Assembly: GCA_016867835.1 (NCBI GenBank)
Contig: VGIQ01000002.1
Location: 2,953 to 66,952 of the forward strand
Length of the DNA: 64,000 bases
Direction of reading: 5' to 3'
Origin: Calditrichota bacterium
Lineage (GTDB): Bacteria > Electryoneota > AABM5-125-24 > Hatepunaeales > Hatepunaeaceae
Shown: positions 1 through 64,000 of the stretch, piece by piece
Layout: each line of letters opens with the position of its first letter
How positions within the stretch are numbered: position 1 is the first letter of the stretch
Made by a program: the position numbers and the translations under genes
The notes under the pieces: generated by a model
What the model was told of the DNA's origin: nothing
Database searches by the model: none
What the model saw: the letters and a program-made list of their open reading frames with translations, nothing else

Positions 1-895
1 GGGTCAAAATAACTACGACCAACGACATCACCAGCCCAACGACGATGTCGATCGACCGCTTGACGATCCGCACCCCGGGCGACACCAGATGCGGCGAGAC
101 CTCGATCAGCGGCAAGCCGTGGATTTCGACCGTCCCCACCAAGCCGATGACCATTTGGTAGTAGTCGGCTACCAGCATCACCCGCACCGGCAAGGTCGTC
201 AGCCGGTCCAGAATCATCGCTACCTCTGCCGACGATGCCTTGTCGGGAGCGACGAGCACCCATTCGATCCGGTCGCGCTGGATGACCTGCTCGAGGTCGT
301 CAAGTGTTCCGAGGATGGGAAGATCGTCGCCGGTAGTCCCATTATGACTGATGAACCCGGCAACTTGGTAGCCCCAGACCGGTTGATGCCTCAACTGGTC
401 GTAGAGTTGCCTTCCGTTCTCGTTGCAGCCAATGATCAAGGCGCTCGTCAAGTCTTGCCCCCGGCGACGGCGGGCGCGCAGGGTGGTGCTGATCAACAGC
501 CTCCCGCTGCCGACGAGGAGGACCAACCCAATGCCGTAGGAAGCCAGAACGATCTTGGTACGAGTGAGGGGTTCGCCCGGATCGACTGTCGCCAGATAGA
601 GTATCACCACTCCGATAAGGATCGCCTTGGCAAGCGCGACCTGTTCGTCGATGCGGGAGATCACGACGCGCTGCCGGTATAGTCCGCGCAGCCCGAATAT
701 CGACCACCAGAAGAGGGTGAGCGGCAGGAGCGCCAGGTTATAGACCGATGCGCCGCCCTGCGCCTGCACCGCCTGAGTCATCGGTAAGGTGGCAAAAAGT
801 CCGCTCGGGAAGCGCAGAAAATAGGCCATCGCCAACGCGAGAGCCGCTGCCGCGCCATCGCTCAGCAGAGTTGTGAATAGTATGGAGCGGCGCAT
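1..895 (-). CDS. Polyprenyl glycosylphosphotransferase (WbaP/EpsB-like initiating sugar transferase), N-terminal ~298 codons; the gene continues beyond the window start.
   Basis: The minus-strand translation from the ATG at ~893-895 is open all the way to nt 1. It reads MRRSILFTTLLSDGAAAALALAMAYFLRF... with several hydrophobic helices. Then comes ALIIGCNENGRQLYDQLRHQPVWGYQVAGFI...LPILGTLDDLEQVIQRDRIEWVLVA, the CoA/NAD-binding-like region typical of WbaP N-termini. RIVKRSIDIVVGLVMSLV follows, which is the start of the bacterial sugar-transferase domain. The gene is absent from the ORF track because it has no in-window stop. The listed 89..682(+) and 342..707(-) ORFs are in other frames. Confidence 0.7.
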   Translation of the reverse strand, partial: MRRSILFTTLLSDGAAAALALAMAYFLRFPSGLFATLPMTQAVQAQGGASVYNLALLPLTLFWWSIFGLRGLYRQRVVISRIDEQVALAKAILIGVVILYLATVDPGEPLTRTKIVLASYGIGLVLLVGSGRLLISTTLRARRRRGQDLTSALIIGCNENGRQLYDQLRHQPVWGYQVAGFISHNGTTGDDLPILGTLDDLEQVIQRDRIEWVLVAPDKASSAEVAMILDRLTTLPVRVMLVADYYQMVIGLVGTVEIHGLPLIEVSPHLVSPGVRIVKRSIDIVVGLVMSLVVVILT

Positions 896-898
896 CGT

Positions 899-1966
899 CT
901 ATACGGTAGATGTCCGGGCGATCAAATTGCTTACCGCCGTCCAGACCTGTTGCACGGGCAAATCCTCAAGGCAGGCGACATGGTCGAATATACATCCATT
1001 GAACACTCCAAAATAACACGGGCTGCAAGGGAGTCCGAGTTGAACGCCAGCCACCGTATCGCCGGGCGGCAGTTTATGTTGGGGGCCGGTCGGGCCGAAT
1101 ATCCCCACGGTCGGCGCCCCGACCGCCGCTGCGATGTGCAGCGGCCCGGAGTCATTCGCTACCACCATCCGGGCGCGCCTCAGCAGTGCCGCCGCAGTCT
1201 GAACCGACGTCTGACCGCTAAGGTCATAGACGGCTTCAGTTGCCACATCACGCACTTCCCGACAGACATCCCGGTCGTCTGCACCCCCCAGGAGCAGTGA
1301 TTTCAAGCCTGCTTCCTGATGCAGCCGATGTGCGATTCCGGCAAATCCCGAAGCGCTCCAGCGCTTTTCACTTGCCGCAACACTCGGATTGCCGCCTCCG
1401 CCCGGAAGCAGGACGGCATAGGGTCTCTCGCCGATTCCCCATCGGAATAGCAGCAACCCGGCTGCGCGCTCTGCGTCGTCCGATGTCTGCCATTCGTAAC
1501 GAAGTTCGGCCCGTCGCGGCGCGGAAGGCGTTTTGCCGGTCAGTTCGTTCACCGCCAGAGCCGCAAGTTCCCACGCGGTCAAAGCACTATGGCGGGCCTC
1601 GTCGAGCAGAACCCGGCGGGCGCCAAGGCCAAAGGCATAGAGCCTCCCCGGACTTGCCAGCGCTATGAGACGTTCGATTGCCGGATGCTTGTGAAAAACG
1701 ACTGCCGCATCGTAATGCTCTCCCCTGAGTCGCGCGGCAAGTCCTATTATATTGACCGCATTGCGCCAGGGACGGGCGAATATCCACCGGTGCGGGATGA
1801 CGATCCGCCTGTCGAAGCAGGGATTGGCTTCTCCCGCCGGAGCCGCCCAATCGGTCGTCAGCAGCGTCAGTTCGGCGTCGGGAAGGCTCTCGCGCAGGAG
1901 CCGAATCGCCGGAGACGCAATCACCAGATCCCCGAGGGCGTGCAGTTTGACGACGAGGACTTTCAC
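899..1966 (-). CDS. Glycosyltransferase family 9 (ADP-heptose:LPS heptosyltransferase-like).
   Basis: The N-terminus MKVLVVKLHALGDLVIASPAIRLL matches the GT9 hxxxxSxGD signature. The C-terminal NDSGPLHIAAAVGAPTVGIFGPT motif is typical of WaaC/WaaF-type heptosyltransferases. Its stop lies 4 nt from the WbaP-like start. Confidence 0.75.
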   Translation of the reverse strand: MKVLVVKLHALGDLVIASPAIRLLRESLPDAELTLLTTDWAAPAGEANPCFDRRIVIPHRWIFARPWRNAVNIIGLAARLRGEHYDAAVVFHKHPAIERLIALASPGRLYAFGLGARRVLLDEARHSALTAWELAALAVNELTGKTPSAPRRAELRYEWQTSDDAERAAGLLLFRWGIGERPYAVLLPGGGGNPSVAASEKRWSASGFAGIAHRLHQEAGLKSLLLGGADDRDVCREVRDVATEAVYDLSGQTSVQTAAALLRRARMVVANDSGPLHIAAAVGAPTVGIFGPTGPQHKLPPGDTVAGVQLGLPCSPCYFGVFNGCIFDHVACLEDLPVQQVWTAVSNLIARTSTV

Positions 1967-3057
1967 TGCGAAACTGTTGCTACCAGACTTTTGCGCGGCG
2001 GGCGAAGATGCCGTTCAAAATAGCCGGGTATCAGCAGCGAGGCGAGCGATAGTCGATAGCCGCGCATTCGCTCCCGGAAGCCCGGGGTGGCAAACAACAG
2101 AATCGCCAGGATCATCCTCGCGAAAGTGGCTATGCACCAGACGATCCGCGTCATCTCTCCGGCCAACCGCCCGAAGTGTTTCCTAACAAAGAGATAACGG
2201 CTCCAGTTGGCGGAAGCCATCGCCACCGGAGCCGTGAACCGGCTGGAGCCGCCGCCGATATGCTTTACCCTGGCAAGCGGCTCATAGTGCGTTTCCCAAC
2301 CTGCGAGGGCGAGACGAAATTGCAGATCCTCTTCCTCCGAATAGAGGAAGAAGCGCTCGTCCATCAACCCGACTTCGTCGAGAGCGCTTCTGCGCAGCAG
2401 CAACGCGGCGCCGATCAGCCGCTCAACCCGAACGGATTTGGACGGCGCCTTCCAGAGCAGAGTCCGGGCGCCGTCGATCCGGTTCAGCGGCAGCACCCGT
2501 TGCAGCGAAAGTGCATACCAGACCGCCATACCCGGCGTCATGAACGGCTCCGGCCAATGCAACCGGTTGGGACGGTCGTCATCCATTCCGGGACCGACGC
2601 ACCCGACCCGGCTATGCGCATCGAGATAGGAGACAAGCGAATCTAACGCCCCCGGTTGCAGGATCGCATCGGGATTGAGCAGCAAGACCCACTCGCCCGC
2701 CGCACGACGCAACCCGAGGTTGTTCCCGGCGGCGAAGCCTCCGTTCTCACCGGACCGAATCAGCGACACTTCGGGATGAAGTTGTTCAACGAGATCGGCC
2801 GTCCCGTCCGGGGAGTCGTTATCGACGACGATGACCTTGACCGCACTTGAGCCCGACACCCGCACGACCGATGCGAGGCACTCCGCAATCGTCTCGCGCG
2901 AACGATAGGTAACGACGACAACGGTTCCGGGACTAATGGCGGCGCTCGCTGAGAAGTTGACGGTAGAGCCGGTGATATTGCCGGGCGCTAAGGGAGATGT
3001 CGAGGTGGCGGCGGGCGTAATCCCGGCACCGCCGGCGGACTGCCGGCAAGTCGGCAT
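1963..3057 (-). CDS. Glycosyltransferase family 2 (GT-A fold). The start is uncertain: the ATG at 3055-3057 overlaps the preceding gene by ~125 nt.
   Basis: VVVVTYRSRETIAECLASVV...VIVVDNDSPDGT...DAILQPGALDS...EEEDLQFRL are the canonical GT2 DxD/ED motifs. The 3' end overlaps the GT9 start by 4 nt. Confidence 0.7.
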   Translation of the reverse strand: MPTCRQSAGGAGITPAATSTSPLAPGNITGSTVNFSASAAISPGTVVVVTYRSRETIAECLASVVRVSGSSAVKVIVVDNDSPDGTADLVEQLHPEVSLIRSGENGGFAAGNNLGLRRAAGEWVLLLNPDAILQPGALDSLVSYLDAHSRVGCVGPGMDDDRPNRLHWPEPFMTPGMAVWYALSLQRVLPLNRIDGARTLLWKAPSKSVRVERLIGAALLLRRSALDEVGLMDERFFLYSEEEDLQFRLALAGWETHYEPLARVKHIGGGSSRFTAPVAMASANWSRYLFVRKHFGRLAGEMTRIVWCIATFARMILAILLFATPGFRERMRGYRLSLASLLIPGYFERHLRPPRKSLVATVSQ

Positions 3058-4135
3058 GCAGTTCCCTCACGGCGGCAAAGGAGACTGGATCGTCGGGATC
3101 GACAAAGATCCCCAACCGGTTCTCAAGGACGGCGTCCCGGATGATGTCGTTCAGGCCGTCGTCGATCACCACCGGAACTCCCGCAGAGAGGTACTCGGCA
3201 TACTTCACCGGCCAGTTACCATCCTCCCGCCCCGGTAATAGCGCCAACGTGTAGCGGCCGATCACTTTGCGCAGGTCCGTGGGAGCGAGCGCCGACAGGC
3301 TCCACTCCTCACGCTCCAGCCCGGCTTTAGTCAGTCCCGCGGCTACCTTGTCGGGTGCATAGCGAGTGTGCAGGACAAGGCGCGCCCCGGGCAGATGCGG
3401 CTTGAGCATTCCGAACCATCGCCCGATGCGCTCGGGAGGGTAGTAGTAGGCTTCCATCTCCCCCACAAAGACGACCCGGGGCGGACTGTCGGGGCTGTCA
3501 TAGACAGTATAATCCGACGTCAGCGTCCGGCTGGGAACGAACCTGACCCTCCGGGCGCCTCTACTTCGATACCTCTTGCAATAGTCCGGCGTTACGCCGA
3601 TCGTGTATCCGGCTTCGGCGACGATTTCCCGTTCCTTCCTGCGCCAGAATAGATAGGTCGCCCCCCCCGGGTTCCAGCGGCCGCTGGAGACCATTTCCTC
3701 GGGATAGAAGTTGCGGGGATCGAACAGATGTCGAGTCCCCAACTTCCTCGATGTCCAGTGAGCCAGTAATCCGGCAGCGTAACCACGGGAATGAACTACG
3801 TTTATCCGGCGCGACCGGGCAATCCACCAGGCTATCGGGAGCGTCCATAGGAAAAGCAAATACTGCATCGAAAGCGGCCAGTTCGATGCCGCCGGAGTGA
3901 TGCGGAGGATCAGTTCGATATCGCGGTCCCGCAGTTCCTGCCGGGCTATCGCAAAGAGACTCCGGCGCCGAGCATAGAGGCGCGGGCTGACGAAGGAGAG
4001 CAAAGTAACTGCCTCGACACCGGACAATCCGCGCAGACTCTGAAGCATCTCCACCACCTGGCTCCGGACGATACCGCTGTCGATAAGGCTCTCCCCCACT
4101 ACAATATAGAGCAGTCGTAAAGGCGTCGGTTCCAA
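2933..4135 (-). CDS. Glycosyltransferase family 4 (GT-B, group-1 glycosyltransferase).
   Basis: 400 aa. The C-terminal half contains YAEYLSAGVPVVIDDGLNDIIRD...GIFVDPDD, typical of the GT4 EX7E region. It sits within the polysaccharide cluster. Confidence 0.6.
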   Translation of the reverse strand: MEPTPLRLLYIVVGESLIDSGIVRSQVVEMLQSLRGLSGVEAVTLLSFVSPRLYARRRSLFAIARQELRDRDIELILRITPAASNWPLSMQYLLFLWTLPIAWWIARSRRINVVHSRGYAAGLLAHWTSRKLGTRHLFDPRNFYPEEMVSSGRWNPGGATYLFWRRKEREIVAEAGYTIGVTPDYCKRYRSRGARRVRFVPSRTLTSDYTVYDSPDSPPRVVFVGEMEAYYYPPERIGRWFGMLKPHLPGARLVLHTRYAPDKVAAGLTKAGLEREEWSLSALAPTDLRKVIGRYTLALLPGREDGNWPVKYAEYLSAGVPVVIDDGLNDIIRDAVLENRLGIFVDPDDPVSFAAVRELHADLPAVRRRCRDYARRHLDISLSARQYHRLYRQLLSERRH

Positions 4136-4139
4136 TCCG

Positions 4140-5465
4140 TCACCGGCGAAGAGAGCGTCTTACCAGCAGCCAATCTTCTCGTCGAGCGACCAGAACATCG
4201 CGCGCCGTAACTCCCGATTCTCGCAGGAAGAAATAGAGGAACATACTCCCGGTAAGAAAATGCGTTCCTGTCGATGCCAGGGCGGCGCCCATTATACCGA
4301 GTCGCGGAATTAGGATTAGTCCGGCAGCGACATTCAGAACAAATGTAATGACCGAGACAATGACCGAATAATGAGGTTTCCCCCGACCGATCAGATCCCC
4401 GGCGAGCATCGTGGCAAGTGTCAGGACAACCGCGCCGGGAACAAGCACTGCCAGCGGCTTGTATGCCGGTATGAATGCCGGGCCAAAGAGAAGGTATATC
4501 AAAGGGTAGCCGAATATCACCAAGGCGCATCCGGCAAGCAAGGTCAAAGCAAAGCCAATGCGCACCAGGAGAGGAGTCATTTGGTTGCCGGCATCGTCGC
4601 TCCGCTGCGCCACATACGGCAGAAGCACCTGTCCTATCGCCGCTGGAAGATAACGAAGACCGACCAGAATCGCCGCAGCCAGCGAATAATAGCCCACCTC
4701 AGAGCGGGACATAAAGAACGCGATGATAAACAGGTCGAAGCGCGATCGCAGGAATGAAAGGACATTGCTCAAATGAAACGATATCCCGAAACGCAGCATA
4801 GCGAGCAGAGATGGAATATCAAGGCGAAGTCCGCCGACCTCCCGGATGGAATTGGTGAGCAATAAAATACCGGCCGTCAGAATCGCCAGTCCCCAAAGCG
4901 CGATTGCAGTTTCAACAGAGGCCCCGCCGGCAATCCAAACCAAGGCCATGGTGGACACAAAGATCATTTCCCGCGAGACCATAATGAGATTCATCTTGAA
5001 AATGCGGTCGAAGCCTATCAGCATACTGTTTCCGTATTCGAGCAGCAACAGCGGGAGAACAGTCACCGTCGCCATCATCAGCAACCGGTCGGATACGAGA
5101 GGTATGAACCGGTCCCGCACCGTCGGCATAAAAAGCATCGCCAGCGCCGTCCATAAAAAGCCCCATAGCACCGTAAAAAAAAGACTATTACCGGCTACCG
5201 AAGAGCGATTCACGGGCTGCCGTCCGATGAAGTAACTGCATGCCGATCCATAGGATAAATGCCCGATATTGGCAAGGGACATAGCTACCAGCATGGTCAG
5301 CGAGAGCAGTCCCTTGCCGTCCGGACCGAGGGCTCGAGCGATGACGATCTGCCCGACCAACCCGACGGCAAAGGTCCCGAATTGCCCCCCCAGAGCGCTG
5401 ATCAGTTTACTACGCAGTCTGTTGGTGGCAATTCCCGACGCTCTTTCGACTGGTGAGTCCGTCAA
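4140..5465 (-). CDS. Polysaccharide biosynthesis protein / Wzx-like flippase (MOP superfamily).
   Basis: 441 aa with ~12 predicted hydrophobic helices. The N-terminal SKLISALGGQFGTFAVGLVGQIVIARALGPDGKG is typical of PST-family flippases. It is adjacent to the Wzy-like and Wzz-like genes. Confidence 0.6.
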   Translation of the reverse strand: MTDSPVERASGIATNRLRSKLISALGGQFGTFAVGLVGQIVIARALGPDGKGLLSLTMLVAMSLANIGHLSYGSACSYFIGRQPVNRSSVAGNSLFFTVLWGFLWTALAMLFMPTVRDRFIPLVSDRLLMMATVTVLPLLLLEYGNSMLIGFDRIFKMNLIMVSREMIFVSTMALVWIAGGASVETAIALWGLAILTAGILLLTNSIREVGGLRLDIPSLLAMLRFGISFHLSNVLSFLRSRFDLFIIAFFMSRSEVGYYSLAAAILVGLRYLPAAIGQVLLPYVAQRSDDAGNQMTPLLVRIGFALTLLAGCALVIFGYPLIYLLFGPAFIPAYKPLAVLVPGAVVLTLATMLAGDLIGRGKPHYSVIVSVITFVLNVAAGLILIPRLGIMGAALASTGTHFLTGSMFLYFFLRESGVTARDVLVARREDWLLVRRSLRR

Positions 5466-6787
5466 GTTTGTGGCTCGCCTGCCAGGCTATCATTCGCCAT
5501 CAATCGGGATTGGAAGCCCAGCAGAGCAAACAACAGGACCGCCGTCAGACCCGAAACATAGGCATCGACGAGCGATGCGACCATCAGTGCCACAATCGCA
5601 CCGTTGATAGCCAGAACCATCCTCCGCCTCGACGGATCGGCTTCTTTTGAGGCGGTCTTCAACCAGCCGTGTGCCCGTCGCAACATCGATAAAATCATAT
5701 AGGTCAACAACAGCAGCGCAATGATTCCATAATCGAGCAGCCACTTGAGATACATGTTATGGATATGTATTCCCATGGTGAGGCTCTTGGGAAACATCTC
5801 AATATAGATCTTCCGGAAACTTTCCAGACCGATTCCCCAAAACCAGTTGTCGGCAATCAAGCCGGCGCTGTTCATCCAGACCTCAATTCGTCCTACCGCA
5901 GACCAATCTGCGATTACCCCCCGACCCAGGAGCATGGACATCCGCTCGAAAATGAGCGTTGGCATAGCGATAAGTGCTGCAATCACAAGCGGTAGGAAGA
6001 GCCTTAATACCTTCCGATCAAACCTCGCAATATAGGCTATGGCTATCAGTGTGGCCAACATGATCGCTCGCGTCTGGGTTACTAGCAATCCGATAAAAAT
6101 GCCTGCACTGATCAACAGGTTGGCAATCCGATGCGAAGCCTGTTGCGCATAGACCGTCTCCAGGAGCGCCAGCGGCAGCACCAGCCCATAAGCCGCGGCT
6201 ACCAGATTGTAGGAAGACCAGCCAAAGGCAATCCGCTCCAGGCCGGCGGTCAGGTAGTATCCCAGACTAAAGTAACCCACCAGCGCAAAGATCGCGGTTA
6301 TATACCTCAATACGAATTTGATCTCCCGGCGCTGCCAGTCCGTATTTTGAAGAAAAATAAAGACCGCAAGCGGATAGTAAAGGCTGAATAGAAGTGAGGT
6401 CCGGGCATGCAGAAACTGCTCTGCGCGCATAAAAGCCACAACCGACAGCGGAAACAGCAGCAGCAGCGCACCCCAATAAGGAAAATAGAGTTCCAGGCGG
6501 CCTTCCCGCAGCCAGGTCAGGACGAATGAGAGCAATAACAGAAACGCAAAGCCGTGAAAGACATAACTTTCCGAACTCAGGAACATAAGAGGAAGGAACA
6601 GCATCACGTAAGTCTTGAAGTGACTTAGCGACACCAGGAAGGCAATTCCGGCTATGAATAGGGCGGGAAGAACGCCGTAGGATGAATCCTCCACCGCGAG
6701 TCCGGCAGTTAGCGACAGCGCCAAAATGAACGGCACTGCGATGAGGAATGGTCTAATCCCGATACTTAATGTCATGCCGCCGGACAA
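5462..6787 (-). CDS. O-antigen ligase/polymerase family membrane protein (Wzy/WaaL-like).
   Basis: 441 aa polytopic membrane protein. It has a Wzy_C-like segment LVTQTRAIMLATLIAIAYI and a large loop. Its start overlaps the flippase stop by 4 nt. Confidence 0.55.
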   Translation of the reverse strand: MSGGMTLSIGIRPFLIAVPFILALSLTAGLAVEDSSYGVLPALFIAGIAFLVSLSHFKTYVMLFLPLMFLSSESYVFHGFAFLLLLSFVLTWLREGRLELYFPYWGALLLLFPLSVVAFMRAEQFLHARTSLLFSLYYPLAVFIFLQNTDWQRREIKFVLRYITAIFALVGYFSLGYYLTAGLERIAFGWSSYNLVAAAYGLVLPLALLETVYAQQASHRIANLLISAGIFIGLLVTQTRAIMLATLIAIAYIARFDRKVLRLFLPLVIAALIAMPTLIFERMSMLLGRGVIADWSAVGRIEVWMNSAGLIADNWFWGIGLESFRKIYIEMFPKSLTMGIHIHNMYLKWLLDYGIIALLLLTYMILSMLRRAHGWLKTASKEADPSRRRMVLAINGAIVALMVASLVDAYVSGLTAVLLFALLGFQSRLMANDSLAGEPQT

Positions 6788-6795
6788 AGGCCCAT

Positions 6796-8025
6796 CTACT
6801 CGCTGGAACCGATTCTTGAACGCCGACCCGGTAAGCCGATCCCCATGATTCTTTGCCAGATTTGAGGATGTCTCTCAGGTAACCCCTGCCAATATTCGAT
6901 CATAGCAATCGCAAGCAAAGTCAGCACCATTGCTGCGACGACGGATACGGTAACGATCATCCTGCGGGCGGGACGGCTCTTCTTGTTCGGGACATAGGCT
7001 CTATCGAGAACCTGGACATTGGCAGACTCTCGCTCCTCCTGGATCCTTGCCGATTCATACTGCGGATATGTGAACTCGAGCAGACTTGACTGCACCCGGA
7101 TGCGCCGCATAATGTCCACGTAGGTCCGGGAAATATGAGGCATGGTCTGGAGTCCCATATAGAGTTGTCCTTCGCCGCTGTCGATGAGACTCCTCGTGCG
7201 CGCCTCGATTTCCGCTGCCGTAAGGCGAAGTTGTCGAACCGCCGGATGCTGCGGCCCAAGATTGGCTGCCAGGACATCGACCTTGATGCTGGCCGACAGT
7301 TGCTCGGCTTTGAGGTCTGCCAGGGTGTTTATCAGCGCGCCGGTCTGCTCGTTGATGGCGATCGCATTGTTGACAAGTTGGAATCGCACCAACGAGTCTT
7401 GAAGCGTGGCCAGGCTGTCGATGATGCCGGTTAATCTTTTCTCTATGAATATGCGGCTCTTACGGGCGCTCTCTGAGGTGATGTCGCGATAAATGCGATC
7501 GAGTTCCTCGACTGCACCGTTGGCGATCTCCGCGGCAAGTTCTGCCGATCGCTCCTCATAACTTAACTCTATCGAGCGATCTTTCCGCGTCGTGACCAGA
7601 AAGCGAGCATTGAACTGCCGGATGATCTCCTCCGGAAAGATGTCGGAGGGGAGTTGATAGACCTTGCTTAGGTCGTAACGCTTGATCAGGCGCTCCCGCA
7701 ACTCCCGGCTGCCCAGGATCGTCTCATAAATCTCATCGGTGGGAACTTCAAGTCCGAAACTGACCGCCGCAGAAGCGAGATCCTTGGAAAGAAAGCCCGG
7801 CAATCCGCTGCTGCTACCCGAAGGCGGCAAAACGACCGTCGTTGCCCGATACCAGACCGGCAACATAAACGAAACGACGGAAGTAAGCACCGCTGCGGCT
7901 ACAAAGTTCAAGATGAACAGTTTGCGCCAGCGGTAGATGAGCGAGGCCAGATCGATCAGGTTGATGACGCCGGAGCGCTTGACGGTCGAGTCTTCCGACC
8001 GGCTTAAGGATTGCAGTTCTTGCAT
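6796..8025 (-). CDS. Polysaccharide co-polymerase (Wzz/GumC-like chain-length determinant), without a kinase domain.
   Basis: An N-terminal TM helix (LFILNFVAAAVLTSVVSFMLPVWY, with RATTVVLPP), a long coiled-coil periplasmic region and a C-terminal TM helix (IVTVSVVAAMVLTLLAIAMIEYW) match the PCP topology. Confidence 0.55.
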   Translation of the reverse strand: MQELQSLSRSEDSTVKRSGVINLIDLASLIYRWRKLFILNFVAAAVLTSVVSFMLPVWYRATTVVLPPSGSSSGLPGFLSKDLASAAVSFGLEVPTDEIYETILGSRELRERLIKRYDLSKVYQLPSDIFPEEIIRQFNARFLVTTRKDRSIELSYEERSAELAAEIANGAVEELDRIYRDITSESARKSRIFIEKRLTGIIDSLATLQDSLVRFQLVNNAIAINEQTGALINTLADLKAEQLSASIKVDVLAANLGPQHPAVRQLRLTAAEIEARTRSLIDSGEGQLYMGLQTMPHISRTYVDIMRRIRVQSSLLEFTYPQYESARIQEERESANVQVLDRAYVPNKKSRPARRMIVTVSVVAAMVLTLLAIAMIEYWQGLPERHPQIWQRIMGIGLPGRRSRIGSSE

Positions 8026-8030
8026 TATTC

Positions 8031-9674
8031 TTATTGAATTTCGTAACGATAGCCGGCAGCGAGGTGAAATCTCACCGGCAGTATGGATGACCGGTCAAAC
8101 GTGTAGCCTCCGGCGACGGTCCAGCCGGGTCGGAACTCGTATAGCCCGGCAAGTTCGAGGACATTACGATAGGTGCGTCGACCGGATAAAAAGGGCGCCC
8201 CTGACCGGGGCGATCCTGCCGCCGGAACGTCGTCAATGGAGGCTCCACGGTCGCCCTGCCTCCAATGCGTGTAGGAACCCTTTAGTTCGACCTCCCGCCA
8301 TGGCCGATATGACCCTTGAATAGTCAATCGGTCACTATTGGAGGGCTGTGCCAGACCGAGTGGCGTCTCCCAATGGGAATACCGGTTGACCGGGTAATTA
8401 TGGCTGTGGACAAAAGGATCGAGCCGGGCGTATTCGAGCCCCGCTTCAAGCCCGTTCAGTCCCAACCTTGAGGAGCGCATTCCGGCCAGGTACCCTAACT
8501 TATTCCCCGGATCACCGCGTCCCAAAGTCGAAGTCCTCAGGTCGTCGATCAGGAGCGCGCCGTAGAAGGTCGCCCTGTCCCGGAGGATCACTTTGAAATC
8601 GCCGGACATAAGGACGTTGTCAAAGTCTCCGTTCGAGTGCTGCGCTGCGTAATAGAATTGAATCGGGCTGATATATGCCGGATCGAAACCCCGCTCTCCC
8701 CATACCACCGCCTCATTCACGGCAAAAAGCCCCCAGTCGGATACGGCGATCTCGAGCCGGTGAAGCACCAGATGCTTCGGGACAAAGTCGAGCCGGATAT
8801 GGCCTTCGCGCGTCGTGTAGAGGGTGTCGCCGACGACCCCGTAGGGCGACAAACTGCCCACCATCCACCCGTACCGGACGCCGCGTCCAAAGTCGGCTTC
8901 CAGTCGCAACTGATCGAACGGCTGGGCTGCTCCCCCTATCAGGACATTAGCCTCCCGCCCCGGACCCCAACTAACCCGGTCGCGGCCCAGGGTCACGTCG
9001 AGCCTCCGCCAACGGTAGTTGATATATGCCTCGACGGCATCATAGTAGGTCTCGCTGGCGCCCTGAAGAGGTCCGACATACCCGGGCGCATGGGTCAGCA
9101 GTTGATCCCGGCGATGATAAGGCCCGTTGCCTCGCTCGGTGTGATCGACGAACCTGAAGCCGGCGCCCAGTCCTTCCCACCGGGCAGCGAACTGCAATCC
9201 CGTCCCGCGGCGCAGAATGTTCTTGCGACCGGCATCGAAACGCACCGCTCCGATGGGATCCAAGTTAAAGTAGCCGGCTTCCGAGCAAGCGCTATAAAGC
9301 CTCCAGTGCGGGCTCGCCAGCGCCGGCCCGGGCGCGTAGTCGGCCGGCCTGAGGCGCCTCTCGGGTGACTCCCGCATTCCCTCCCGGTCGGCTATATCAA
9401 AGGCATACTCACGCAGGTAATAATCGAGGTCTCGCTTCAGGATAGGGTCGTCCAGGGATTCGTAGTCCGCCGCGATGACCATCAAGTGGCGTCCGATGTC
9501 TGAACGGGCTGCCGGCCGCATGGTTGTTGCGTTCGGGAGCAGTATCCCTCGCTCAACGGCACGGTCGAGAAACCTGTAAATGGGATCCCCGACCGGGACG
9601 GCCGCTGAACCTGCCGCCAGGGCCCGAATTGCCGCGGCAAAGACCACCAGTGCGATCGCCGCCGCTTTAATCAC
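8031..9674 (-). CDS. Secreted protein rich in aromatic/Gly alternations, putative outer-membrane beta-barrel (possibly Wzi-like capsule-assembly protein).
   Basis: The track ORF is 8031..9758. A GTG at ~9672-9674 overlaps the rfbB stop (GTGA) and gives a plausible signal peptide MIKAAAIALVVFAAAIRALAAGSAAV. The C-terminal half has alternating hydrophobic/aromatic strands ending ...AGYRYEIQ. The Wzi assignment is tentative. Confidence 0.35.
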   Translation of the reverse strand: MIKAAAIALVVFAAAIRALAAGSAAVPVGDPIYRFLDRAVERGILLPNATTMRPAARSDIGRHLMVIAADYESLDDPILKRDLDYYLREYAFDIADREGMRESPERRLRPADYAPGPALASPHWRLYSACSEAGYFNLDPIGAVRFDAGRKNILRRGTGLQFAARWEGLGAGFRFVDHTERGNGPYHRRDQLLTHAPGYVGPLQGASETYYDAVEAYINYRWRRLDVTLGRDRVSWGPGREANVLIGGAAQPFDQLRLEADFGRGVRYGWMVGSLSPYGVVGDTLYTTREGHIRLDFVPKHLVLHRLEIAVSDWGLFAVNEAVVWGERGFDPAYISPIQFYYAAQHSNGDFDNVLMSGDFKVILRDRATFYGALLIDDLRTSTLGRGDPGNKLGYLAGMRSSRLGLNGLEAGLEYARLDPFVHSHNYPVNRYSHWETPLGLAQPSNSDRLTIQGSYRPWREVELKGSYTHWRQGDRGASIDDVPAAGSPRSGAPFLSGRRTYRNVLELAGLYEFRPGWTVAGGYTFDRSSILPVRFHLAAGYRYEIQ

Positions 9675-10681
9675 CGCTTGCCGTATTGGCGATGGTAATA
9701 CTCCTGATAAGCACCGCTTGCAACCGACTCGATCCAGTCTGCATTCTCGACATACCAACGAATCGTTGCCGGCAGAGCCTCTTCAAATCGGTGTCCCGGA
9801 CGCCAGCCCAGTTCCTTTTCAGCACGGTCGGTTGCCATCGCATACCGCCGGTCGTGACCGGGACGGTCGGTCACGTGACGAATCAGCGACTCCGGCTTGC
9901 CGAGTGCGGCAAGCGCCTGTCTGACGATGGCGATGTTTGGCATCTCGGCATGTCCGCCAAGGTTATAGACTTCGCCCGGCTTGCCACGTTCAAATGCATT
10001 CAGCAATCCCCGGCAATGATCCTCGACATAGATCCAGTCCCGTACCTGCATGCCGTCGCCATAGACCGGGATGATCCGGTCCGAGAGGGCATTGCGGATA
10101 ATGAGGGGAATCAACTTTTCCGGGAACTGATAAGGCCCGTAGTTGTTCGAGCAGCGCGTGATGACGACGGGTAGTCCGTAAGTTGCGAAATAGGCTTTGG
10201 CTAGTAAATCGGCGCCGGCTTTCGAGGCCGAGTAGGGACTGTTCGGCGCGAGTGGCAAGTCCTCGTGGAACGGCGGATCGTCGGGCGATAGCGAGCCATA
10301 TACCTCATCGGTGGAAACGAGGAGAAAACGACCGACACCTATCTGACGTGCCATTTCGAGCAGCACCTGGGTCCCAAGGACATTGGTGCGCAGGAACGGT
10401 GCCGCATCGAGGATCGAACGGTCCACGTGCGACTCGGCCGCCAGATGGAACACTCCGGAGCAACCCTCCATCGCCGCGCGAACGACTTCCGAATCGCAGA
10501 TGTCGCCCTTGACGAAACGGTACCGGGGATGCGCCTCGACGTCGGCCAGGGACTGGAGATTCCCGGCGTAAGTCAGAGCATCAAGGTTGACGAGTTCCCA
10601 ATCGGGACGTTCGCCCAGGAGAAAGCGGATCAGGTTTGAGCCGATGAAACCGGCTCCGCCGGTGATGAGAATGCGCTTCAA
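9671..10681 (-). CDS. rfbB: dTDP-glucose 4,6-dehydratase.
   Basis: MKRILITGGAGFIGSNLIRFLL is a Rossmann GxxGxxG. The catalytic YxxxK is in SPYSASKAGADLLAKAY, and YGDGMQVRDWIYVEDH is the RfbB hallmark. Confidence 0.85.
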   Translation of the reverse strand: MKRILITGGAGFIGSNLIRFLLGERPDWELVNLDALTYAGNLQSLADVEAHPRYRFVKGDICDSEVVRAAMEGCSGVFHLAAESHVDRSILDAAPFLRTNVLGTQVLLEMARQIGVGRFLLVSTDEVYGSLSPDDPPFHEDLPLAPNSPYSASKAGADLLAKAYFATYGLPVVITRCSNNYGPYQFPEKLIPLIIRNALSDRIIPVYGDGMQVRDWIYVEDHCRGLLNAFERGKPGEVYNLGGHAEMPNIAIVRQALAALGKPESLIRHVTDRPGHDRRYAMATDRAEKELGWRPGHRFEEALPATIRWYVENADWIESVASGAYQEYYHRQYGKR

Positions 10682-10872
10682 TAACGAATCTGGTTAATCT
10701 ACCGATTGCAACCGGCAATGCCAGCGTGGCAACATCGATTTCACGCCCGGAAGCGCTTGCAAGGTCCCGAGCCGGGTGCAATCCTGTAATTTATTCTTTA
10801 TATTGGAACTTGTCAATCCAACGCCGCAGCATCGGGCGTTTCAGCAGGGAATGTAGGAAGGCCGAGGTCGAA

Positions 10873-11253
10873 ATGCCCACACGGGAGATTCTCATCGTCG
10901 ATGATGACGATGACGTTCGCGAGATGTTGGCAAGTTATCTGGAACTGAAAGGTTGCTCGGTTGCCGCTGTCAGCGCGGTGGAGCCGGCCTTCAAGCACCT
11001 CCGCGGCGAAGCCGTTTGCGATCTATTGCTGATCGACGGCACTCTGCCTGGAATGGAGGGATTCGAAGCACTGCAGCAGATCGCGGAACTGCGGCCGGGG
11101 CTTCCGGTGGTGCTCGCTTCGGGTCTGCCGGCTGCGGAGTATGAAGCCATAGCCTTTCGCTACGGCGCGTCTGCCTACCTGCAAAAGCCATTCGACCTGA
11201 AGCGACTCGATGCGCTAATTGAAGACCTGGCTGTAGAGAAACGTTCGTCCTGA
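10873..11253 (+). CDS. Stand-alone response-regulator receiver (CheY-like) protein.
   Basis: The internal ATG at 10873 gives MPTREILIVDDDDDVREMLASYLELKGCSV...LLLIDGTLPGMEGFEALQQI...AYLQKPFD. The phospho-acceptor Asp is in LLIDG and the conserved K is in QKPF. There is no kinase or output domain nearby. Confidence 0.7.
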   Translation: MPTREILIVDDDDDVREMLASYLELKGCSVAAVSAVEPAFKHLRGEAVCDLLLIDGTLPGMEGFEALQQIAELRPGLPVVLASGLPAAEYEAIAFRYGASAYLQKPFDLKRLDALIEDLAVEKRSS

Positions 11254-11293
11254 ACCTTCACCGGCGGCTTTGTCGCCGCGCTGCAAGACGACT

Positions 11294-12706
11294 TTACTTC
11301 GGTGCCGGGAGCACCAGAGTCCGCAGTTCGCTCATCTCCTCCATCGCATACCGCACCCCTTCCCGTCCAAAACCCGATTCCTTGACCCCGCCGTAAGGGA
11401 AGTTATCGACCCTGTAGGTTGGCACGTCGTCGATGATAATGCCGCCTGTTTCGAGCCGGCTGAAAGCCATCATTGCCCGTTTGATATCGCGGGTGAAAAC
11501 ACCGGCTTGCAGACCGAACTTCCAACTATTGACCCGTTCCAGCGCTTCGTCGAAGGTGACGAACCGGGATACGACCGTGACCGGCCCAAAGGCCTCCTCC
11601 GCAACGATCCGGCACTCCCCCGGGACGTCGGTCAAGATAGCCGGACTAATGCGACTGCCATCTCGCTCGCCTCCGGTCAGGAGGATTCCCCCGGCTTGCA
11701 CCGCTTCACCAATCCACTCTTCGATCCGAACCGCTTCCGACTCCGCGATCAGCGCAGCGACTTCGGTCGTCTCGTCGAGCGGATCGCCCAACTTAAGTCC
11801 TTCCACCAGCGGGACGAACTTCGCCATAAAGTCATCATAGACACTATTTGCGACGAGGACGTTCTGCACTGAAATGCAGATCTGCCCGGTATGGGCATAC
11901 CCCCCGACGGCGATGCGCCGAGCCGCATGGTCGAGGTCGGCGGTCTCATCGACGATGGCAGCGGCGTTGCCGCCCAGTTCGAGGCAGACGCGCCTCCGCC
12001 AGGCACGCCGCTTGATCCCCCAGCCGACTTCTGCCGAGCCGGTGAAGGTTACCAGTTGCACCCGGGGATCCTCCACCAGCGGATCGGACAGGGCAGCCGG
12101 AGCCGGGAGGACATTGAACGCACCTTCGGGCAGTCCGGCTTCGATGAGCACCTGTCGCAACATCAACGCAGTAAGCGGCGTGTAACTGGCCGGCTTCAGG
12201 TTGATCGCGCAGCCGGTGGCGATGGCGGGCGCGACCTTATGCGCGACCAGATTGAGCGGGAAATTGAAAGGCGCAATGCCGGTTACCAGCCCGACCGGGA
12301 TCTTACGCACCAGCGCCACCCGGTCTCCCGCCGCGGGAGTAATGTCGAGCGGCAGAAGTTCGCCGCCCCAACCGCGAGCGGCCTCCCCGGCAAGGGTGAA
12401 GGTGGACTCGGCACGCGTAGCCTCGGCGCGGGCTTCCCGTATCGGCTTGCCGCCTTCGAGGGCGATCATTCGGGCGAACTCCTCGCGCTTTTCACGCAGG
12501 AGAGATGCCGCCTTGAGAAGTATCTCCGCGCGCTGGTAGTTGCGCAGCGAGCGCATCGTTAGGGCCGCCTTGGCTCCGACCTCAAGCGCCCGGGAGATGT
12601 CGTCCAGCCCTGCGAAGTGACACTCGCCGACGATTTCTCCCGACCAGGGGCTGCGCACCGCCCGAAAATCAGAACCCCCTGTCATTTGTCCCGCAATTAG
12701 TGGCAT
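11294..12706 (-). CDS. NAD(P)-dependent aldehyde dehydrogenase.
   Basis: 470 aa. VCLELGGNAAAIV carries the catalytic Glu motif. GQICISVQNVLV matches the catalytic Cys motif G-Q-x-C. FTGSAEVGW is also present. Confidence 0.85.
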   Translation of the reverse strand: MPLIAGQMTGGSDFRAVRSPWSGEIVGECHFAGLDDISRALEVGAKAALTMRSLRNYQRAEILLKAASLLREKREEFARMIALEGGKPIREARAEATRAESTFTLAGEAARGWGGELLPLDITPAAGDRVALVRKIPVGLVTGIAPFNFPLNLVAHKVAPAIATGCAINLKPASYTPLTALMLRQVLIEAGLPEGAFNVLPAPAALSDPLVEDPRVQLVTFTGSAEVGWGIKRRAWRRRVCLELGGNAAAIVDETADLDHAARRIAVGGYAHTGQICISVQNVLVANSVYDDFMAKFVPLVEGLKLGDPLDETTEVAALIAESEAVRIEEWIGEAVQAGGILLTGGERDGSRISPAILTDVPGECRIVAEEAFGPVTVVSRFVTFDEALERVNSWKFGLQAGVFTRDIKRAMMAFSRLETGGIIIDDVPTYRVDNFPYGGVKESGFGREGVRYAMEEMSELRTLVLPAPK

Positions 12707-12762
12707 TCGAACAGTATCTGCCTTTCTCCCTTTATCCTTTATCCTTTATCCCTCCAAAAGCC

Positions 12763-12795
12763 CCGCCCCCCGACCGTAAGGCAGCCGGGGGGCGG
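12763..12795 (-). terminator. GC-rich hairpin (10-bp stem CCGCCCCCCG/CGGGGGGCGG, 13-nt loop) downstream of the giant gene, preceded by a CTTTATC x3 mini-repeat.
   Basis: The inverted repeat is read directly from the sequence at 12763-12772 and 12786-12795. It lies 30-60 nt 3' of the stop of 12826..18612. There is no clear U-tract. Confidence 0.3.
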
Positions 12796-12825
12796 CAGAG
12801 GTTCGTCGGAAGTGCCTGGCCCGGT

Positions 12826-15800
12826 TTACCGGACGAGCACCGCCTTCTGGCTGGCCTCGAAATTCCCGGCGCGCATCTTGATGATGTAGATGCCCGAGGT
12901 GAGGCCTTCGGCATTCCAGTTCAGTTCATACTGCCCGGCTTGCAGCGAACCGGTCTGGAGTGTGGCGACCTTGCGGCCGTGCATATCCCAGACGGCGATC
13001 TCGACTGCTTCCGAATGCGGCAGCCCGAACTTCAGCGTCGTGCCGCTGTTGAACGGATTCGGGTACGCCGGCGCCATCGTGAAGACCTGCGGAATCTCGG
13101 GTTGAGACGACTGCTTCACTTCAAGCGGCGGGATGTTGAACCGGAACGGCGCATTAGCCGCTCGCGACAGCACCCGCGCGGAGTCGAAAGCGCTCACCCA
13201 CCACTCGATCGCCTGGGCGATATGCCGGTTGTCCTCCCGACGCTGCCGGGTGAGGGTGTCGAGTATCGGCTGGAACGGCAGCGGCGGCAGACGCAAGGTG
13301 TCGAGGTTGCGGGACGTATCGGGGGCGAAGGGATACTGCACGGTATCGCCGGCCGCGCCACCAACCAGACGGAAGGTTACGGCATAGAATGTCGTATCGA
13401 CCTCCCACCGGTTCGGGATCGCACTCGACCAGGCAAACTGCAGCGATCCAAGCGAGTCGGGATCATACTGGATGGCGTGGTTGTTAGGCGGATCCACCAG
13501 ATTGAAGGCTTGCGGCGGGTCGTTGAGCGGCCGCACCCGGAAGTTGAAGGCGTAGGCTGAATCTCCGCCTTGCCCTTCGGCGACCCCGGTTGAGTCGAGC
13601 GCCCAGACCTGCACCCGCGCTTCGCCGTTCTCCAGATGCGCGGTGTTGAAGTTAGGCGTCAACTGGTAGGTGAACCGCTTCTGGGCGTCGTTCGTGATGA
13701 CGAACCGGAAAAGCCGCACCAGATTCGTATCCTGCGGTGTGGCAACGAAGAAACTGCACGACGCGGTCCGGTTATCGACGTCGGAAATGAGCGCCACCAG
13801 ACTGGCCGCGATCTGAATCACCGGCTCGGGGTTATTGTTGACGGTGGTATCCTCGCGGACGTTCCGGTTGGCAATGGCGTTGGCGCGATAGCCCGGGCGG
13901 TCGTTGACGTGCTCCACATTTACAAGGAAAGCGACAGTATCACCCACTGCCCCGTCGTGACCGCGCACCCGCACCCGCAGCGGCATGTCGTAGTTGTGCG
14001 TCGAATCGCGGGTGAAGAAGTTAGCGGTCGGCTGAGCCGAGAGGATGCCGTTGTTGATCTGCAACTGCAACGGCGCCGGCGGCGCGATGAGTTGGAACTG
14101 GATGTTTTGCCCGTCGGGGTCCTGCCAGAGGCCGTTCAGGTCTTGAATGTCCTCCCGCGCCTGATCCTCGCGCATTTCAACATCCTGCAGGTCGCGCTGG
14201 CGCACCGGGGGCCGGTTCACATCGGCAATGCGCAGATCGACCCGAATCTGGTCCGTAGCGTTGGCGCGATCGGTCACCGTGAACTGCGGCGTATAGTTGC
14301 CCGACTCGTTGAACTGCGGAGTCCAGACAAAGGTCATCGAACCGTCGCCGTTGTCGGCGAACTGCGGACCGTCCTGCGGCAAGCCGCCCCGGTCATTCAT
14401 CGTCCAGACCAACTGGTTGGCTTGATCTTCGACATCCTGGGCACTGAATGAGAACCGCATTTCGACGCCTTCCCGGCCGTCCCGACGCACCTGGGCGCTG
14501 TCGGGAGCGATCACCGGGTTGTCGTTGACGGCGTTGACTACCACCGCAAACTGATAGAGCGTCTCCCCTCCCCGGCCATCGCGGGCGAAGAGCGAGCAGG
14601 CGATCTGGCCGTTGAAGTTGAGAGCCGGCTTGATCCGCAGTTCCGGACGGTTGTTCCGGACCATAATCCGGAGCGAGTCGAGTTGCTGCGGGTCGCGCCG
14701 ACGCACTTCATAACTGAGCGCGTCGCCGTCAGGATCACGGAACATCGTATCGACGAGGGCGTAGGTCGCGACGGCCGCATCCTCGTTCATTGTAACCCGG
14801 TTGTCAGCAAAAGCCCCGATCCGTTGCGGCACGCGGTTGACGTCGGCGATGTTGATCACCGCCGTAGCCTGATCCCGCTGGTTGTTGTTGAACGCGCTGA
14901 AGTAGAGTTTATACTGACCGGATGCGTCGAAGTTGGCATCCCACTGGAAGTTCGCGGTGTTGTTGCGGTTGTCGGCGAATTGAATATTGCCGCGGTTGGC
15001 GTTGGGCAGATCGATGAGCCGCCACTGGTTGTTTTGGAAAACTTGGGAACTATCCCACGCGAACGCCATTTGGCCCGGAGCGTTGGCAAGCGTCAACTGG
15101 AACGCTGCGCGCTCGTTCTCCCGAATGTTGACCGCGTTCGGCGGGTTGACCCGGAAGACGTTGGCGACATTGAGCGTGATTGCGGTAAAGTCGTTGGCAG
15201 TCCAGTTAAGTTCGCCTTCGACGACCTCAATCTCAGGCTCGTATTCCCGTCGCTGGGAGGCATCCCAAATCCGGAACGTCATCTCTTCGCCGGCCCGGAA
15301 GCCGTTGATCAGGATTCGCTCGTCGGCGTCGTCGCCCCACGCCGAGAGGCCGACGCCTTCGCCCGGGTTGGTGACGATGCCCGCTCCGGCGCAGTGCCCG
15401 GCGGGAGTGAAGACCGCAAACTCGTCGTTGACGTCGGCCGGCGCACCGCCCATATTGAACTCGACCGCCAGCACGCTATGGTTCTGGTCGGTCTCAAAAT
15501 ACTGGAAGTGGAAGGGCTGGCCCTGATTGTTCAGGATATTGGTGCCCGAGCCGCAGGGATTGAAGGGGAATTGCGGACGGCGCGCATCATCGCTAAAGAC
15601 AGTCAGAATGCCCTCATAAGCGAAGACCCGTGCCGGCTCGAAGGTCACTTCGACATCGAAGCCTTCGCCCGGACGGACGACGCGATCCTGATTGTTGAAG
15701 TTGTGGGTGATGGTGTTGAAGTTCGAGGCGATCCGGCTGACCGTCAGATCGACGCCGCCATTGTTGCTGATCCGGAAGGTGTGCCTGACGGCTTGCCCTA

Positions 15801-18612
15801 CCCGCACCGGCCCGAACTGCCAGACTGGAGGATCGACGACGATCTCTGCCGCATCGACCTCGCTCTGCCCGCGCAGGTTGAGACGCGTGAAGCCGTTCGA
15901 CTCCCAGGCGCGGGGGCCTTCCGTCCAACTCACTTCGGGGACAATCTCCTGGCGCGTGGCGCGGTCATACATCCGGAAGGCAAAGGCGTCGCCATTGCGG
16001 AAGCCGTCGTCGAACGGGGTGTTGACGTCGTCGCCCCAGCAGGCGACAGCGACCCGTCCTTCTTCCTCCATAACTGCCGCCCCGGCGCATAGTCCTCGCG
16101 GCGTGAAGACCCCGACCTCGTTGCCGCGCGCAAAGGGCTGTTCGTTACCCTGCACGGTAACGAGAATCACCTGCTCACAAAGCAGGGTGTGGTTGACGTT
16201 GGTGGCGAGGGCGTTGAAACGGGTCTGGGAGGCGGTGCCGTGCCCGCGCAGCGCAAAGGCGATGTCGCCGTTGTTCGGGTCATCGGAGATGATGTTGATT
16301 TGCCCGTTATAGACCTGAGCCTGTTGTGGCGAGAACGTGATCGTCAGTTCATACTGATTGCCCGGATCGACCTCGCGCGGCTGGCCCGGCCAGTTCGTAG
16401 CAAAGCCGTTCCCCTGCAGGCGAACATCGTCGATCCTCAGCCGCCCGCCGCCGCGATTGGTCATCACCAGGACATAGTTGTAGTTCCCGCCTATGCGCTG
16501 GACGCCGAAGTAATGGTTGGCGCGCGGCAGAACCAGTTCCGGCTCGCGCACCTGATCGACGCCAAGCCCGAAGAGGTCGATGTAGAGCACCGAATCGACC
16601 GGGTCGCTGGAACGAAGCGTCAGTCGCCCCGCGTAATCGACCTCGGCCGATGGCGCAAAGGTCACGGTGATGTCGCGCCCGTCTCCGACGCCGATATCGA
16701 ACTCGCCTTCGAAGTCGGTGGTGAACTCGTTCATATCTGTGGCGACGTCTTCGACCGTCAGAACGCCCTGGCCGCGGTTGGTAATGCGGAAGGTCCAGTC
16801 CTCGGTGCTGCCGACCTCAACCTGACCGTAAAAATTGCGATGATCGGATAGTTCGATATCCGGTGCGGCGACGACCCGCCCCGCCAGTCGCAGAACTGAG
16901 AACTCGCCGGTGAAGACTTCGGGACCTTCGACCCATTCGGCCGCAGCCCAAGCCTCGACGCGGGCGTCCGCATCCCAGACCTTGAAGCGGAATGCCTCGT
17001 TGACGTTAAAGCCGTCGATGAGGTCGGTGTCTTCATCGTCACCCATTGCCGCCATGCCGACCCGTCCGTCGTTGCCGATCACACCGCCGCCGGCGCAATA
17101 GCCGCCGCGGGTAAAGACGCCGACCTCGCTCCTGGCGCCAAGCGCGTTGCCATCGAGCGTCGCTTCGACAACCAGCAGCGAATGGTTGAAGCCGGTCGTA
17201 TAGTAACGGAAGTGCCGGCCGTCGGCTTGAGTCGCAACACCCCCGACCATGGCCGTGATTTCGCCGTTCTCGGGATCATTCGATGCCACCGTCAGCGTTG
17301 CATTGTAGAACCCCTCGGCTCCAGGTCCAAAGGTAACCGGGACATAGAGATAATCGCCCGGCCGGACGCGCTGTTCGACGTTGGGGAAGTTCACGTTGAA
17401 GGCCTGATGATCGCTGGAGACGCTCTGCACCATCAGGTCGCTGCCGCCGCTGTTGAGGATGACCATCCGCCAGGACGCAGCCTGACCGACAGAGACATTG
17501 CCGTAGAAGTGCTCTTCCTCGTAGAGGCCAATCGAGGGCGGCTCGCCCGGCTCGACGCCTTCACCCAAAAGTCGGACCGAGACTTCGCCCTGATCCGGAT
17601 CGTTGCTCGATATGGTGAGGCTGCCTTCATAGGCCTGCGCCGCGGCCGGCCGGAAGGTAACGACCACCTGGGCGTTGCCGTCGGGAGCGACGCGCAGTTC
17701 GTCATCGAAATCGGTGGTGAAGACGTTGTTATCGGATGATATTTCGGAGACGACCAGGGTCTGGTCGCCGTTATTGCCGATGAAAAGCGACCAGTTGCGC
17801 GCCTGATCGATGAGGACGCGGCCAAAGCTGCGCTCGTTTGCCGAGAGGACGATATTGGGCGGGGCGGCGGCTTCGCCGGAGCCGGTCAGCGATATCGTAA
17901 CCTGATCGTTGTCCGGGTCATCGCTGACGATCGTAAGCGTCTCGTCCCAACTGTCCACCTCTTCCGGCGCAAAGGTCACGGTGAAGTCCCGTGCTGCTCC
18001 GGCGGCGATCTCAACCTCGCCCTGGAAGTTAACCGCGAACGGCCCGCCGCCTATGGACATATCTGAAACGGTGAGCGTGGCGCGGCCGCGATTTTGCACG
18101 GTGAAGGTCTGTTCGGCGACCCGCCCAACCCGGACGGCGCCGAAGTCAAGTCCTTCTACAGAAACGCTTATGTCGGGCACGGCTTCACCGCGCGCGGCTT
18201 CAAGGCTCAGGGCAACGAAACTGTTGCCCTCAAAGACCGGATTGCCGTCCACCACTTCGCTGATGTCGGCGAGGAGTTCTTCGTCGGCATCACGGTCCCA
18301 GACCCGGAACGCCAGTTGTTCGCCGGCGCGAAATCCGGGCACCCGCCCCTCGACTTGCCAGGCCGCAATTCCGACCGGAAAACCGTTATTGTCAACTGCA
18401 GACGCACCGGCACAATCGCCACCGGGGGTGAAGACTCCGATTTCGTCGCGCGCCACGAGATCTTCGCCGTCAAGTGTGCATGACATCACCAGGATGCTCA
18501 TGTTGACGTCCGTCTCGGTGTAGCGGAAATAATCCAGTGCCGCAGCATTGTTCGCGGCAGTCAGGAGCAGTCCACCCGTAAGCGTAACGAGAAGTGATTG
18601 CAAGCGCTTCAT
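12826..18612 (-). CDS. Giant secreted adhesin-like protein (1928 aa) with a T9SS C-terminal sorting domain.
   Basis: The ATG at 18610-18612 (MKRLQSLLVTLTGGLLLTAANNAAAL signal peptide) is preceded by a GGAGGAA RBS. The track ORF extends 72 nt further upstream. Architecture: four copies of a ~110-aa module (YFRYTETDVNMSILV...DEIGVFTPGGDCAGA...AAW...FRAGE..AFRVWD...EG...NGF.AL.L), each followed by Ig-like choice-of-anchor-D-type domains (ISVSVEGLDFGAVRVGRVAEQTFTVQNRGRATLTV...). Then come cadherin-like repeats with xNDNP/VNDRP motifs (VNAVNDNPV, VEHVNDRPG, RPLNDPPQ). The C-terminal YPNPFNSGTTLKFGLPHSEAVEIAVWDMHGRKVATL...GIYIIKMRAGNFEASQKAVLVR is a T9SS CTD. Confidence 0.8.
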   Translation of the reverse strand: MKRLQSLLVTLTGGLLLTAANNAAALDYFRYTETDVNMSILVMSCTLDGEDLVARDEIGVFTPGGDCAGASAVDNNGFPVGIAAWQVEGRVPGFRAGEQLAFRVWDRDADEELLADISEVVDGNPVFEGNSFVALSLEAARGEAVPDISVSVEGLDFGAVRVGRVAEQTFTVQNRGRATLTVSDMSIGGGPFAVNFQGEVEIAAGAARDFTVTFAPEEVDSWDETLTIVSDDPDNDQVTISLTGSGEAAAPPNIVLSANERSFGRVLIDQARNWSLFIGNNGDQTLVVSEISSDNNVFTTDFDDELRVAPDGNAQVVVTFRPAAAQAYEGSLTISSNDPDQGEVSVRLLGEGVEPGEPPSIGLYEEEHFYGNVSVGQAASWRMVILNSGGSDLMVQSVSSDHQAFNVNFPNVEQRVRPGDYLYVPVTFGPGAEGFYNATLTVASNDPENGEITAMVGGVATQADGRHFRYYTTGFNHSLLVVEATLDGNALGARSEVGVFTRGGYCAGGGVIGNDGRVGMAAMGDDEDTDLIDGFNVNEAFRFKVWDADARVEAWAAAEWVEGPEVFTGEFSVLRLAGRVVAAPDIELSDHRNFYGQVEVGSTEDWTFRITNRGQGVLTVEDVATDMNEFTTDFEGEFDIGVGDGRDITVTFAPSAEVDYAGRLTLRSSDPVDSVLYIDLFGLGVDQVREPELVLPRANHYFGVQRIGGNYNYVLVMTNRGGGRLRIDDVRLQGNGFATNWPGQPREVDPGNQYELTITFSPQQAQVYNGQINIISDDPNNGDIAFALRGHGTASQTRFNALATNVNHTLLCEQVILVTVQGNEQPFARGNEVGVFTPRGLCAGAAVMEEEGRVAVACWGDDVNTPFDDGFRNGDAFAFRMYDRATRQEIVPEVSWTEGPRAWESNGFTRLNLRGQSEVDAAEIVVDPPVWQFGPVRVGQAVRHTFRISNNGGVDLTVSRIASNFNTITHNFNNQDRVVRPGEGFDVEVTFEPARVFAYEGILTVFSDDARRPQFPFNPCGSGTNILNNQGQPFHFQYFETDQNHSVLAVEFNMGGAPADVNDEFAVFTPAGHCAGAGIVTNPGEGVGLSAWGDDADERILINGFRAGEEMTFRIWDASQRREYEPEIEVVEGELNWTANDFTAITLNVANVFRVNPPNAVNIRENERAAFQLTLANAPGQMAFAWDSSQVFQNNQWRLIDLPNANRGNIQFADNRNNTANFQWDANFDASGQYKLYFSAFNNNQRDQATAVINIADVNRVPQRIGAFADNRVTMNEDAAVATYALVDTMFRDPDGDALSYEVRRRDPQQLDSLRIMVRNNRPELRIKPALNFNGQIACSLFARDGRGGETLYQFAVVVNAVNDNPVIAPDSAQVRRDGREGVEMRFSFSAQDVEDQANQLVWTMNDRGGLPQDGPQFADNGDGSMTFVWTPQFNESGNYTPQFTVTDRANATDQIRVDLRIADVNRPPVRQRDLQDVEMREDQAREDIQDLNGLWQDPDGQNIQFQLIAPPAPLQLQINNGILSAQPTANFFTRDSTHNYDMPLRVRVRGHDGAVGDTVAFLVNVEHVNDRPGYRANAIANRNVREDTTVNNNPEPVIQIAASLVALISDVDNRTASCSFFVATPQDTNLVRLFRFVITNDAQKRFTYQLTPNFNTAHLENGEARVQVWALDSTGVAEGQGGDSAYAFNFRVRPLNDPPQAFNLVDPPNNHAIQYDPDSLGSLQFAWSSAIPNRWEVDTTFYAVTFRLVGGAAGDTVQYPFAPDTSRNLDTLRLPPLPFQPILDTLTRQRREDNRHIAQAIEWWVSAFDSARVLSRAANAPFRFNIPPLEVKQSSQPEIPQVFTMAPAYPNPFNSGTTLKFGLPHSEAVEIAVWDMHGRKVATLQTGSLQAGQYELNWNAEGLTSGIYIIKMRAGNFEASQKAVLVR

Positions 18613-18833
18613 TGTTCCTCCAGAAAGAGTCGAGGTGTAAGATGCCCAAAGATAGGGCAAAAGAGGCGTTCTGTCAAGCCCCATATTGAAAATCAGTCGG
18701 CCCTGAATTGCAAGATAGCCTTGTCCAACTCCCTCTGAGGTGCGTCAAATCACCTGCCCTTGGATAAGGATGTATGACTGCTCCGGTCACCTGCCGGTCG
18801 GGTCAAACCTACCCCCCATGAAACCGTTTTGTT

Positions 18834-19934
18834 CTACCGCAACAGATGGAGCGGCGTCGTCCGCCGAATCCCGCGTCCTTCAAGTTGCAGGAAATAGGAC
18901 CCGGCCGGCAAGACTCCGAGGTCCAATGCCAGGGCGCTGCGTCCCGCTTCGAACCGGCGGCTGGCGACGGTGCGGATGCGACGACCGGCGGGGTCGGTGA
19001 GCACCAGTCGGTAGTCCCCGCTTTGCGCAATACCGAGTTCAATCCGGACGGCGCCGTTGGTCGGATTGGGATGGATACGTAGAAAGTCGTAGGCAACCGG
19101 GTTCGCCGGTCCCCGCACCGCATTGTAAGGATCGTTGGACAGTAGAAAACGCGTTTCGCCGCCGGTGCGGTAGGCGGTATCGCCCTGCGTGATTTCCCAT
19201 TCGAGCGGTTGGTGCTCGGCATCGGGACGGAAGTAGTAGGTCGAATCGTCGCGACGATAACGCAAATAAAAGGCGAGCGCTTCACCGGCTTGATATCCAT
19301 CCACGGTATCTTCGGTCGCCGGGTCGTCGGCATAAGCCCAGCCGGAAGCCTCGCCGGCTTCAGCATTCCAAATCAGAACCCCGACCGGACGGTCGTCGGG
19401 AGCGACGATGGCGATCTGATCCAGATCCGCCGGCGCCATTGCCTCTTCGAGCCAGAAAACCTCGATGCCCGAGCAGGTGAACCGGTGGCGCCCGCCGGTC
19501 GCCCGCACCGACCACTCAGCGCCGCCCTCGCGCAAATCTACGATCATCAGGCCATTCGGCTGCCAGACTTCCTCGCCCTGCAGGACGAAGACGCCCTCGA
19601 GGTTGATTTCTGTCTCTGCCGAAACGTCCCAGTAGGCGAACCGGATCGGCTCACCGGCGCGGAATCCGTCGATCTCTTCAGTCAGGGCGTCGTCGCCCCA
19701 AGCCGGAAGCCCGGCCGGGAATCTATCGACGACCGCTCCGCCGCCGCAGACGCCGTCGGGAGTGAAGAGCCCGATCTCGTCGTCCGCACTCCAGTGCAGG
19801 CTGACGAGGAAGATGTCCCGCACCAGTATCGACATGTTGACGTCGGTGGTGTCGAAGTCGTAGTGCGACGCCATCGCCGCCCCGGGCAGCAGGGCACAAA
19901 AAATAAGTATGTATTTACAGATGTTCCGGATCAA
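18834..19934 (-). CDS. Secreted 366-aa protein with two copies of the locus-specific ~110-aa module and a T9SS C-terminal domain.
   Basis: TTG start with an AAGGGAG RBS. The signal peptide is MIRNICKYILIFCALLPGAAMA. Module 1 is HYDFDTTDVNMSILV...DEIGLFTPDGVCGGGAVV...AWGDD...FRAGEPIRFAYWD. The CTD is IHPNPTNGAVRIELGIAQSGDYRLVLTDPAGRRIRTV...GSYFLQLEGRGIRRTTPLHLLR. Confidence 0.7.
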   Translation of the reverse strand: MIRNICKYILIFCALLPGAAMASHYDFDTTDVNMSILVRDIFLVSLHWSADDEIGLFTPDGVCGGGAVVDRFPAGLPAWGDDALTEEIDGFRAGEPIRFAYWDVSAETEINLEGVFVLQGEEVWQPNGLMIVDLREGGAEWSVRATGGRHRFTCSGIEVFWLEEAMAPADLDQIAIVAPDDRPVGVLIWNAEAGEASGWAYADDPATEDTVDGYQAGEALAFYLRYRRDDSTYYFRPDAEHQPLEWEITQGDTAYRTGGETRFLLSNDPYNAVRGPANPVAYDFLRIHPNPTNGAVRIELGIAQSGDYRLVLTDPAGRRIRTVASRRFEAGRSALALDLGVLPAGSYFLQLEGRGIRRTTPLHLLR

Positions 19935-20102
19935 TGATACTCCCTTGAATATTCGAACAAGGTCCCCCCTCGTCGTTCCCTCCGGTATTCGCGTCCGGCG
20001 CTACTGACGCCGGATAGATAATCTCTTCCTGCCCTAAAGATAGGGCTATGGTTCGCCCGACGCAACGCATTGCAGCATTCAGTATTGCCAACATTGCGCA
20101 GC

Positions 20103-23100
20103 CTATCGCATCAGGACGACCTTCATCTGCCGACGGTCGCTTCCGAGTTGCACTTCGAGCATATAAATCCCGCTTGGCCAGATCTCCCCGTTGATCGTCC
20201 AAAAATGCCAACCGGCAACATAGGTCCGCCTACCGGTGTCGTGAACAACCCGACCGGCGAGGTCGTGCACGCGGAGTCGAGTCCAAGCCGCTTCCGGTAG
20301 TCCGAACCGGACCACCGTCCGGGCATTGAAGGGATTGGGCCAGGCCGGCGACAGTTCCGGAGAAGCGGGCAGTCCTTCCTTCCAACCCGTAACCGCGATA
20401 ACGGCAAAAGCATCCGCTGCCCAGACCAACCGGCCGTCAAGCGCCTCTGACGTCCCCTTCCGGAGGCCGGTTTCAGTCGCAAGATAAATCTCGAACGACT
20501 CGCCGTCCTGCGCGCCATCGATTTTACCGGTCAGAGGATCGTCTCCCATTAGCGCTACGCCGAGCGCTTCGCCGGTCCAGTTGCCTTCGCCGATGACAAC
20601 GCCCGACTCACCCGCCGTGCGAACGACGACCTTCGTTCCCGATTCGATATCGGGCGGAAGCGAGACCAGCAGCAGGCTCATGTCCGACCCGGTCGGGCGG
20701 ACACGAGGCGGCGGTGCGTTGAAGTCTCCCGGAAGCGCAGCCAATTCCCCGGCTTGATAGACCAGATCGCGCGCCTGGCGCATCTTGATCCGGTAGCCCT
20801 GACCGGGGAGCATCGTCCGCATCCCAAAGAAGCCGAACGGCGGCGCAATGAAGTCCCCGGCGCCGTTCTTGGCGATTACGATGTCGTCCATGATCCGCGC
20901 CAGCGCCGTCTCGGTCGCGACCGGCCGGTCGAGGAGGTAACTGACTGAATTCCAACTCTGAATCAGCGGGATCGCCTGATTGGCCGGGATGCGTTCGCCG
21001 GTTACGATGAAACTGTCCCCCTCCGAAACATTAACCTGATAGGCCGAGAGCGCGTCCCAAGGTCCGAGGTTAATGAAGTTCCAGCGCGGCGACCAGAACC
21101 TCCCGAGTCCGTCCTTGACCAACAGCAAGTGTTCGCGCTGGAGCACCGGGCCGAGCAGCAGCCGGATATCGGTCTCCACCGGCCGGACAAAGGATGAGAC
21201 GAGGTTCCAACCCCGCGCGAGCGGGACCGTCTGATGCACCGGAATAGCCGCGGCGAGGCTCACCGTCGCCTCCGCTCCGACCTGAAAGAAGGGTATGCCC
21301 TCAGCATATTCGGCAATGGCGACATACTCCCGCCCCGATACGGCATCCCAAAGCCGGAAGGCGAGCGCGTCGCCGGGCAGGAAGGCTCCGCCGTGGTGGA
21401 AGAGCGTCAGGTCGAGCGGACGACCGAGCCAGCGCGCCAGACCGCCGACCCGATTGCGCGGCGATATCGCGGCGATCTCGCTGCTGATGGCGAGGTTTTG
21501 GCCCAACAGCGACGCCGCCTCTATATGAATGATCATTCCTTCGTCGCCTTCGTCAGGAACGTTGAAATGACGGAAACCTTCGATCACATCGACGCGGACG
21601 GGCAGAATGGCTTGCGCTGCACCTTCAGACCAGAACGCGACGTCGGCGGTCAGGATTTCACCACCCCGCGCACCTTGCGGCACGCCTAATGTCAGGTCGA
21701 ACTCGACCGTCTCATCCGGCTCGATCCCGCCTTCCAGCGGCTCAACGACGATCCACGACACGCGCGGCTGGATCTCGAGCCCGGTCAGGAACTGCGGCGA
21801 CGTGCCATGCACCAGTCCGAGCACCCAGCGGCCTCGATCCCAATCGCCGGTGATGAACGCCCCCGTCGGAGGCCCGCCGTAGGTGTGGACTGATTCGATC
21901 CGGTCGGACTCCGGGTCGGCGCGATAGATGCCGGTCGTGCCGTCCGGTTCGAAGTTGAGCGCGTAAAGGTGCATCCCCTGACCGTCTCCGGGATGCCACG
22001 CCAAACCATAGACCCCTCGCAAGCCGTGACCATCCCAGCGGACGAGCACCTCGCCGTCGCGGTTCACCAGATACCAGGGCTGATCCCACTCGGTCGCCCA
22101 GAAACCGTCCTCGCCCGGATCCCAGGCCAGCGCGCGATTGACCTGAAGCGGCGCGCCGCGCTGCGAACCGGCAGCGGCGCCGTCGGGTCGGAAGGCGTAG
22201 ATGAGGCTGTCCTGGGAGCCGTAGAGCAGCGTCCCGTCGGTCGCGAGGTCGCGCAGTCCCCAACCGGTCAGCCGTTGCAGCGGCTGGGCAAAGGTGCGCG
22301 ACAGCCGTCCGTCTTCGGTCATTACGCCGATCTGCGCGCCGCGTGACGGATCGAAAGCCGACACGAAGAACTTCCCGTTCAGGAACTCGGCTCCCATAAC
22401 CCTCGCGAGTCCGGTGATCTGGCGGATGTCGTATTGGAACAGGCGCTCCCAGGGCTCGTCGCGACCGGGGGCATTTCCGTCGGCGGGCCTAAGACCCCGT
22501 CCGGGAGCGTCGCGCCAGCCGCCCGAGGGGGTGATCCGGATGCGCCAGTCAAGCGGCAGTTGGCCCTCGTTGGTTACGCTGAAGCCGACCCCAATCTGTT
22601 CGTTCCCGCCCAGCGAGAACTGAACACTGTCCGGTGCGAGCGCAACCGTCGGCCGGTCGAGGTCGAAGTCGAGCCGCAAACTGTCGCGCGCGGCCAGGTC
22701 CAGCGCCATTTCTGAAGCGCGATAACCCGGCTTGGTTGCCGTAAAGGTCACCCGGCCCGGCAGCAGACCGGTGATCCGGTAGGAGCCGTTCTGCCCGGTC
22801 AAAACTGAGCCGCGGGTCGTCGTGACGAGGGCTCCGGCCAGTGCTGCGCCTTCCAGATCGCGCACGAAGCCGTAAGCCTGCGCATAGACGGCGACCGTCG
22901 TCCCCCACAGCGTCAGGTCGTCGATATACCAGCCCGGATACCAGTTGATGTCGTCATCCGAGGCGAACCGGAAGCGCAACCTAATGCCCCGCCCAAGGTA
23001 GGGCGAGAGATCGGCGGTTACCAATTGCCAGTCGCCGTTTGCGCCGGTCCAGCCGGGGAGGTTTTGCAGCGCGCCGACGCTCTGGTCGGGATACCCGCCG

Positions 23101-26100
23101 GCCGGCTCGAGCAGCGTCCAGGGCCCGCCATCGACCGAAATCTGCAACTGCCCGCCGTCATGGCTCGCTTCGGTCGCATACCAATGATAGAACTCGACGC
23201 GAGCGGTGCGCGAAGTGACGATATACTCGTTGACGGTAGTCAGAAACCACTCGGCGCTGTTATCGTAGCGTCCTTGACCGGGCCGTGTCGCCCAGGCGTA
23301 ACGGCCCCGGTTGGCCCGTCCCGGCCCGGTGCGGTTATTGACGTTGCCGAGCGCTGAACTGCGGCTCCAGGAACCGAACGGCGACGGCGAAAAGACCGCG
23401 ACGAGCGCACTTTCAAAGTCATAGTATTGACCGAGTCCGACCGGAAGGAGGGTGTCGCGCGGCGCGCTGCGGTTGGGAACTTCGTCGAGGGCTATGAAAT
23501 GGAACGTCTTCCAGCCTTCCTGACCATCCTGAATGGAGCCGCGATAGATCAGTTCCTCGCGGACGGTGGCAACCGCCTGGCCGTCGATGGAGACCTCGCA
23601 GCCTGCATAGTCGATGCACTGCGTGCCGTCGGCGTTGATGGCGGGGGCCGTCCAGGAGACGGTGTAGTCAGCGCCGCTGCGCTGAAGGGCGATCGCTCCT
23701 ACCCGGCCCGGCGGCATGTTAGCGCGCCCGGCGACTTCCGGCCCCTCAATCCGAGATTCATCCTGATAGAAAGCGTCGATCCGGTAGCGATATTCGTGGT
23801 CCTCGTTTTCGCTGCCGACCACGTGGGTGTAAGTCCGGAGATCGGTCTCTTCGACCAGTTCATCATCGACAAAGACCGAATAGAACTCGGGCGGATCGCG
23901 CCGCGGCAGCCGGTTGCGGTCCGGCATGCGAACGACTTCCGGAAGTCCCGGCACGATAACCGGCACGCCTGGAACCGGACAGAGAACAACCTCCGGCGAG
24001 GCTTTGGCAAAGACCTCATCCGCAGCCCGTAGCCGGCGCTCCGGCGCAATGTCGCGCTCTTCGCCATCCTGATAGCGATAGACCGTCGCGCGCATGATCG
24101 GATCGCCGGGCAATCCGTTATAAAGTCGCCAGACGCCGTCAAGCCGCAAATAGACCGACCCGGGGGTGTCGAACGCCGGATCGAGCCCGACCGCTTCGAC
24201 CCGCGGCGGGACGTTGTCGGGGTTGTTGTCGGGATGCTGGCTCCAACCGAAGAAGAAGTTCCCGGACAGGAAGCGCAGCGTCCGCGGCAGGAGGGTCGTA
24301 GTCCCGTTGACGGAGTTGTTCAGAATCTGCTGCGACCAGAGCAGTTCCCCCGGCAGGCCGGTGTTGGGGTCTTCGGCGAAGACATAGAAGAAGATCTGTT
24401 GATACTGGCCATCGGGCCAGAAAGCGCCGTTGAAGTCGGCGTTGCGGATCTGATAGAGGGTCAGCGCGGCGATGTCGTATTCGCCTTCTACCCGGTATTT
24501 GACCGCCGTTATGTCGTCGCGGCCGCGCAGGTAGAAGCCGTTGGCGAGGACGCCGGTGTCGTAGCGCAGGACGGTCGTGTCTCCGTCAATACCGGGAGGC
24601 AGCCAGGACAGGCGAATCTGGCTGTCGGAGTAACCGTTGGCGACGATGCCGCGAACCGCCATCCGGTCGTCGAGGATGAAATTCGCTTCCGATTCGCTGT
24701 CGTCCTGAACCTCGACTTCAACCTCCCGGTCGGCCTGCCAGCCCCGCATCCTGGCGACGATCCGGTACCGGCCTGGCGGCACCAACAGGTCGTAGGCTCC
24801 GGCATTATCGGTGGTGTCGATCCCGCGCGCCCGGCCATTCTCCGTTACCGCACTCACCTCAACACCTGCCAGTCCGGCCTGATTGTCATAGACCGACACG
24901 GCGCGTCCGACGACCCGGCCAAAGGGGAGATGCTGCATTTGAAAGTTTCGCTCGATCTCGGCGTCGGCGGCAACGGCAAAAGAATCGCTGGCGTAGGCAG
25001 CAAATCCGGGCATCGTTGCGGTGAGGCGGTAGCGGCCCGGGAAGATATTGGTGAAGACAAACCGGCCTACGAAGTCGGGCTGCACGGTCCGGTTGTTGAG
25101 GCTTACCCGAGCCAGGAAGGGCATCGCTTCGCGGTCGAAGGTTACCTGTCCAAAGAGCCGTCCCGGACCGCCGTGCACGGTAAGTGTGATAGGAGCCGCG
25201 ATGATCTCGCCGCGCCGCAGGTCGTGCACCTCCATCCGCGCTTCGCGAAGGCCTTCAAGGTAGTAGGAGCCATCGAATCCGACGGTCAGTTCGGTCGAGC
25301 CTTGCGCAGCGACCGCTCCGGCTCCGGGACTTACCGTCACCCAGTTCGCACGGGGGTGCAGTTCATAGATCTTCAGAAGGTCGCGCGACCGGCCTTGAAT
25401 GACCACGCCGAGCATCCAGGTGCGCGTATCGTAGAGATAGGTAATGAAAGCGCCGCCGGGGAAGCCCTCCTCGGGCGCAGCGGTTACGAGTTGCCGCACC
25501 AACTGCCGGGTGCGCGGATTCCAGCGATAGATAGCCGCTCCGCCGTCGTCGGACTCCTGATTGTGGATATAGAGGTGCATCCCGTCGGGATCGGCCGGAT
25601 TCCAGGCCATTCCCATCACCCCGCGCAGGCCGTGCGCAGTGTAGCGGTCGAGCACCTGACCGGTGGCGGACATGCGAATCCAACTATTGTCCCGGTCGCC
25701 GATCCAATAGGTTGAATCGGACGGCACCCAGGCTACGGCGCGGGAAAGCGGGAGCGGCGAAGCAGCCAGTTCCCCGTCCCGGACGCCGGTCGTCGGATTG
25801 AAACGCTGAAGGCGGCTCGCATAGGCACCATAAACGAAGCGTCCGTCGTAGGTGAGATCGCGGATGCCCCAACCGGTCGCCTCGGGAGGCTGATCCGCGG
25901 TTCGAACGTGTCGTCCGTCGCGGTCGAACCAGTAGAAGCGCGAGCGCGGATCGAAGGGCCGGCCGAACTCGCCGGCCGTGGTGATGAACTGATAGTCCGC
26001 CGGCGCTCCGGTTGCGATCATCGTCGCGCCGTAAAAGTATTGCTCGCCGGTCGGAGCGGTGAGGTCTATGGTGCGCACATGATCCCAGGCCGGGTCGCGG

Positions 26101-28853
26101 CGGGGGACTTCGTCCTGAGCCTCGTCGAGCATCTCCGGACCGGCATTCTGACGACCGACATTGTAGTCGAGGTAAATCCGGTAGTCGGTCGCCATCGCTC
26201 CGTTATTGCGGAGCGTGACGCGAACCTGGGTCGTCGTGCCGAAATCGAGTTCGCCATCGACGTTCTCGGGATCGAGCAGCAATTGGCTGTCATAGATCTC
26301 GAGAGCGAAGCCGGTGTTGATCGTCGAATCGGGGAGGATGTCGAGGGCGCGCTCCTGGCTGATGTAGCCGGTTTTCGCTGCGCGCAACGTCCGGCGTCCA
26401 ACCGGAATGTCGAGAAAACTGGCCTGCCCGTTGCCGGCGGTGAAGGTCGTCCAATTATTGTCGAGCGTTAACTGCGCACCCTCCAGACCGGCGCCGCCGG
26501 CGGCATCGACAACCCGGACATTGATGCTGCCGAGCCGCGGCAGGACGAGATCGTCGATGAACCACCCGGCGTAGTCGCGCAGGTTGCTGTCGTCGGACTT
26601 AAAGGTGAGCCGGACACGCATCCGCTGGCCGGCAAACTGCGACAAATCGCACGAGACCGGCCTCCAGCCGTTGCTGCGACCGCTGAATGCAGGCCCCTCG
26701 TCGAAGGCGAAGACCGCGTTGTCGGGGTAACCGCTGACAGGATAGAGCAGTTCCCACCGCGCGCCGTTGTCGAGGGAGTATTCGATCCGCCCGCCGTCCC
26801 AGCCCGGCTCGGTATCGTAGAAGTGCTTAAAGTCGAGGTAGGCGCGGCGCGCCCGGGTAAGGTCGATAACGGGAAGATAGAGATGCCAAGTCGCGAGGTC
26901 GCCGTAGGGCCGATTGAGGAGCGTCCCCCAGGCGCGCTGGCCCGAAGCGGCGCCAACCGCAGGTACGCCCCACTCCCAGCCGCCGCGCAGCGGCTGACCC
27001 ACGAGGCCGCTCCCGTTCTGCTCGAAATCGGTGCTGAAACCGATTGTAAGGGCGGCAATGGGCGTAGCGGATACCGGACCCAGCGGCTCCGAGAGCCGGT
27101 CGGGGTCTTCATATCGGGCGCGGATGCTGAATTCATAAGCCCGGCCGTTCTCGAGTTCGATGACCGTGTATTCGGGGACGTTGGTCGCGTCGAGTTCTTC
27201 GCCATCGACATAGATGACGTAGCCGGTCAAATCGTCGCGGCGGGGCCGTTCGTGGGCGGCAGCGAGGTGGCGGTTCAGGTCGGTGCGCAGTTCCGCGAGT
27301 CGACGGCGGTCGAGGTCGGACGGCTTGCCGCCCTCACGCCGGTCGGCAAGAAGCCGGATCATCCGGCGCAGTTCAAGCATCCTTTGGCGGTCGCCGTCGC
27401 CGGGCCGCGGCGGGTCCCACGCGAGGCGGACTTCGCGGTCGTCGACGTCGACTCGCAGGTTGCGGGGAGGCGGGAACTCGGGCGGCGCCGACCGGAAGAA
27501 CTGAACGATCCGCTCCATCAGAGCCAGTTTTGTCCCGCGCTCGCCATCGACCAGCCCGCCGAACTCGAATGATGCGCCGATGGTGGCATAGGTGAGCCCG
27601 TTATAAGCGACCATCCCGACCGCCGGATTGCCGCGATCGACAAAGGTGAAGACGTCGAGCGCTTCTCCCTCGCTGCGAATGTGATCGACGAACTGGTTGA
27701 GTTGCGCCTGATAACCGTCGAATATCAGTCCCTCGGCGAGCGTTCCGCGCTGGCCGGTAACCGGCGGCGAAGCCGGCCCGCCGTCCCGAAGGCCTTCGAT
27801 AAAGAAGCGGGGATGGACGGCGGTCACTTCGTCGCGCGCCCAGGTGTCGCCGCCCTCCAAATAGAGCGACCCGCCGATCCGGAGGTAGTCGTCGAGGATG
27901 CGGCCTTCTTCAGCGGTGAGCGCGTGATAAGCCTGACCGTCGAGGCCGTGGTTGCCAAGATTGACGAAGACCGCTTCGTAAGACCGGAGGTCGTTCGGGA
28001 GGGCTTGATTGAGGCGCAGTTTCAGGTGCGCGACGCGATGGCCCAACTCGCGCAGCGCAGCGCCCTGCTCATCGCCCGACGTCGTTACGGCTCCGGCGTC
28101 CCAAATGAGGAACCTTCCCGGGCCGTGAGTGCTGACCAGAAAGGCGGTCTGGCTCGCCACTTCAATGCCTTCGCCGTCGTGGAGCAGGGTCAAGCCTTGC
28201 TCGCCGCCGGAGCCTTCGATGCCGATGCTGCCGGTCGAAAGGTCGAAAGCCTCGCCGACAGTCTGGTATTGCAAGATGATATCCCCGTCGGGCTCGAGGA
28301 TCACCTGCATGGTGATGGTGTTGTCTGGCGAGCGGCCCTCCTCGACCAGTTCCGCCAGGCGCTGGTATTCAACGATCAGATTGCCGTTCCAGTTGGCGCG
28401 GTAGATCGCCGCGCGGCCCCAGAACATCTGGGGATTAAGGTCTTTCCAGTAGAGCGCGATCAGGTTGTCGGGGGGCTGGTCGTCGGGGAGTTCGGCGTGC
28501 ACGGCATTCTGATAGCCGTCGGCCGGGCCGAAGCCGATAAAGCCATTAGAGGAAATCCAGAACTGGTCGTAGAGGCGGCCGAAGAAGGGAAACCGGAAAC
28601 CGATGTCGAAGGGGCCTTGAAAGTCGTTGTCGCGGAGATTGACGAGGGGCTCGCCGAGGTCTTCGATCTCGCGCCAGAGGTATTCGGCTTCATAGAGCGC
28701 ATAACCTCCGGCGTCGTCGCGACGCGGCTGAGCCTGAACGGTCAAGACCGAAGTAAGCAGGCAAAAGGCGGACAGGGTGAGATGAAGCGCGGAGCGTGAA
28801 AGTCGCAACGGTATGCCCTCAAGTAGAATCGACAACGGCCGGGTGAACCACAT
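20103..28853 (-). CDS. Giant (2916 aa) multidomain secreted protein with a T9SS C-terminal domain.
   Basis: N-terminal signal-like segment LRLSRSALHLTLSAFCLLTSVLTVQAQ. Recognisable pieces include an FN3-like domain (PPRNLRVDVDDREVRLAWDPP) and at least three carboxypeptidase-regulatory-like domains (GSINVRVVDAAGGAGLEGAQLTLDNN...; GRFVFTNIFPGRYRLTATMPG; GAYDLLVPPGRYRIVARM). There are two lectin/MAM-like beta-sandwich domains (..YLDFKHFYDTEPGWDGGRIEYSLDNGARWELL...GWFIDDLVL and ..EFYHWYATEASHDGGQLQISVDGGPWTLL..GWYIDDLTL), beta-propeller-like repeats, and degenerate copies of the locus module (GVALMGDDPLTGKIDGAQDGESFEIY). The CTD is AWPNPFNARTVVRFGLPEAAWTRLRVHDLAGRVV...GIYMLEVQLGSDRRQMKVVLMR. Confidence 0.8.
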   Translation of the reverse strand: MWFTRPLSILLEGIPLRLSRSALHLTLSAFCLLTSVLTVQAQPRRDDAGGYALYEAEYLWREIEDLGEPLVNLRDNDFQGPFDIGFRFPFFGRLYDQFWISSNGFIGFGPADGYQNAVHAELPDDQPPDNLIALYWKDLNPQMFWGRAAIYRANWNGNLIVEYQRLAELVEEGRSPDNTITMQVILEPDGDIILQYQTVGEAFDLSTGSIGIEGSGGEQGLTLLHDGEGIEVASQTAFLVSTHGPGRFLIWDAGAVTTSGDEQGAALRELGHRVAHLKLRLNQALPNDLRSYEAVFVNLGNHGLDGQAYHALTAEEGRILDDYLRIGGSLYLEGGDTWARDEVTAVHPRFFIEGLRDGGPASPPVTGQRGTLAEGLIFDGYQAQLNQFVDHIRSEGEALDVFTFVDRGNPAVGMVAYNGLTYATIGASFEFGGLVDGERGTKLALMERIVQFFRSAPPEFPPPRNLRVDVDDREVRLAWDPPRPGDGDRQRMLELRRMIRLLADRREGGKPSDLDRRRLAELRTDLNRHLAAAHERPRRDDLTGYVIYVDGEELDATNVPEYTVIELENGRAYEFSIRARYEDPDRLSEPLGPVSATPIAALTIGFSTDFEQNGSGLVGQPLRGGWEWGVPAVGAASGQRAWGTLLNRPYGDLATWHLYLPVIDLTRARRAYLDFKHFYDTEPGWDGGRIEYSLDNGARWELLYPVSGYPDNAVFAFDEGPAFSGRSNGWRPVSCDLSQFAGQRMRVRLTFKSDDSNLRDYAGWFIDDLVLPRLGSINVRVVDAAGGAGLEGAQLTLDNNWTTFTAGNGQASFLDIPVGRRTLRAAKTGYISQERALDILPDSTINTGFALEIYDSQLLLDPENVDGELDFGTTTQVRVTLRNNGAMATDYRIYLDYNVGRQNAGPEMLDEAQDEVPRRDPAWDHVRTIDLTAPTGEQYFYGATMIATGAPADYQFITTAGEFGRPFDPRSRFYWFDRDGRHVRTADQPPEATGWGIRDLTYDGRFVYGAYASRLQRFNPTTGVRDGELAASPLPLSRAVAWVPSDSTYWIGDRDNSWIRMSATGQVLDRYTAHGLRGVMGMAWNPADPDGMHLYIHNQESDDGGAAIYRWNPRTRQLVRQLVTAAPEEGFPGGAFITYLYDTRTWMLGVVIQGRSRDLLKIYELHPRANWVTVSPGAGAVAAQGSTELTVGFDGSYYLEGLREARMEVHDLRRGEIIAAPITLTVHGGPGRLFGQVTFDREAMPFLARVSLNNRTVQPDFVGRFVFTNIFPGRYRLTATMPGFAAYASDSFAVAADAEIERNFQMQHLPFGRVVGRAVSVYDNQAGLAGVEVSAVTENGRARGIDTTDNAGAYDLLVPPGRYRIVARMRGWQADREVEVEVQDDSESEANFILDDRMAVRGIVANGYSDSQIRLSWLPPGIDGDTTVLRYDTGVLANGFYLRGRDDITAVKYRVEGEYDIAALTLYQIRNADFNGAFWPDGQYQQIFFYVFAEDPNTGLPGELLWSQQILNNSVNGTTTLLPRTLRFLSGNFFFGWSQHPDNNPDNVPPRVEAVGLDPAFDTPGSVYLRLDGVWRLYNGLPGDPIMRATVYRYQDGEERDIAPERRLRAADEVFAKASPEVVLCPVPGVPVIVPGLPEVVRMPDRNRLPRRDPPEFYSVFVDDELVEETDLRTYTHVVGSENEDHEYRYRIDAFYQDESRIEGPEVAGRANMPPGRVGAIALQRSGADYTVSWTAPAINADGTQCIDYAGCEVSIDGQAVATVREELIYRGSIQDGQEGWKTFHFIALDEVPNRSAPRDTLLPVGLGQYYDFESALVAVFSPSPFGSWSRSSALGNVNNRTGPGRANRGRYAWATRPGQGRYDNSAEWFLTTVNEYIVTSRTARVEFYHWYATEASHDGGQLQISVDGGPWTLLEPAGGYPDQSVGALQNLPGWTGANGDWQLVTADLSPYLGRGIRLRFRFASDDDINWYPGWYIDDLTLWGTTVAVYAQAYGFVRDLEGAALAGALVTTTRGSVLTGQNGSYRITGLLPGRVTFTATKPGYRASEMALDLAARDSLRLDFDLDRPTVALAPDSVQFSLGGNEQIGVGFSVTNEGQLPLDWRIRITPSGGWRDAPGRGLRPADGNAPGRDEPWERLFQYDIRQITGLARVMGAEFLNGKFFVSAFDPSRGAQIGVMTEDGRLSRTFAQPLQRLTGWGLRDLATDGTLLYGSQDSLIYAFRPDGAAAGSQRGAPLQVNRALAWDPGEDGFWATEWDQPWYLVNRDGEVLVRWDGHGLRGVYGLAWHPGDGQGMHLYALNFEPDGTTGIYRADPESDRIESVHTYGGPPTGAFITGDWDRGRWVLGLVHGTSPQFLTGLEIQPRVSWIVVEPLEGGIEPDETVEFDLTLGVPQGARGGEILTADVAFWSEGAAQAILPVRVDVIEGFRHFNVPDEGDEGMIIHIEAASLLGQNLAISSEIAAISPRNRVGGLARWLGRPLDLTLFHHGGAFLPGDALAFRLWDAVSGREYVAIAEYAEGIPFFQVGAEATVSLAAAIPVHQTVPLARGWNLVSSFVRPVETDIRLLLGPVLQREHLLLVKDGLGRFWSPRWNFINLGPWDALSAYQVNVSEGDSFIVTGERIPANQAIPLIQSWNSVSYLLDRPVATETALARIMDDIVIAKNGAGDFIAPPFGFFGMRTMLPGQGYRIKMRQARDLVYQAGELAALPGDFNAPPPRVRPTGSDMSLLLVSLPPDIESGTKVVVRTAGESGVVIGEGNWTGEALGVALMGDDPLTGKIDGAQDGESFEIYLATETGLRKGTSEALDGRLVWAADAFAVIAVTGWKEGLPASPELSPAWPNPFNARTVVRFGLPEAAWTRLRVHDLAGRVVHDTGRRTYVAGWHFWTINGEIWPSGIYMLEVQLGSDRRQMKVVLMR

Positions 28854-28892
28854 AGCAGCGAAGTAACACCATTACCCACTGACCAGTATGTC

Positions 28893-28920
28893 AATATAGC
28901 AACTTCCAGCCAAAAAACAA
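28893..28920 (-). promoter_or_regulatory. Promoter-like motif upstream of the 2916-aa gene. Coding-strand sense is TTGTTT-N16-TATATT, and it is shared with the 1860-aa gene.
   Basis: The + strand AATATAGCAACTTCCAGCCAAAAAACAA at 28893-28920 aligns with AATATAGCGGCTTTCAGTCAAAAGCAA at 34823-34849 (23 identical positions). Both lie 40-70 nt upstream of the respective start codons. Confidence 0.4.
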
Positions 28921-29001
28921 CTCTATCCCGTCATAAAGAGCCTGCTGAAAGCCTCGACTCATACACGCCGCACGCCCTCGTCCGGCGAGTAATGTGGAGA
29001 T

Positions 29002-29037
29002 TGGTGGCGTGCGGACGTCCTCGTCCGCACGCCACCA
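29002..29037. terminator. Perfect 16-bp-stem hairpin (TGGTGGCGTGCGGACG tcct CGTCCGCACGCCACCA) followed on the + strand by a second small hairpin GGCAC cttt GTGCC. Likely terminator between the two giant genes.
   Basis: The inverted repeat is read directly. It lies ~135 nt 3' of the stop (29173) of the 29173..34755 gene and ~150 nt 5' of the start of 20103..28853. Confidence 0.45.
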
Positions 29038-29172
29038 TTAAAGGCACCTTTGTGCCCGAATGGCCTGTCGCGTAGGGGCCGAGGAGACCGAAGGTCTCTT
29101 CATGCCCGATTATAAAGGGCAGAATCATCCGCAGGATGATTTTGCCCCAAGCGCAAGATCAAGCGCTCGCGC

Positions 29173-32100
29173 CTACCGGATAAGCGCCCCCTTTACTCTC
29201 AGCACCCGCCCTTCGGAGCGGAGTTCGAAGATGTAAAGCCCTGCCGGGGCGCCTGCGGCATCCCACTCTACGAGGTGCCGGCCCACTTCGAGCCGCCCCC
29301 GGTCAAGGAGCGCAACTTGCCGTCCGTTCAGGTCCCGCACCACGAGCGCAACCTCGCCGGGCCGGTCCAGGGTGAAGGCGAGCGTCGTCCGGGGGTTAAA
29401 CGGATTCGGATAGACCGGCTGCAGAGCAAACGTGTAAGGCGACCAGTCATTGGCCGGAGCCGACGTGGGCGGCGGAATGCGCAGCGACCGCGACGTTGCC
29501 GACGGCCTTATCGCGACCCCGTCGGTCGCTTCGACCCGCCAAACGACGGTGAGCGTGTCCCGAATGCCGAACTGCCGCATCAAGGTGTCAAGGTCGCTCA
29601 CGGCGAGTTCCGTCTCAACTCCAGCCTGCCAGATGAGCGTCGTGTCCTGCTGCCCGGCACGAAACTGGAACCGCAGCGAGTAGTTCACCGCGTCGCCATC
29701 GACGTCGTTCGACGCCGTCCAGCGGAACGTCGTCCGGAAGTCCGCCAGGATGGTGCCGTCATCGGGAGCCAGCAGGTTGAAGGCTCCGGGCGCATCGTTG
29801 ACCGGGCGGACGGTGACCCGGAAGGCTGTTGCGGCTTCCTCGCCGGAGGGATCGCGGGCCGTTACGGTGATCTGGGCGCCGCCCGCCAGGTGGAAGTTGG
29901 GCGCCGGATCGACCACCAACAGCGAACCTTGCCGGATGCCCATTCCGAGTCCTCCGGGCGCGCCGGCAAAGGCATACTCGAGCACGTCGCCGTCGGGATC
30001 GCTGAAGACGGCACTCAATTCGGCGATTTGGAGTGAGCCGGCGTCCTCATCAAAGACAACGTCTTCGATAGCGCCGTCCAGTTCCGGCCCGCGATTGACG
30101 TTGTTGACGGTGACCAGCACCGACACCTCGTCGCTTTCGCCACCGGCATCGACGGCCGTGCAGAGGAAGGTGTATTGCCCTTCGTCATCGAAAGTCGGCG
30201 TCCAGAGGAACTCCGCCGTTCCGTCGCCGTTGTCGGTGAATTCCCAACCTTCGGGAAGGTTGCCCGGATCGGACCGCCAGGCGACATCGTCGCCATCCGG
30301 ATCGTCGGCCCGAAACGGAAGCCGAAGTTCCGCGTTTTCATTGACATCGACGGCGAACCGGTCGTCCTCGGTCGGTTCACGAATTACCGGCGGACGGTTG
30401 ACGTCGTTCACGGTGATGACCAGGATGATCTCATCGGCTTCGCCGGAGGGATCTTCGACAACAAAGAGCGGGCGATATTCGCCGGCGTCGTCGAACGTCG
30501 GCATCCAGCGGAAGGCGGCGGTCCCGTCACCGTTGCCGGTGAACTCCCAGCCGTCGGGCAGTCCGCCTGTATCGGCAAGTTGCCAGACCAGGTCGTCGCC
30601 GTCCGGATCATCGGCGGCGAATTCGACGACGAACTCCGCCGCCTCGCTTGCTTCAACCGCGAACACCCCGTCGTCAACCGGCTCGGTGATGACGGGGCTC
30701 CGGTTGACGTTGGTGACGACGATGGTCACCTCGACATCGGCAACCGCCTCACCGTCGCTGACCCGGAAGACGGGATCATACTCTCCGGCGTCGTCGGGAC
30801 CGGTCTGCCAGACAAAGGTCCCGCTGCCGTCGCCGTTATCTTGGAAAGCGGCGTCATCCGGCAAGCCTCCACGGTCGGCAAGGGTCAGTCGTAGGTCGTC
30901 GCCGTCGATGTCAGAGGCAGTTAGATCGAACCGGACGACATCGCCTTCGCGGACTTCGATGGGGCGATCGGGAAACTCCGTCCAGACCGGTGGATCGTTG
31001 ACCGGACGAACAGTTACGCCGAAGGTGTGCGGCGTTTGGGCATCGCGGCGCAGCACGGGGCCGCCGTCGGCGGGCCGAAGCCCTCTCCGGGCCCGAACTT
31101 CTTCTGCGGCACCGCCATTGACCCTGAGGGCTGCTCGCGCACCCATCAGGCCTTGACGACCATCGTCGGCAGTGACTGTGATTTCCACTTCGCCGTTGAA
31201 GTTGGCATCGGGCTGCAGCGACAGGACGTTGTTGTCGTCGAGTCTGAGGTTCAGGCGCTCGCCGCCTTCGACGGAAAACTGCAGGTCGTCTCCGTCGGGA
31301 TCGGCGAAGACGTCGTCAAGATCGGCGACGTTGGTCCGGCCGGCATCTTCGTCGATGACCAGATCTTCGATCTCCTGCACGACTATCGGCGCGCGGTTGA
31401 GGTCGTCGATGACGATGATAACTTCGGCTTCGACCTCGAATTCACCGTCGGTTAGCGTGAGCATCGCGCGAAACTCCCCGGCATCGTCATAGCCGGTTTG
31501 CCACTCGAAGAAGCCGGTGCCGTCACCGCGGTCGGTGAACGCCGCTCCTTCGGGCAGATTGCCGCGGCCAAAGCGAATGGCGAGGTCGTCGCCATCGGGG
31601 TCGGATCCTTCGACGTCGAAGTCTATGAAATCGGTCTCGGCGGCACGGATCGGTTCAGGCCGCTGGTCCCAACGCGGCGGGCGATTGGGCTGGAATCCGG
31701 TTCCCGTTACCGGGACTTGAACCACCGGCCGGTCGGGGTCGTCCGACTCTATGCTGATCCGGCCGTCGAACCGACCTTCGGCATCGGGGGCAAAGATCAC
31801 CGCAACGGCAAAATAGCCGCCCGGGTCAACCTGTTGCTCGCCTTCGAACCCGACCTGGAAGGCTTCGTTGTCGCCGGCGACTGCCGAGACCGTTAGGACG
31901 CCTTCACCGGCGTTGTGGATTTCCAACTCGAATTCGACTTGAGCACCGATGTTGACGGCTCCGAAATCGTGCCTGTCGGGGATGACGATCCGCGGTTCGA
32001 GGCTGGCGGTGAGACGAAAGACGGTGAAGCCGTTTACTTCGAAGGCATCTTCACCATCCACCAGTTCCTTACGAGCCACCCACTCGCGCTCCGCGTCCGC

Positions 32101-34755
32101 GTCCCAGTAACGGAAGGCAAACGACTCGCCGGCGCGGAAGCCGAGCACGTCGTTATCCCCGGCTTCGTCGCCCCAGGCGGCCAGGCCAAAGGCCTGATCG
32201 CCCGGCTCCTCGAGGGTTATTGCCCCCGCGCAAACATTGCCGGGGGTGAAAACGCCGACTTCATCCCCAGCCTCGAGCGGCTCGTCCATCAGGTGTGCCG
32301 AGAGGATGAGCAGCGAATGGTTGGCATCTGAAGACCGGTAGAGAAAGTGATCGCCTGCGCGAGGCCGCATTGCCGAGATTGCCAGCACGGCTAAACTGTT
32401 GGTCGAGTAGAGACCTTCGCCTTCTTCGTATTCGGCTTCGGCGGCAACCTCGAGGCCTTCCCCGGGCAGCCAGATGCGCCAGGAAATTTCCTCATCGGCG
32501 CGAAAGCCTTCGATGACCTCCTGCGTGGTGAAATCGTCGCCCCACGCCGCGAGACCAACGGGGAAGCCATGCACGACGGCGGCTCCGGCGCAGGTGCCGC
32601 GCGGCGTGAAGACGCCGATCTCGCTGCCGTCGGGGAGGCGGTCGCCCTCGATCATGGCATCGGTAATGAGCAGCGACATGTTGTTGTCGGTCTGCTCGAA
32701 GTCCCAATGAAAGAGCGGCGGCGCGCCTTGTCCGGTCAGAGCAACGTCGACCTCGCCCCGGTCGGGGTCGTCGGAGAAGATCGTCAGGCGGCCCTCGAAC
32801 TGCGCTTCGTCGTCCGGCTCAAAGTAGATCGTAAGATCGCGCGATTCGCCGACGCCGAGCGCAAAGGCGCCGTCGTCCGCAAGAGTGAAGACCGCGGGGC
32901 TGATTGTGAAGCGCTCGACCTGAAGCGGGCTCCCACCAGCGTTGCTGATGCGCAGCGAGGCTTCGCCGCGGCGGCTGACCCGGACCTCTCCAAAGTCGAT
33001 AAGGTCGGTTGAGAGTTCGATGGCGGGCGGCGCGTCTTCGACGCCGAACCCGGCCAGTTGGACGACGATCCGGGGCCGGTCGGGATCGTCGGAGAGGACG
33101 ACGACCGACCCGGCGAACTCGCCTCCGGCCGGCGGCGCGAAGTTCACTCCAACCTCAATCTCAGCACCGGGTGCGATCAGAGCGGGCAGTTCCGGAGCCG
33201 CGATGTCGAAGGCTTCGCCGTTGAGGGTAATCTCCTCGACCGTGAGATCGGCGTTTCCGGAATTGCCGACTACGAGCATCCATTCCCGCTGGTCGCCTGC
33301 GGCCACCCGGCCGAAGTCATAGGCTTCTTCGTTAAGCCGAATCCGGGGGGACTCGCCGGCATGCGCCGAGAGCCGGACGGCAATAAAGCCGTTCGCTTGA
33401 TAGCGGTTTTCCCCTTCGATGAACTCGGCCTCGGCGGCGAACTCTTCACCCGCTGAGCGATCCCAGTAGCGCCATAAAATGGCCTCATCGGCGCGGAAGC
33501 CTTGTATCCCGGCTTCGCTGGGGTCTTCGCCCCATAGTGCCATGCCGACCGGCCATTCGCCATCGAGCGTAACTCCTCCGGCGCAAAGCCCGTCCGGGGT
33601 GAAGACGCCGATTTCGTCATCAGCCTCGAGTGATTCGCCGTCCAGCACGGCTTCGGTGATCAGCGCGGACATATTGTCGCCGGTCATTTGATAGCGGAAG
33701 TGCTGCCCGACCGGGATGCCGCGTCCCGAGAGCGGAACCTCGACCCGTTCGTTGTTAGGGTCGTTCGAGACGATGACGAGCGAGCCTTCGTATTGCACTG
33801 GCTCATCCGGAGTGAAGGAGACGTCCAAAACGATACTCTCGCCCGGTTCGACGGCGAACTCCCCCGAGGGATCGACATTGAAGGTTCTGCCTTCGAAGGC
33901 AATGTTCCCTTCAAGGAGGGCTTCGCCTTCGTTGCCGAGGCGGACTTGAGCGACAGCCATCGCTCCCACATCTACCGCCCCGAAGTTGACCTCGCGAGGG
34001 TCGAGGACGATTTGCGCTAATGGCTCGGCGATGCCGGCGCCACCCAGCGCGACGAAGACTTCTTCCTGGTCCGGGTCGTTGGAGGCGATAGTGAGAGTGG
34101 CTTCGTATTCTGCCACTTCGGACGGCGTGAAGGTAACAGCAACATCGAATGACTCCCCGGGTGCAACGGTCCAGCCCTCGTCGGGGAAATCGGTGGAGAA
34201 GGCGTCGTTATCGGAGGCGATGTTCCCTACGGTCAGGTCAGCGCCGCCGACGTTGGATATACTGAACGACCAACCCGCCTGATTGCCGACCGTCACCTGA
34301 CCGAAGTGGTGCTCCGATTCGGAAAGTTGGATCTGGGCCGGTCGCTCGACCTCGGCTGAGAGCCTGAGGAGCGAAAAACCGTTCGCAGTGAAGACCTCAT
34401 CGCCCTCCTGGAATTGGGCTTGGGCGGGCACTTCGCGCTCTTCATCCGAGTCCCAGAAGCGGAAAGCGAACCTATCGCCGGCGCGAAAGCCGGGATTCTG
34501 ACCTTCGACCTGCCAGGCGGCGATGCCGACCGGGAAGCCGTTGTTGTCAACGGTAAAGGCTCCCCCGCAGACGTTGCCGGGGTTGAAGACGCCGATTTCG
34601 TCGCCGGCAACGAGGCTTTCGCCGTTAAGCGTCGCCTCGGTTACGAGCAGACTGTGGTTGACGTCGGTCTGCGCAAACCGAAAGTGTTGCGCCAGCAGGG
34701 GCAGGGGCGCCAGGGTAAGCAGAAAAGCAAGGCGTAGGAAGTAGTTCGTGGTCAT
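29173..34755 (-). CDS. Giant secreted adhesin-like protein (1860 aa) with a T9SS C-terminal domain; paralogous architecture to 12826..18612.
   Basis: ATG at 34753-34755 with a GGAGGAT RBS (MTTNYFLRLAFLLTLAPLPLLAQ signal peptide). The track ORF starts 54 nt upstream. It has four copies of the module (HFRFAQTDVNHSLLV...DEIGVFNPGNVCGGA...; HFRYQMTGDNMSALI...; FHWDFEQTDNNMSLLI...; HFLYRSSDANHSLLI...). These alternate with choice-of-anchor-D-like Ig domains. Five cadherin/Ig-like repeats follow (..PVNDPPVW.., VTNVNRSPVI, VNDVNRPPVI, VNNVNRGPEL, VRPVNDAPGAF). The CTD is VYPNPFNPRTTLAFTLDRPGEVALVVRDLNGRQVALL...GLYIFELRSEGRVLRVKGALIR. Confidence 0.8.
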   Translation of the reverse strand: MTTNYFLRLAFLLTLAPLPLLAQHFRFAQTDVNHSLLVTEATLNGESLVAGDEIGVFNPGNVCGGAFTVDNNGFPVGIAAWQVEGQNPGFRAGDRFAFRFWDSDEEREVPAQAQFQEGDEVFTANGFSLLRLSAEVERPAQIQLSESEHHFGQVTVGNQAGWSFSISNVGGADLTVGNIASDNDAFSTDFPDEGWTVAPGESFDVAVTFTPSEVAEYEATLTIASNDPDQEEVFVALGGAGIAEPLAQIVLDPREVNFGAVDVGAMAVAQVRLGNEGEALLEGNIAFEGRTFNVDPSGEFAVEPGESIVLDVSFTPDEPVQYEGSLVIVSNDPNNERVEVPLSGRGIPVGQHFRYQMTGDNMSALITEAVLDGESLEADDEIGVFTPDGLCAGGVTLDGEWPVGMALWGEDPSEAGIQGFRADEAILWRYWDRSAGEEFAAEAEFIEGENRYQANGFIAVRLSAHAGESPRIRLNEEAYDFGRVAAGDQREWMLVVGNSGNADLTVEEITLNGEAFDIAAPELPALIAPGAEIEVGVNFAPPAGGEFAGSVVVLSDDPDRPRIVVQLAGFGVEDAPPAIELSTDLIDFGEVRVSRRGEASLRISNAGGSPLQVERFTISPAVFTLADDGAFALGVGESRDLTIYFEPDDEAQFEGRLTIFSDDPDRGEVDVALTGQGAPPLFHWDFEQTDNNMSLLITDAMIEGDRLPDGSEIGVFTPRGTCAGAAVVHGFPVGLAAWGDDFTTQEVIEGFRADEEISWRIWLPGEGLEVAAEAEYEEGEGLYSTNSLAVLAISAMRPRAGDHFLYRSSDANHSLLILSAHLMDEPLEAGDEVGVFTPGNVCAGAITLEEPGDQAFGLAAWGDEAGDNDVLGFRAGESFAFRYWDADAEREWVARKELVDGEDAFEVNGFTVFRLTASLEPRIVIPDRHDFGAVNIGAQVEFELEIHNAGEGVLTVSAVAGDNEAFQVGFEGEQQVDPGGYFAVAVIFAPDAEGRFDGRISIESDDPDRPVVQVPVTGTGFQPNRPPRWDQRPEPIRAAETDFIDFDVEGSDPDGDDLAIRFGRGNLPEGAAFTDRGDGTGFFEWQTGYDDAGEFRAMLTLTDGEFEVEAEVIIVIDDLNRAPIVVQEIEDLVIDEDAGRTNVADLDDVFADPDGDDLQFSVEGGERLNLRLDDNNVLSLQPDANFNGEVEITVTADDGRQGLMGARAALRVNGGAAEEVRARRGLRPADGGPVLRRDAQTPHTFGVTVRPVNDPPVWTEFPDRPIEVREGDVVRFDLTASDIDGDDLRLTLADRGGLPDDAAFQDNGDGSGTFVWQTGPDDAGEYDPVFRVSDGEAVADVEVTIVVTNVNRSPVITEPVDDGVFAVEASEAAEFVVEFAADDPDGDDLVWQLADTGGLPDGWEFTGNGDGTAAFRWMPTFDDAGEYRPLFVVEDPSGEADEIILVITVNDVNRPPVIREPTEDDRFAVDVNENAELRLPFRADDPDGDDVAWRSDPGNLPEGWEFTDNGDGTAEFLWTPTFDDEGQYTFLCTAVDAGGESDEVSVLVTVNNVNRGPELDGAIEDVVFDEDAGSLQIAELSAVFSDPDGDVLEYAFAGAPGGLGMGIRQGSLLVVDPAPNFHLAGGAQITVTARDPSGEEAATAFRVTVRPVNDAPGAFNLLAPDDGTILADFRTTFRWTASNDVDGDAVNYSLRFQFRAGQQDTTLIWQAGVETELAVSDLDTLMRQFGIRDTLTVVWRVEATDGVAIRPSATSRSLRIPPPTSAPANDWSPYTFALQPVYPNPFNPRTTLAFTLDRPGEVALVVRDLNGRQVALLDRGRLEVGRHLVEWDAAGAPAGLYIFELRSEGRVLRVKGALIR

Positions 34756-34822
34756 AGATCCTCCGCATGTAGGCCGGAACCGCCGCTGACAGTTACGGCC
34801 GATGGACAAGGTAGATGGAGGT

Positions 34823-34849
34823 AATATAGCGGCTTTCAGTCAAAAGCAA
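34823..34849 (-). promoter_or_regulatory. Promoter-like motif upstream of the 1860-aa gene (coding-strand TTGCTT-N15-TATATT). It is the counterpart of 28893-28920.
   Basis: See the alignment in the previous promoter feature. Confidence 0.4.
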
Positions 34850-34887
34850 GTTGATACTGCGCACATGGGTGCGATAATGTTCTTGGG

Positions 34888-35889
34888 TCAGCCTCCAGAT
34901 TTAAGTTTTGATACGGTGGTAACGTATTCCTCGACCATCCGGCGGACGACCTCTCCGGCTGGGAGCACTTCCTGAATGTCTCCCGCCGCCTCGCCGGCTT
35001 CCATATAGCCCTCCACAAGGTCGCCATCGAACGTCCCCCGACGTGCGCGGCCACGGCCGAGCAAGGCGGTCAATTCCTCTTCGGAAGCGCCGTGCGTCTC
35101 AGCATCGCGGGCCTTTTGCGCAAACTCGCCCAGCAGCATGCGCGTCGGACTTAACTTCTTCAGCGTCAATGTCGTAGCCGGTTCGCCGGAGGCGACGACG
35201 GCCTCCTTATAGGCGTAAGAGGCGGAACTCTCGACGGTGCAGGCGAACCTCGTTCCAACCTGGACGCCGTCGGCGCCCAGTGCCAGCGCGGCAGCAAGAC
35301 CCCGCCCATCGCGAATACCTCCGGCAGCGAGGATTGGAACGCCGACGTGATCGGCCAGTCGCGCCGTCAAGACGAATGTGGTTACCTCTTCATAGCCATT
35401 GTGCCCGCCCGCCTCAGTGCCCTCGCCGACGACGGCATCGACGCCGCGTTCGACGGACTTGAGAGCCAGTTTGAGCGACGGCACGACATGGGTGACGATG
35501 CAGCCAGATTCCTTTAATAGCGACGTGAACTTACCGGGATTGCCGGCGGAGGTGAAGACGTTGCGAATTCCACCGTCGAGGGTAACGCGGACGAGGTCGG
35601 CGGCATCGTCGCGCATCAGCGGAATGTTGACTCCGAGCGGCCCATCCCAGACGGCGCGGGCATTGGCGATATGCAATGCTAACAGATCGGGCTTCATCGA
35701 GCCGGCGCCGATTAGGCCGAGCCCTCCAGCCTGAGATACTGCAACGGCCAACTTCCAGCCCGCAGTCCAGATCATCCCGCCCTGGACTATCGGGTAGCGG
35801 ATGCCATAGAGCGCGGTGATGCGGGTCGGGAGGGTCTCCGGCAGACCGGCGCGCCCGCCCCCCCCCATAGCGGTGTCAGTGTCTCCCAC
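34888..35889 (-). CDS. Nitronate monooxygenase / FabK-like NAD(P)H-dependent flavin oxidoreductase.
   Basis: GIRYPIVQGGMIWTAGWKLAVAVSQAGGLGLIGAGSM is the NMO/FabK FMN-binding signature in a TIM barrel. The GTG start overlaps the TAG stop of the upstream rubrerythrin-like gene. Confidence 0.7.
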   Translation of the reverse strand: MGDTDTAMGGGGRAGLPETLPTRITALYGIRYPIVQGGMIWTAGWKLAVAVSQAGGLGLIGAGSMKPDLLALHIANARAVWDGPLGVNIPLMRDDAADLVRVTLDGGIRNVFTSAGNPGKFTSLLKESGCIVTHVVPSLKLALKSVERGVDAVVGEGTEAGGHNGYEEVTTFVLTARLADHVGVPILAAGGIRDGRGLAAALALGADGVQVGTRFACTVESSASYAYKEAVVASGEPATTLTLKKLSPTRMLLGEFAQKARDAETHGASEEELTALLGRGRARRGTFDGDLVEGYMEAGEAAGDIQEVLPAGEVVRRMVEEYVTTVSKLKSGG

Positions 35890-36377
35890 TACGGACCGAC
35901 GAGGAGGATGTCGGCTCCGTTGAACTCGAACCAGCCGGGGAACTCGGCGACGGCTTCATACTCCGCCCGGAGCGTCCGCTCGTGCCCCTCCTCAAACTGC
36001 GCCAGATAGTAGAGCAGCCGCTGTCCGGAGGGGTCCGACGATCGCCCGGCGGCATCGCGATAGAACTTCGCCGCTTGACGCTCCTTTTCGATAGCGTAGA
36101 GCAATATCTCGGGCAGCGGCAGGTTGACGGGGATCGGCGCATAGGAGCGGAGCGCCTTCTTGGGCAGGCGCGGCTTCGCTTCGCCAGTTGAGGCGGCGAG
36201 TAATCGGTAGAGCATCTCGCGGTGCGATTCCTCCTCCCTTGCCAGTGCGAGAAATTTCCCCTTGGCGAGGGGATTCTGCACCTTAAGCGCGAGAAGACGG
36301 TAGAGTTTGCGGGCCTGGATTTCCTGCGCCACCGCCAGGCCGATCACTTCAACGCCGGTCAGTTCAGGATCGGGCAT
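35889..36377 (-). CDS. Rubrerythrin-like ferritin-like di-iron protein (no rubredoxin domain).
   Basis: 162 aa with two ExxH-containing helices (LAREEESHREMLYRLL; LAQFEEGHERTLRAEYE) plus EKERQAAKFYRDAA. It is co-oriented with an upstream peroxiredoxin and a downstream NMO. Confidence 0.6.
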   Translation of the reverse strand: MPDPELTGVEVIGLAVAQEIQARKLYRLLALKVQNPLAKGKFLALAREEESHREMLYRLLAASTGEAKPRLPKKALRSYAPIPVNLPLPEILLYAIEKERQAAKFYRDAAGRSSDPSGQRLLYYLAQFEEGHERTLRAEYEAVAEFPGWFEFNGADILLVGP

Positions 36378-36390
36378 AAGACTCCATGGA

Positions 36391-36460
36391 AAGTGCTCAA
36401 GTGAGCACGTGCTCGAGAACTCAAGTGGTCAAGTGCTCAAGTGAGCAAGTGAGTAAGTAA
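36391..36460. promoter_or_regulatory. Repeated palindromic operator-like element between the peroxiredoxin and rubrerythrin-like genes.
   Basis: A 17-bp unit AAGTGCTCAAGTGAGCA occurs twice (36391-36407 and 36431-36447). Each contains the inverted repeat GTGCTCA-ag-TGAGCAC. Extra CAAGTG(A) half-sites are at 36422-36429 and 36448-36458. It lies 15-80 nt upstream of the rubrerythrin-like start (36377). Confidence 0.5.
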
Positions 36461-36507
36461 ATATCAAGGTGCGACCCGATGCCTGACCGGCTCCGTTAGG
36501 AGCAACC

Positions 36508-37095
36508 CTACTTCGCGAGGGCTTCGACAGCGGCGAGAACCTCCTTCGCGTGGCCATCGACTTTGACCGGCGACCATACCCGACGCACGGTCCCGGAGGA
36601 ATCGATCAGCACCGTAGTGCGGATGACGCCTTCGTATTCCCGCCCATACATAGACTTCGTGCCCCAAACCCCGTAAGCGTTCAGCATCACCTGTGCGGTG
36701 TCGGCCAGCAGGGAAAAGGGGAGCGAATGCTCGGCGATGAACTTCGTATGACTCTCAGGCGTGTCGGGACTGACGCCGAGAATCGTTGCGCCGGCCTTTT
36801 GGATGCGGGCGTAGTTGTCGCGGAAGTCGCACGACTCCTTGGTGCAGCCGGAGGTGAAGTCCTTCGGGTAGAAGTAGAGCACCAGACTACGGCCCTGGTG
36901 GTCGGCCAGCCGGACGACCTTGCTGCTCTCGTCGGGTAGGCCGAAGTCGGGCGCCGGCGATCCGACCTTGGGCAGCGCGGGGGTTGTATCTTCAGGCATG
37001 GGGTGATCCTTGGAGTATGCTGGAAACGGCAAAGTGAATAAGCCGCAGACGACGAACATCGCTACGGCGAAACTGGAGTAGGCTTTATTGTGCAA
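36508..37095 (-). CDS. bcp: Peroxiredoxin (thiol peroxidase, Bcp/PrxQ-type, AhpC/TSA family) with an N-terminal signal peptide.
   Basis: VGSPAPDFGLPDESSKVVRLADHQGRSLVLYFYPKDFTSGCTKESCDF contains the peroxidatic Cys in the FTxGCT motif. The N-terminus MHNKAYSSFAVAMFVVCGLFTLPFPAYS looks like a signal peptide. Confidence 0.8.
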   Translation of the reverse strand: MHNKAYSSFAVAMFVVCGLFTLPFPAYSKDHPMPEDTTPALPKVGSPAPDFGLPDESSKVVRLADHQGRSLVLYFYPKDFTSGCTKESCDFRDNYARIQKAGATILGVSPDTPESHTKFIAEHSLPFSLLADTAQVMLNAYGVWGTKSMYGREYEGVIRTTVLIDSSGTVRRVWSPVKVDGHAKEVLAAVEALAK

Positions 37096-37123
37096 GATTT
37101 GGTCCGAACTACTTGACGAGTTC

Positions 37124-39940
37124 TTATCGCATCACGACCACCTTTATTGCTCTGCGCGCCTGCGGGGTGGTTGCTGTCAAATAATATATGCCGGTGGGAA
37201 CCCCTTCCCAATCGACTGCGACCCGTATCTGCGTCATGCTGACAGCAAGAGGTTCAAGGTGCGAGGACCATACGACCCGGCCGGCTATATCGAAAAGTTG
37301 CAGGTGTGTCGGGAGGCCCTCCAGTATGGTGAACGCGACCGTCCCGCGTCCATTGAGCGGGTTGGGGTGCAGCGAGAGGGTCAGGTCGCTTGAAGCCGCC
37401 ACCGGAGGAGGCTGCACCCGGGCAACCGTCCCGGTGAGTTCGATCCGGCCGATTTCCCAGCCGCCCATTTCGACTCCCTCATCGGCCCCGAAGCGGAGCC
37501 GCACTTTTACCGGACCGGACGGACCGCCTAACAAGACTCGATCCTCCCGCCAGTCGAAACTGCCGTTCCAGCACGGTCCGCCGGGGAACGAGCCGTTATC
37601 GACCGCGACGCCGTTGTAGCCGTTTAATGGCGCTGTGCGCCGCCATCCTTCGCCGCGGTTCACTTCGACGATGCCGCCGTCGTAAAGTTGCTCGGCTTCC
37701 ATCCGGTGGTAGATGCTTAGCCCCGCATCGCTGCCGAAGAGCATGAGCGGCAGTTCAAGCGCGCCGTCCGACATCGGCGGGTAGGAGGTAGTATCGGGCC
37801 CGCCAAAGGCGAGACCGCCGGCAAAATCGGGCCCGCCTGCGGTGTCCCACCTCCAGACCGAACGATAGGTCTCCTGAACTGGATAAATTACGGCCCAATA
37901 AGCCGAATCGTTCAAATTGGGTGCAAACCGAAAGTCGCTCCGGCAAGGCAGAATCATCATCCCGATCGAGCGGACGACCCCACCGGCTGCCGCTCCGAGT
38001 TGGGTGACGACGCCGCCCGAAAGGCGCGGCTCACCGATAATGCTGAATCCCACCGGAACGCTTACGCCGCGAGCGCCGGGAGCAATCGCAGGCAAGGCCG
38101 TTTCGGCAGCATCGAATACCAGAGCACTATCGAAAGAGAGCAGCGTAAGGCGTCCGCCGGGACGGAAGCCGTCGCCTCCGTCATTGAAAAGGCTCACGAG
38201 GAGACTACCAGACTCGCCCGGCTCGACGAGGTCGTTGCCGTCGCCGGTAGTCTCGTCGAACTGGAAGCCTCCGGCGACCAGCCGGGAACTGCGGACTTCG
38301 AGGAACACCCGGTCATACCAGATTTCGCCGTCGTCGGGCTGAAAGACGGCATCGAGCCGCACCCGGTGCCGGTCGGGTGTCTCCGGTGCGATGCGCAGCC
38401 GGAAGCCTTCAACGAAAACTTCGTCGCCGGACTCGATCTCACCGATACGGCTCGCCGCGGCGATCAGTTCGACCGCCGGATCGTTCGTCGTCAGTTCAAC
38501 GCGGATGTCACTTAAAGTCTCGCGGGCGAGGTTGTTCACCAGCAAGGTCATATCGATCTGCTCGCCGGCGTCGGCAATGCCGTCATTGTCGCCGGCGCTG
38601 TCATCGACCCAGATGAACTCGGCGGCTCGCAACCCCCGCCGCAGTTTCAGGGTGGGATCGCCGATGTGCGTCATCCCGTAGAACCACGATCGCGCCCAGT
38701 TGACGTGCCCCGGCTCGCGTCCATGCAGGGCGAACCACCGGCGAAGGGATTCGCCGAAACTAATGCCGTTTGCCATGTGGCGATAATAGTCGTCGAAGAA
38801 GAGCATCCCGCCGACCTTGGCCGGACCGACTGCGCCAAGCGCCGAGGGACTCCGCAAGGCATAGAGCGCCCCCATACAGAGGTTGCGCGAGAGGTTCATC
38901 ACCGAGCAAGCGAAGAGATTATAGAATAGAACGTTGGGAGCAACCTCCTCGCGCAGATTCCGGAACCGGAAATAGTCGAAAACGCGCCGGTTCTGGGTGT
39001 GAAAAGCGTGGGCATCGGCGGTCGAATGGACGGCCACCTGCATCAGTTCGAAGCCGTCGCCGGTCAGGTAGTCGCGGTAGGTCGAAGCGCTTGTAGTCTC
39101 AGGCTCCTCTACCAGTTCGACCCGGCCAAACGCGAGACCGATATCCCCGGCCCATTGGTTGGCGACAATTCTCCAGTCGTCATCGATGAATGCAACCGCG
39201 CGATGCGGCAAGCGGTGTGCGCCCCGCCGGTAAGCCGATATCCGGTCGAGATATAGCGCCGTGGTGGTGTCTTCGCGGATGCGGCTCAGGTTGTAAGCCG
39301 CTATCCGTCCGAGCCAGATGTCGGGCGCCCAGGCACCGCTATGGACATCGTATATGCCGTTGCCCGAAGTGTCCTGCCATTCGCCGTCGAGGTCCATATA
39401 GAAGAGGTCGATAGGGAACTCGTGCAAACGCGGGTTGTCGGGGACGTTTTCATTATAGAAGTATTCGCGATCCTCAAACCAGGCGAGAGCGATCTCGCCG
39501 CAGAGGACGACGCCCACGAGGTCATCACCGCCCAATTCGATCAAGGTCGCTTTCACGTCAGCAGGCGAGCCACCTTCCAAATTGACCTGGACGACGTCCC
39601 AGCCGTCGGCGGCGACTTCCTGAGCGTAGCGCTCAAAGCGCTCCTCCATCTGGTTGAACAAGTTGTTGTTGACGGCGATGACGACGGTGCCCTCTTCGTC
39701 GCGACGCGGGAATCGGCGGACGCCTTCGAAGCGGGAGATGCCGAAAACCTCGAGCGGACGTTCGGGGAACCTATTCAGGTATTCGGCGCGGGTGGGAAGC
39801 GGCGCTCCGGTCGGATCGCGGGACGGCTCGAGGTGGTAGCGCGACGGCGGAGCCGCAAAGACGAATGCAGAATGTAGAATAAAGAATGCAGAATAAAGAA
39901 CTAATGCTCGCTTGCAGAACTTCGTGTAACTATGGAGCAC
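37124..39940 (-). CDS. Secreted cysteine-protease-like protein (peptidase C25/gingipain-like catalytic region) with a T9SS C-terminal domain. The start is uncertain.
   Basis: The track ORF runs to 40180, but its first ~80 codons come from a low-GC repeat region. A GTG at ~39938-39940 gives the signal peptide VLHSYTKFCKRALVLYSAFFILHSAFVFAAPP. A candidate His/Cys pair lies in QVAVHSTADAHAF and FYNLFACSVMNL. The CTD is SLHPNPLNGRGTVAFTILEGLPTHLQLFDIAGRVVWS...GIYYLTATTPQARRAIKVVVMR. The C25 assignment is tentative. Confidence 0.5.
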   Translation of the reverse strand: MLHSYTKFCKRALVLYSAFFILHSAFVFAAPPSRYHLEPSRDPTGAPLPTRAEYLNRFPERPLEVFGISRFEGVRRFPRRDEEGTVVIAVNNNLFNQMEERFERYAQEVAADGWDVVQVNLEGGSPADVKATLIELGGDDLVGVVLCGEIALAWFEDREYFYNENVPDNPRLHEFPIDLFYMDLDGEWQDTSGNGIYDVHSGAWAPDIWLGRIAAYNLSRIREDTTTALYLDRISAYRRGAHRLPHRAVAFIDDDWRIVANQWAGDIGLAFGRVELVEEPETTSASTYRDYLTGDGFELMQVAVHSTADAHAFHTQNRRVFDYFRFRNLREEVAPNVLFYNLFACSVMNLSRNLCMGALYALRSPSALGAVGPAKVGGMLFFDDYYRHMANGISFGESLRRWFALHGREPGHVNWARSWFYGMTHIGDPTLKLRRGLRAAEFIWVDDSAGDNDGIADAGEQIDMTLLVNNLARETLSDIRVELTTNDPAVELIAAASRIGEIESGDEVFVEGFRLRIAPETPDRHRVRLDAVFQPDDGEIWYDRVFLEVRSSRLVAGGFQFDETTGDGNDLVEPGESGSLLVSLFNDGGDGFRPGGRLTLLSFDSALVFDAAETALPAIAPGARGVSVPVGFSIIGEPRLSGGVVTQLGAAAGGVVRSIGMMILPCRSDFRFAPNLNDSAYWAVIYPVQETYRSVWRWDTAGGPDFAGGLAFGGPDTTSYPPMSDGALELPLMLFGSDAGLSIYHRMEAEQLYDGGIVEVNRGEGWRRTAPLNGYNGVAVDNGSFPGGPCWNGSFDWREDRVLLGGPSGPVKVRLRFGADEGVEMGGWEIGRIELTGTVARVQPPPVAASSDLTLSLHPNPLNGRGTVAFTILEGLPTHLQLFDIAGRVVWSSHLEPLAVSMTQIRVAVDWEGVPTGIYYLTATTPQARRAIKVVVMR

Positions 39941-40175
39941 TCTTGCACGCGCAGGCGGGCATCCAGTCGAGGAATGCTGGTCTGGTTTCCCGCCTTCGCG
40001 GGAACGACTATCATAATACAACCTCTCATTGCAATGAGTCATTATGAAAGCAGAACGATAGGCGATAGAGTCTCCCCTTGACCTATTCCTGCCAAGAGAA
40101 GTCTCAGCATTCATCAATCTGCAATTTGCAATTTGCATTCTGCATTCCGCATTATTAATTCTACATTCTTCATTC
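39861..40175. repeat. Low-GC (~42%) region bounded by inverted A/T-rich repeats (GCAGAATGTAGAATAAAGAATGCAGAATAAAGAA vs TTGCATTCTGCATTCCGCATTATTAATTCTACATTCTTCATTC). It contains the 14-bp perfect palindrome CTCATTGCAATGAG (~40024-40037).
   Basis: Read directly from the sequence. It sits between the ABC ATPase stop (40184) and the C25-like gene. The distal repeat also encodes the hydrophobic core of that gene's signal peptide. Confidence 0.5.
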
Positions 40176-40183
40176 AGCACACT

Positions 40184-40936
40184 TCACTCTGCCCCGGCAT
40201 CGACAGCGTGCAGGAAGACCTCTTCCAGATTAGCGGCATGAAAGCGGTCGCGCAGTTCCGAAAGTGTCCCGGTCGCGGCGATGGTGCCCTTATGGATGAT
40301 CGCGATGCGGTCGGCCAGGCGCTCGGCTTCGCCCATATCGTGGGTCGAAAGAAGGACGCACTTGCCGTTGTCGCGCGCCGATCTGATGAAGTGGACGATA
40401 TTGCGCGCCGCCAGGACATCGAGGCCGGAGGTCGGTTCGTCGAGGATCAGGACCGGCGGATCGTGGACGACGGTGCGCGCGATGTTCACCTTCTGGCGCT
40501 GGCCGGTCGAGAGTTTGGCGCAGCGGCCGTTCCAGAAGGTGTCCATACCGAGTTCACGCTTCAAGTGTTCGCAACGTTCCGTGAGGAGGCCGTCCGACAG
40601 TCCGTTCAAGGCTCCAAAATAGGCGATCGTCTCGGCGGCGGTGAGGCGTCCATAGAGGCCGGTGTCGCCGGAGAGGAAGCCGAGTTGCCGCCGGACGGCG
40701 TCGGGGCGGGCGAGCAGGTCGGCGTCGCCGATCCGGGCGCTGCCGCCGGTCGGGGTCAGGATCGTCGCAAGCATCCTAAGGGTTGTCGTCTTGCCGGCGC
40801 CGTTGGGCCCGAGAAGGCCGAGGATTTCGCCGGGATAGGCGTCGAACGAGACCCCCGCAACGGCGTCGATCCGGCCTCGCTTCCGGTCGTAAAAGACCTT
40901 GCTCAGGCTATGGACATCAACTGCCGACTGGGACAA
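40184..40936 (-). CDS. ABC transporter ATP-binding protein (ABC-2/GldA-like). No permease gene is adjacent.
   Basis: Walker A is GPNGAGKTT. The signature is LSTGQRQKV. Walker B is VLILDEPTSGLD. The H-loop is LLSTHDM. Confidence 0.85.
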   Translation of the reverse strand: MSQSAVDVHSLSKVFYDRKRGRIDAVAGVSFDAYPGEILGLLGPNGAGKTTTLRMLATILTPTGGSARIGDADLLARPDAVRRQLGFLSGDTGLYGRLTAAETIAYFGALNGLSDGLLTERCEHLKRELGMDTFWNGRCAKLSTGQRQKVNIARTVVHDPPVLILDEPTSGLDVLAARNIVHFIRSARDNGKCVLLSTHDMGEAERLADRIAIIHKGTIAATGTLSELRDRFHAANLEEVFLHAVDAGAE

Positions 40937-41109
40937 GGCAGACCTCTATTATTGCCTGTTGCAGTTAGTTCTGGAACTCTCCCCTCTGCATCGCGAGGGG
41001 GAATATATGGGGTGCAATTAGGGTTGCTCTTCTACCCCCCTATTAAGTCCCCCCGCAGAGCAGGAGGACAAGATAAGGTCATATTGCACCCATTTGTTAC
41101 AATTAGGAG

Positions 41110-42513
41110 TTACCGCCTCGTGTCCATCCCCGATCGCTGGATGAAGTCGCGATACCACTCCGGGTTGACGACTTCGCCGCGCAAGGTTGAGTGGACGAGG
41201 ACGTAATCGCCCAGCCCGCTCCGATCGACGAAGACGCAGACCGCGCCGCCATCGACGGTGTGGTAGTTCCAGACCTCGTAGGGCTTGGCATGGGCGTCGA
41301 GGGGGTGTTGCTCGCGTTCGGCCGGTTCGCCAAAGAGGACATAGATGCGGCCGCGGTCGGTCTTATGGCCGGGTGAGCGAGTGTTGTCCCAGCGCTGATC
41401 GGCCTCGGCTACGCGATATCTAAACTGCAGTCGTGCCGGCACCTCGGGGGTGCGGGGGTCATCGTCGTAACGGCGCCAAAAGGCTTCGAGAAACGAGCCG
41501 CGTTCGCGGGCGCTGCGCCCGGCGAGGGCATCGAGTTGATTGCGCCCCAATAGAAAGGTGATCTCACCTAACTCCTCCTCGACTGAGGCGCTGTCGAAGT
41601 AGGTCGCGCCGGTTGCGACCGTGCGGGGTGGAAGCGCGTCATCGTGAAGGAAAAACTTGCGATCCCGCGATGCCGGCCCACCCGGGCCTTCGACGACGAG
41701 ATGGAGCCGGTAACTGCCCGACCCAAGCCCTCCGAGGGGCAAACTGTCGAGGTCGGCGAACGGCTCGGGCCCGCCGGTCAACTGCCCGACCGGAAAGGTG
41801 CGGACTGTCTCCCCGGCAGCGTCGGATACCCACCTCCTAATCCGGTAGTCGCCCGGTCCGGTCGATTGCGATGCCGGGTATAATTCAAGATAGTAGTAAA
41901 GGAACGGCGGCTGCTGACCGAAGAGGCGGCGCGGATTAGGGATGAACGTGAAGTCGCCGCGGTCGAAGCGGGGATGCTCGCCGGGGCCTAACAGGTAGCC
42001 TCCCAGTTCGAGGTCGGAGATGGCGAAGGTCGTATCGCTAAAGGCCGGAACTTCGATCCGCAGCGACGTCTGATTGTAGCGTGCACCGAGTGAGTCGGCT
42101 ACGTAGATGCTGAAGGTATAAGTTCGGGGCGCGAGGGCATAGACCCGCCCGTCGATGATCCGCTGGGTCGCAAAACCTGATTCGGGCGCCGCGATTATAT
42201 CCTCGACCGACCACCGGTCGCTGCCCACGATTTGTAGGCCATCATCGATCACGACCAGGCAGTTGAGGGCGCCATACCACCCGTCGGGCGTCTGCCGATG
42301 GGTGAAAGCCGAACGCGACAGATCGAGGTAGATTTCGACGATTGATCCGCCGCCATCGCCCTTGAAAGTGCAGTGATCGACGGTGATCTTTAGCGCCGGA
42401 TCGACCGGTCCGGTGAACTTCCCGGGCAGAGCGATCGTTGACGCCCGGACAGGATACGACAGCGCGATGACCAGCAGCAGCGAAAGTTGCATACCCGGCA
42501 AGCGCTTATTCAT
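41110..42513 (-). CDS. GWxTD-domain-containing secreted protein.
   Basis: The ATG at 42511-42513 gives MNKRLPGMQLSLLLVIALSYPVRAST. The C-terminal region has WDNTRSPGHKTDRGRIYVLFGEPAEREQH...YEVWNY, which matches the GWxTD family (TIGR04514-like) signature with G-H-K-T-D. The start overlaps the smc stop by 8 nt. Confidence 0.45.
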   Translation of the reverse strand: MNKRLPGMQLSLLLVIALSYPVRASTIALPGKFTGPVDPALKITVDHCTFKGDGGGSIVEIYLDLSRSAFTHRQTPDGWYGALNCLVVIDDGLQIVGSDRWSVEDIIAAPESGFATQRIIDGRVYALAPRTYTFSIYVADSLGARYNQTSLRIEVPAFSDTTFAISDLELGGYLLGPGEHPRFDRGDFTFIPNPRRLFGQQPPFLYYYLELYPASQSTGPGDYRIRRWVSDAAGETVRTFPVGQLTGGPEPFADLDSLPLGGLGSGSYRLHLVVEGPGGPASRDRKFFLHDDALPPRTVATGATYFDSASVEEELGEITFLLGRNQLDALAGRSARERGSFLEAFWRRYDDDPRTPEVPARLQFRYRVAEADQRWDNTRSPGHKTDRGRIYVLFGEPAEREQHPLDAHAKPYEVWNYHTVDGGAVCVFVDRSGLGDYVLVHSTLRGEVVNPEWYRDFIQRSGMDTRR

Positions 42514-45500
42514 CTGACTTACGTGCTGGAACGGTTGCGGGATAGCCATTCTCTTCGATCTTCACCGACACGAGCCGCGACGTCCCGTCGTCGTTAAGGG
42601 TCACCCCGAAGAGGCAGTCGGCCGCCTCCATCGTCCGCTTGTTATGGGTTACGATAAGGAACTGCGTATCGGTGGAGAACCGGCGAACGATGCGGTTGAA
42701 GCGGCCGATATTGGCGTCGTCGAGGGGCGCATCGACCTCGTCGAGGATGCAGAAGGGGCTGGGGCGCTCGCGGTAAATGGCGAAGAGGAAGGCAATGGCG
42801 GTGAGCGCTTTCTCGCCGCCGGAGAGCATCGACAGGCTTTGCATCTTCTTGCCGGTCGGGGTAGCCCAGATGCGGACATCGGCTTCGAGCGGGTCATCGC
42901 CGACGAGGCTAAGCCGCGCTTCACCGCCTTCGAAGAGACTCCGGAAGAGGTCTTGAAAGTGGCGGTCGATGCGGTCGAAGGTCTCGCGCAGGCGGCGGCG
43001 CGCTTCGCTGTTGATGCGGGTGATCGTCTCTTCCAGCAGTTCGATGCCGCTTTCGAGGTCTTTCTTTTGATCGCCCAGAAATTTATATCGTTCCTCGACG
43101 TCCTTCAACTCTTCGAGCGCCAGCATGTTGACGGGCCCGACCGATTGCATCCGCACCTTGATCTGATCGACCGAAAGACTGCCGAGTTCCATCCCGTCGA
43201 GTTCCATCTGCGCCTGAGCGGTTGTTTCGGCAGTGATCGAGTCGGGATCGATGCGGGCGTCTTCGGTCAGGCGGCGGTCGATTTCACGGAGACGCTCCCG
43301 GCTGGAGACGGCTTCGAGTTCGAGGTCCGTCCGGGCGGAGGCAAGCGATTTCTGTTGATCTTGCAATTGCTTAAGGGCGGCGTTCAAGCGGTCGCGGTCG
43401 CGCTTGACGGCATCGCGCTCCTGACGGTTGGTTTCGAGACGGACGGACTCCTCACTCTTCTCGCTCTTAAGCAAGTCGAGTTGCCCGGATAGACTTTCGA
43501 GCGCCTGCCGGGTTTGCGTTATCTCACTTTCAAGCCCGGCGAACCCCGCTTCCAAGTGGCCAAGTGCGGTTCCGATCTCACGCCGTTCCAGTTCGGTGCG
43601 CACCACGGCACTGCGCTGAGCCGCGATCCGCTCGCCCAGACGGGCGCGCTCTGCAGCGGCGGCATCGCGTCGGTCGGCGAGGGACCCTTGCTCCTGCTCG
43701 ATGTTGCTCAGGCGTTCGGCAGCGGCATCGAAGTCCTGGCGCAGTTGCGCGAGGCGCTCGTCGTCGATCCCATTTGCGTCATCCGACAGGGGGGGGAGTT
43801 CCTCGAGGAGTCGGCGCAGGCGTTCTTCTTCGTGAGATGCTTCGGCGATCTGTCTTTCGAGGAGGTCTTTGTCGGCTATGAGTGAGACAACTTGCCGGCC
43901 TGTCTGATCCAGTCTGTCGGCTGCATCGCGAAGCCGGCGACGAGCCTTATCGAGTGCTTCCGCAGCCTGCTCCTGTGCCGCGCTTGCGGTCTGGAAGGAC
44001 TTTCCGGACACTTCAGCCGCATTTTGGGCGGTAGAAAGTCGCTTCTTCGCTTCGCGCAGCCGGGCATTCCAGCCGACGCGGAGGGATTCCGGATCGAGAG
44101 CCTCGCGGCGCAGGATGCCGTCCGGATCGAGGATGACGCCGTCGCGTCCGACAAGGCAGACCCGATTCTTCGCCGCCCAGCCGGAAAGACGTTCGATAGC
44201 GGCGACGTCCTTTACGATCAAGGTGCGCCCGAGCCGGTGTTTAAGGAACGTTCCGAATGCGCCGTCGTTTCGAACCGCTTCAGAGGCCGGGACAGCGTCG
44301 GCTCCATCCGGCAGCGACAGCGGGGGCGGAGGCGGCGCTTCATGGAGTAGCGGCAGTTGAACCACCAGTGCGCCCTCCCTGGCGGCACGGATCCAGCCGA
44401 AGCCTTCGTCCGGGGAGTCGGCTTCGAGGGCTTCGAGGATCGGTCGCAGCGCGGCGGCGAGCGCCGTCCGGTCTTCTTCCTGGCACTCGAGCCGGGAGGC
44501 GAGCGAGCGGAGTTCGCGACTCGCCAGCGTCGCATGCAGCGCAGTCGGGAGCGAGGCTGCGCTCATTAGGCGAACCTCAAGGCTCTCGACCTCGCTCCGG
44601 GCAGCCTCCAATGCAGAGGCTGCACCACGCAGTTTAGTTTGCGCCTCGCGTCCGGCTTGCTCCCGTTCGGCAAACTCCGTTTGCAGGCGGGCGACCGCAT
44701 CCCGGGAGGCTGTCGCTTCCTCCTGCCGGGTGCGCAGGTCACTTTTGGCAGATTGGAGGTCTCGGGATACAACCTCGAGGCGGGTTACGGCGGGACGATG
44801 TCGTTCGACGACCAAAGTCAGGTCGCGCTCCAGCGCAGATCGTCGGGCAGCCGTTTGACGAGCCGTCTCACGAGCGCTCGCGAGGCTCTGCTCCAGGTCG
44901 TGAAAGGCGCGGCGGGTGCGGTCATAAGCCTCGCGCGCCGAAGCGAGTTGCGCTGCCATCTCCCGCGATAGCGCGGTTAGTTGCTCGTATTCGGCTTCCC
45001 GAGTCGTGAGGTCTTCGGTCAGCGTTAAAGTGTCGCCCTCTGAATCACCGGCCGCCAGAGATTCGAGTCGCGCCTTCAACGTTGTGCGGCGATCGTGGTC
45101 GGCGGCGCGACGCGCTTCGAGGTGTTCGAGACGCTGCCGGACAAGGGCCAGTTCGCCCTCCAACTCGGCTTCGCGACGTTCCAGTTTGCGCGTCGCGTCA
45201 AGCCCCCGTCCGATGCGGTCGTTCAAGATGAGGTCTTTGCTTTCGAGAGCGAGAACCTCCGCCGTCGTGCGGGTTAACTCCGCTTCGACACGGGACGCTT
45301 CGCTTTCGATTTCAGCCAGACGCCCGCTGTAGCGATCCCGGATTTCGACCAACCGGAGCCGTTCGGCAGCCAGTTCGACCAAGAGACGCAGTTCGAGGGC
45401 GCGCTGGAGTGACTGGTGCCGCTTGGCGCGGGAGGCTTGACGCTTGAGGGTGCCGTAACTCTTCTCGACTTCGAGGAAGAGGTCGTTGATGCGGAGGAGT

Positions 45501-46060
45501 GATTCGCGAGTCGTCTTGAGGCGGCTTTCCGCGGCGGCGCGGCGTGACTTGTAATGCGAAATGCCGGCGGCTTCCTCGACCAGGCCCCGGCGCGCCTCGT
45601 GCGAGCCGGAGATGATCCCATCGACCATTGGCAGTTCCATTATCGAGTAGGTGTGCGGGCCGAGGCCGGTGTCGGTGAAGAGGGCTTGAATGTCGCGCAG
45701 GCGGGAGGCATCCCGGTTTATCAGGTATTCCGACTCGCCGGAGCGGAAGAGGCGCCGCGTCAGAGCAACCTCACTGTATGGCGCCGGAAGGATGCCCTTG
45801 TCGTTGTCGAGAGTCAACGTAACTTCGGCCATCCCGAGCGGACGCCGCTTGGCGGTCCCGGCAAAGATAACCGACTCCATCCGCTCGGCCCGGAGCGCGC
45901 CGGAGCGCTGCTCGCCCAGAACCCAGCGGACGGCATCGACGATGTTGGTCTTACCGCAGCCGTTCGGGCCGACGACCGCCATGATCCCGGGACGGAACTC
46001 GAGCACCGTCCGGGCGGCGAAGGACTTGAAGCCGGTCATTTCGAGCCGGTTAATGAACAA
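42506..46060 (-). CDS. smc: Chromosome segregation protein SMC.
   Basis: 1184 aa. The N-terminus MFINRLEMTGFKSFA...AVVGPNGCGKTNIVDAVRWVLGEQ carries Walker A. It has long coiled coils and a hinge. The C-terminus has LSGGEKALTAIAFLFAIY and FCILDEVDAPLDDANI. Confidence 0.9.
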   Translation of the reverse strand: MFINRLEMTGFKSFAARTVLEFRPGIMAVVGPNGCGKTNIVDAVRWVLGEQRSGALRAERMESVIFAGTAKRRPLGMAEVTLTLDNDKGILPAPYSEVALTRRLFRSGESEYLINRDASRLRDIQALFTDTGLGPHTYSIMELPMVDGIISGSHEARRGLVEEAAGISHYKSRRAAAESRLKTTRESLLRINDLFLEVEKSYGTLKRQASRAKRHQSLQRALELRLLVELAAERLRLVEIRDRYSGRLAEIESEASRVEAELTRTTAEVLALESKDLILNDRIGRGLDATRKLERREAELEGELALVRQRLEHLEARRAADHDRRTTLKARLESLAAGDSEGDTLTLTEDLTTREAEYEQLTALSREMAAQLASAREAYDRTRRAFHDLEQSLASARETARQTAARRSALERDLTLVVERHRPAVTRLEVVSRDLQSAKSDLRTRQEEATASRDAVARLQTEFAEREQAGREAQTKLRGAASALEAARSEVESLEVRLMSAASLPTALHATLASRELRSLASRLECQEEDRTALAAALRPILEALEADSPDEGFGWIRAAREGALVVQLPLLHEAPPPPPLSLPDGADAVPASEAVRNDGAFGTFLKHRLGRTLIVKDVAAIERLSGWAAKNRVCLVGRDGVILDPDGILRREALDPESLRVGWNARLREAKKRLSTAQNAAEVSGKSFQTASAAQEQAAEALDKARRRLRDAADRLDQTGRQVVSLIADKDLLERQIAEASHEEERLRRLLEELPPLSDDANGIDDERLAQLRQDFDAAAERLSNIEQEQGSLADRRDAAAAERARLGERIAAQRSAVVRTELERREIGTALGHLEAGFAGLESEITQTRQALESLSGQLDLLKSEKSEESVRLETNRQERDAVKRDRDRLNAALKQLQDQQKSLASARTDLELEAVSSRERLREIDRRLTEDARIDPDSITAETTAQAQMELDGMELGSLSVDQIKVRMQSVGPVNMLALEELKDVEERYKFLGDQKKDLESGIELLEETITRINSEARRRLRETFDRIDRHFQDLFRSLFEGGEARLSLVGDDPLEADVRIWATPTGKKMQSLSMLSGGEKALTAIAFLFAIYRERPSPFCILDEVDAPLDDANIGRFNRIVRRFSTDTQFLIVTHNKRTMEAADCLFGVTLNDDGTSRLVSVKIEENGYPATVPARKSDE

Positions 46061-46225
46061 GGCTTGGGGCTTTGGGGTGTAGGTTAGGAGTAAAGGCGCC
46101 TGCGCCAGCGCAGATTATCATTCAATATAACGCCGGGTGCCGGTTCAATCAACCCGATGCGGTTGCAGGTGGAAGCCTGAAACGGCTATATTAAAGGTTT
46201 GTAACCTAATCCGGCGGTAAGTGTG

Positions 46226-46278
46226 CCGTCGGATGTCCCCATCCGACGGTGGAGCGGTCAGATGAGGACATCTGACCG
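46226..46278 (+). promoter_or_regulatory. Two adjacent stable hairpins in the smc/gyrA divergent intergenic region, in the putative gyrA leader.
   Basis: CCGTCGGATG-tccc-CATCCGACGG (10-bp stem, 46226-46249) and GGTCAGATG-agga-CATCTGACC (9-bp stem, 46257-46278). They lie ~140-190 nt upstream of the gyrA ATG. Confidence 0.35.
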
Positions 46279-46415
46279 CACAATTGGCTTCCACCCCAGA
46301 GGTGAAAGCAGCAAACGCCTATCGCTGGATCAGGGGTCTGTATAGGATCGGGAGGGCTTCTCTTCGGTCTCACATCAGAAATAGACGAACGCCTCGAGAA
46401 CAAGACAATCCGCGA

Positions 46416-48965
46416 ATGAATATCATCCAAGGGGAGCGGATCATACCGCGGCCGATCGAAGACGAGATGCGGGACAGTTATCTCGACTATTCGATGTCGG
46501 TCATCGTCCAGCGCGCCCTCCCCGACGTCCGGGACGGCTTGAAGCCGGTCCATCGCCGCATCCTCTACGGAATGAACGAACTCGGTCTTGGACCGGGACG
46601 GCCCTATAAGAAGTCGGCGCGCATCGTCGGCGATGTGATGGGTAAGTATCACCCTCACGGCGATGCAGCAATCTATGATGCCCTCGTCCGGATGGTGCAG
46701 ACCTTTTCCATGCGGGCGCCGCTCATCGACGGGCAGGGGAACTTTGGATCGGTCGATGGCGACAGCCCGGCAGCGATGCGATACACCGAGGCGCGGATGG
46801 AGCGCCTTGCCGACGAGTTACTGGCCGACATAGAGAAGGAGACCGTCCCCTTTACCGGCAACTACGACGACACGCTCCAGGAGCCAGTCGTCCTGCCGGC
46901 GAAGTTCCCGAACCTGCTGGTCAACGGCTCGTCCGGTATCGCAGTCGGAATGGCGACCAACATCCCTCCCCACAACCTGGGCGAGATCATCGACGCTCTC
47001 GAAGCGCTGATCGAGGATCCCAGCCTGCCGGTCGTCAACCCCGAAGAGCCTGAACGGGCGATCTTCAACTTGCGCGACTTCAGGAAAGGACTGGTGCAAG
47101 GCCCCGACTTCCCGACCGGCGGCATCATCTACGGCATCGAAGGCGTCCGGGACTATCTGACAACCGGACGAGGCCGGGTTACCGTCCGGGCCAAAGCGAC
47201 CGTCGAGACCCCCAAGAACGCCCGCGAGCGGATCGTCGTCGTCGAAATCCCCTATCAGGTTGACAAGACGCGCCTGATCGAGAAGACTGCCGAACTGATC
47301 AACGACAAGAAGATCGAAGGCATCGCCGACATTCGCGATGAGTCGGACCGCGACGGCATGCGGATCGTCTATGAACTGAAGCGCGACGCCGTGCCCGAGG
47401 TGGTGCTTAACAACCTCTATGCCCACACCCAGTTGCAGACCACCTTCGGGGTCATAATGCTGGCGCTGGTGGGCGGAGTTCCGAAGGTGATCGACATCAA
47501 GCGGGCGCTCGAGGAATACCTCAAGCACCGCCACGAGGTCGTAACAAAGCGGACCGAATACGATCTGCGGAAGGCAAAGGAACGGGAGCACATCTTCGAG
47601 GGGCTTAAGATCGCCGTCGATAACCTCGACGAGGTGATCGAGATAATCCGCTCGTCGAAGGAGCCGTCCGAAGCGCGGAGCCGGTTGATGACGCGATTCG
47701 GCCTCTCGGAGATTCAGGCGAAGGAGATCCTCGATATGCGCCTGGCGCGGCTCACCGGCCTCGAACGGCAGGCGATAATCGACGAACTGCGTCAGATCAA
47801 GGAACTGATTTTCGACCTCGAAGGGATCCTCGGGTCGAAGGAACGGCGGATGATGATCGTGAAGGAGGAGTTGCTCGACATCAAGGTGCGCTATGCCGAC
47901 GACCGACGCACCGAGATCGTCCCCGAAACGGGCAGTTTCACGATTGAGGATATGATCGCCGAAGAGGATATGGTGATCACGGTGACCAAGACCGGCTATA
48001 TCAAGCGCTTCCCGGTCTCGGGCTACCGGCGTCAGCGGCGCGGCGGAAAGGGCTTGTCGGGACATACTCCGCGCGAGGAAGACGCCATCCAGCACCTCTT
48101 CGTCGCTTCGACGCACAACTACATCCTCTTCTTCACCGACCGCGGGCAGTGCCATTGGCTGAAGGTGCATGAGATTCCGTCGCTGGGAAGGGTAGCGCGC
48201 GGCAAGCCGATCGTCAACCTGATCGACATCGCTCCCGGCGAGCAGATCGCCGCGCTGGTCAATGTGGCGAAGTTCGACTCCGGGCACTATCTTCTCTTTT
48301 GCACCCGGAGCGGGACGGTTAAGAAGACGCCGCTCGACGCCTACTCCAATCCCCGGCGCGGCGGCATCCGGGCTATCAGCGTCGATGCCGACGACGCGCT
48401 GACGGGCGTCGATCTGACCGACGGCAAATGCGACATCGTGCTCGGCGCATCGAACGGCAAGGCGGTGCGGTTCAACGAATCCGACGCCAGGCCGATGGGA
48501 CGAACCGCAGCGGGGGTCATCGGGATGCGGCTCGGACCGGGCGACCGGATTGTGGGGATGGTCGTCGCCCGCCGGGAAGGGACGCTGATGGTGGTGAGCG
48601 AAAAGGGCTACGGCAAGCGCTCGCCGCTGCACGAATACCGTCTGACCCGACGGGGCGCTTCGGGCGTCAAAGCGATGAACACGACGCCGATTACGGGGCC
48701 GCTTATCGCACTGATGGAGGTAACCGACTCCGACGACCTGCTGATCATAACCAGTTCGGGCATTGTCATCCGGCAGCCGGTGTCGGCGATTCGCTCGATC
48801 GGCCGGGTGACACGCGGCGTCCGGCTGATCAATCTGAACCGCGAAGACGGGGCACTCGACACCATCGCCGATATATCGAAGGTGGTGCGGGAGGACGACG
48901 AGGGCGAGACTGACGACGCCCTCATCGGCCTGGACGAGGAACAGAGCGGTTTGTTCGGGGAGTAA
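46416..48965 (+). CDS. gyrA: DNA gyrase subunit A.
   Basis: The ATG at 46416 gives [53 protein letters not shown]...[10 protein letters not shown] (active-site Tyr region). It has the GyrA-box QRRGGKG and C-terminal beta-pinwheel repeats. The track ORF starts 132 nt upstream. Confidence 0.95.
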
Positions 48966-49123
48966 ACCGGCACTCTGCGGACTTTGCGTCTCTGCGTGAG
49001 ATTATTCATGTGGCTTTGGCAGCTTTGAGCGAGCAGATCCCGCGGTCGCGCTTCATACACCAACACCAGAAGACAAATTGATTCTCCTTATCCAGCGATG
49101 ACCGATGGTAGCCTTCACCCGGC

Positions 49124-49223
49124 GGGTGTTCTCTGTAGCGCCGCCATCTTGGCGGCAAGTCGAAGCCAGCAACGGGTGTTCTTTGTAGCGCCGCCATCTT
49201 GGCGGCAAGTCGAAGCCAGCAAG
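49124..49223. repeat. 2 x 50-bp tandem direct repeat, each unit containing the hairpin GCCGCCA-tct-TGGCGGC.
   Basis: GGGTGTTCTCTGTAGCGCCGCCATCTTGGCGGCAAGTCGAAGCCAGCAAC at 49124-49173 is repeated at 49174-49223 with 2 mismatches. It lies ~160 nt 3' of gyrA. Confidence 0.7.
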
Positions 49224-49407
49224 ATGCTGGCGCTACGGTATCGCGGGATTAGGATAATACGATTGCAGCGAACTATGGCGGGAAACACGTCCTCGAAGGT
49301 CCGCTAAGGATGCCCCATGAAAGTCCGGTCATGATTCGTTCGATCTGGCTGATCCCCGTTGGATCAGCAGTTCCGATTCTCATATCTGCTTATCCCGCAG
49401 AGAAAAA

Positions 49408-49635
49408 ATGATAGGAGAATTCGCAATAGTCGCCCTACTTAAGGATCTGCCCGAATATGGACTGGAAGAAGGTGACTTGGGCACCGTAGTGCATATTTAT
49501 GATGGCGGTGAGGCGTTTGAAGTGGAATTCATGACCTTCGACGGCAACACCATCGCAGTGGCGACGATCGAAGCCTTCAAATTGCATCCAGTGGGACCCG
49601 ACGAAGTGCCGAGATCGCGGCATCTGGTAGCCTAA
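49408..49635 (+). CDS. Small DUF4926-like protein.
   Basis: 75 aa: MIGEFAIVALLKDLPEYGLEEGDLGTVVHIYDGGEAFEVEFMTFDGNTIAVATIEAFKL. The family assignment is from memory of the DUF4926 pattern. Its TAA stop overlaps the tyrS ATG (TAATG). Confidence 0.45.
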   Translation: MIGEFAIVALLKDLPEYGLEEGDLGTVVHIYDGGEAFEVEFMTFDGNTIAVATIEAFKLHPVGPDEVPRSRHLVA

Positions 49636-50867
49636 TGCCCTTCCTGCCACCTGAAGAACAACTGAGGATCCTGAAGGATGCCGTTCCGCCGGTCGAGATC
49701 ATCGACGAGGCCGAACTGCTCTCCAAACTGGAGCGTTCCTTTGCGTCCGGCAAGCCTTTGCGAATCAAACAAGGCTTCGATGCCTCCGCTCCTGACCTGC
49801 ACATCGGCCACGCGGTGTCGCTTTGGAAGTTGCGCGCGTTTCAGGACCTTGGGCACAAGGTGATCTTCCTGATCGGCGACTTCACGGCGATGATCGGCGA
49901 CCCATCGGGGAAGTCGAAAACGCGGCCCCGCCTCTCTCGGGAGGAAGTGCTTGTCAACTCCGAAACCTACCGGCAGCAGGTATTTCGCATCCTGCGTGAC
50001 GACCCGGAGGTGCTCGAAGTCCGCTTCAACAGCGAGTGGCATGCGAAGCGGGACGTCTATCAGTTCCTCGAACTGGCGAGCCGCCGGACGGTGGCGCGGA
50101 TACTTGAGCGGGACGACTTTATGAAGCGGTTCCAGGCGCAGGAGGATATATCGCTCCTGGAGTTCCTCTACCCGCTGGTCCAGGCTTATGACTCGGTGGC
50201 GCTCGAAGCCGATGTCGAGTTGGGTGGCATGGATCAGAAGTTCAACCTCGTCCTGGCGCGGCAGATACAAAGGTCTTATGGGCAGGAACCGCAGGTGCTC
50301 TTCCTGATGCCGCTACTGAAAGGATTGGACGGCAACGAGAAGATGTCGAAGAGCCTCGGCAACTACATCGGCGTAACCGATACCGCGGACGACATCTACG
50401 GCAAGGTGATGAGCATCCCGGACAGTTTGCTGGAGGAATACTTCGTGTTGGCGTCGGGGCTTGGCAGCGTGGAAGCCCGGTCGGTGGTACGGGAGGACCC
50501 TTACCAGGCCAAGCACCGTCTGGCGCACCTTATCACGGCGCGTTACTGCGGCGAAGAGGCGGCACAGAAGGCGGGGGAGGGGTTTCGCGCGAGGTTCAAG
50601 GAGGGCAAACCGCCGGAGTTTAAGGAACTCGAAGACCAGAACCGGGTCTGTCTCTGTGAGCCCGGTGAGAAGGTATATTTACCTCGAATCATGCAGGACT
50701 TCGGTGCCGTCTCTTCCGGAAGTGCTGCCAAGCGTCTGATCGATTCCGGTTCGGTGCGCATCGACGGGGAGAAGATTCCAGTCGGCACTTATGAGGTGGT
50801 TGCGGACGGCCATGAGCATATTGTGAAGGTCGGCAAACGCTTTTACTTCGGCTATGCTCCGAAATGA
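49635..50867 (+). CDS. tyrS: Tyrosine--tRNA ligase.
   Basis: HIGH motif in APDLHIGHAV, KMSKS motif present, and a C-terminal S4-like domain (AAKRLIDSGSVRIDGEKI). Confidence 0.9.
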   Translation: MPFLPPEEQLRILKDAVPPVEIIDEAELLSKLERSFASGKPLRIKQGFDASAPDLHIGHAVSLWKLRAFQDLGHKVIFLIGDFTAMIGDPSGKSKTRPRLSREEVLVNSETYRQQVFRILRDDPEVLEVRFNSEWHAKRDVYQFLELASRRTVARILERDDFMKRFQAQEDISLLEFLYPLVQAYDSVALEADVELGGMDQKFNLVLARQIQRSYGQEPQVLFLMPLLKGLDGNEKMSKSLGNYIGVTDTADDIYGKVMSIPDSLLEEYFVLASGLGSVEARSVVREDPYQAKHRLAHLITARYCGEEAAQKAGEGFRARFKEGKPPEFKELEDQNRVCLCEPGEKVYLPRIMQDFGAVSSGSAAKRLIDSGSVRIDGEKIPVGTYEVVADGHEHIVKVGKRFYFGYAPK

Positions 50868-51005
50868 CATGTGAATGGATTGAGAGGCCGTTGTGGGCAG
50901 GCGGGTAAGCATTCCTTATCCGGCTTTAAGCATGCCACCAGACGCCTTCGACTGGTGGCTAACGGATATTGGCTAAAGTGGGGCGAAGGCGTCCCCTTGA
51001 CACTG

Positions 51006-51481
51006 AATTGGTCGGATCGGAATCCGACCCTACGCGACAAATTGGTCGGATCGGAATCCGACCCTACGCGACAAATTGGTCGGATCGGAATCCGACCCTA
51101 CGCGACGAATTGGTCGGATCGGAATCCGACCCTACGCGACGAATTGGTCGGATCGGAATCCGACCCTACGCGACGAATTGGTCGGATCGGAATCCGACCC
51201 TACGCGATGAATTGGTCGGATCGGAATCCGACCCTACGCGACGAATTGGTCGGATCGGAATCCGACCCTATGCGACAAATTGGTCGGATCGGAATCCGAC
51301 CCTACGCGACGAATTGGTCGGATCGGAATCCGACCCTACGCGACGAATTGGTCGGATCGGAATCCGACCCTACGCGACAAATTGGTCGGATCGGAATCCG
51401 ACCCTACGCGACAAATTGGTCGGATCGGAATCCGACCCTACGCGACGAATTGGTCGGATCGGAATCCGACCCTACGCGAAA
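51006..51481. repeat. Tandem array of 14 near-identical 34-bp units, each containing a perfect 8-bp-stem hairpin.
   Basis: The unit AATTGGTCGGATCGGAATCCGACCCTACGCGAC(A/G) repeats head-to-tail with no spacers. Unit starts are 51006, 51040, ... 51448, and only 3-4 variable positions occur over 476 bp. The internal inverted repeat is GGTCGGAT-cgga-ATCCGACC. The period is not a multiple of 3, so the track ORFs 50871.., 50969..51493 and 51280..51756 across it show a 34-aa pseudo-repeat and are artefacts. A 10-bp inverted repeat GACGCCTTCG...CGAAGGCGTC lies immediately upstream at 50941-50993. Confidence 0.9.
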
Positions 51482-51494
51482 AGACACATTTGAA

Positions 51495-52853
51495 ATGGAA
51501 TCTATGCGCATGCCAATTCTCATCCTGCTTTCCCTGCTCCTCGCCGGCGCCGCCGTCGCCCACTTCGGCGCGAAGTTCGAGCCACCGGACGGACGCATCT
51601 ATCACGGCTCGGGCTGGAACTACATCGACAGCCATCGACGCTACGAGGAGATGTTCCCCGGCGACAAACGTCCGCTCATCCTGCAGACCAACGTCTCGAT
51701 TCCCGGCACCCGCGGCACCGACGTCGCTCGACTGGTGCGGGGTATGGAACAGATGATCATCCACCCCGACAGTCAGTTCGTCGAATTCAGCATGCACTGG
51801 CAGGGCCGCGACGCGGCGGTGATGCTCGACTCGATCTACGTCCATACCGACCAGTGGGATCGCTATGTCGATACCCTCGAAATCGCCTTTCGGCGGGTCA
51901 ATCGCCCCTTTTTCCTTCGCCTCGGATTCGAGTTCAACGGGGATTGGAATCCCTATCATCCTTACATCTTTCCCCAGGCTTTTCGCAAACTGGTGATCGA
52001 ACTTCGCCGCCGCGGGATCGACCAGTTCGCGACGGTCTGGTGCTACGAACCGGACGCTCCGGGCGATTTTGCAGACTCAACGCGGCAGGGCTGGAAGTGG
52101 TATCCGGGGGACGATGTCGTCGATTGGTTTGGCCTTGATCTCTTCAACCATGCGCACTTCGATCCCGCCGAGCCCGATTCGCAGCGCGGGCAACTCTCAC
52201 GCAAGGGCAAGAGCGAAGCATTCCTCAGGTTCGCCGAAACGCGGGGCAAGCCGGTCTTTCTGAACGAACTCTCGGCCATCGATATTCAGGCTACGCCCGA
52301 CTCGCTCGACGAAGATCACGCCGACGGGCGTGCCGACTGGGAGGTCTGGTTCGAACCGTTCTTCGATTTCGTCGCTGCACATCCGATCATTAAGGGCTGG
52401 AACTACATCAACGTCGATTGGAACGTCGTCGGTGACTACGGCGAGATGGGCTGGCGCGACGCGAGGCTCGAGATCAATACCTATATTCGCGAGCGTTGGG
52501 TGGCGCAGGTGTCAGGGGACCGGTTCATTCACGCCGGATGGGATATCACCCAAGACCTCGGCGTCCGGGATGGCAGGGCGCCGCTGCCTCGCTTGATGTC
52601 GTTTGAGGCCTGGCCCAATCCCTTCAACGCTCAAATGCGCATCGCGTTCGACCTACCGCATTCGGGGATCGTCAGACTTATGCTGTTCGATCCGTCCGGG
52701 CGCGAGGCAGGGACACTCCTTGGCAGCCGGTGGCTCTCTGCCGGCCGGAATGGACTCACTCTTGATGGTGGTGCGCTGCCGGCAGGCTCCTATATGCTCC
52801 GGCTCGACGCGGGAGGATGGCAGGCTGAGCGGAAGGTGGTAATGATAAAGTGA
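51495..52853 (+). CDS. Secreted glycoside hydrolase (GH26-like) with a T9SS C-terminal domain.
   Basis: The ATG at 51495 (alternatives 51504/51510) gives the MESMRMPILILLSLLLAGAAVA signal peptide. FLRLGFEFNGDWNPY resembles the GH26 RxxHExNGxW acid/base motif. WYPGDDVVDWFGLDLF resembles the GH26 nucleophile region. The CTD is AWPNPFNAQMRIAFDLPHSGIVRLMLFDPSGREAG...GSYMLRLDAGGWQAERKVVMIK. Confidence 0.5.
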   Translation: MESMRMPILILLSLLLAGAAVAHFGAKFEPPDGRIYHGSGWNYIDSHRRYEEMFPGDKRPLILQTNVSIPGTRGTDVARLVRGMEQMIIHPDSQFVEFSMHWQGRDAAVMLDSIYVHTDQWDRYVDTLEIAFRRVNRPFFLRLGFEFNGDWNPYHPYIFPQAFRKLVIELRRRGIDQFATVWCYEPDAPGDFADSTRQGWKWYPGDDVVDWFGLDLFNHAHFDPAEPDSQRGQLSRKGKSEAFLRFAETRGKPVFLNELSAIDIQATPDSLDEDHADGRADWEVWFEPFFDFVAAHPIIKGWNYINVDWNVVGDYGEMGWRDARLEINTYIRERWVAQVSGDRFIHAGWDITQDLGVRDGRAPLPRLMSFEAWPNPFNAQMRIAFDLPHSGIVRLMLFDPSGREAGTLLGSRWLSAGRNGLTLDGGALPAGSYMLRLDAGGWQAERKVVMIK

Positions 52854-53061
52854 ACGAGTGAGCGAGTGAGCGGGTAAGCGCGAAGGTGGGCAGTGACCCT
52901 TATCCGCCCGCATGCTTGAGTTCACAACCTGGCAGCATTCATTTTGCTCTCACGGGGGGTTGCATTTGGATCGACAAGTTGTTTATATTGCAGGATGATG
53001 GGAAGGTTTTCTCCGTTCATCGTTCATCAGCAACTTCGACAAGCCACGGAGGTCGTTAGGT

Positions 53062-55089
53062 ATGCGTAAGGTCCTCTTTCTTCTCTTGGCGCTCGTCCTG
53101 GCGGCAGTGCCGCTCCAGGCGCAGGAACATGGCGCGGTCGCCGGTCAGGTCGTCGGCGCCGATGGAGGCGCGATCGGGGGCGCGGTCGTTACGCTCTTCA
53201 TGAATAACCAGCGCATCGGCGAGACGGTCTCGAACGATGAAGGCCGGTTCGGGTTCGAACGCGTTCCGACCGGCGTCGGCGTCGCCTGGGCCGTCGCCAG
53301 GGACATTGGACAGGGATCGGCGCGGGTTGAGGTTGCGGCCGGCCAGGTCAGTAACATCACCATCACCATCAACGTCCAGAATGGCGGAGGGGACGCTTTT
53401 GGCAGGGTCGTCGGGCGGGTGGTCAATCAGGAAGGCGCACCCTGGGCCGGAGCGCATGTAACGCTGGCTGGAAATCAAGGCGTCGTCCAGCAGACCCGCA
53501 CCAACAACGAAGGGCATTTCGCCTTCGATCGTGTTCCGCCGGGAGTCTATGAATGCACCGCGGTCGTCGAAGGTGTCGGCCGAGCGTCGCAGCGGGTCGA
53601 ATCGGTCCGCGCCGGCGTTGCCGAAGTACGGTTGGTGATCGCTGAAGACGACAACGGCGGTGGCGGCGGCGACGACGACCAGTTCGGCCGCGTCGTCGGT
53701 ATCGTCCTGACGGCTGACGGAGCCGCCGTATCAGGTGCGGCAGTGCACCTTTTCCGGGAGAATGACCTTGCGCTGAGAACCGGCACGGACGGGCACGGAC
53801 GCTTCGTCTTTGAGCGCGTTCCGGCGGGTGACTATCGAATCATCGCCGCGCACGACCGGTTCGGTCGCGCCGATGGCGAGGTAGCCGTCGAAGGCGGCGG
53901 CGTAGCCGAAATCCGGCTTGTCCTACAGAACGACAACGGCGGTGGCGGTGACGATCAGTTTGGGCGCGTCGTCGGACGGGTAACCGATCCGGAAGGCAAT
54001 GCCTTCGCCGGTGCCGCAGTCGTCCTCCACGGCGTCAACGGCATCGCGATGCGCACCGGCACCGACGGGCAGGGCGCGTTTGTCTTCGAGCGCGTTCCGG
54101 CCGGCGTCTATGAGATCGTAGCCGACGCCGGAGACCATGGCCGGGCCGGTCAGCGCATCGATGTTGAGGCGGGGGCTGTCGTCGAAGTTCATCTGGTGAT
54201 CGAAGGCAACGGCGGCGGGGGCGACGATCAACCCGGCCGGGTCGTTGGCCAGGTGGTTAATGCCGACGGGCAGCCTCTCGGCGGCGTCAGGGTCTTCCTG
54301 GTAGGGATCAATCATCGCTTCGCTCAAGAAAGACAAGCCGACCGCGAGGGCCGGTTCGTTTTCGAGCGCGTTCCTGCCGGGCTTTATAATGTCGGAGCCG
54401 ATGCCGGTGACCACGGGCATGTAATCCAGCAGATCGAAGTGGCAGCCGGAGCGGTCGTCGAAGTGCGGCTTGTGCTTGGCCGCAACGGCGGAGGCGGCGG
54501 CGATGACGAACAACGTTACGGCCGGGTGAGCGGCGTTGTTGTCGATGGCGAAGGCAACCCCATTGAGGGAGCCATCGTCACGCTCGAAAATGACCGCCAT
54601 AATGCAGAAACCGCAACCGGCGAAGACGGGCACTTCCTCTTCCCGTGGGAGCCGGTCGGCCACTATCTGATCACGGCAACGGCCGAAGATGTCGGCGACG
54701 CCGTCGCGCGGATCGGGATTCGCGCCGGACTCGAGACGGTTGTCCGGCTGGTGATTCACAATCGCGAAGGCCTCCGGCCGGCGGGCGACCCCGAGGCGGT
54801 GAACCCGGAAGTGACTCCGCTTCCGCTTGGCACCGGGCTGGTCAGCGTCTATCCGACGCCGTTTAACCCTGCTGCCACCGTGACCGTAGTGCTGCCCATA
54901 GCCGCGAGCGGCCGGGTGGCGCTCTACGACCTCCATGGCCGCGCGGTGCAAACGCTCTACGAAGGGACGTTGCAGGCGGGTCGGAGTTCGTTCAGTCTGC
55001 CGGGGAGGAACCTCGATGCCGGGCTGTACATAGTCTCGGCGGAGACGTCGGTGGGCCGGTTCACGGCGCGGGCGGTGCTGGTTAGGTAG
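53062..55089 (+). CDS. Secreted protein of six tandem carboxypeptidase-regulatory-like (CarbopepD_reg) domains with Gly/Asp linkers and a T9SS C-terminal domain.
   Basis: MRKVLFLLLALVLAAVPLQAQ signal peptide. The six ~95-aa units each begin GRVVG(R/Q)VV..G....GA.V.L and contain T(D/N)(N/G)EG(H/R)F.FERVP.G.Y. They are separated by NGGGGDD linkers. The CTD is VSVYPTPFNPAATVTVVLPIAASGRVALYDLHGRAVQTL...GLYIVSAETSVGRFTARAVLVR. Confidence 0.7.
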   Translation: MRKVLFLLLALVLAAVPLQAQEHGAVAGQVVGADGGAIGGAVVTLFMNNQRIGETVSNDEGRFGFERVPTGVGVAWAVARDIGQGSARVEVAAGQVSNITITINVQNGGGDAFGRVVGRVVNQEGAPWAGAHVTLAGNQGVVQQTRTNNEGHFAFDRVPPGVYECTAVVEGVGRASQRVESVRAGVAEVRLVIAEDDNGGGGGDDDQFGRVVGIVLTADGAAVSGAAVHLFRENDLALRTGTDGHGRFVFERVPAGDYRIIAAHDRFGRADGEVAVEGGGVAEIRLVLQNDNGGGGDDQFGRVVGRVTDPEGNAFAGAAVVLHGVNGIAMRTGTDGQGAFVFERVPAGVYEIVADAGDHGRAGQRIDVEAGAVVEVHLVIEGNGGGGDDQPGRVVGQVVNADGQPLGGVRVFLVGINHRFAQERQADREGRFVFERVPAGLYNVGADAGDHGHVIQQIEVAAGAVVEVRLVLGRNGGGGGDDEQRYGRVSGVVVDGEGNPIEGAIVTLENDRHNAETATGEDGHFLFPWEPVGHYLITATAEDVGDAVARIGIRAGLETVVRLVIHNREGLRPAGDPEAVNPEVTPLPLGTGLVSVYPTPFNPAATVTVVLPIAASGRVALYDLHGRAVQTLYEGTLQAGRSSFSLPGRNLDAGLYIVSAETSVGRFTARAVLVR

Positions 55090-55127
55090 GTTTGGGCATC
55101 TGACACCAGACTTCAGATCCAGCCAGA

Positions 55128-55152
55128 GGGGCAGGTGGAAATCACCTGCCCC
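55128..55152 (+). terminator. Intrinsic terminator: GGGGCAGGTG-gaaat-CACCTGCCCC followed by TTTGATATT.
   Basis: A perfect 10-bp stem is read from the sequence 39 nt after the stop of 53062..55089. The T-rich tail is on the + strand. Confidence 0.6.
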
Positions 55153-55261
55153 TTTGATATTAGTGTTGGCGGATAGACCGAGACCTGGCTATAGTGACTT
55201 GAAATGCGTCTCTACAGCGTTGTGTGAGGCATCCAATGAGGGACTCAGCCCGCCTAATGTG

Positions 55262-57706
55262 TCAGCGCATCAAAACGGCCTTTACGGTGCGGGAATGGGA
55301 GCCGGTTTGAAGGCGGAGGAAAAAGATGCCGGAGGGAAGTGTGAAAGTGCTAAAGTGCGAAAGTGCGAAAGTATGGCTCCCGGGGGATAGCGGGCCGTCG
55401 TGGAGGCGGAGGATTTCCCGGCCGTCTATCGCGTAGAGGCCGATCCGGACGGGCATGAGACCCCCCACCTGCGCTCTTGGAGGGCGGACATTCTTGTCCG
55501 CCCTTAGGGCAGGCAAAAATGCCTGCCCTCCAAGATCAACTGTCACCGTCGCCTTATCGTTAAACGGATTAGGAGCAATCGTAAGCGAGAGTGGCGCGTC
55601 ATCCCCGCTTCCCCCCTCGTCATCCCCGCTTCCCGCCTCGTCATCCCCGCGCAAGCGGGGATCCAGTCCAGCACTTAGAGAATGGACATAGACAACCCAA
55701 ACTTGCACATCCTCCTCCCATTCTTCCTCGCCGACCTGCTCCCGCGCATACCCACTTACTATGTATCTGCCCGTGTCTTGAAATGAAATGGACAAAGTGG
55801 ACTCGATGGACATAGTGTCGGCTTCATTCAGCGTCCACCAGAACTGAATCGAGTCGTTGTTGGCATTGAAGGGAGTTAATTCGAAGGTCGTTTCCTGACG
55901 AGGCTCGAGGGAGATTTCAGCGAGATTCGGCTCATAAGCCCGAATGACTCCCCGCACCTGAATCGCCCATTGGACGGAATCGGCCGGCACGGGATCGACG
56001 TTCGGATCGAAGACCTTTGCTTTCAGAGCATAGCCACCCGTCCGGTCGAACGCGTAGGACCGGATTCCGATCCGGTCATCCCCTGCCACTTCCTCCCACC
56101 TCACCGCCGCTGAGTCGTAAATCATCCACTCATATCGCAGATTCTCCATATCTCCGATGTAGGCAATGGAGTCGAGGGCGAAGTCGATCTCGCTGTTGCG
56201 CTGAACGGTGAGGGATAGATGCTCAGGTGTGTACTCCACTATCAAAAGTTCCATAACAGCAACATTCCATCCAATGACGCGTGATTGCTCGCCGGAAGTA
56301 ACCCGGCACTCTATTCGTGTTTGTCCCAGTTCATCAAATTGAATGGTTGCTGATGAATCGCGATCGATCACCTGCCCAGCAGCATTCCGCCATAGATAGG
56401 ATATGGCCGCACCATTCTGGTTTCGCGCCTGCACAGCAAACGTCTGGCGCGTGCCAATCAACAGCGACAGCGTCGTATCGCGCGGTGACCATGAAATGAA
56501 CTGGGGGCCAATGACTTCGCGCTCTAATTTGATCAGCAGCCCGTTCTTGCCCTCGTTGTTGCGCTCAAAGGTGGCGGTGCCGGCACCATAGAGCGACCCA
56601 TCGCTGCCCTGAATGACCCCGCCGAAAGAATGTGACCGCCCTACCCCCTGTCCAAACCCGTTTTCGGGAAGCAGAAAGTATATTTCCTTCCAAAGTTCGT
56701 CGCCGTTGGGGCCGATACGGACTACTGCCGGGTGATGGGTGTCGCCTTGATCGCGCGGGAACCAGAAAAATCCCGCCAATATAAAGCCGCCTTCGGCTAC
56801 CCGTGCTGCCGCATTACATTGATCCATACCCCATAGTTGGCGATTGGCAAAACTGTAGCGGCGTCCCCACATTAGGTCGCCGTTGCTATCGACCAGAACC
56901 GCAGCCATATCTATTGGCTCCGGCTGTCCTCTATTATCGCCGGTAAAACCGGCGATCAGGAACTGGCCCTGGCCGGTGGAAGTCATGGTCATAGATAAGT
57001 TACTGACGTCAATCCGATAGGAATTCCACCAGATCACTTCGCCATTATCGGATCTTATTTTGAAGGCCAAGAACTGGTATCCGGGCACATTTTCAATAAG
57101 CACATCACCTCCGACAATCACTCCATCTTCGGCTTCTCGCAGGCCCACAAGATGATGTCGTGTTCCTAACGAATACTCCCGCTCCCAGATCAACTCTCCT
57201 TCACCATCGATACAAATGACCACGCCAAGATAATCGCCATTTTCAATACTGGTTATGAGAAACCGGCCATCCTTCAATTCAATTATTGCGGTTCCTCGTC
57301 CTCGACGAAATGTTCGAAACCAGATCTCCTCACCATCAGAATCTACCCGCATAACTGCAATACGATTACTGCGATCTCTATTTTCACCTATGCCAGCGCA
57401 GGCTAGGAAGTCGCCATTATCCGCCTCGATGACACTTGCCAAACTTCTCAAACCGCCCTCCGCCTCATATTGTCTATCCCATATAATTTGCCCATCATCG
57501 TCGAGTCTAAGCAATCGGCCGCAACGAACGCTGTTTCCATTGGTCGCATATCCGCTCATTATCAGACCATCGTTTGGCACAGAATAGACATCCAAAATGC
57601 CGTCATCTCCTCCCGAGTCATACATCCGCATCCATAAGGGATTTGGCTGACCAAAAGAGGCGAATGCCGTCAGGATTACAACGAATATTGAGGTATGGAC
57701 TTTCAT
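55262..57706 (-). CDS. Secreted SBBP-type beta-propeller plus Ig/PKD-like domain protein with a T9SS C-terminal domain carrying an internal insertion.
   Basis: The ATG at 57704-57706 gives the MKVHTSIFVVILTAFASFGQ signal peptide. The track ORF starts 120 nt upstream. Repeats of DG..(I/L)..GYT.......D..IW..Y type (DGLIMSGYATNGNS...DDDGQIIWDRQY; DGRFLITSIENGD...GEGELIWEREY; ...) form the propeller. Ig-like domains follow, then an acidic GSGDDE linker. The CTD APNPFNDKATVTVDL-[GGQAFLPALRADKNVRPPRAQVGGLMP]-VRIGLYAIDGREILRLHDG...GIFFLRLQTGSHSRTVKAVLMR contains a ~27-aa insertion relative to the other CTDs in this window. Confidence 0.65.
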   Translation of the reverse strand: MKVHTSIFVVILTAFASFGQPNPLWMRMYDSGGDDGILDVYSVPNDGLIMSGYATNGNSVRCGRLLRLDDDGQIIWDRQYEAEGGLRSLASVIEADNGDFLACAGIGENRDRSNRIAVMRVDSDGEEIWFRTFRRGRGTAIIELKDGRFLITSIENGDYLGVVICIDGEGELIWEREYSLGTRHHLVGLREAEDGVIVGGDVLIENVPGYQFLAFKIRSDNGEVIWWNSYRIDVSNLSMTMTSTGQGQFLIAGFTGDNRGQPEPIDMAAVLVDSNGDLMWGRRYSFANRQLWGMDQCNAAARVAEGGFILAGFFWFPRDQGDTHHPAVVRIGPNGDELWKEIYFLLPENGFGQGVGRSHSFGGVIQGSDGSLYGAGTATFERNNEGKNGLLIKLEREVIGPQFISWSPRDTTLSLLIGTRQTFAVQARNQNGAAISYLWRNAAGQVIDRDSSATIQFDELGQTRIECRVTSGEQSRVIGWNVAVMELLIVEYTPEHLSLTVQRNSEIDFALDSIAYIGDMENLRYEWMIYDSAAVRWEEVAGDDRIGIRSYAFDRTGGYALKAKVFDPNVDPVPADSVQWAIQVRGVIRAYEPNLAEISLEPRQETTFELTPFNANNDSIQFWWTLNEADTMSIESTLSISFQDTGRYIVSGYAREQVGEEEWEEDVQVWVVYVHSLSAGLDPRLRGDDEAGSGDDEGGSGDDAPLSLTIAPNPFNDKATVTVDLGGQAFLPALRADKNVRPPRAQVGGLMPVRIGLYAIDGREILRLHDGPLSPGSHTFALSHFSTFTLPSGIFFLRLQTGSHSRTVKAVLMR
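55474..55534. repeat. Compound palindromic (REP/MITE-like) element lying in frame inside the T9SS CTD coding sequence of 55262..57706.
   Basis: The outer stem is CTTGGAGGG...CCCTCCAAG (55476-55484 / 55525-55533). It encloses two hairpins: GGGCGGACA-ttct-TGTCCGCCC and AGGGCAGGCA-aaaa-TGCCTGCCCT. The GGGCAGG/CCTGCCC stem type also forms the terminator at 55128-55152. Confidence 0.55.
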
Positions 57707-57776
57707 GATGGTGATGTGCTTGATTGTGCAGTCGGGCGGGCGGGGGGCGCCCTTGGCTCCCCGCCCGCCTGTTTGC

Positions 57777-58199
57777 TTACTGACGTTCTTCGACTTTCCA
57801 GTCGAATGTCTGCGGATCCGTAGCATCGTAGGTCTGCAAATCGCCTTCTGGCTCGAAGCCGGTATAGAGACCGGAGGCGGTCAGCCGTACTTGCCAGCGG
57901 TACGAAACAGATTGGAAGTCAGCGTAGTAATCAGCCTCGATCTGAGTTGCATAGACCCAGTCGCCCCAAACACCTGGCGCGACTTCTATACGAAACTGGA
58001 CCGAGGCGTCATACTGGCCGACCCACTCTTCGTCAATTAACTCGAGAATTCGAGTCTGCAGCCGAACTGCCTGAGCATCGGATGGTGCTAGCAGTCCTAC
58101 AATAAGCAGAATTGCCGAAGCAATGAATGTGATGCGACGTAGTGTCACTGTGGAATCTCCGTTGATTGTCGTTGATGAGATTGCCTCGCCTGTCTGCAA
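57777..58199 (-). CDS. Small secreted protein of unknown function.
   Basis: 140 aa. The hydrophobic segment ITFIASAILLIVGLLAPSDAQA looks like a signal peptide. The start may be an internal GTG. I recognised no known domain. It lies 71 nt upstream of the SBBP propeller gene. Confidence 0.35.
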   Translation of the reverse strand: MQTGEAISSTTINGDSTVTLRRITFIASAILLIVGLLAPSDAQAVRLQTRILELIDEEWVGQYDASVQFRIEVAPGVWGDWVYATQIEADYYADFQSVSYRWQVRLTASGLYTGFEPEGDLQTYDATDPQTFDWKVEERQ

Positions 58200-58572
58200 C
58201 AGGCTCGCGATGACGTTGCGTCATCGCCGGATCAAACGACTACCTTACGGCGGAGCGCGGCTTCGCTGCCGTCTTAGGCGTGAGCGGCATCGCCCTCCCC
58301 CGAGTCAGGTGGAATGGGGAAGTCGAAGTTGTCGATGATGATGACGGGATCGGGATCCCGTCCAAAGCAGGGAAGGAAGAGCATCGGCGTCGGACTTAGG
58401 AATCTGCCTTAAGGAACAGTGATAGCGTCAGGTCTTAAGCAATCGTCGAAGTCCGCAAGCGGGCAGTGCAGGTCAGGATAAGATAAGCAGCAACGTGTCG
58501 ATTTGCAAGAAGATACGAGAGGAGGTTGACGTTGTTGGAGCCGGGCTAATTGGTGCGGTCGCTCCTTGCTCC

Positions 58573-59784
58573 TCAGCGCATCGCCACATCCTGCCCGCGC
58601 AAGGCCTCCATTCCAAACTGGAGCGCACTCAACAGGTGCCGTTCTTCCCGCTCGTCACCGCGCTTGCGAGCCTCGGCGATCATCGTCCGCAGACGTTCCA
58701 CAAAGAGGCCTTCGGCGGTGCGGGGATTGGGATCTGAGTTGTCGTCGAGCGAAAAGTCGGCGGTCACGGCGCTGTCGTCCACCCTCAAGTGCCAGCAAGC
58801 GCTCTGGAGAAAGTCGTCGGAGAGGTCGATCCGGCTGCCGGGGGGATAGCGACCTTCCAACTCGACGAGGCAGATGTCCTCGCGGCGGACATGGGCGTCC
58901 TGAAGCGACTTCTCAATTCGTTCCTGAACGGCTGCAGAATGGGCTGCGCCATCGAGCGATACCACAAGCCTAACGATGCGGCGGGTATCGAGTTCCCGGA
59001 AGCGAAGTTCGTCCGGCACAACGCCGCCCGGTCGAACGAGACCGACCAGGCAGCCGCGCTCGCCCGGCTCGTCGATGGTTAAGGCAGCGGCAGCCCCCGG
59101 ATAAGCCGCCCGCACCCGGCCTTGCGAGTCGTGGATGACGGAATGACTGTGATAATGCCCTAACGCAGCATAGTCGAAGTTGTGACGGAGAAGTTCCTCG
59201 TCGGAAAAGGGCAGCGTCCGCTTCTTGCCGGGAGGCAGGCTCCCGCCGTCGCGCGAGCCATGCAGAACCGCAATATGGAGCGCTCCATCGGGCCGGTCGA
59301 TGTTTTCGGCCAACCGACGGCTCTGCACCAACTGGTTGCTGTGAAACGCCAGGCCGCTGAAGACGACGCCCTGTAGTTCCGGAAACGTCCGGGGGGTGAA
59401 GTCGTAGTCGCGAAAAATGTGGATATTGTCCGGCCACCTGTGGCCGGTGCGCGCTTCGAGGAGGCTGTCGCTGTAGTAACTGGCGGGGTGATAATAGTCG
59501 TGATTGCCGGGCGCGATGACGACCGGCAGTCCGGCGCGGCCGAGATAATCGACGACGACCAGGGCTTCCTCCTGGCCGGAGCCTTCCTCCCAGAGGTCTC
59601 CGGCGATGAGGATTACCTGGACCGATTCCTCGCGCGCGATCTCGACCGTTCGCCGCAGAACCTCGCGCAGTTCACGGGCTCGCACCTGAGCCTTATCGTA
59701 AGGAAGGCGCAGGCGCCCGCCGACGGTGTCGGCGCCGAGGTGCAGATCGGCAAGGTGCAGGAATTTCAGGGAGTCAAGGGGCAT
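58573..59784 (-). CDS. SbcD/Mre11-family metallophosphoesterase nuclease (YhaO/SbcF-like).
   Basis: MPLDSLKFLHLADLHLG is calcineurin-like phosphoesterase motif I. ILIAGDLWE is motif II. VIAPGNHD is motif III. The phosphoesterase core is complete, including AVLHGS and LGHYH. Confidence 0.8.
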   Translation of the reverse strand: MPLDSLKFLHLADLHLGADTVGGRLRLPYDKAQVRARELREVLRRTVEIAREESVQVILIAGDLWEEGSGQEEALVVVDYLGRAGLPVVIAPGNHDYYHPASYYSDSLLEARTGHRWPDNIHIFRDYDFTPRTFPELQGVVFSGLAFHSNQLVQSRRLAENIDRPDGALHIAVLHGSRDGGSLPPGKKRTLPFSDEELLRHNFDYAALGHYHSHSVIHDSQGRVRAAYPGAAAALTIDEPGERGCLVGLVRPGGVVPDELRFRELDTRRIVRLVVSLDGAAHSAAVQERIEKSLQDAHVRREDICLVELEGRYPPGSRIDLSDDFLQSACWHLRVDDSAVTADFSLDDNSDPNPRTAEGLFVERLRTMIAEARKRGDEREERHLLSALQFGMEALRGQDVAMR

Positions 59785-59804
59785 AAGGGATGATTTACCG
59801 AAAG

Positions 59805-60560
59805 TTAGACTCCAAATACTTCAGAATAGAGCTGCTTTCGAGCTTGATCTTGTTCCAATTCGGCATAAATCTCGGTGATTTTTTCATAAGATAGAAAATT
59901 GACATTTGGACCAATGATGCGATACGCCTCCTTTCGTTTCTCAGATTCGAACTTTCTAAAACGATCTTGCGGTGCGACAACATTGAACTGAGTCCTAAAA
60001 TAGCGCAACTCGTCGAATTTGAGAAGAGCAGACCGAAAATCCGTTGAATGTTCGACTTCAAATATACTAATTGGATAAAGTATTGGAGGTGGATTCGAAC
60101 GAGCATCTTGGAACCAGATTACATCAAAAAATCGCGCCGACCTATCGATGATTTCATCATAAGTGAATCGAGGGCACTCGCGAACGGTGCATATATTAGC
60201 CAGTGATTTGCCATTGAATTTCTTAGACTTATCATTCGAGTATGTCTTGAACCCTTTAAACTCACCCAGTTCGAGGAGCATTCCCTGAATGTGAGTGTGT
60301 TGAAATTCCTTAAATGCAATTTGTTCGACTGGCACTGGCTCTGACACAAACGAATGCTTGGCAAGTGCATACACTCCTACTCCAATTCGCTTAAATCTTG
60401 GATCGCGCTGAACGCGCTCTTGTATAGTCTTATCTGGAGTTTTGCCTGTAAGCGAACGATATTTGAGGAATTCTTGATAGATTAATCGCAAAGATGCAAA
60501 TCCGCCATTTTCTAGCATCACTCGTTCAATGGCATCTGAGTAACTGATAGTGTTTTTCAC
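59805..60560 (-). CDS. Low-GC gene encoding an N-terminal HARE-HTH-like winged helix fused to a putative nuclease-like (PD-(D/E)xK-like?) domain.
   Basis: GTG start 2 nt after the SbcC-like stop, with a GGAGG RBS. SYSDAIERVMLENGGFASLRLIYQEFLKY...DPRFKRIGVGVYALAKH matches the HARE-HTH pattern ending F.R.G.G.Y.L. The C-terminal half has FDVIWFQD...ILYPISIFEVEHSTDFRSALLKF as a candidate catalytic beta-strand pair. Gene GC is ~42% versus ~65% in the flanks. Confidence 0.45.
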   Translation of the reverse strand: MKNTISYSDAIERVMLENGGFASLRLIYQEFLKYRSLTGKTPDKTIQERVQRDPRFKRIGVGVYALAKHSFVSEPVPVEQIAFKEFQHTHIQGMLLELGEFKGFKTYSNDKSKKFNGKSLANICTVRECPRFTYDEIIDRSARFFDVIWFQDARSNPPPILYPISIFEVEHSTDFRSALLKFDELRYFRTQFNVVAPQDRFRKFESEKRKEAYRIIGPNVNFLSYEKITEIYAELEQDQARKQLYSEVFGV

Positions 60561-60562
60561 GG

Positions 60563-63448
60563 TTACCCCTCCACCCCTTTGAGTTCGATCCTTCTCACCC
60601 GATCCTCAAACAGTCCGCCCATCTGTTCCCCCAGCCAGCGGTGACGCTCCTCGTGGCAGGACATCACCAGCACCTGATGCTGGCGCGAGAGTGAGTTGAG
60701 AAAGAAGCGCATTCCGGAGATGAACTTATCGTCATCGACCGCGGCGAGCGGCTCGTCGAGCACCACCGGCATCGGCCCGACCGCCGAACGGGAAAGGTAG
60801 CGGGCTATGCCGAGCCGGGCCGCAAGGAAGACCTCGTCGCGCGCCCCGGTTGAGAGGACGGCTTCGACCTCGTGAGATGAATGGCGCTTGCCGGTCGCCG
60901 TATCGAGGACCGTAAAGGTGAGATGCTCGTCGAATTTCAGTTCGCTGTAACGGGGGTTCAGCGCGACCAGAAAAGGCGCGGCCTCTTCCGACAGCGCCGT
61001 CGCCCAGTTTCGATAGACCTCGCGCGAGATATCCGATAGCACTTGCAGCGCGGTCTCGACGTCCGAACGAAAGGTCTCTATGCGCTCGATCCGGTCTTCC
61101 CAATCCGCTGCCTTGCGTTTAAGGATACCGTAATTCCCTTCGTAACGGTCGAGGACTGTGACCACTGCGCGTTCGAGCGATCGTCGCTCCTCTTCGAGAC
61201 TCTTGGTATGTCGGTTAGCATTATCGGCCGCTTCCTGATAGAACTCGCGCGAATGCGGCGGAACCGGCGGAACGTTGTCGAATTTGGCGCGGAGTTGCGA
61301 AAGACGCTCGCGTTTGGCAGCCAGATCGACCTCCGGAAGTTGTTCACGCTCGATACGAGGCTGCAGTTCGGTCCGGACGGTGCGCAGGCGGTGATGCTTG
61401 TCGAGTGCCGACTTAAACGTGGCGACGGCTTCGGCCGGCGGCAGGGATGGGTCGATACTGCCGAGGCGGAGGATTTCCTCAAAGAGCGCCCGATTCGCTG
61501 AGAGGTCCGATTTCAGCCGCTCGATGTCGCGCTCGATTTCGTCGCGTCGTGCTTTGGCGGTCTTGAATTCCTCCGACAGGCGAACCGCCTTGCGGTAGCG
61601 CTCGAGCAACGATTCGGCTGCCGCCTTGAGAGCGCTTCGTTCGGGAAAGGTGAGGCCGGCCCGGTCGAAGAACTTGCGCAGGAGATCGGCGGCGGCGGAT
61701 GCCTCACCGGAGGCGCGCTCGACAGCATTCTCAGCCGTCAACAGCGGTTCGACGGCATCGGACATCTGATCGTAGAACAGATAGTCGTTCATTAACCCGG
61801 TGCCGTCAGGCTCGCCCAGGCGAACGGCGAGGTCGGTCAGGTCGCGCGTTATCTGTTCGAGGCGGGATCCGGACTCCTCCTCTTCGGTCATCGCTTCGCC
61901 GAGGTCTTCGTTCAGTTTACGCAGGGCAGCAGCATCGGCGCCTCCGCCCGAAGCACCCCGGGCGATAGCGCCCGCCGCACCGAAGAAGACCCCTAGGCCG
62001 GCCAGAACCTGTCCGAGCCATTCGCCCTTGGTGAGCAGAATGAGTGCACCGCCCGTAAGGACGGTAATCGCTGCCAGCAGGAAGAACGTCCGGGCGGTCG
62101 CGGCGACGCGCTTCTGACGGGTAATGATAAGGCTTCGCTCGCGCTCGACCCACTCTCGCCGGGTGCGCTGTTCGCGAAACTTGCCGTCCACCTCGGCATA
62201 GAGAGCTCGAAAGGACTCGACGAAGCGCTTTTCGTCAGCAGTTAAACTACCGAATAGAGCCTTCAGCCGGGTGAACTGCTCGCGGTCGAGACCTCGTTCG
62301 TCGAGGCTTGACCGGAGGCGGTTCAATTCCCTATCGGCATCGTTCAACCGTTCGAGGCGGTCACCCAACCGCGAGACGGCGCTATCGAGTTCCCTTAGGT
62401 CGCTCTCGCCAACCCCGGCGAGCGTGCGTTCGTCCTGCAGCGCCTTCTCCACCTTCTCAAGCGGTGCGATGCCTTCGCTCGCGAGCCTCTCTTCGGCGCG
62501 GACGGCATCGGCGGATTTTTGAGCGATGAGACCTTCAAGGCTGATGAGTTGGTCGGCGCGGGCAGCCGGGAATTGCTCGAAAAGCGTTAACTCGCTCGCC
62601 TCGACGGCAAGCCGGGCCGCCTCGGCGGCGAGGGCATCCTGCTTTTCGAGGAGTAGCGACGATTCGCGAATCTCGGCCGCGTCGCCGTTTTTCAGAGCCT
62701 CGGTTTGCGTCTGCCGGAGCGTTTCAAGCGACGTCTCGATCTCGCGCATGCGGGCGATTTGCGGCTCTATGGACGCGCGCTGATGGTCCAGGGTGGCGAT
62801 TTCGCGGCGGACGCTGTCGAGTTCCTCTTGGAGCCGTTTGAGGGCAGTTTCAACCTTTACGGACGGGCTGTTGCGGGTGATGTCAGGAATGCGGTCGAGG
62901 GCGCCGCGAAGCCGTTCGATGGCCTGACCGGAAGTGGTGCCGCCTTCGATGGAGGTCGCGACCTGCTGGATGTGATGAGTCAGGTCGCCCGGCTCGGTTA
63001 GGGTAAGTTGCTCGTCCTGCCGGAGGTAGAACGATTTGAGAAACGACTCCACCGAGAGGCCGAGCAGTTTTTCGCCGATTTGGTAGCGTCCCTTGCCGAT
63101 GTGAAATTCGTCGGCGAGATCGCGGCCGGAATCGCGGTCGATAAGGCGAACATCACCGGAAGCGAAGTCGCGCTCGATGCGCCAACGCTGGGTGCCAAGA
63201 TAAAAGTCGAGTTCGACGCCGAACTCGTCGGGGTCAGTCCATGGTGTTACTTGACGCTTATGGGGACGTTTACTGCTCGTTTTCCCCATATGTTCCTCGA
63301 TGCCGTAGAAGGCGGCGAGGATTGCGGCGACAAGGGTGGACTTGCCGGCTTCGTTGTCAGCGACGGCGAGGTTGAGCCGGTCGGGGGCGAAGTCGATCCG
63401 GGTGCGCAGGCAGCCGAAGCCGCGGATGTTCAGGGATTCAAGGTGCAT
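60563..63448 (-). CDS. SbcC/Rad50-family AAA ATPase (YhaN/SbcE-like, 961 aa).
   Basis: MHLESLNIRGFGCLRT...AVADNEAGKSTLVAAILAAFYG carries Walker A. About 700 aa of coiled coil follow. The C-terminus has VVLDEPLAAVDDDKFISGMRFFLNSLSRQHQVLVMSCHEE with Walker B and the D-loop. Its length and architecture match Bacillus YhaN-type partners of Mre11-like YhaO. Confidence 0.8.
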   Translation of the reverse strand: MHLESLNIRGFGCLRTRIDFAPDRLNLAVADNEAGKSTLVAAILAAFYGIEEHMGKTSSKRPHKRQVTPWTDPDEFGVELDFYLGTQRWRIERDFASGDVRLIDRDSGRDLADEFHIGKGRYQIGEKLLGLSVESFLKSFYLRQDEQLTLTEPGDLTHHIQQVATSIEGGTTSGQAIERLRGALDRIPDITRNSPSVKVETALKRLQEELDSVRREIATLDHQRASIEPQIARMREIETSLETLRQTQTEALKNGDAAEIRESSLLLEKQDALAAEAARLAVEASELTLFEQFPAARADQLISLEGLIAQKSADAVRAEERLASEGIAPLEKVEKALQDERTLAGVGESDLRELDSAVSRLGDRLERLNDADRELNRLRSSLDERGLDREQFTRLKALFGSLTADEKRFVESFRALYAEVDGKFREQRTRREWVERERSLIITRQKRVAATARTFFLLAAITVLTGGALILLTKGEWLGQVLAGLGVFFGAAGAIARGASGGGADAAALRKLNEDLGEAMTEEEESGSRLEQITRDLTDLAVRLGEPDGTGLMNDYLFYDQMSDAVEPLLTAENAVERASGEASAAADLLRKFFDRAGLTFPERSALKAAAESLLERYRKAVRLSEEFKTAKARRDEIERDIERLKSDLSANRALFEEILRLGSIDPSLPPAEAVATFKSALDKHHRLRTVRTELQPRIEREQLPEVDLAAKRERLSQLRAKFDNVPPVPPHSREFYQEAADNANRHTKSLEEERRSLERAVVTVLDRYEGNYGILKRKAADWEDRIERIETFRSDVETALQVLSDISREVYRNWATALSEEAAPFLVALNPRYSELKFDEHLTFTVLDTATGKRHSSHEVEAVLSTGARDEVFLAARLGIARYLSRSAVGPMPVVLDEPLAAVDDDKFISGMRFFLNSLSRQHQVLVMSCHEERHRWLGEQMGGLFEDRVRRIELKGVEG

Positions 63449-63460
63449 TTAGGGCGGTGC

Positions 63461-64000
63461 CTATCGGGATAATGGCCAATTACCATAATCGCGCAGTTCA
63501 TCATCCGTGAGTTCATCAGGTGCGACTAACCTGTAGTGCTTCTCATCGGAAATAGCCGGACCGTCATCGTCCACTACAAAAGTGAACAGAGCAATTAAAT
63601 TACTCTCGATGAACTGAGCTGCGATAGCGCTACATATCAAACCTGGGTATTTTTGTTCGCAAAGGGCTATATCCTGCTCTATTTGAACAATACCCAGTTG
63701 GTCTGAGCCTCCTTTCGCTTGCACTGGGAAGACATAATGCGCCCCGCGCTTGTCAACCCCCACGTATATCTCGTCAGTCTCTACTTGTCCAATACCCTCG
63801 ACTGTGGTTCTGAGGTGGCTTTGAAGGGAGTAGCAAGCAACGCCTGTGAATACATCAATTAGCCTGTTATACCGTATCTTGGTAAGGAGAGCCTGTTCAT
63901 CACCTATCGAATACCTCGCTACTATTCCCGGAGTAGAGTCAGGAATCTTGGTTACCGCAAGTGATATATTCGGCGTAATTCTCGGGGCAGAGGTGAGCGC
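63461..64000 (-). CDS. C-terminal part of a low-GC gene of unknown function (possible nuclease-like fold). The N-terminus lies beyond the window.
   Basis: The minus-strand frame is open from the window end down to the stop at ~63461. It reads ...IPDSTPGIVARYSIGDEQALLTKIRYNRLIDVFTGVACYSLQSHLRTTVEGIGQVETDEIYVGVDKRGAHYVFPVQAKGG...GNWPLSR. The track lists only the internal 63461..63763 piece. GC is ~48%. I have no confident family assignment. Confidence 0.35.
   Translation of the reverse strand, partial: ALTSAPRITPNISLAVTKIPDSTPGIVARYSIGDEQALLTKIRYNRLIDVFTGVACYSLQSHLRTTVEGIGQVETDEIYVGVDKRGAHYVFPVQAKGGSDQLGIVQIEQDIALCEQKYPGLICSAIAAQFIESNLIALFTFVVDDDGPAISDEKHYRLVAPDELTDDELRDYGNWPLSR

Follow-up and report, generated by a model that had tools for sequence, protein, structure and literature searches.

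A probable single-gene, possibly modification-dependent nuclease cassette between SbcC-like and SbcD-like genes

An inserted gene at the SbcC/SbcD-like junction

In the window, by which we mean the whole 64 kb stretch of DNA that was analysed, a gene for a 251 aa protein is located on the reverse strand at 59805..60560, between an SbcC-like and an SbcD-like gene. The protein is predicted to consist of a HARE-HTH winged helix and an NmeDI_C-type nuclease; its gene starts with GTG, as backed by the N-termini of 39 homologues, and ends with a TAA stop codon (59805-59807). Upstream, and outside the insert, lies the host gene for an SbcC/Rad50-like ATPase of 961 aa (60563..63448, reverse strand; matches to AAA_23, SbcC_Walker_B and Rad50 models; GC 0.62), and the downstream host gene, likewise outside the insert, encodes an SbcD/Mre11-like metallophosphoesterase of 403 aa (58573..59784, reverse strand; Metallophos 3.7e-14, TIGR00619 sbcd 7.8e-14). 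The SbcC-like stop codon TAA (60563-60565) is followed by 2 nt (cc) and then by the GTG of the nuclease ORF at 60560, and a 20-nt spacer separates the stop codon of this ORF from the SbcD-like ATG at 59784. A GGAGG Shine-Dalgarno sequence (60568..60572, reverse strand), recognised from the sequence, is placed within the last SbcC-like codons, 7 nt 5' of the GTG. The tight packing in the operon and both junctions agree with the description in the first-pass annotation.

The gene is a compositional island, and the earlier claim that this island coincides with exactly one ORF holds. GC content was 0.39-0.445 in 200-nt windows within the ORF and 0.59-0.68 on either side, and 40-nt windows placed the two drops at 59740-59800 and 60540-60600. 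When all 756-bp segments of the 64 kb were compared (mean GC 0.608, sd 0.039), GC was lowest (0.409) in the one that begins at 59801, 4 nt away from the end of the ORF; the nuclease ORF lies about 5 sd below the mean. Overall GC was 0.41 for the insert versus 0.62-0.64 for the SbcC-like and SbcD-like neighbours. GC at codon positions 1/2/3 was 0.52/0.34/0.37 for the nuclease ORF, 0.70/0.44/0.73 for the SbcC-like gene and 0.73/0.43/0.75 for the SbcD-like gene. The tetranucleotide AGCT is nearly absent from the host sequence, with 7 sites in 64 kb and 3 in the first 55 kb, where about 190 are expected from base composition. Two of the seven sites (59830 and 59841) lie inside the 790-bp insert, for which 0.06 are expected at the host rate (Poisson P about 0.002 for the two seen). 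The AGCT frequency of the insert is thus unconstrained, which is a second, independent sign of foreign origin.

Comparison with relatives gave the approximate extent of the inserted DNA as about 790 bp (59785..60574, reverse strand), spanning the last 3-4 SbcC-like codons with the stop codon, the nuclease ORF and the 20-nt spacer that leads up to the SbcD-like start codon. L010 and L011, the two relatives closest to this operon, are distant (50% and 46% identity, respectively) and have the gene order Band7-Band7-SbcC-SbcD with no intervening gene. Because the SbcC-like gene of these relatives shares 4 nt (ATGA) with the SbcD-like gene and nothing separates the two, the nuclease gene is an insertion. 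The SbcC-like protein of the window is longer by 3 residues (…KGVEG) than those of both relatives, the SbcD-like start is the same, and the reconstructed empty SbcC/SbcD junction reads …ATCGAACTCAAA/ATGA…. The nuclease gene was found in all four samples that have the identical SbcD-like protein, with no insertion polymorphism among them.

No direct or inverted repeats and no target duplication were found at the boundaries of the insert, no promoter or terminator on the strand of the inserted gene, and no mobility gene within the insert. A test for a transposon, IS element or integron revealed no terminal inverted repeats, target-site duplication, transposase or attC, and an integron cassette is unsupported because attC would not fit into the 20-nt 3' spacer. 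The features of a minimal mobile element are present, namely a cassette between conserved genes and an empty site in L010 and L011, without repeats or transposase. A second insertion was found in the same operon, one junction upstream. It consists of a complete methylase and endonuclease pair, a 442-aa N6_N4 methylase located past the end of the window and its dedicated REase of 267 aa, 3.7 kb upstream, and since this is a second, complete R-M insertion, the operon is an integration hot spot. The 442-aa methylase (best match PDLC03224) belongs to another family and has another GC content (0.47 versus 0.41 for the nuclease gene); it arrived separately, with its own REase. It was also considered as the usual partner of the nuclease family and rejected, as the similarity is confined to the generic motif I region.

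Domain make-up of the predicted nuclease

Codons 1-70 (60351..60560, reverse strand) encode a winged-helix domain, probably of the HARE-HTH type and predicted to read DNA. This assignment is based on the topology of the AlphaFold (AF2) model, on PF05066 matches of homologues and on Foldseek. The structure prediction that had been suggested as a check gave a model with a pLDDT of 92 and the H-S-H-H-S-S topology of a winged helix (H7-17, E21-23, H24-31, H42-52, E56-58, E63-66), with PDKTIQERVQR (residues 42-52) as helix 3 and RFKRIGVGVYAL as the wing. The protein carries DPRFKRIGVGVYAL, which fits the D-x-RF…G-x-W/Y-x-L wing motif of HARE-HTH. The window protein had no match to PF05066 in the Pfam search, even at E<=1, while 18 of 40 homologues matched this family (best E 2e-4, all under the gathering score of 25.9 bits; 18.5 bits for the Halobacterium homologue), and no other family was matched by more than one of the 40. 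Relatives of 400 aa with the same nuclease domain match HARE-HTH at 4e-19. The winged-helix matches in Foldseek include forkhead, 8x6g_E and the winged helix of DpnI (4kyw_A, prob 0.66). Together, the homologue matches and the model topology support a winged helix, probably of the HARE-HTH type, as proposed in the first-pass annotation.

The remainder of the protein, codons 78-251 (59808..60329, reverse strand; AF2 domain model pLDDT 92.8), belongs to the NmeDI_C nuclease family. PF27126.1 (NmeDI_C) is precomputed for a 100% identical protein (P0001) and for 120/120 homologues among those listed. In PADLOC, positions 177-325 of PDLC03534 REase_II (351 positions) match residues 87-233 with E=5e-5. 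Searches with the 251-aa protein gave no match in NCBIfam or in a Pfam set from which the PF27126 model is absent, and a best E of 0.22 in PHROGs. In PDB sequence searches, neither the protein itself nor the profiles of the family and of the C-domain retrieved a genuine relative, and the window protein had no detectable similarity to solved structures; the only matches returned were to a low-complexity repeat and a viral glycoprotein (E about 0.5).

The putative catalytic residues D146, E168, E170 and K181 (codons 146-181; 60018..60125, reverse strand) are invariant in 40 homologues and form a D146...E168-x-E170 motif with K181 on the next helix. H88, upstream of these residues, is invariant in the same 40 homologues. 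Across 57 diverse representatives, D146 and H88 do not vary, and E170 is conserved in at least 90%. Members of the PD-(D/E)xK superfamily have an alpha/beta core around a central mixed sheet, with an acidic residue where strand 2 begins and (D/E)xK in strand 3. The best Foldseek matches of the domain are PD-(D/E)xK-type nucleases (E 0.04-0.3, none significant), and a PD-(D/E)xK fold is a candidate consistent with the evidence. Of the candidate PD-(D/E)xK domain noted earlier, the restriction-enzyme nuclease is thus upheld by PF27126 and REase_II, and the fold is a candidate assignment.

All 42 family-invariant residues (40 homologues), including the putative catalytic ones, are kept in the window protein, which we infer to be an active enzyme. 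This speaks against an inactive remnant of a decayed R-M system or a domesticated DNA-binding protein, for example a regulator that acts on the SbcCD-like operon via its winged helix. There is no cognate methylase nearby, a few homologues adjoin DNA-repair genes, and for Drg, another solitary winged-helix nuclease, an effect on gene expression was proposed (PMC4269198). However, the ORF is full-length, the family is under purifying selection along the whole protein, and most neighbours of the homologues are unrelated to repair. Because its GC3 is 0.37 in a host at 0.73, the gene appears to be a recent arrival and not an old domesticated gene. We therefore consider a remnant or a domesticated protein barely plausible.

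A mobile nuclease family and its methylase neighbours

The nuclease domain is carried by at least 1,300 sequence clusters, none with a solved structure. Homologues from many phyla have a GC content below that of their flanks (59 of 64 contigs >3 kb; mean −7.4 points), and their loci are unrelated, next to Nth, RecN, SpoU, GatB, PheS/T, methylase fragments and others. The family is thus large and moves horizontally. At two loci (L041 versus L052) divergence is discordant, with 94% identity for the U ORF and 74% for the nuclease, and because of this discordance the sequences suggest that the nuclease gene is exchanged independently of its neighbour.

These data also bear on a homing-type selfish gene, as considered in the first-pass annotation, whose product would cleave the unoccupied SbcC/SbcD junction, or some other specific site, with repair copying the gene in. 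A lone promoterless nuclease ORF exactly between two conserved genes and without repeats would fit such an element, as would the discordant divergence. However, the gene is inserted at different sites in different genomes, a motif common to the flanks of 78 loci was not found, and neither IMG/VR nor a set of 50,697 phage records yielded a homologue. Moreover, there is no intron or intein context, and no known relative in the family is a homing enzyme. We regard homing as very improbable. A viral origin of the nuclease gene was likewise considered and rejected, given the lack of matches in IMG/VR and the phage records.

Most family members appear to be solitary. A crude motif search covered 24 loci flanked on either side by 2.5 kb or more, and about 20 of them had no methylase-like ORF within 2.5 kb; all three annotated plasmid homologues that we inspected are solitary. 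In a set of 85 loci, homology to one methylase family (PADLOC PDLC03351) was found directly beside the nuclease in 44. In about 30 of these 44 the adjacent methylase is truncated and the nuclease is intact, and nuclease dN/dS values in loci with a truncated neighbouring methylase were 0.07-0.12. The usual order of decay in type II systems is the reverse. A different arrangement was found in clade A (about 20 loci), which is located between housekeeping genes and has the order N6_N4 methylase, nuclease, small Zn-ribbon ORF and D12 methylase, with an 8-nt overlap of methylase and nuclease and no other nuclease inside. The arrangement of clade A resembles a type II system of the classical two-methylase kind rather than a type IV enzyme. 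The NmeDI_C domain is also found in HARE-HTH+EVE+NmeDI_C and EVE+NmeDI_C fusions (P0189, P0193, P0204), and the N-terminal domain of the family is joined to HNH as well.

The compact M-R-(Zn ribbon)-M cassette of clade A and the 44 loci with PDLC03351 homology argue for an orphan type II endonuclease, against which a methyltransferase from a separate locus would shield the host; the candidates are an orphan methylase with matching specificity and, with lower likelihood, the operon's N6_N4 methylase. R.NmeDI, which has the same nuclease domain, is a type II enzyme, HARE-HTH nucleases have been described in N6A-modifying R-M systems (PMC4738411), and restriction enzymes can be neutralised by a solitary methylase that shares their specificity (PMC2993543). 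Truncated methylases beside intact nucleases with a dN/dS of about 0.1 stand against this, as do the different family, GC content and own REase of the operon methylase, and the EVE and HARE-HTH fusions of the nuclease domain point to reading of a modification. We consider an orphan type II enzyme rather unlikely.

NCBIfam names of the associated methylases and nucleases revealed no specificity. Palindrome avoidance allowed no conclusion on a recognition site, since strong depletion of GATC and/or CATG is seen in many, not all, carrier contigs and GATC is normal in the window (O/E 0.93). AGCT was rejected as the target of the enzyme, as two sites are in the gene itself and five others in the window.

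Interpretation and comparison with known systems

We interpret the locus as the site of a recently acquired single-gene nuclease cassette that may be modification-dependent, and assign this explanation as a whole a probability of roughly 0.6. That a stand-alone restriction-type nuclease cassette was acquired is highly likely; that it depends on modification is a tentative step, at slightly less than even odds. The cassette would have landed at the formerly overlapping stop/start (ATGA) of the conserved SbcC-like/SbcD-like pair and would have brought or created a new SbcC-like stop codon and the GGAGG for the nuclease gene. Because the insert has no promoter or terminator, the gene is expected to be co-transcribed with the operon. 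The 70-residue winged helix would position the predicted enzyme on the DNA, and the C-terminal NmeDI-type domain, presumably metal-dependent and using the putative residues D146, E168, E170 and K181, would cut nearby.

The window gene has no linked cognate methylase, its neighbours being the SbcC-like and SbcD-like genes, and a reader domain is fused to a nuclease domain; both are type IV-like features. A type IV-like, modification-dependent enzyme would spare a host genome lacking the modification, and we infer that the host tolerates the enzyme without a linked methyltransferase in this way. We favour this reading because the genes are solitary, selection is purifying without a methylase, and reader domains are fused to the nuclease. 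The earlier suggestion of a solitary type-IV-like nuclease is retained as the favoured but tentative interpretation; clade A, within a two-methylase R-M cassette, does not conform to it.

Within this genome, the window gene is one more horizontally acquired restriction-type gene, an ordinary defence or selfish gene of a known kind. The family provides a reader-plus-cutter enzyme of compact size (240 aa) that could be useful for its specificity if it is modification-dependent, and the recurrent combination of an intact nuclease with a truncated methylase may offer a tractable example of a nuclease in conflict with a methylation system.

Literature searches found no characterised member with the HARE-HTH+NmeDI_C architecture. 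R.NmeDI of Neisseria meningitidis, the founder of PF27126 NmeDI_C, is a genuine type II enzyme that cuts on both sides of RCCGGY (PMC2095814). It shares the C-terminal nuclease domain with the window protein, which has the 70-residue winged helix instead of the N-terminal ~175 residues of R.NmeDI; moreover, nmeDIR overlaps its own C5-methylase gene, whereas the window gene has no linked cognate methylase. HARE-HTH-nuclease fusions in prokaryotic R-M systems (Aravind & Iyer 2012, as summarised in PMC4738411 and PMC11037411) have the same architecture as the window protein, a winged helix with a restriction-type nuclease, although HARE-HTH membership of the window protein is weak. HARE-HTH nucleases are restriction components of N6A-modifying R-M systems (Iyer et al., PMC4738411), and the association of the family with N6-adenine methylases (N6_N4, D12) fits these fusions. 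For the HARE-HTH+NmeDI_C combination and its mostly solitary occurrence, no description was found in the literature searched, which comprised later summaries and not the 2012 HARE-HTH paper itself.

Known modification-dependent enzymes are likewise fusions of a reader with a cutter (PMC6765204, PMC11037411). DpnI and the 6mA-dependent type IV winged-helix enzymes (Helbrecht et al. 2024, PMC11037411) resemble the window family in having a small winged-helix reader with a nuclease and in being solitary, with methylases rare nearby. However, the winged helix comes second in DpnI and first in the window protein, the nuclease families differ, and HARE-HTH may sense cytosine rather than adenine modification (PMC11037411). 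The PUA/EVE-nuclease modification-dependent restriction enzymes (PMC6765204, PMC7897488) follow the same modular logic, and fusions of NmeDI_C with EVE and with HARE-HTH+EVE exist; EVE is absent from the window protein, and characterised EVE enzymes use HNH, not NmeDI_C. R-M genes inserted in operon-like gene clusters are known from the Kobayashi group (reviewed in PMC2993543) and, as in the window, place a restriction-type gene within a co-directional cluster, but here the nuclease is alone, exactly at a 4-nt overlap and without target duplication.

A further parallel is drg, the dam-replacing gene (Drg/NmeBII) of Neisseria minimal mobile elements, the locus of which has 40.5% GC versus 52% for the genome (PMC4269198, PMC516771). 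Like the window gene, drg is a low-GC solitary nuclease cassette between conserved genes and without transposon-like repeats. Exchange through flanking homology would be hypothetical for the window cassette. Drg is DpnI-like and belongs to another protein family, and the window cassette lies between the SbcC-like and SbcD-like genes, displacing nothing. drg displaces a methylase gene, and the truncated methylases beside many family members are the parallel to this. One may speculate, though we consider it doubtful, that replacement of methylase by nuclease is a general bacterial counterpart of dam/drg, in which bare one-gene modification-dependent cassettes are in conflict with one N6-adenine methyltransferase family. 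The methylases missing exactly the nuclease-proximal part would then be replacement scars, at which a conserved N-terminal methylase fragment would be kept under selection, and the window copy would be the same cassette landed at an operon junction.

The inserted gene and its operon

The insert ORF (59805-60560, - strand, 251 aa, GTG start) has a GC content of 0.39-0.445 in 200-nt windows, compared to 0.59-0.68 on either side. Among all 756-bp windows of the 64 kb the lowest GC value (0.409; mean 0.608, sd 0.039) starts at 59801. GC3 is 0.37 for the insert ORF, versus 0.73 and 0.75 for its SbcC-like and SbcD-like neighbours. The compositional island described in the first-pass annotation corresponds to one real ORF, and the tight junction with a GGAGG that it had claimed matches the sequence. 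The upstream gene for a SbcC/Rad50-like ATPase (60563-63448, - strand, 961 aa; AAA_23, SbcC_Walker_B and Rad50 models) ends with TAA at 60563-60565 (- strand), followed by 'cc' and the GTG at 60560, and the Shine-Dalgarno sequence GGAGG is at 60568-60572 (- strand). The stop codon of the insert ORF (59805-59807, - strand) is separated by a 20-nt spacer from the ATG (59784, - strand) of a 403-aa SbcD/Mre11-like metallophosphoesterase. The GTG start is consistent with the N-termini of 39 homologues.

A scan of species-representative genomes, in which the SbcD-like protein served as query, revealed the same operon in two relatives, L010 (50% identity) and L011 (46%), both of them distant at 46-50% identity. 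In both, a 954-955-aa SbcC-like ORF overlaps the SbcD-like ORF by 4 nt (…TCATGA… and …ACATGA…), with no gene between them. Protein alignments place the SbcD-like start at the same residue in the window and the relatives, while the SbcC-like C-terminus in the window is 3 residues longer (…IELKGVEG versus …IEIRS and …IELTT). The overlapping genes, the 3-residue extension and the unchanged start together indicate that about 790 bp were inserted (roughly 59785-60574). To judge from the sequence, the insertion point is a translationally coupled gene junction, and the insert provides a new stop codon to the upstream SbcC-like gene together with its own Shine-Dalgarno sequence. These comparisons demonstrate, at the level of sequence, that a foreign cassette of one ORF sits where two genes used to overlap. 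Neither direct or inverted repeats at the insert boundaries nor promoter- or terminator-like sites on the strand of the insert gene were found. The gene would be transcribed as part of the operon, with its own GGAGG serving for translation.

The distribution of AGCT is an independent marker that points to foreign origin of the insert. Only 7 sites occur in the window (5283, 17826, 49021, 59830, 59841, 62204 and 63617; Markov O/E 0.04), and the first 55 kb hold 3 where base composition predicts about 193. The insert of about 790 bp contains two of the seven, and the two foreign inserts of the operon together contain three. Other 4-bp palindromes are also rare in the window (CTAG, 6 sites (0.08); GTAC, 15 (0.17); CATG, O/E 0.47), and GATC has a normal frequency (0.93). 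Such extreme palindrome avoidance points to a long history of exposure to restriction of the AluI and RsaI types.

The second insert became apparent from contig L117, which has the window sequence and continues beyond the window end. Two Band7 genes (GC 0.58-0.59, host-like) are followed by a complete type II R-M pair, both genes at GC 0.47 (N6_N4 methylase, 442 aa; REase, 267 aa), and then by the SbcC-like gene (0.62), the 251-aa insert gene (0.41) and the SbcD-like gene (0.635). The R-M pair (- strand) extends from window 63461 past the window end at 64000 (L117 2219-4343), and its REase matches PADLOC PDLC03404 (E=6e-114). In L010 and L011 the ORFs at the Band7 positions (335/334 and 281/283 aa), matched by size and position, directly precede the SbcC-like gene, with gaps of 28 nt and about 220 nt, respectively. 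Since the R-M pair and the 251-aa gene differ in GC content and both are missing from the two relatives, they represent two separate foreign insertions in the operon. Each of the four samples with an identical SbcD-like protein also had the insert gene.

In the middle of its coiled coil the SbcC-like ATPase carries two hydrophobic TM-like segments next to each other (…FFLLAAITVLTGGALILL…LGQVLAGLGVFFGAAGAIA…), and LmuB is its top PADLOC match (2e-20). In the host (L117) it comes after the two Band7/SPFH genes, and in L010 and L011 after ORFs of matching size and position. Judged by these features, the ATPase may represent a defence module or an SbcCD-like module associated with the membrane, and not canonical SbcCD. 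Three independent Logan assemblies (L117, L118, L119) all stop exactly 83 nt past the SbcD-like stop (window ~58490), which suggests that the operon is followed closely by a repeat or by sequence that varies between strains. An 854-aa ORF (55262-57826, - strand) is located 0.7 kb beyond the SbcD-like gene, where L010 and L011 have something else. Its GC content (0.45-0.57) is under the window mean, GC skew is strongly negative at ~57000-57500, and it contains a short acidic repeat (GDDEAGSGDDEGGSGDD).

Domains of the window protein

A Calditrichaeota MAG has an identical protein, annotated as hypothetical, and 489 word-indexed homologues (about 240 aa, about 50% identical) stem from many phyla. 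Precomputed Pfam assignments give PF27126 (NmeDI_C) for 120 of 120 homologues among the matches listed. The NmeDI_C domain forms the C-terminal part of R.NmeDI, a type II enzyme of 351 aa that cleaves on both sides of RCCGGY (PMC2095814). The PADLOC REase_II model (351 positions) aligns with residues 87-233 of the window protein (E=5e-5).

AlphaFold2 modelled the window protein with a pLDDT of 92.3 (92.8 for the C-domain alone) and predicted a winged helix (H7-17, E21-23, H24-31, H42-52, E56-58, E63-66), then a long helix and an alpha/beta domain. The putative catalytic residues H88, E97, D146, E168, E170 and K181 are invariant among 40 homologues; among 57 diverse unbiased representatives H88 and D146 are invariant and E170 is conserved in at least 90%. 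The 'TIQERVQR' helix, invariant in the close subfamily, was itself the scan pattern, so this invariance is in part an artefact of the search; in the unbiased set the same helix is mostly 'IRRIVQ'.

The first-pass annotation had proposed a HARE-HTH domain joined to a candidate PD-(D/E)xK domain, and both proposals hold in part. A D…E-x-E motif with a lysine on the next helix is plausible as a PD-(D/E)xK variant, and the Foldseek matches are nucleases of this fold (FokI 0.04, MUS81-EME1 0.056, EcoT38I 0.12 with prob 0.82; also Avs3 and R2 endonuclease). Because none of these matches reaches significance, we regard the fold as likely, not proven. The N-terminal domain of the window protein has no Pfam match even at E<=1, but HARE-HTH (PF05066) is matched by 18 of 40 homologues (best 2e-4; any other family by at most one member), and longer relatives with the same nuclease domain match it at 4e-19. 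With the winged helix, Foldseek retrieved forkhead domains, chain E of a Staphylococcus RNA polymerase complex and the DpnI winged helix; no sequence-related solved structure was found.

The intact, unameliorated sequence makes a decayed or domesticated gene unlikely. As far as sequence can establish it, the cassette product is an intact two-domain restriction-type protein from a family that moves horizontally and is under selection.

Family loci and their context

We surveyed 85 loci of the family (80 metagenome loci and 5 long contigs), with simple ORF calling in the metagenome loci. In 59 of the 64 contigs >3 kb the nuclease gene has a lower GC content than its flanks, with a mean difference of 7.4 points. 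The dip is limited to the gene in L004 and reaches 600-700 bp upstream in L001 and L005.

Homology to the PADLOC PDLC03351 (N6_N4 type) methylase directly adjoins the nuclease in 44 of the 85 loci. A complete methylase gene, overlapping the nuclease gene by 8 nt, is present in 12 loci, all of one clade. In this clade A a Zn-ribbon ORF (96 aa) and a Dam-like D12 methylase usually come next; the cassette is placed between housekeeping genes (e.g., UvrC and GatB in L096) and has no second nuclease. By gene content it resembles a type II system with two methylases, in the style of DpnII. In two clade A loci a second, unrelated protein of 245 aa is encoded just past the D12 methylase (L079 3096-3833, L110 3545-4282), with a HARE-HTH-like N-terminus and a PD-(D/E)xK-like C-terminus (…DVGVDISAIKENKFFGIQVKT…).

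About 30 other loci have truncated methylases, and the nuclease-proximal part is missing every time: all that is left is an N-terminal stretch of 106-136 residues upstream or a C-terminal piece downstream. The short upstream ORF (94-150 aa; L001, L040, L041, L045-L048, L052-L055, L057, L059, L063) corresponds to the N-terminal ~120 residues of the PDLC03351-type methylase, without the catalytic domain. This ORF is conserved in its own right (dN/dS 0.12-0.31), and the nuclease in those loci has a dN/dS of 0.07-0.12. Divergence of the two is discordant, with 94% identity for the short ORF and 74% for the nuclease between L041 and L052. Intact nucleases beside methylase genes that lack the nuclease-proximal part are the unexpected feature at the level of the family.

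An NlaIII/IceA-like REase follows the nuclease in 7 loci, and three annotated plasmid homologues are solitary. A crude motif test was applied to the 24 loci that have 2.5 kb or more of sequence on each side; in about 20 of them it showed no methylase-like ORF within 2.5 kb. Genomic context tracks nuclease phylogeny, and the window protein clusters with L037 and L038, which carry 3' methylase remnants downstream. The diversity of the loci, together with non-conserved flanks and the lack of a viral context, makes the homing-type element suggested by the first-pass annotation unlikely; the family is absent from IMG/VR and phage records.

Many contigs that carry the family are very poor in GATC (O/E 0.00-0.25) and/or CATG (0.03-0.15) in their flanks (L040, L054, L070, L052, L008, L088, L004/L056, L089). 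Pooled carrier flanks have values of 0.51 for GATC and 0.47 for CATG, compared to 0.76 and 0.89 in 27 control loci. This scarcity is not universal and is missing in the window.

Architectural relatives and known systems

An exhaustive profile search yielded 1,308 cluster representatives at E<=1e-3. The same nuclease domain is C-terminal in ~400-aa proteins with other N-terminal modules, namely HARE-HTH plus EVE (P0189, P0193), EVE alone (P0204) or sigma-70 regions 2 and 4 (P0220). The N-terminal domain of the family is joined to an HNH nuclease in P0236 and P0250. Two of the nuclease-domain fusions are unusual, the sigma-70 one (P0220, 360 aa) and a methylase fragment in frame with a full-length family member (P0132, 354 aa). 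An EVE/PUA or winged-helix reader fused to a nuclease is a hallmark of modification-dependent restriction enzymes, which seldom have methylases alongside (PMC6765204, PMC7897488, PMC11037411). In the window protein the winged helix would read DNA and the C-domain would cut nearby. Most likely, with a probability of about 0.45, the host is spared by an enzyme that needs a DNA modification absent from the host (type IV-like). According to Iyer et al., however, prokaryotic HARE-HTH domains fused to nucleases are restriction enzymes of N6A-modifying R-M systems (PMC4738411), which, by gene content, fits clade A and counts against modification dependence. The main rival, an orphan type II enzyme with the host covered by an unlinked methylase, is somewhat less probable.

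Among the closest known items to the window protein are R.NmeDI, which has the nuclease domain in common with it, the HARE-HTH-nuclease fusions of Aravind and Iyer, and DpnI-type winged-helix enzymes. A genetic parallel to the insert is drg of Neisseria, a solitary methyl-dependent nuclease cassette of low GC content (40.5% versus 52%) that replaces dam and was described as a 'minimal mobile element' without repeats (PMC4269198). Insertion of R-M genes into operon-like clusters is also already known (PMC2993543). In view of these close systems, from R.NmeDI to drg, the window gene adds an uncharacterised member to a known type.
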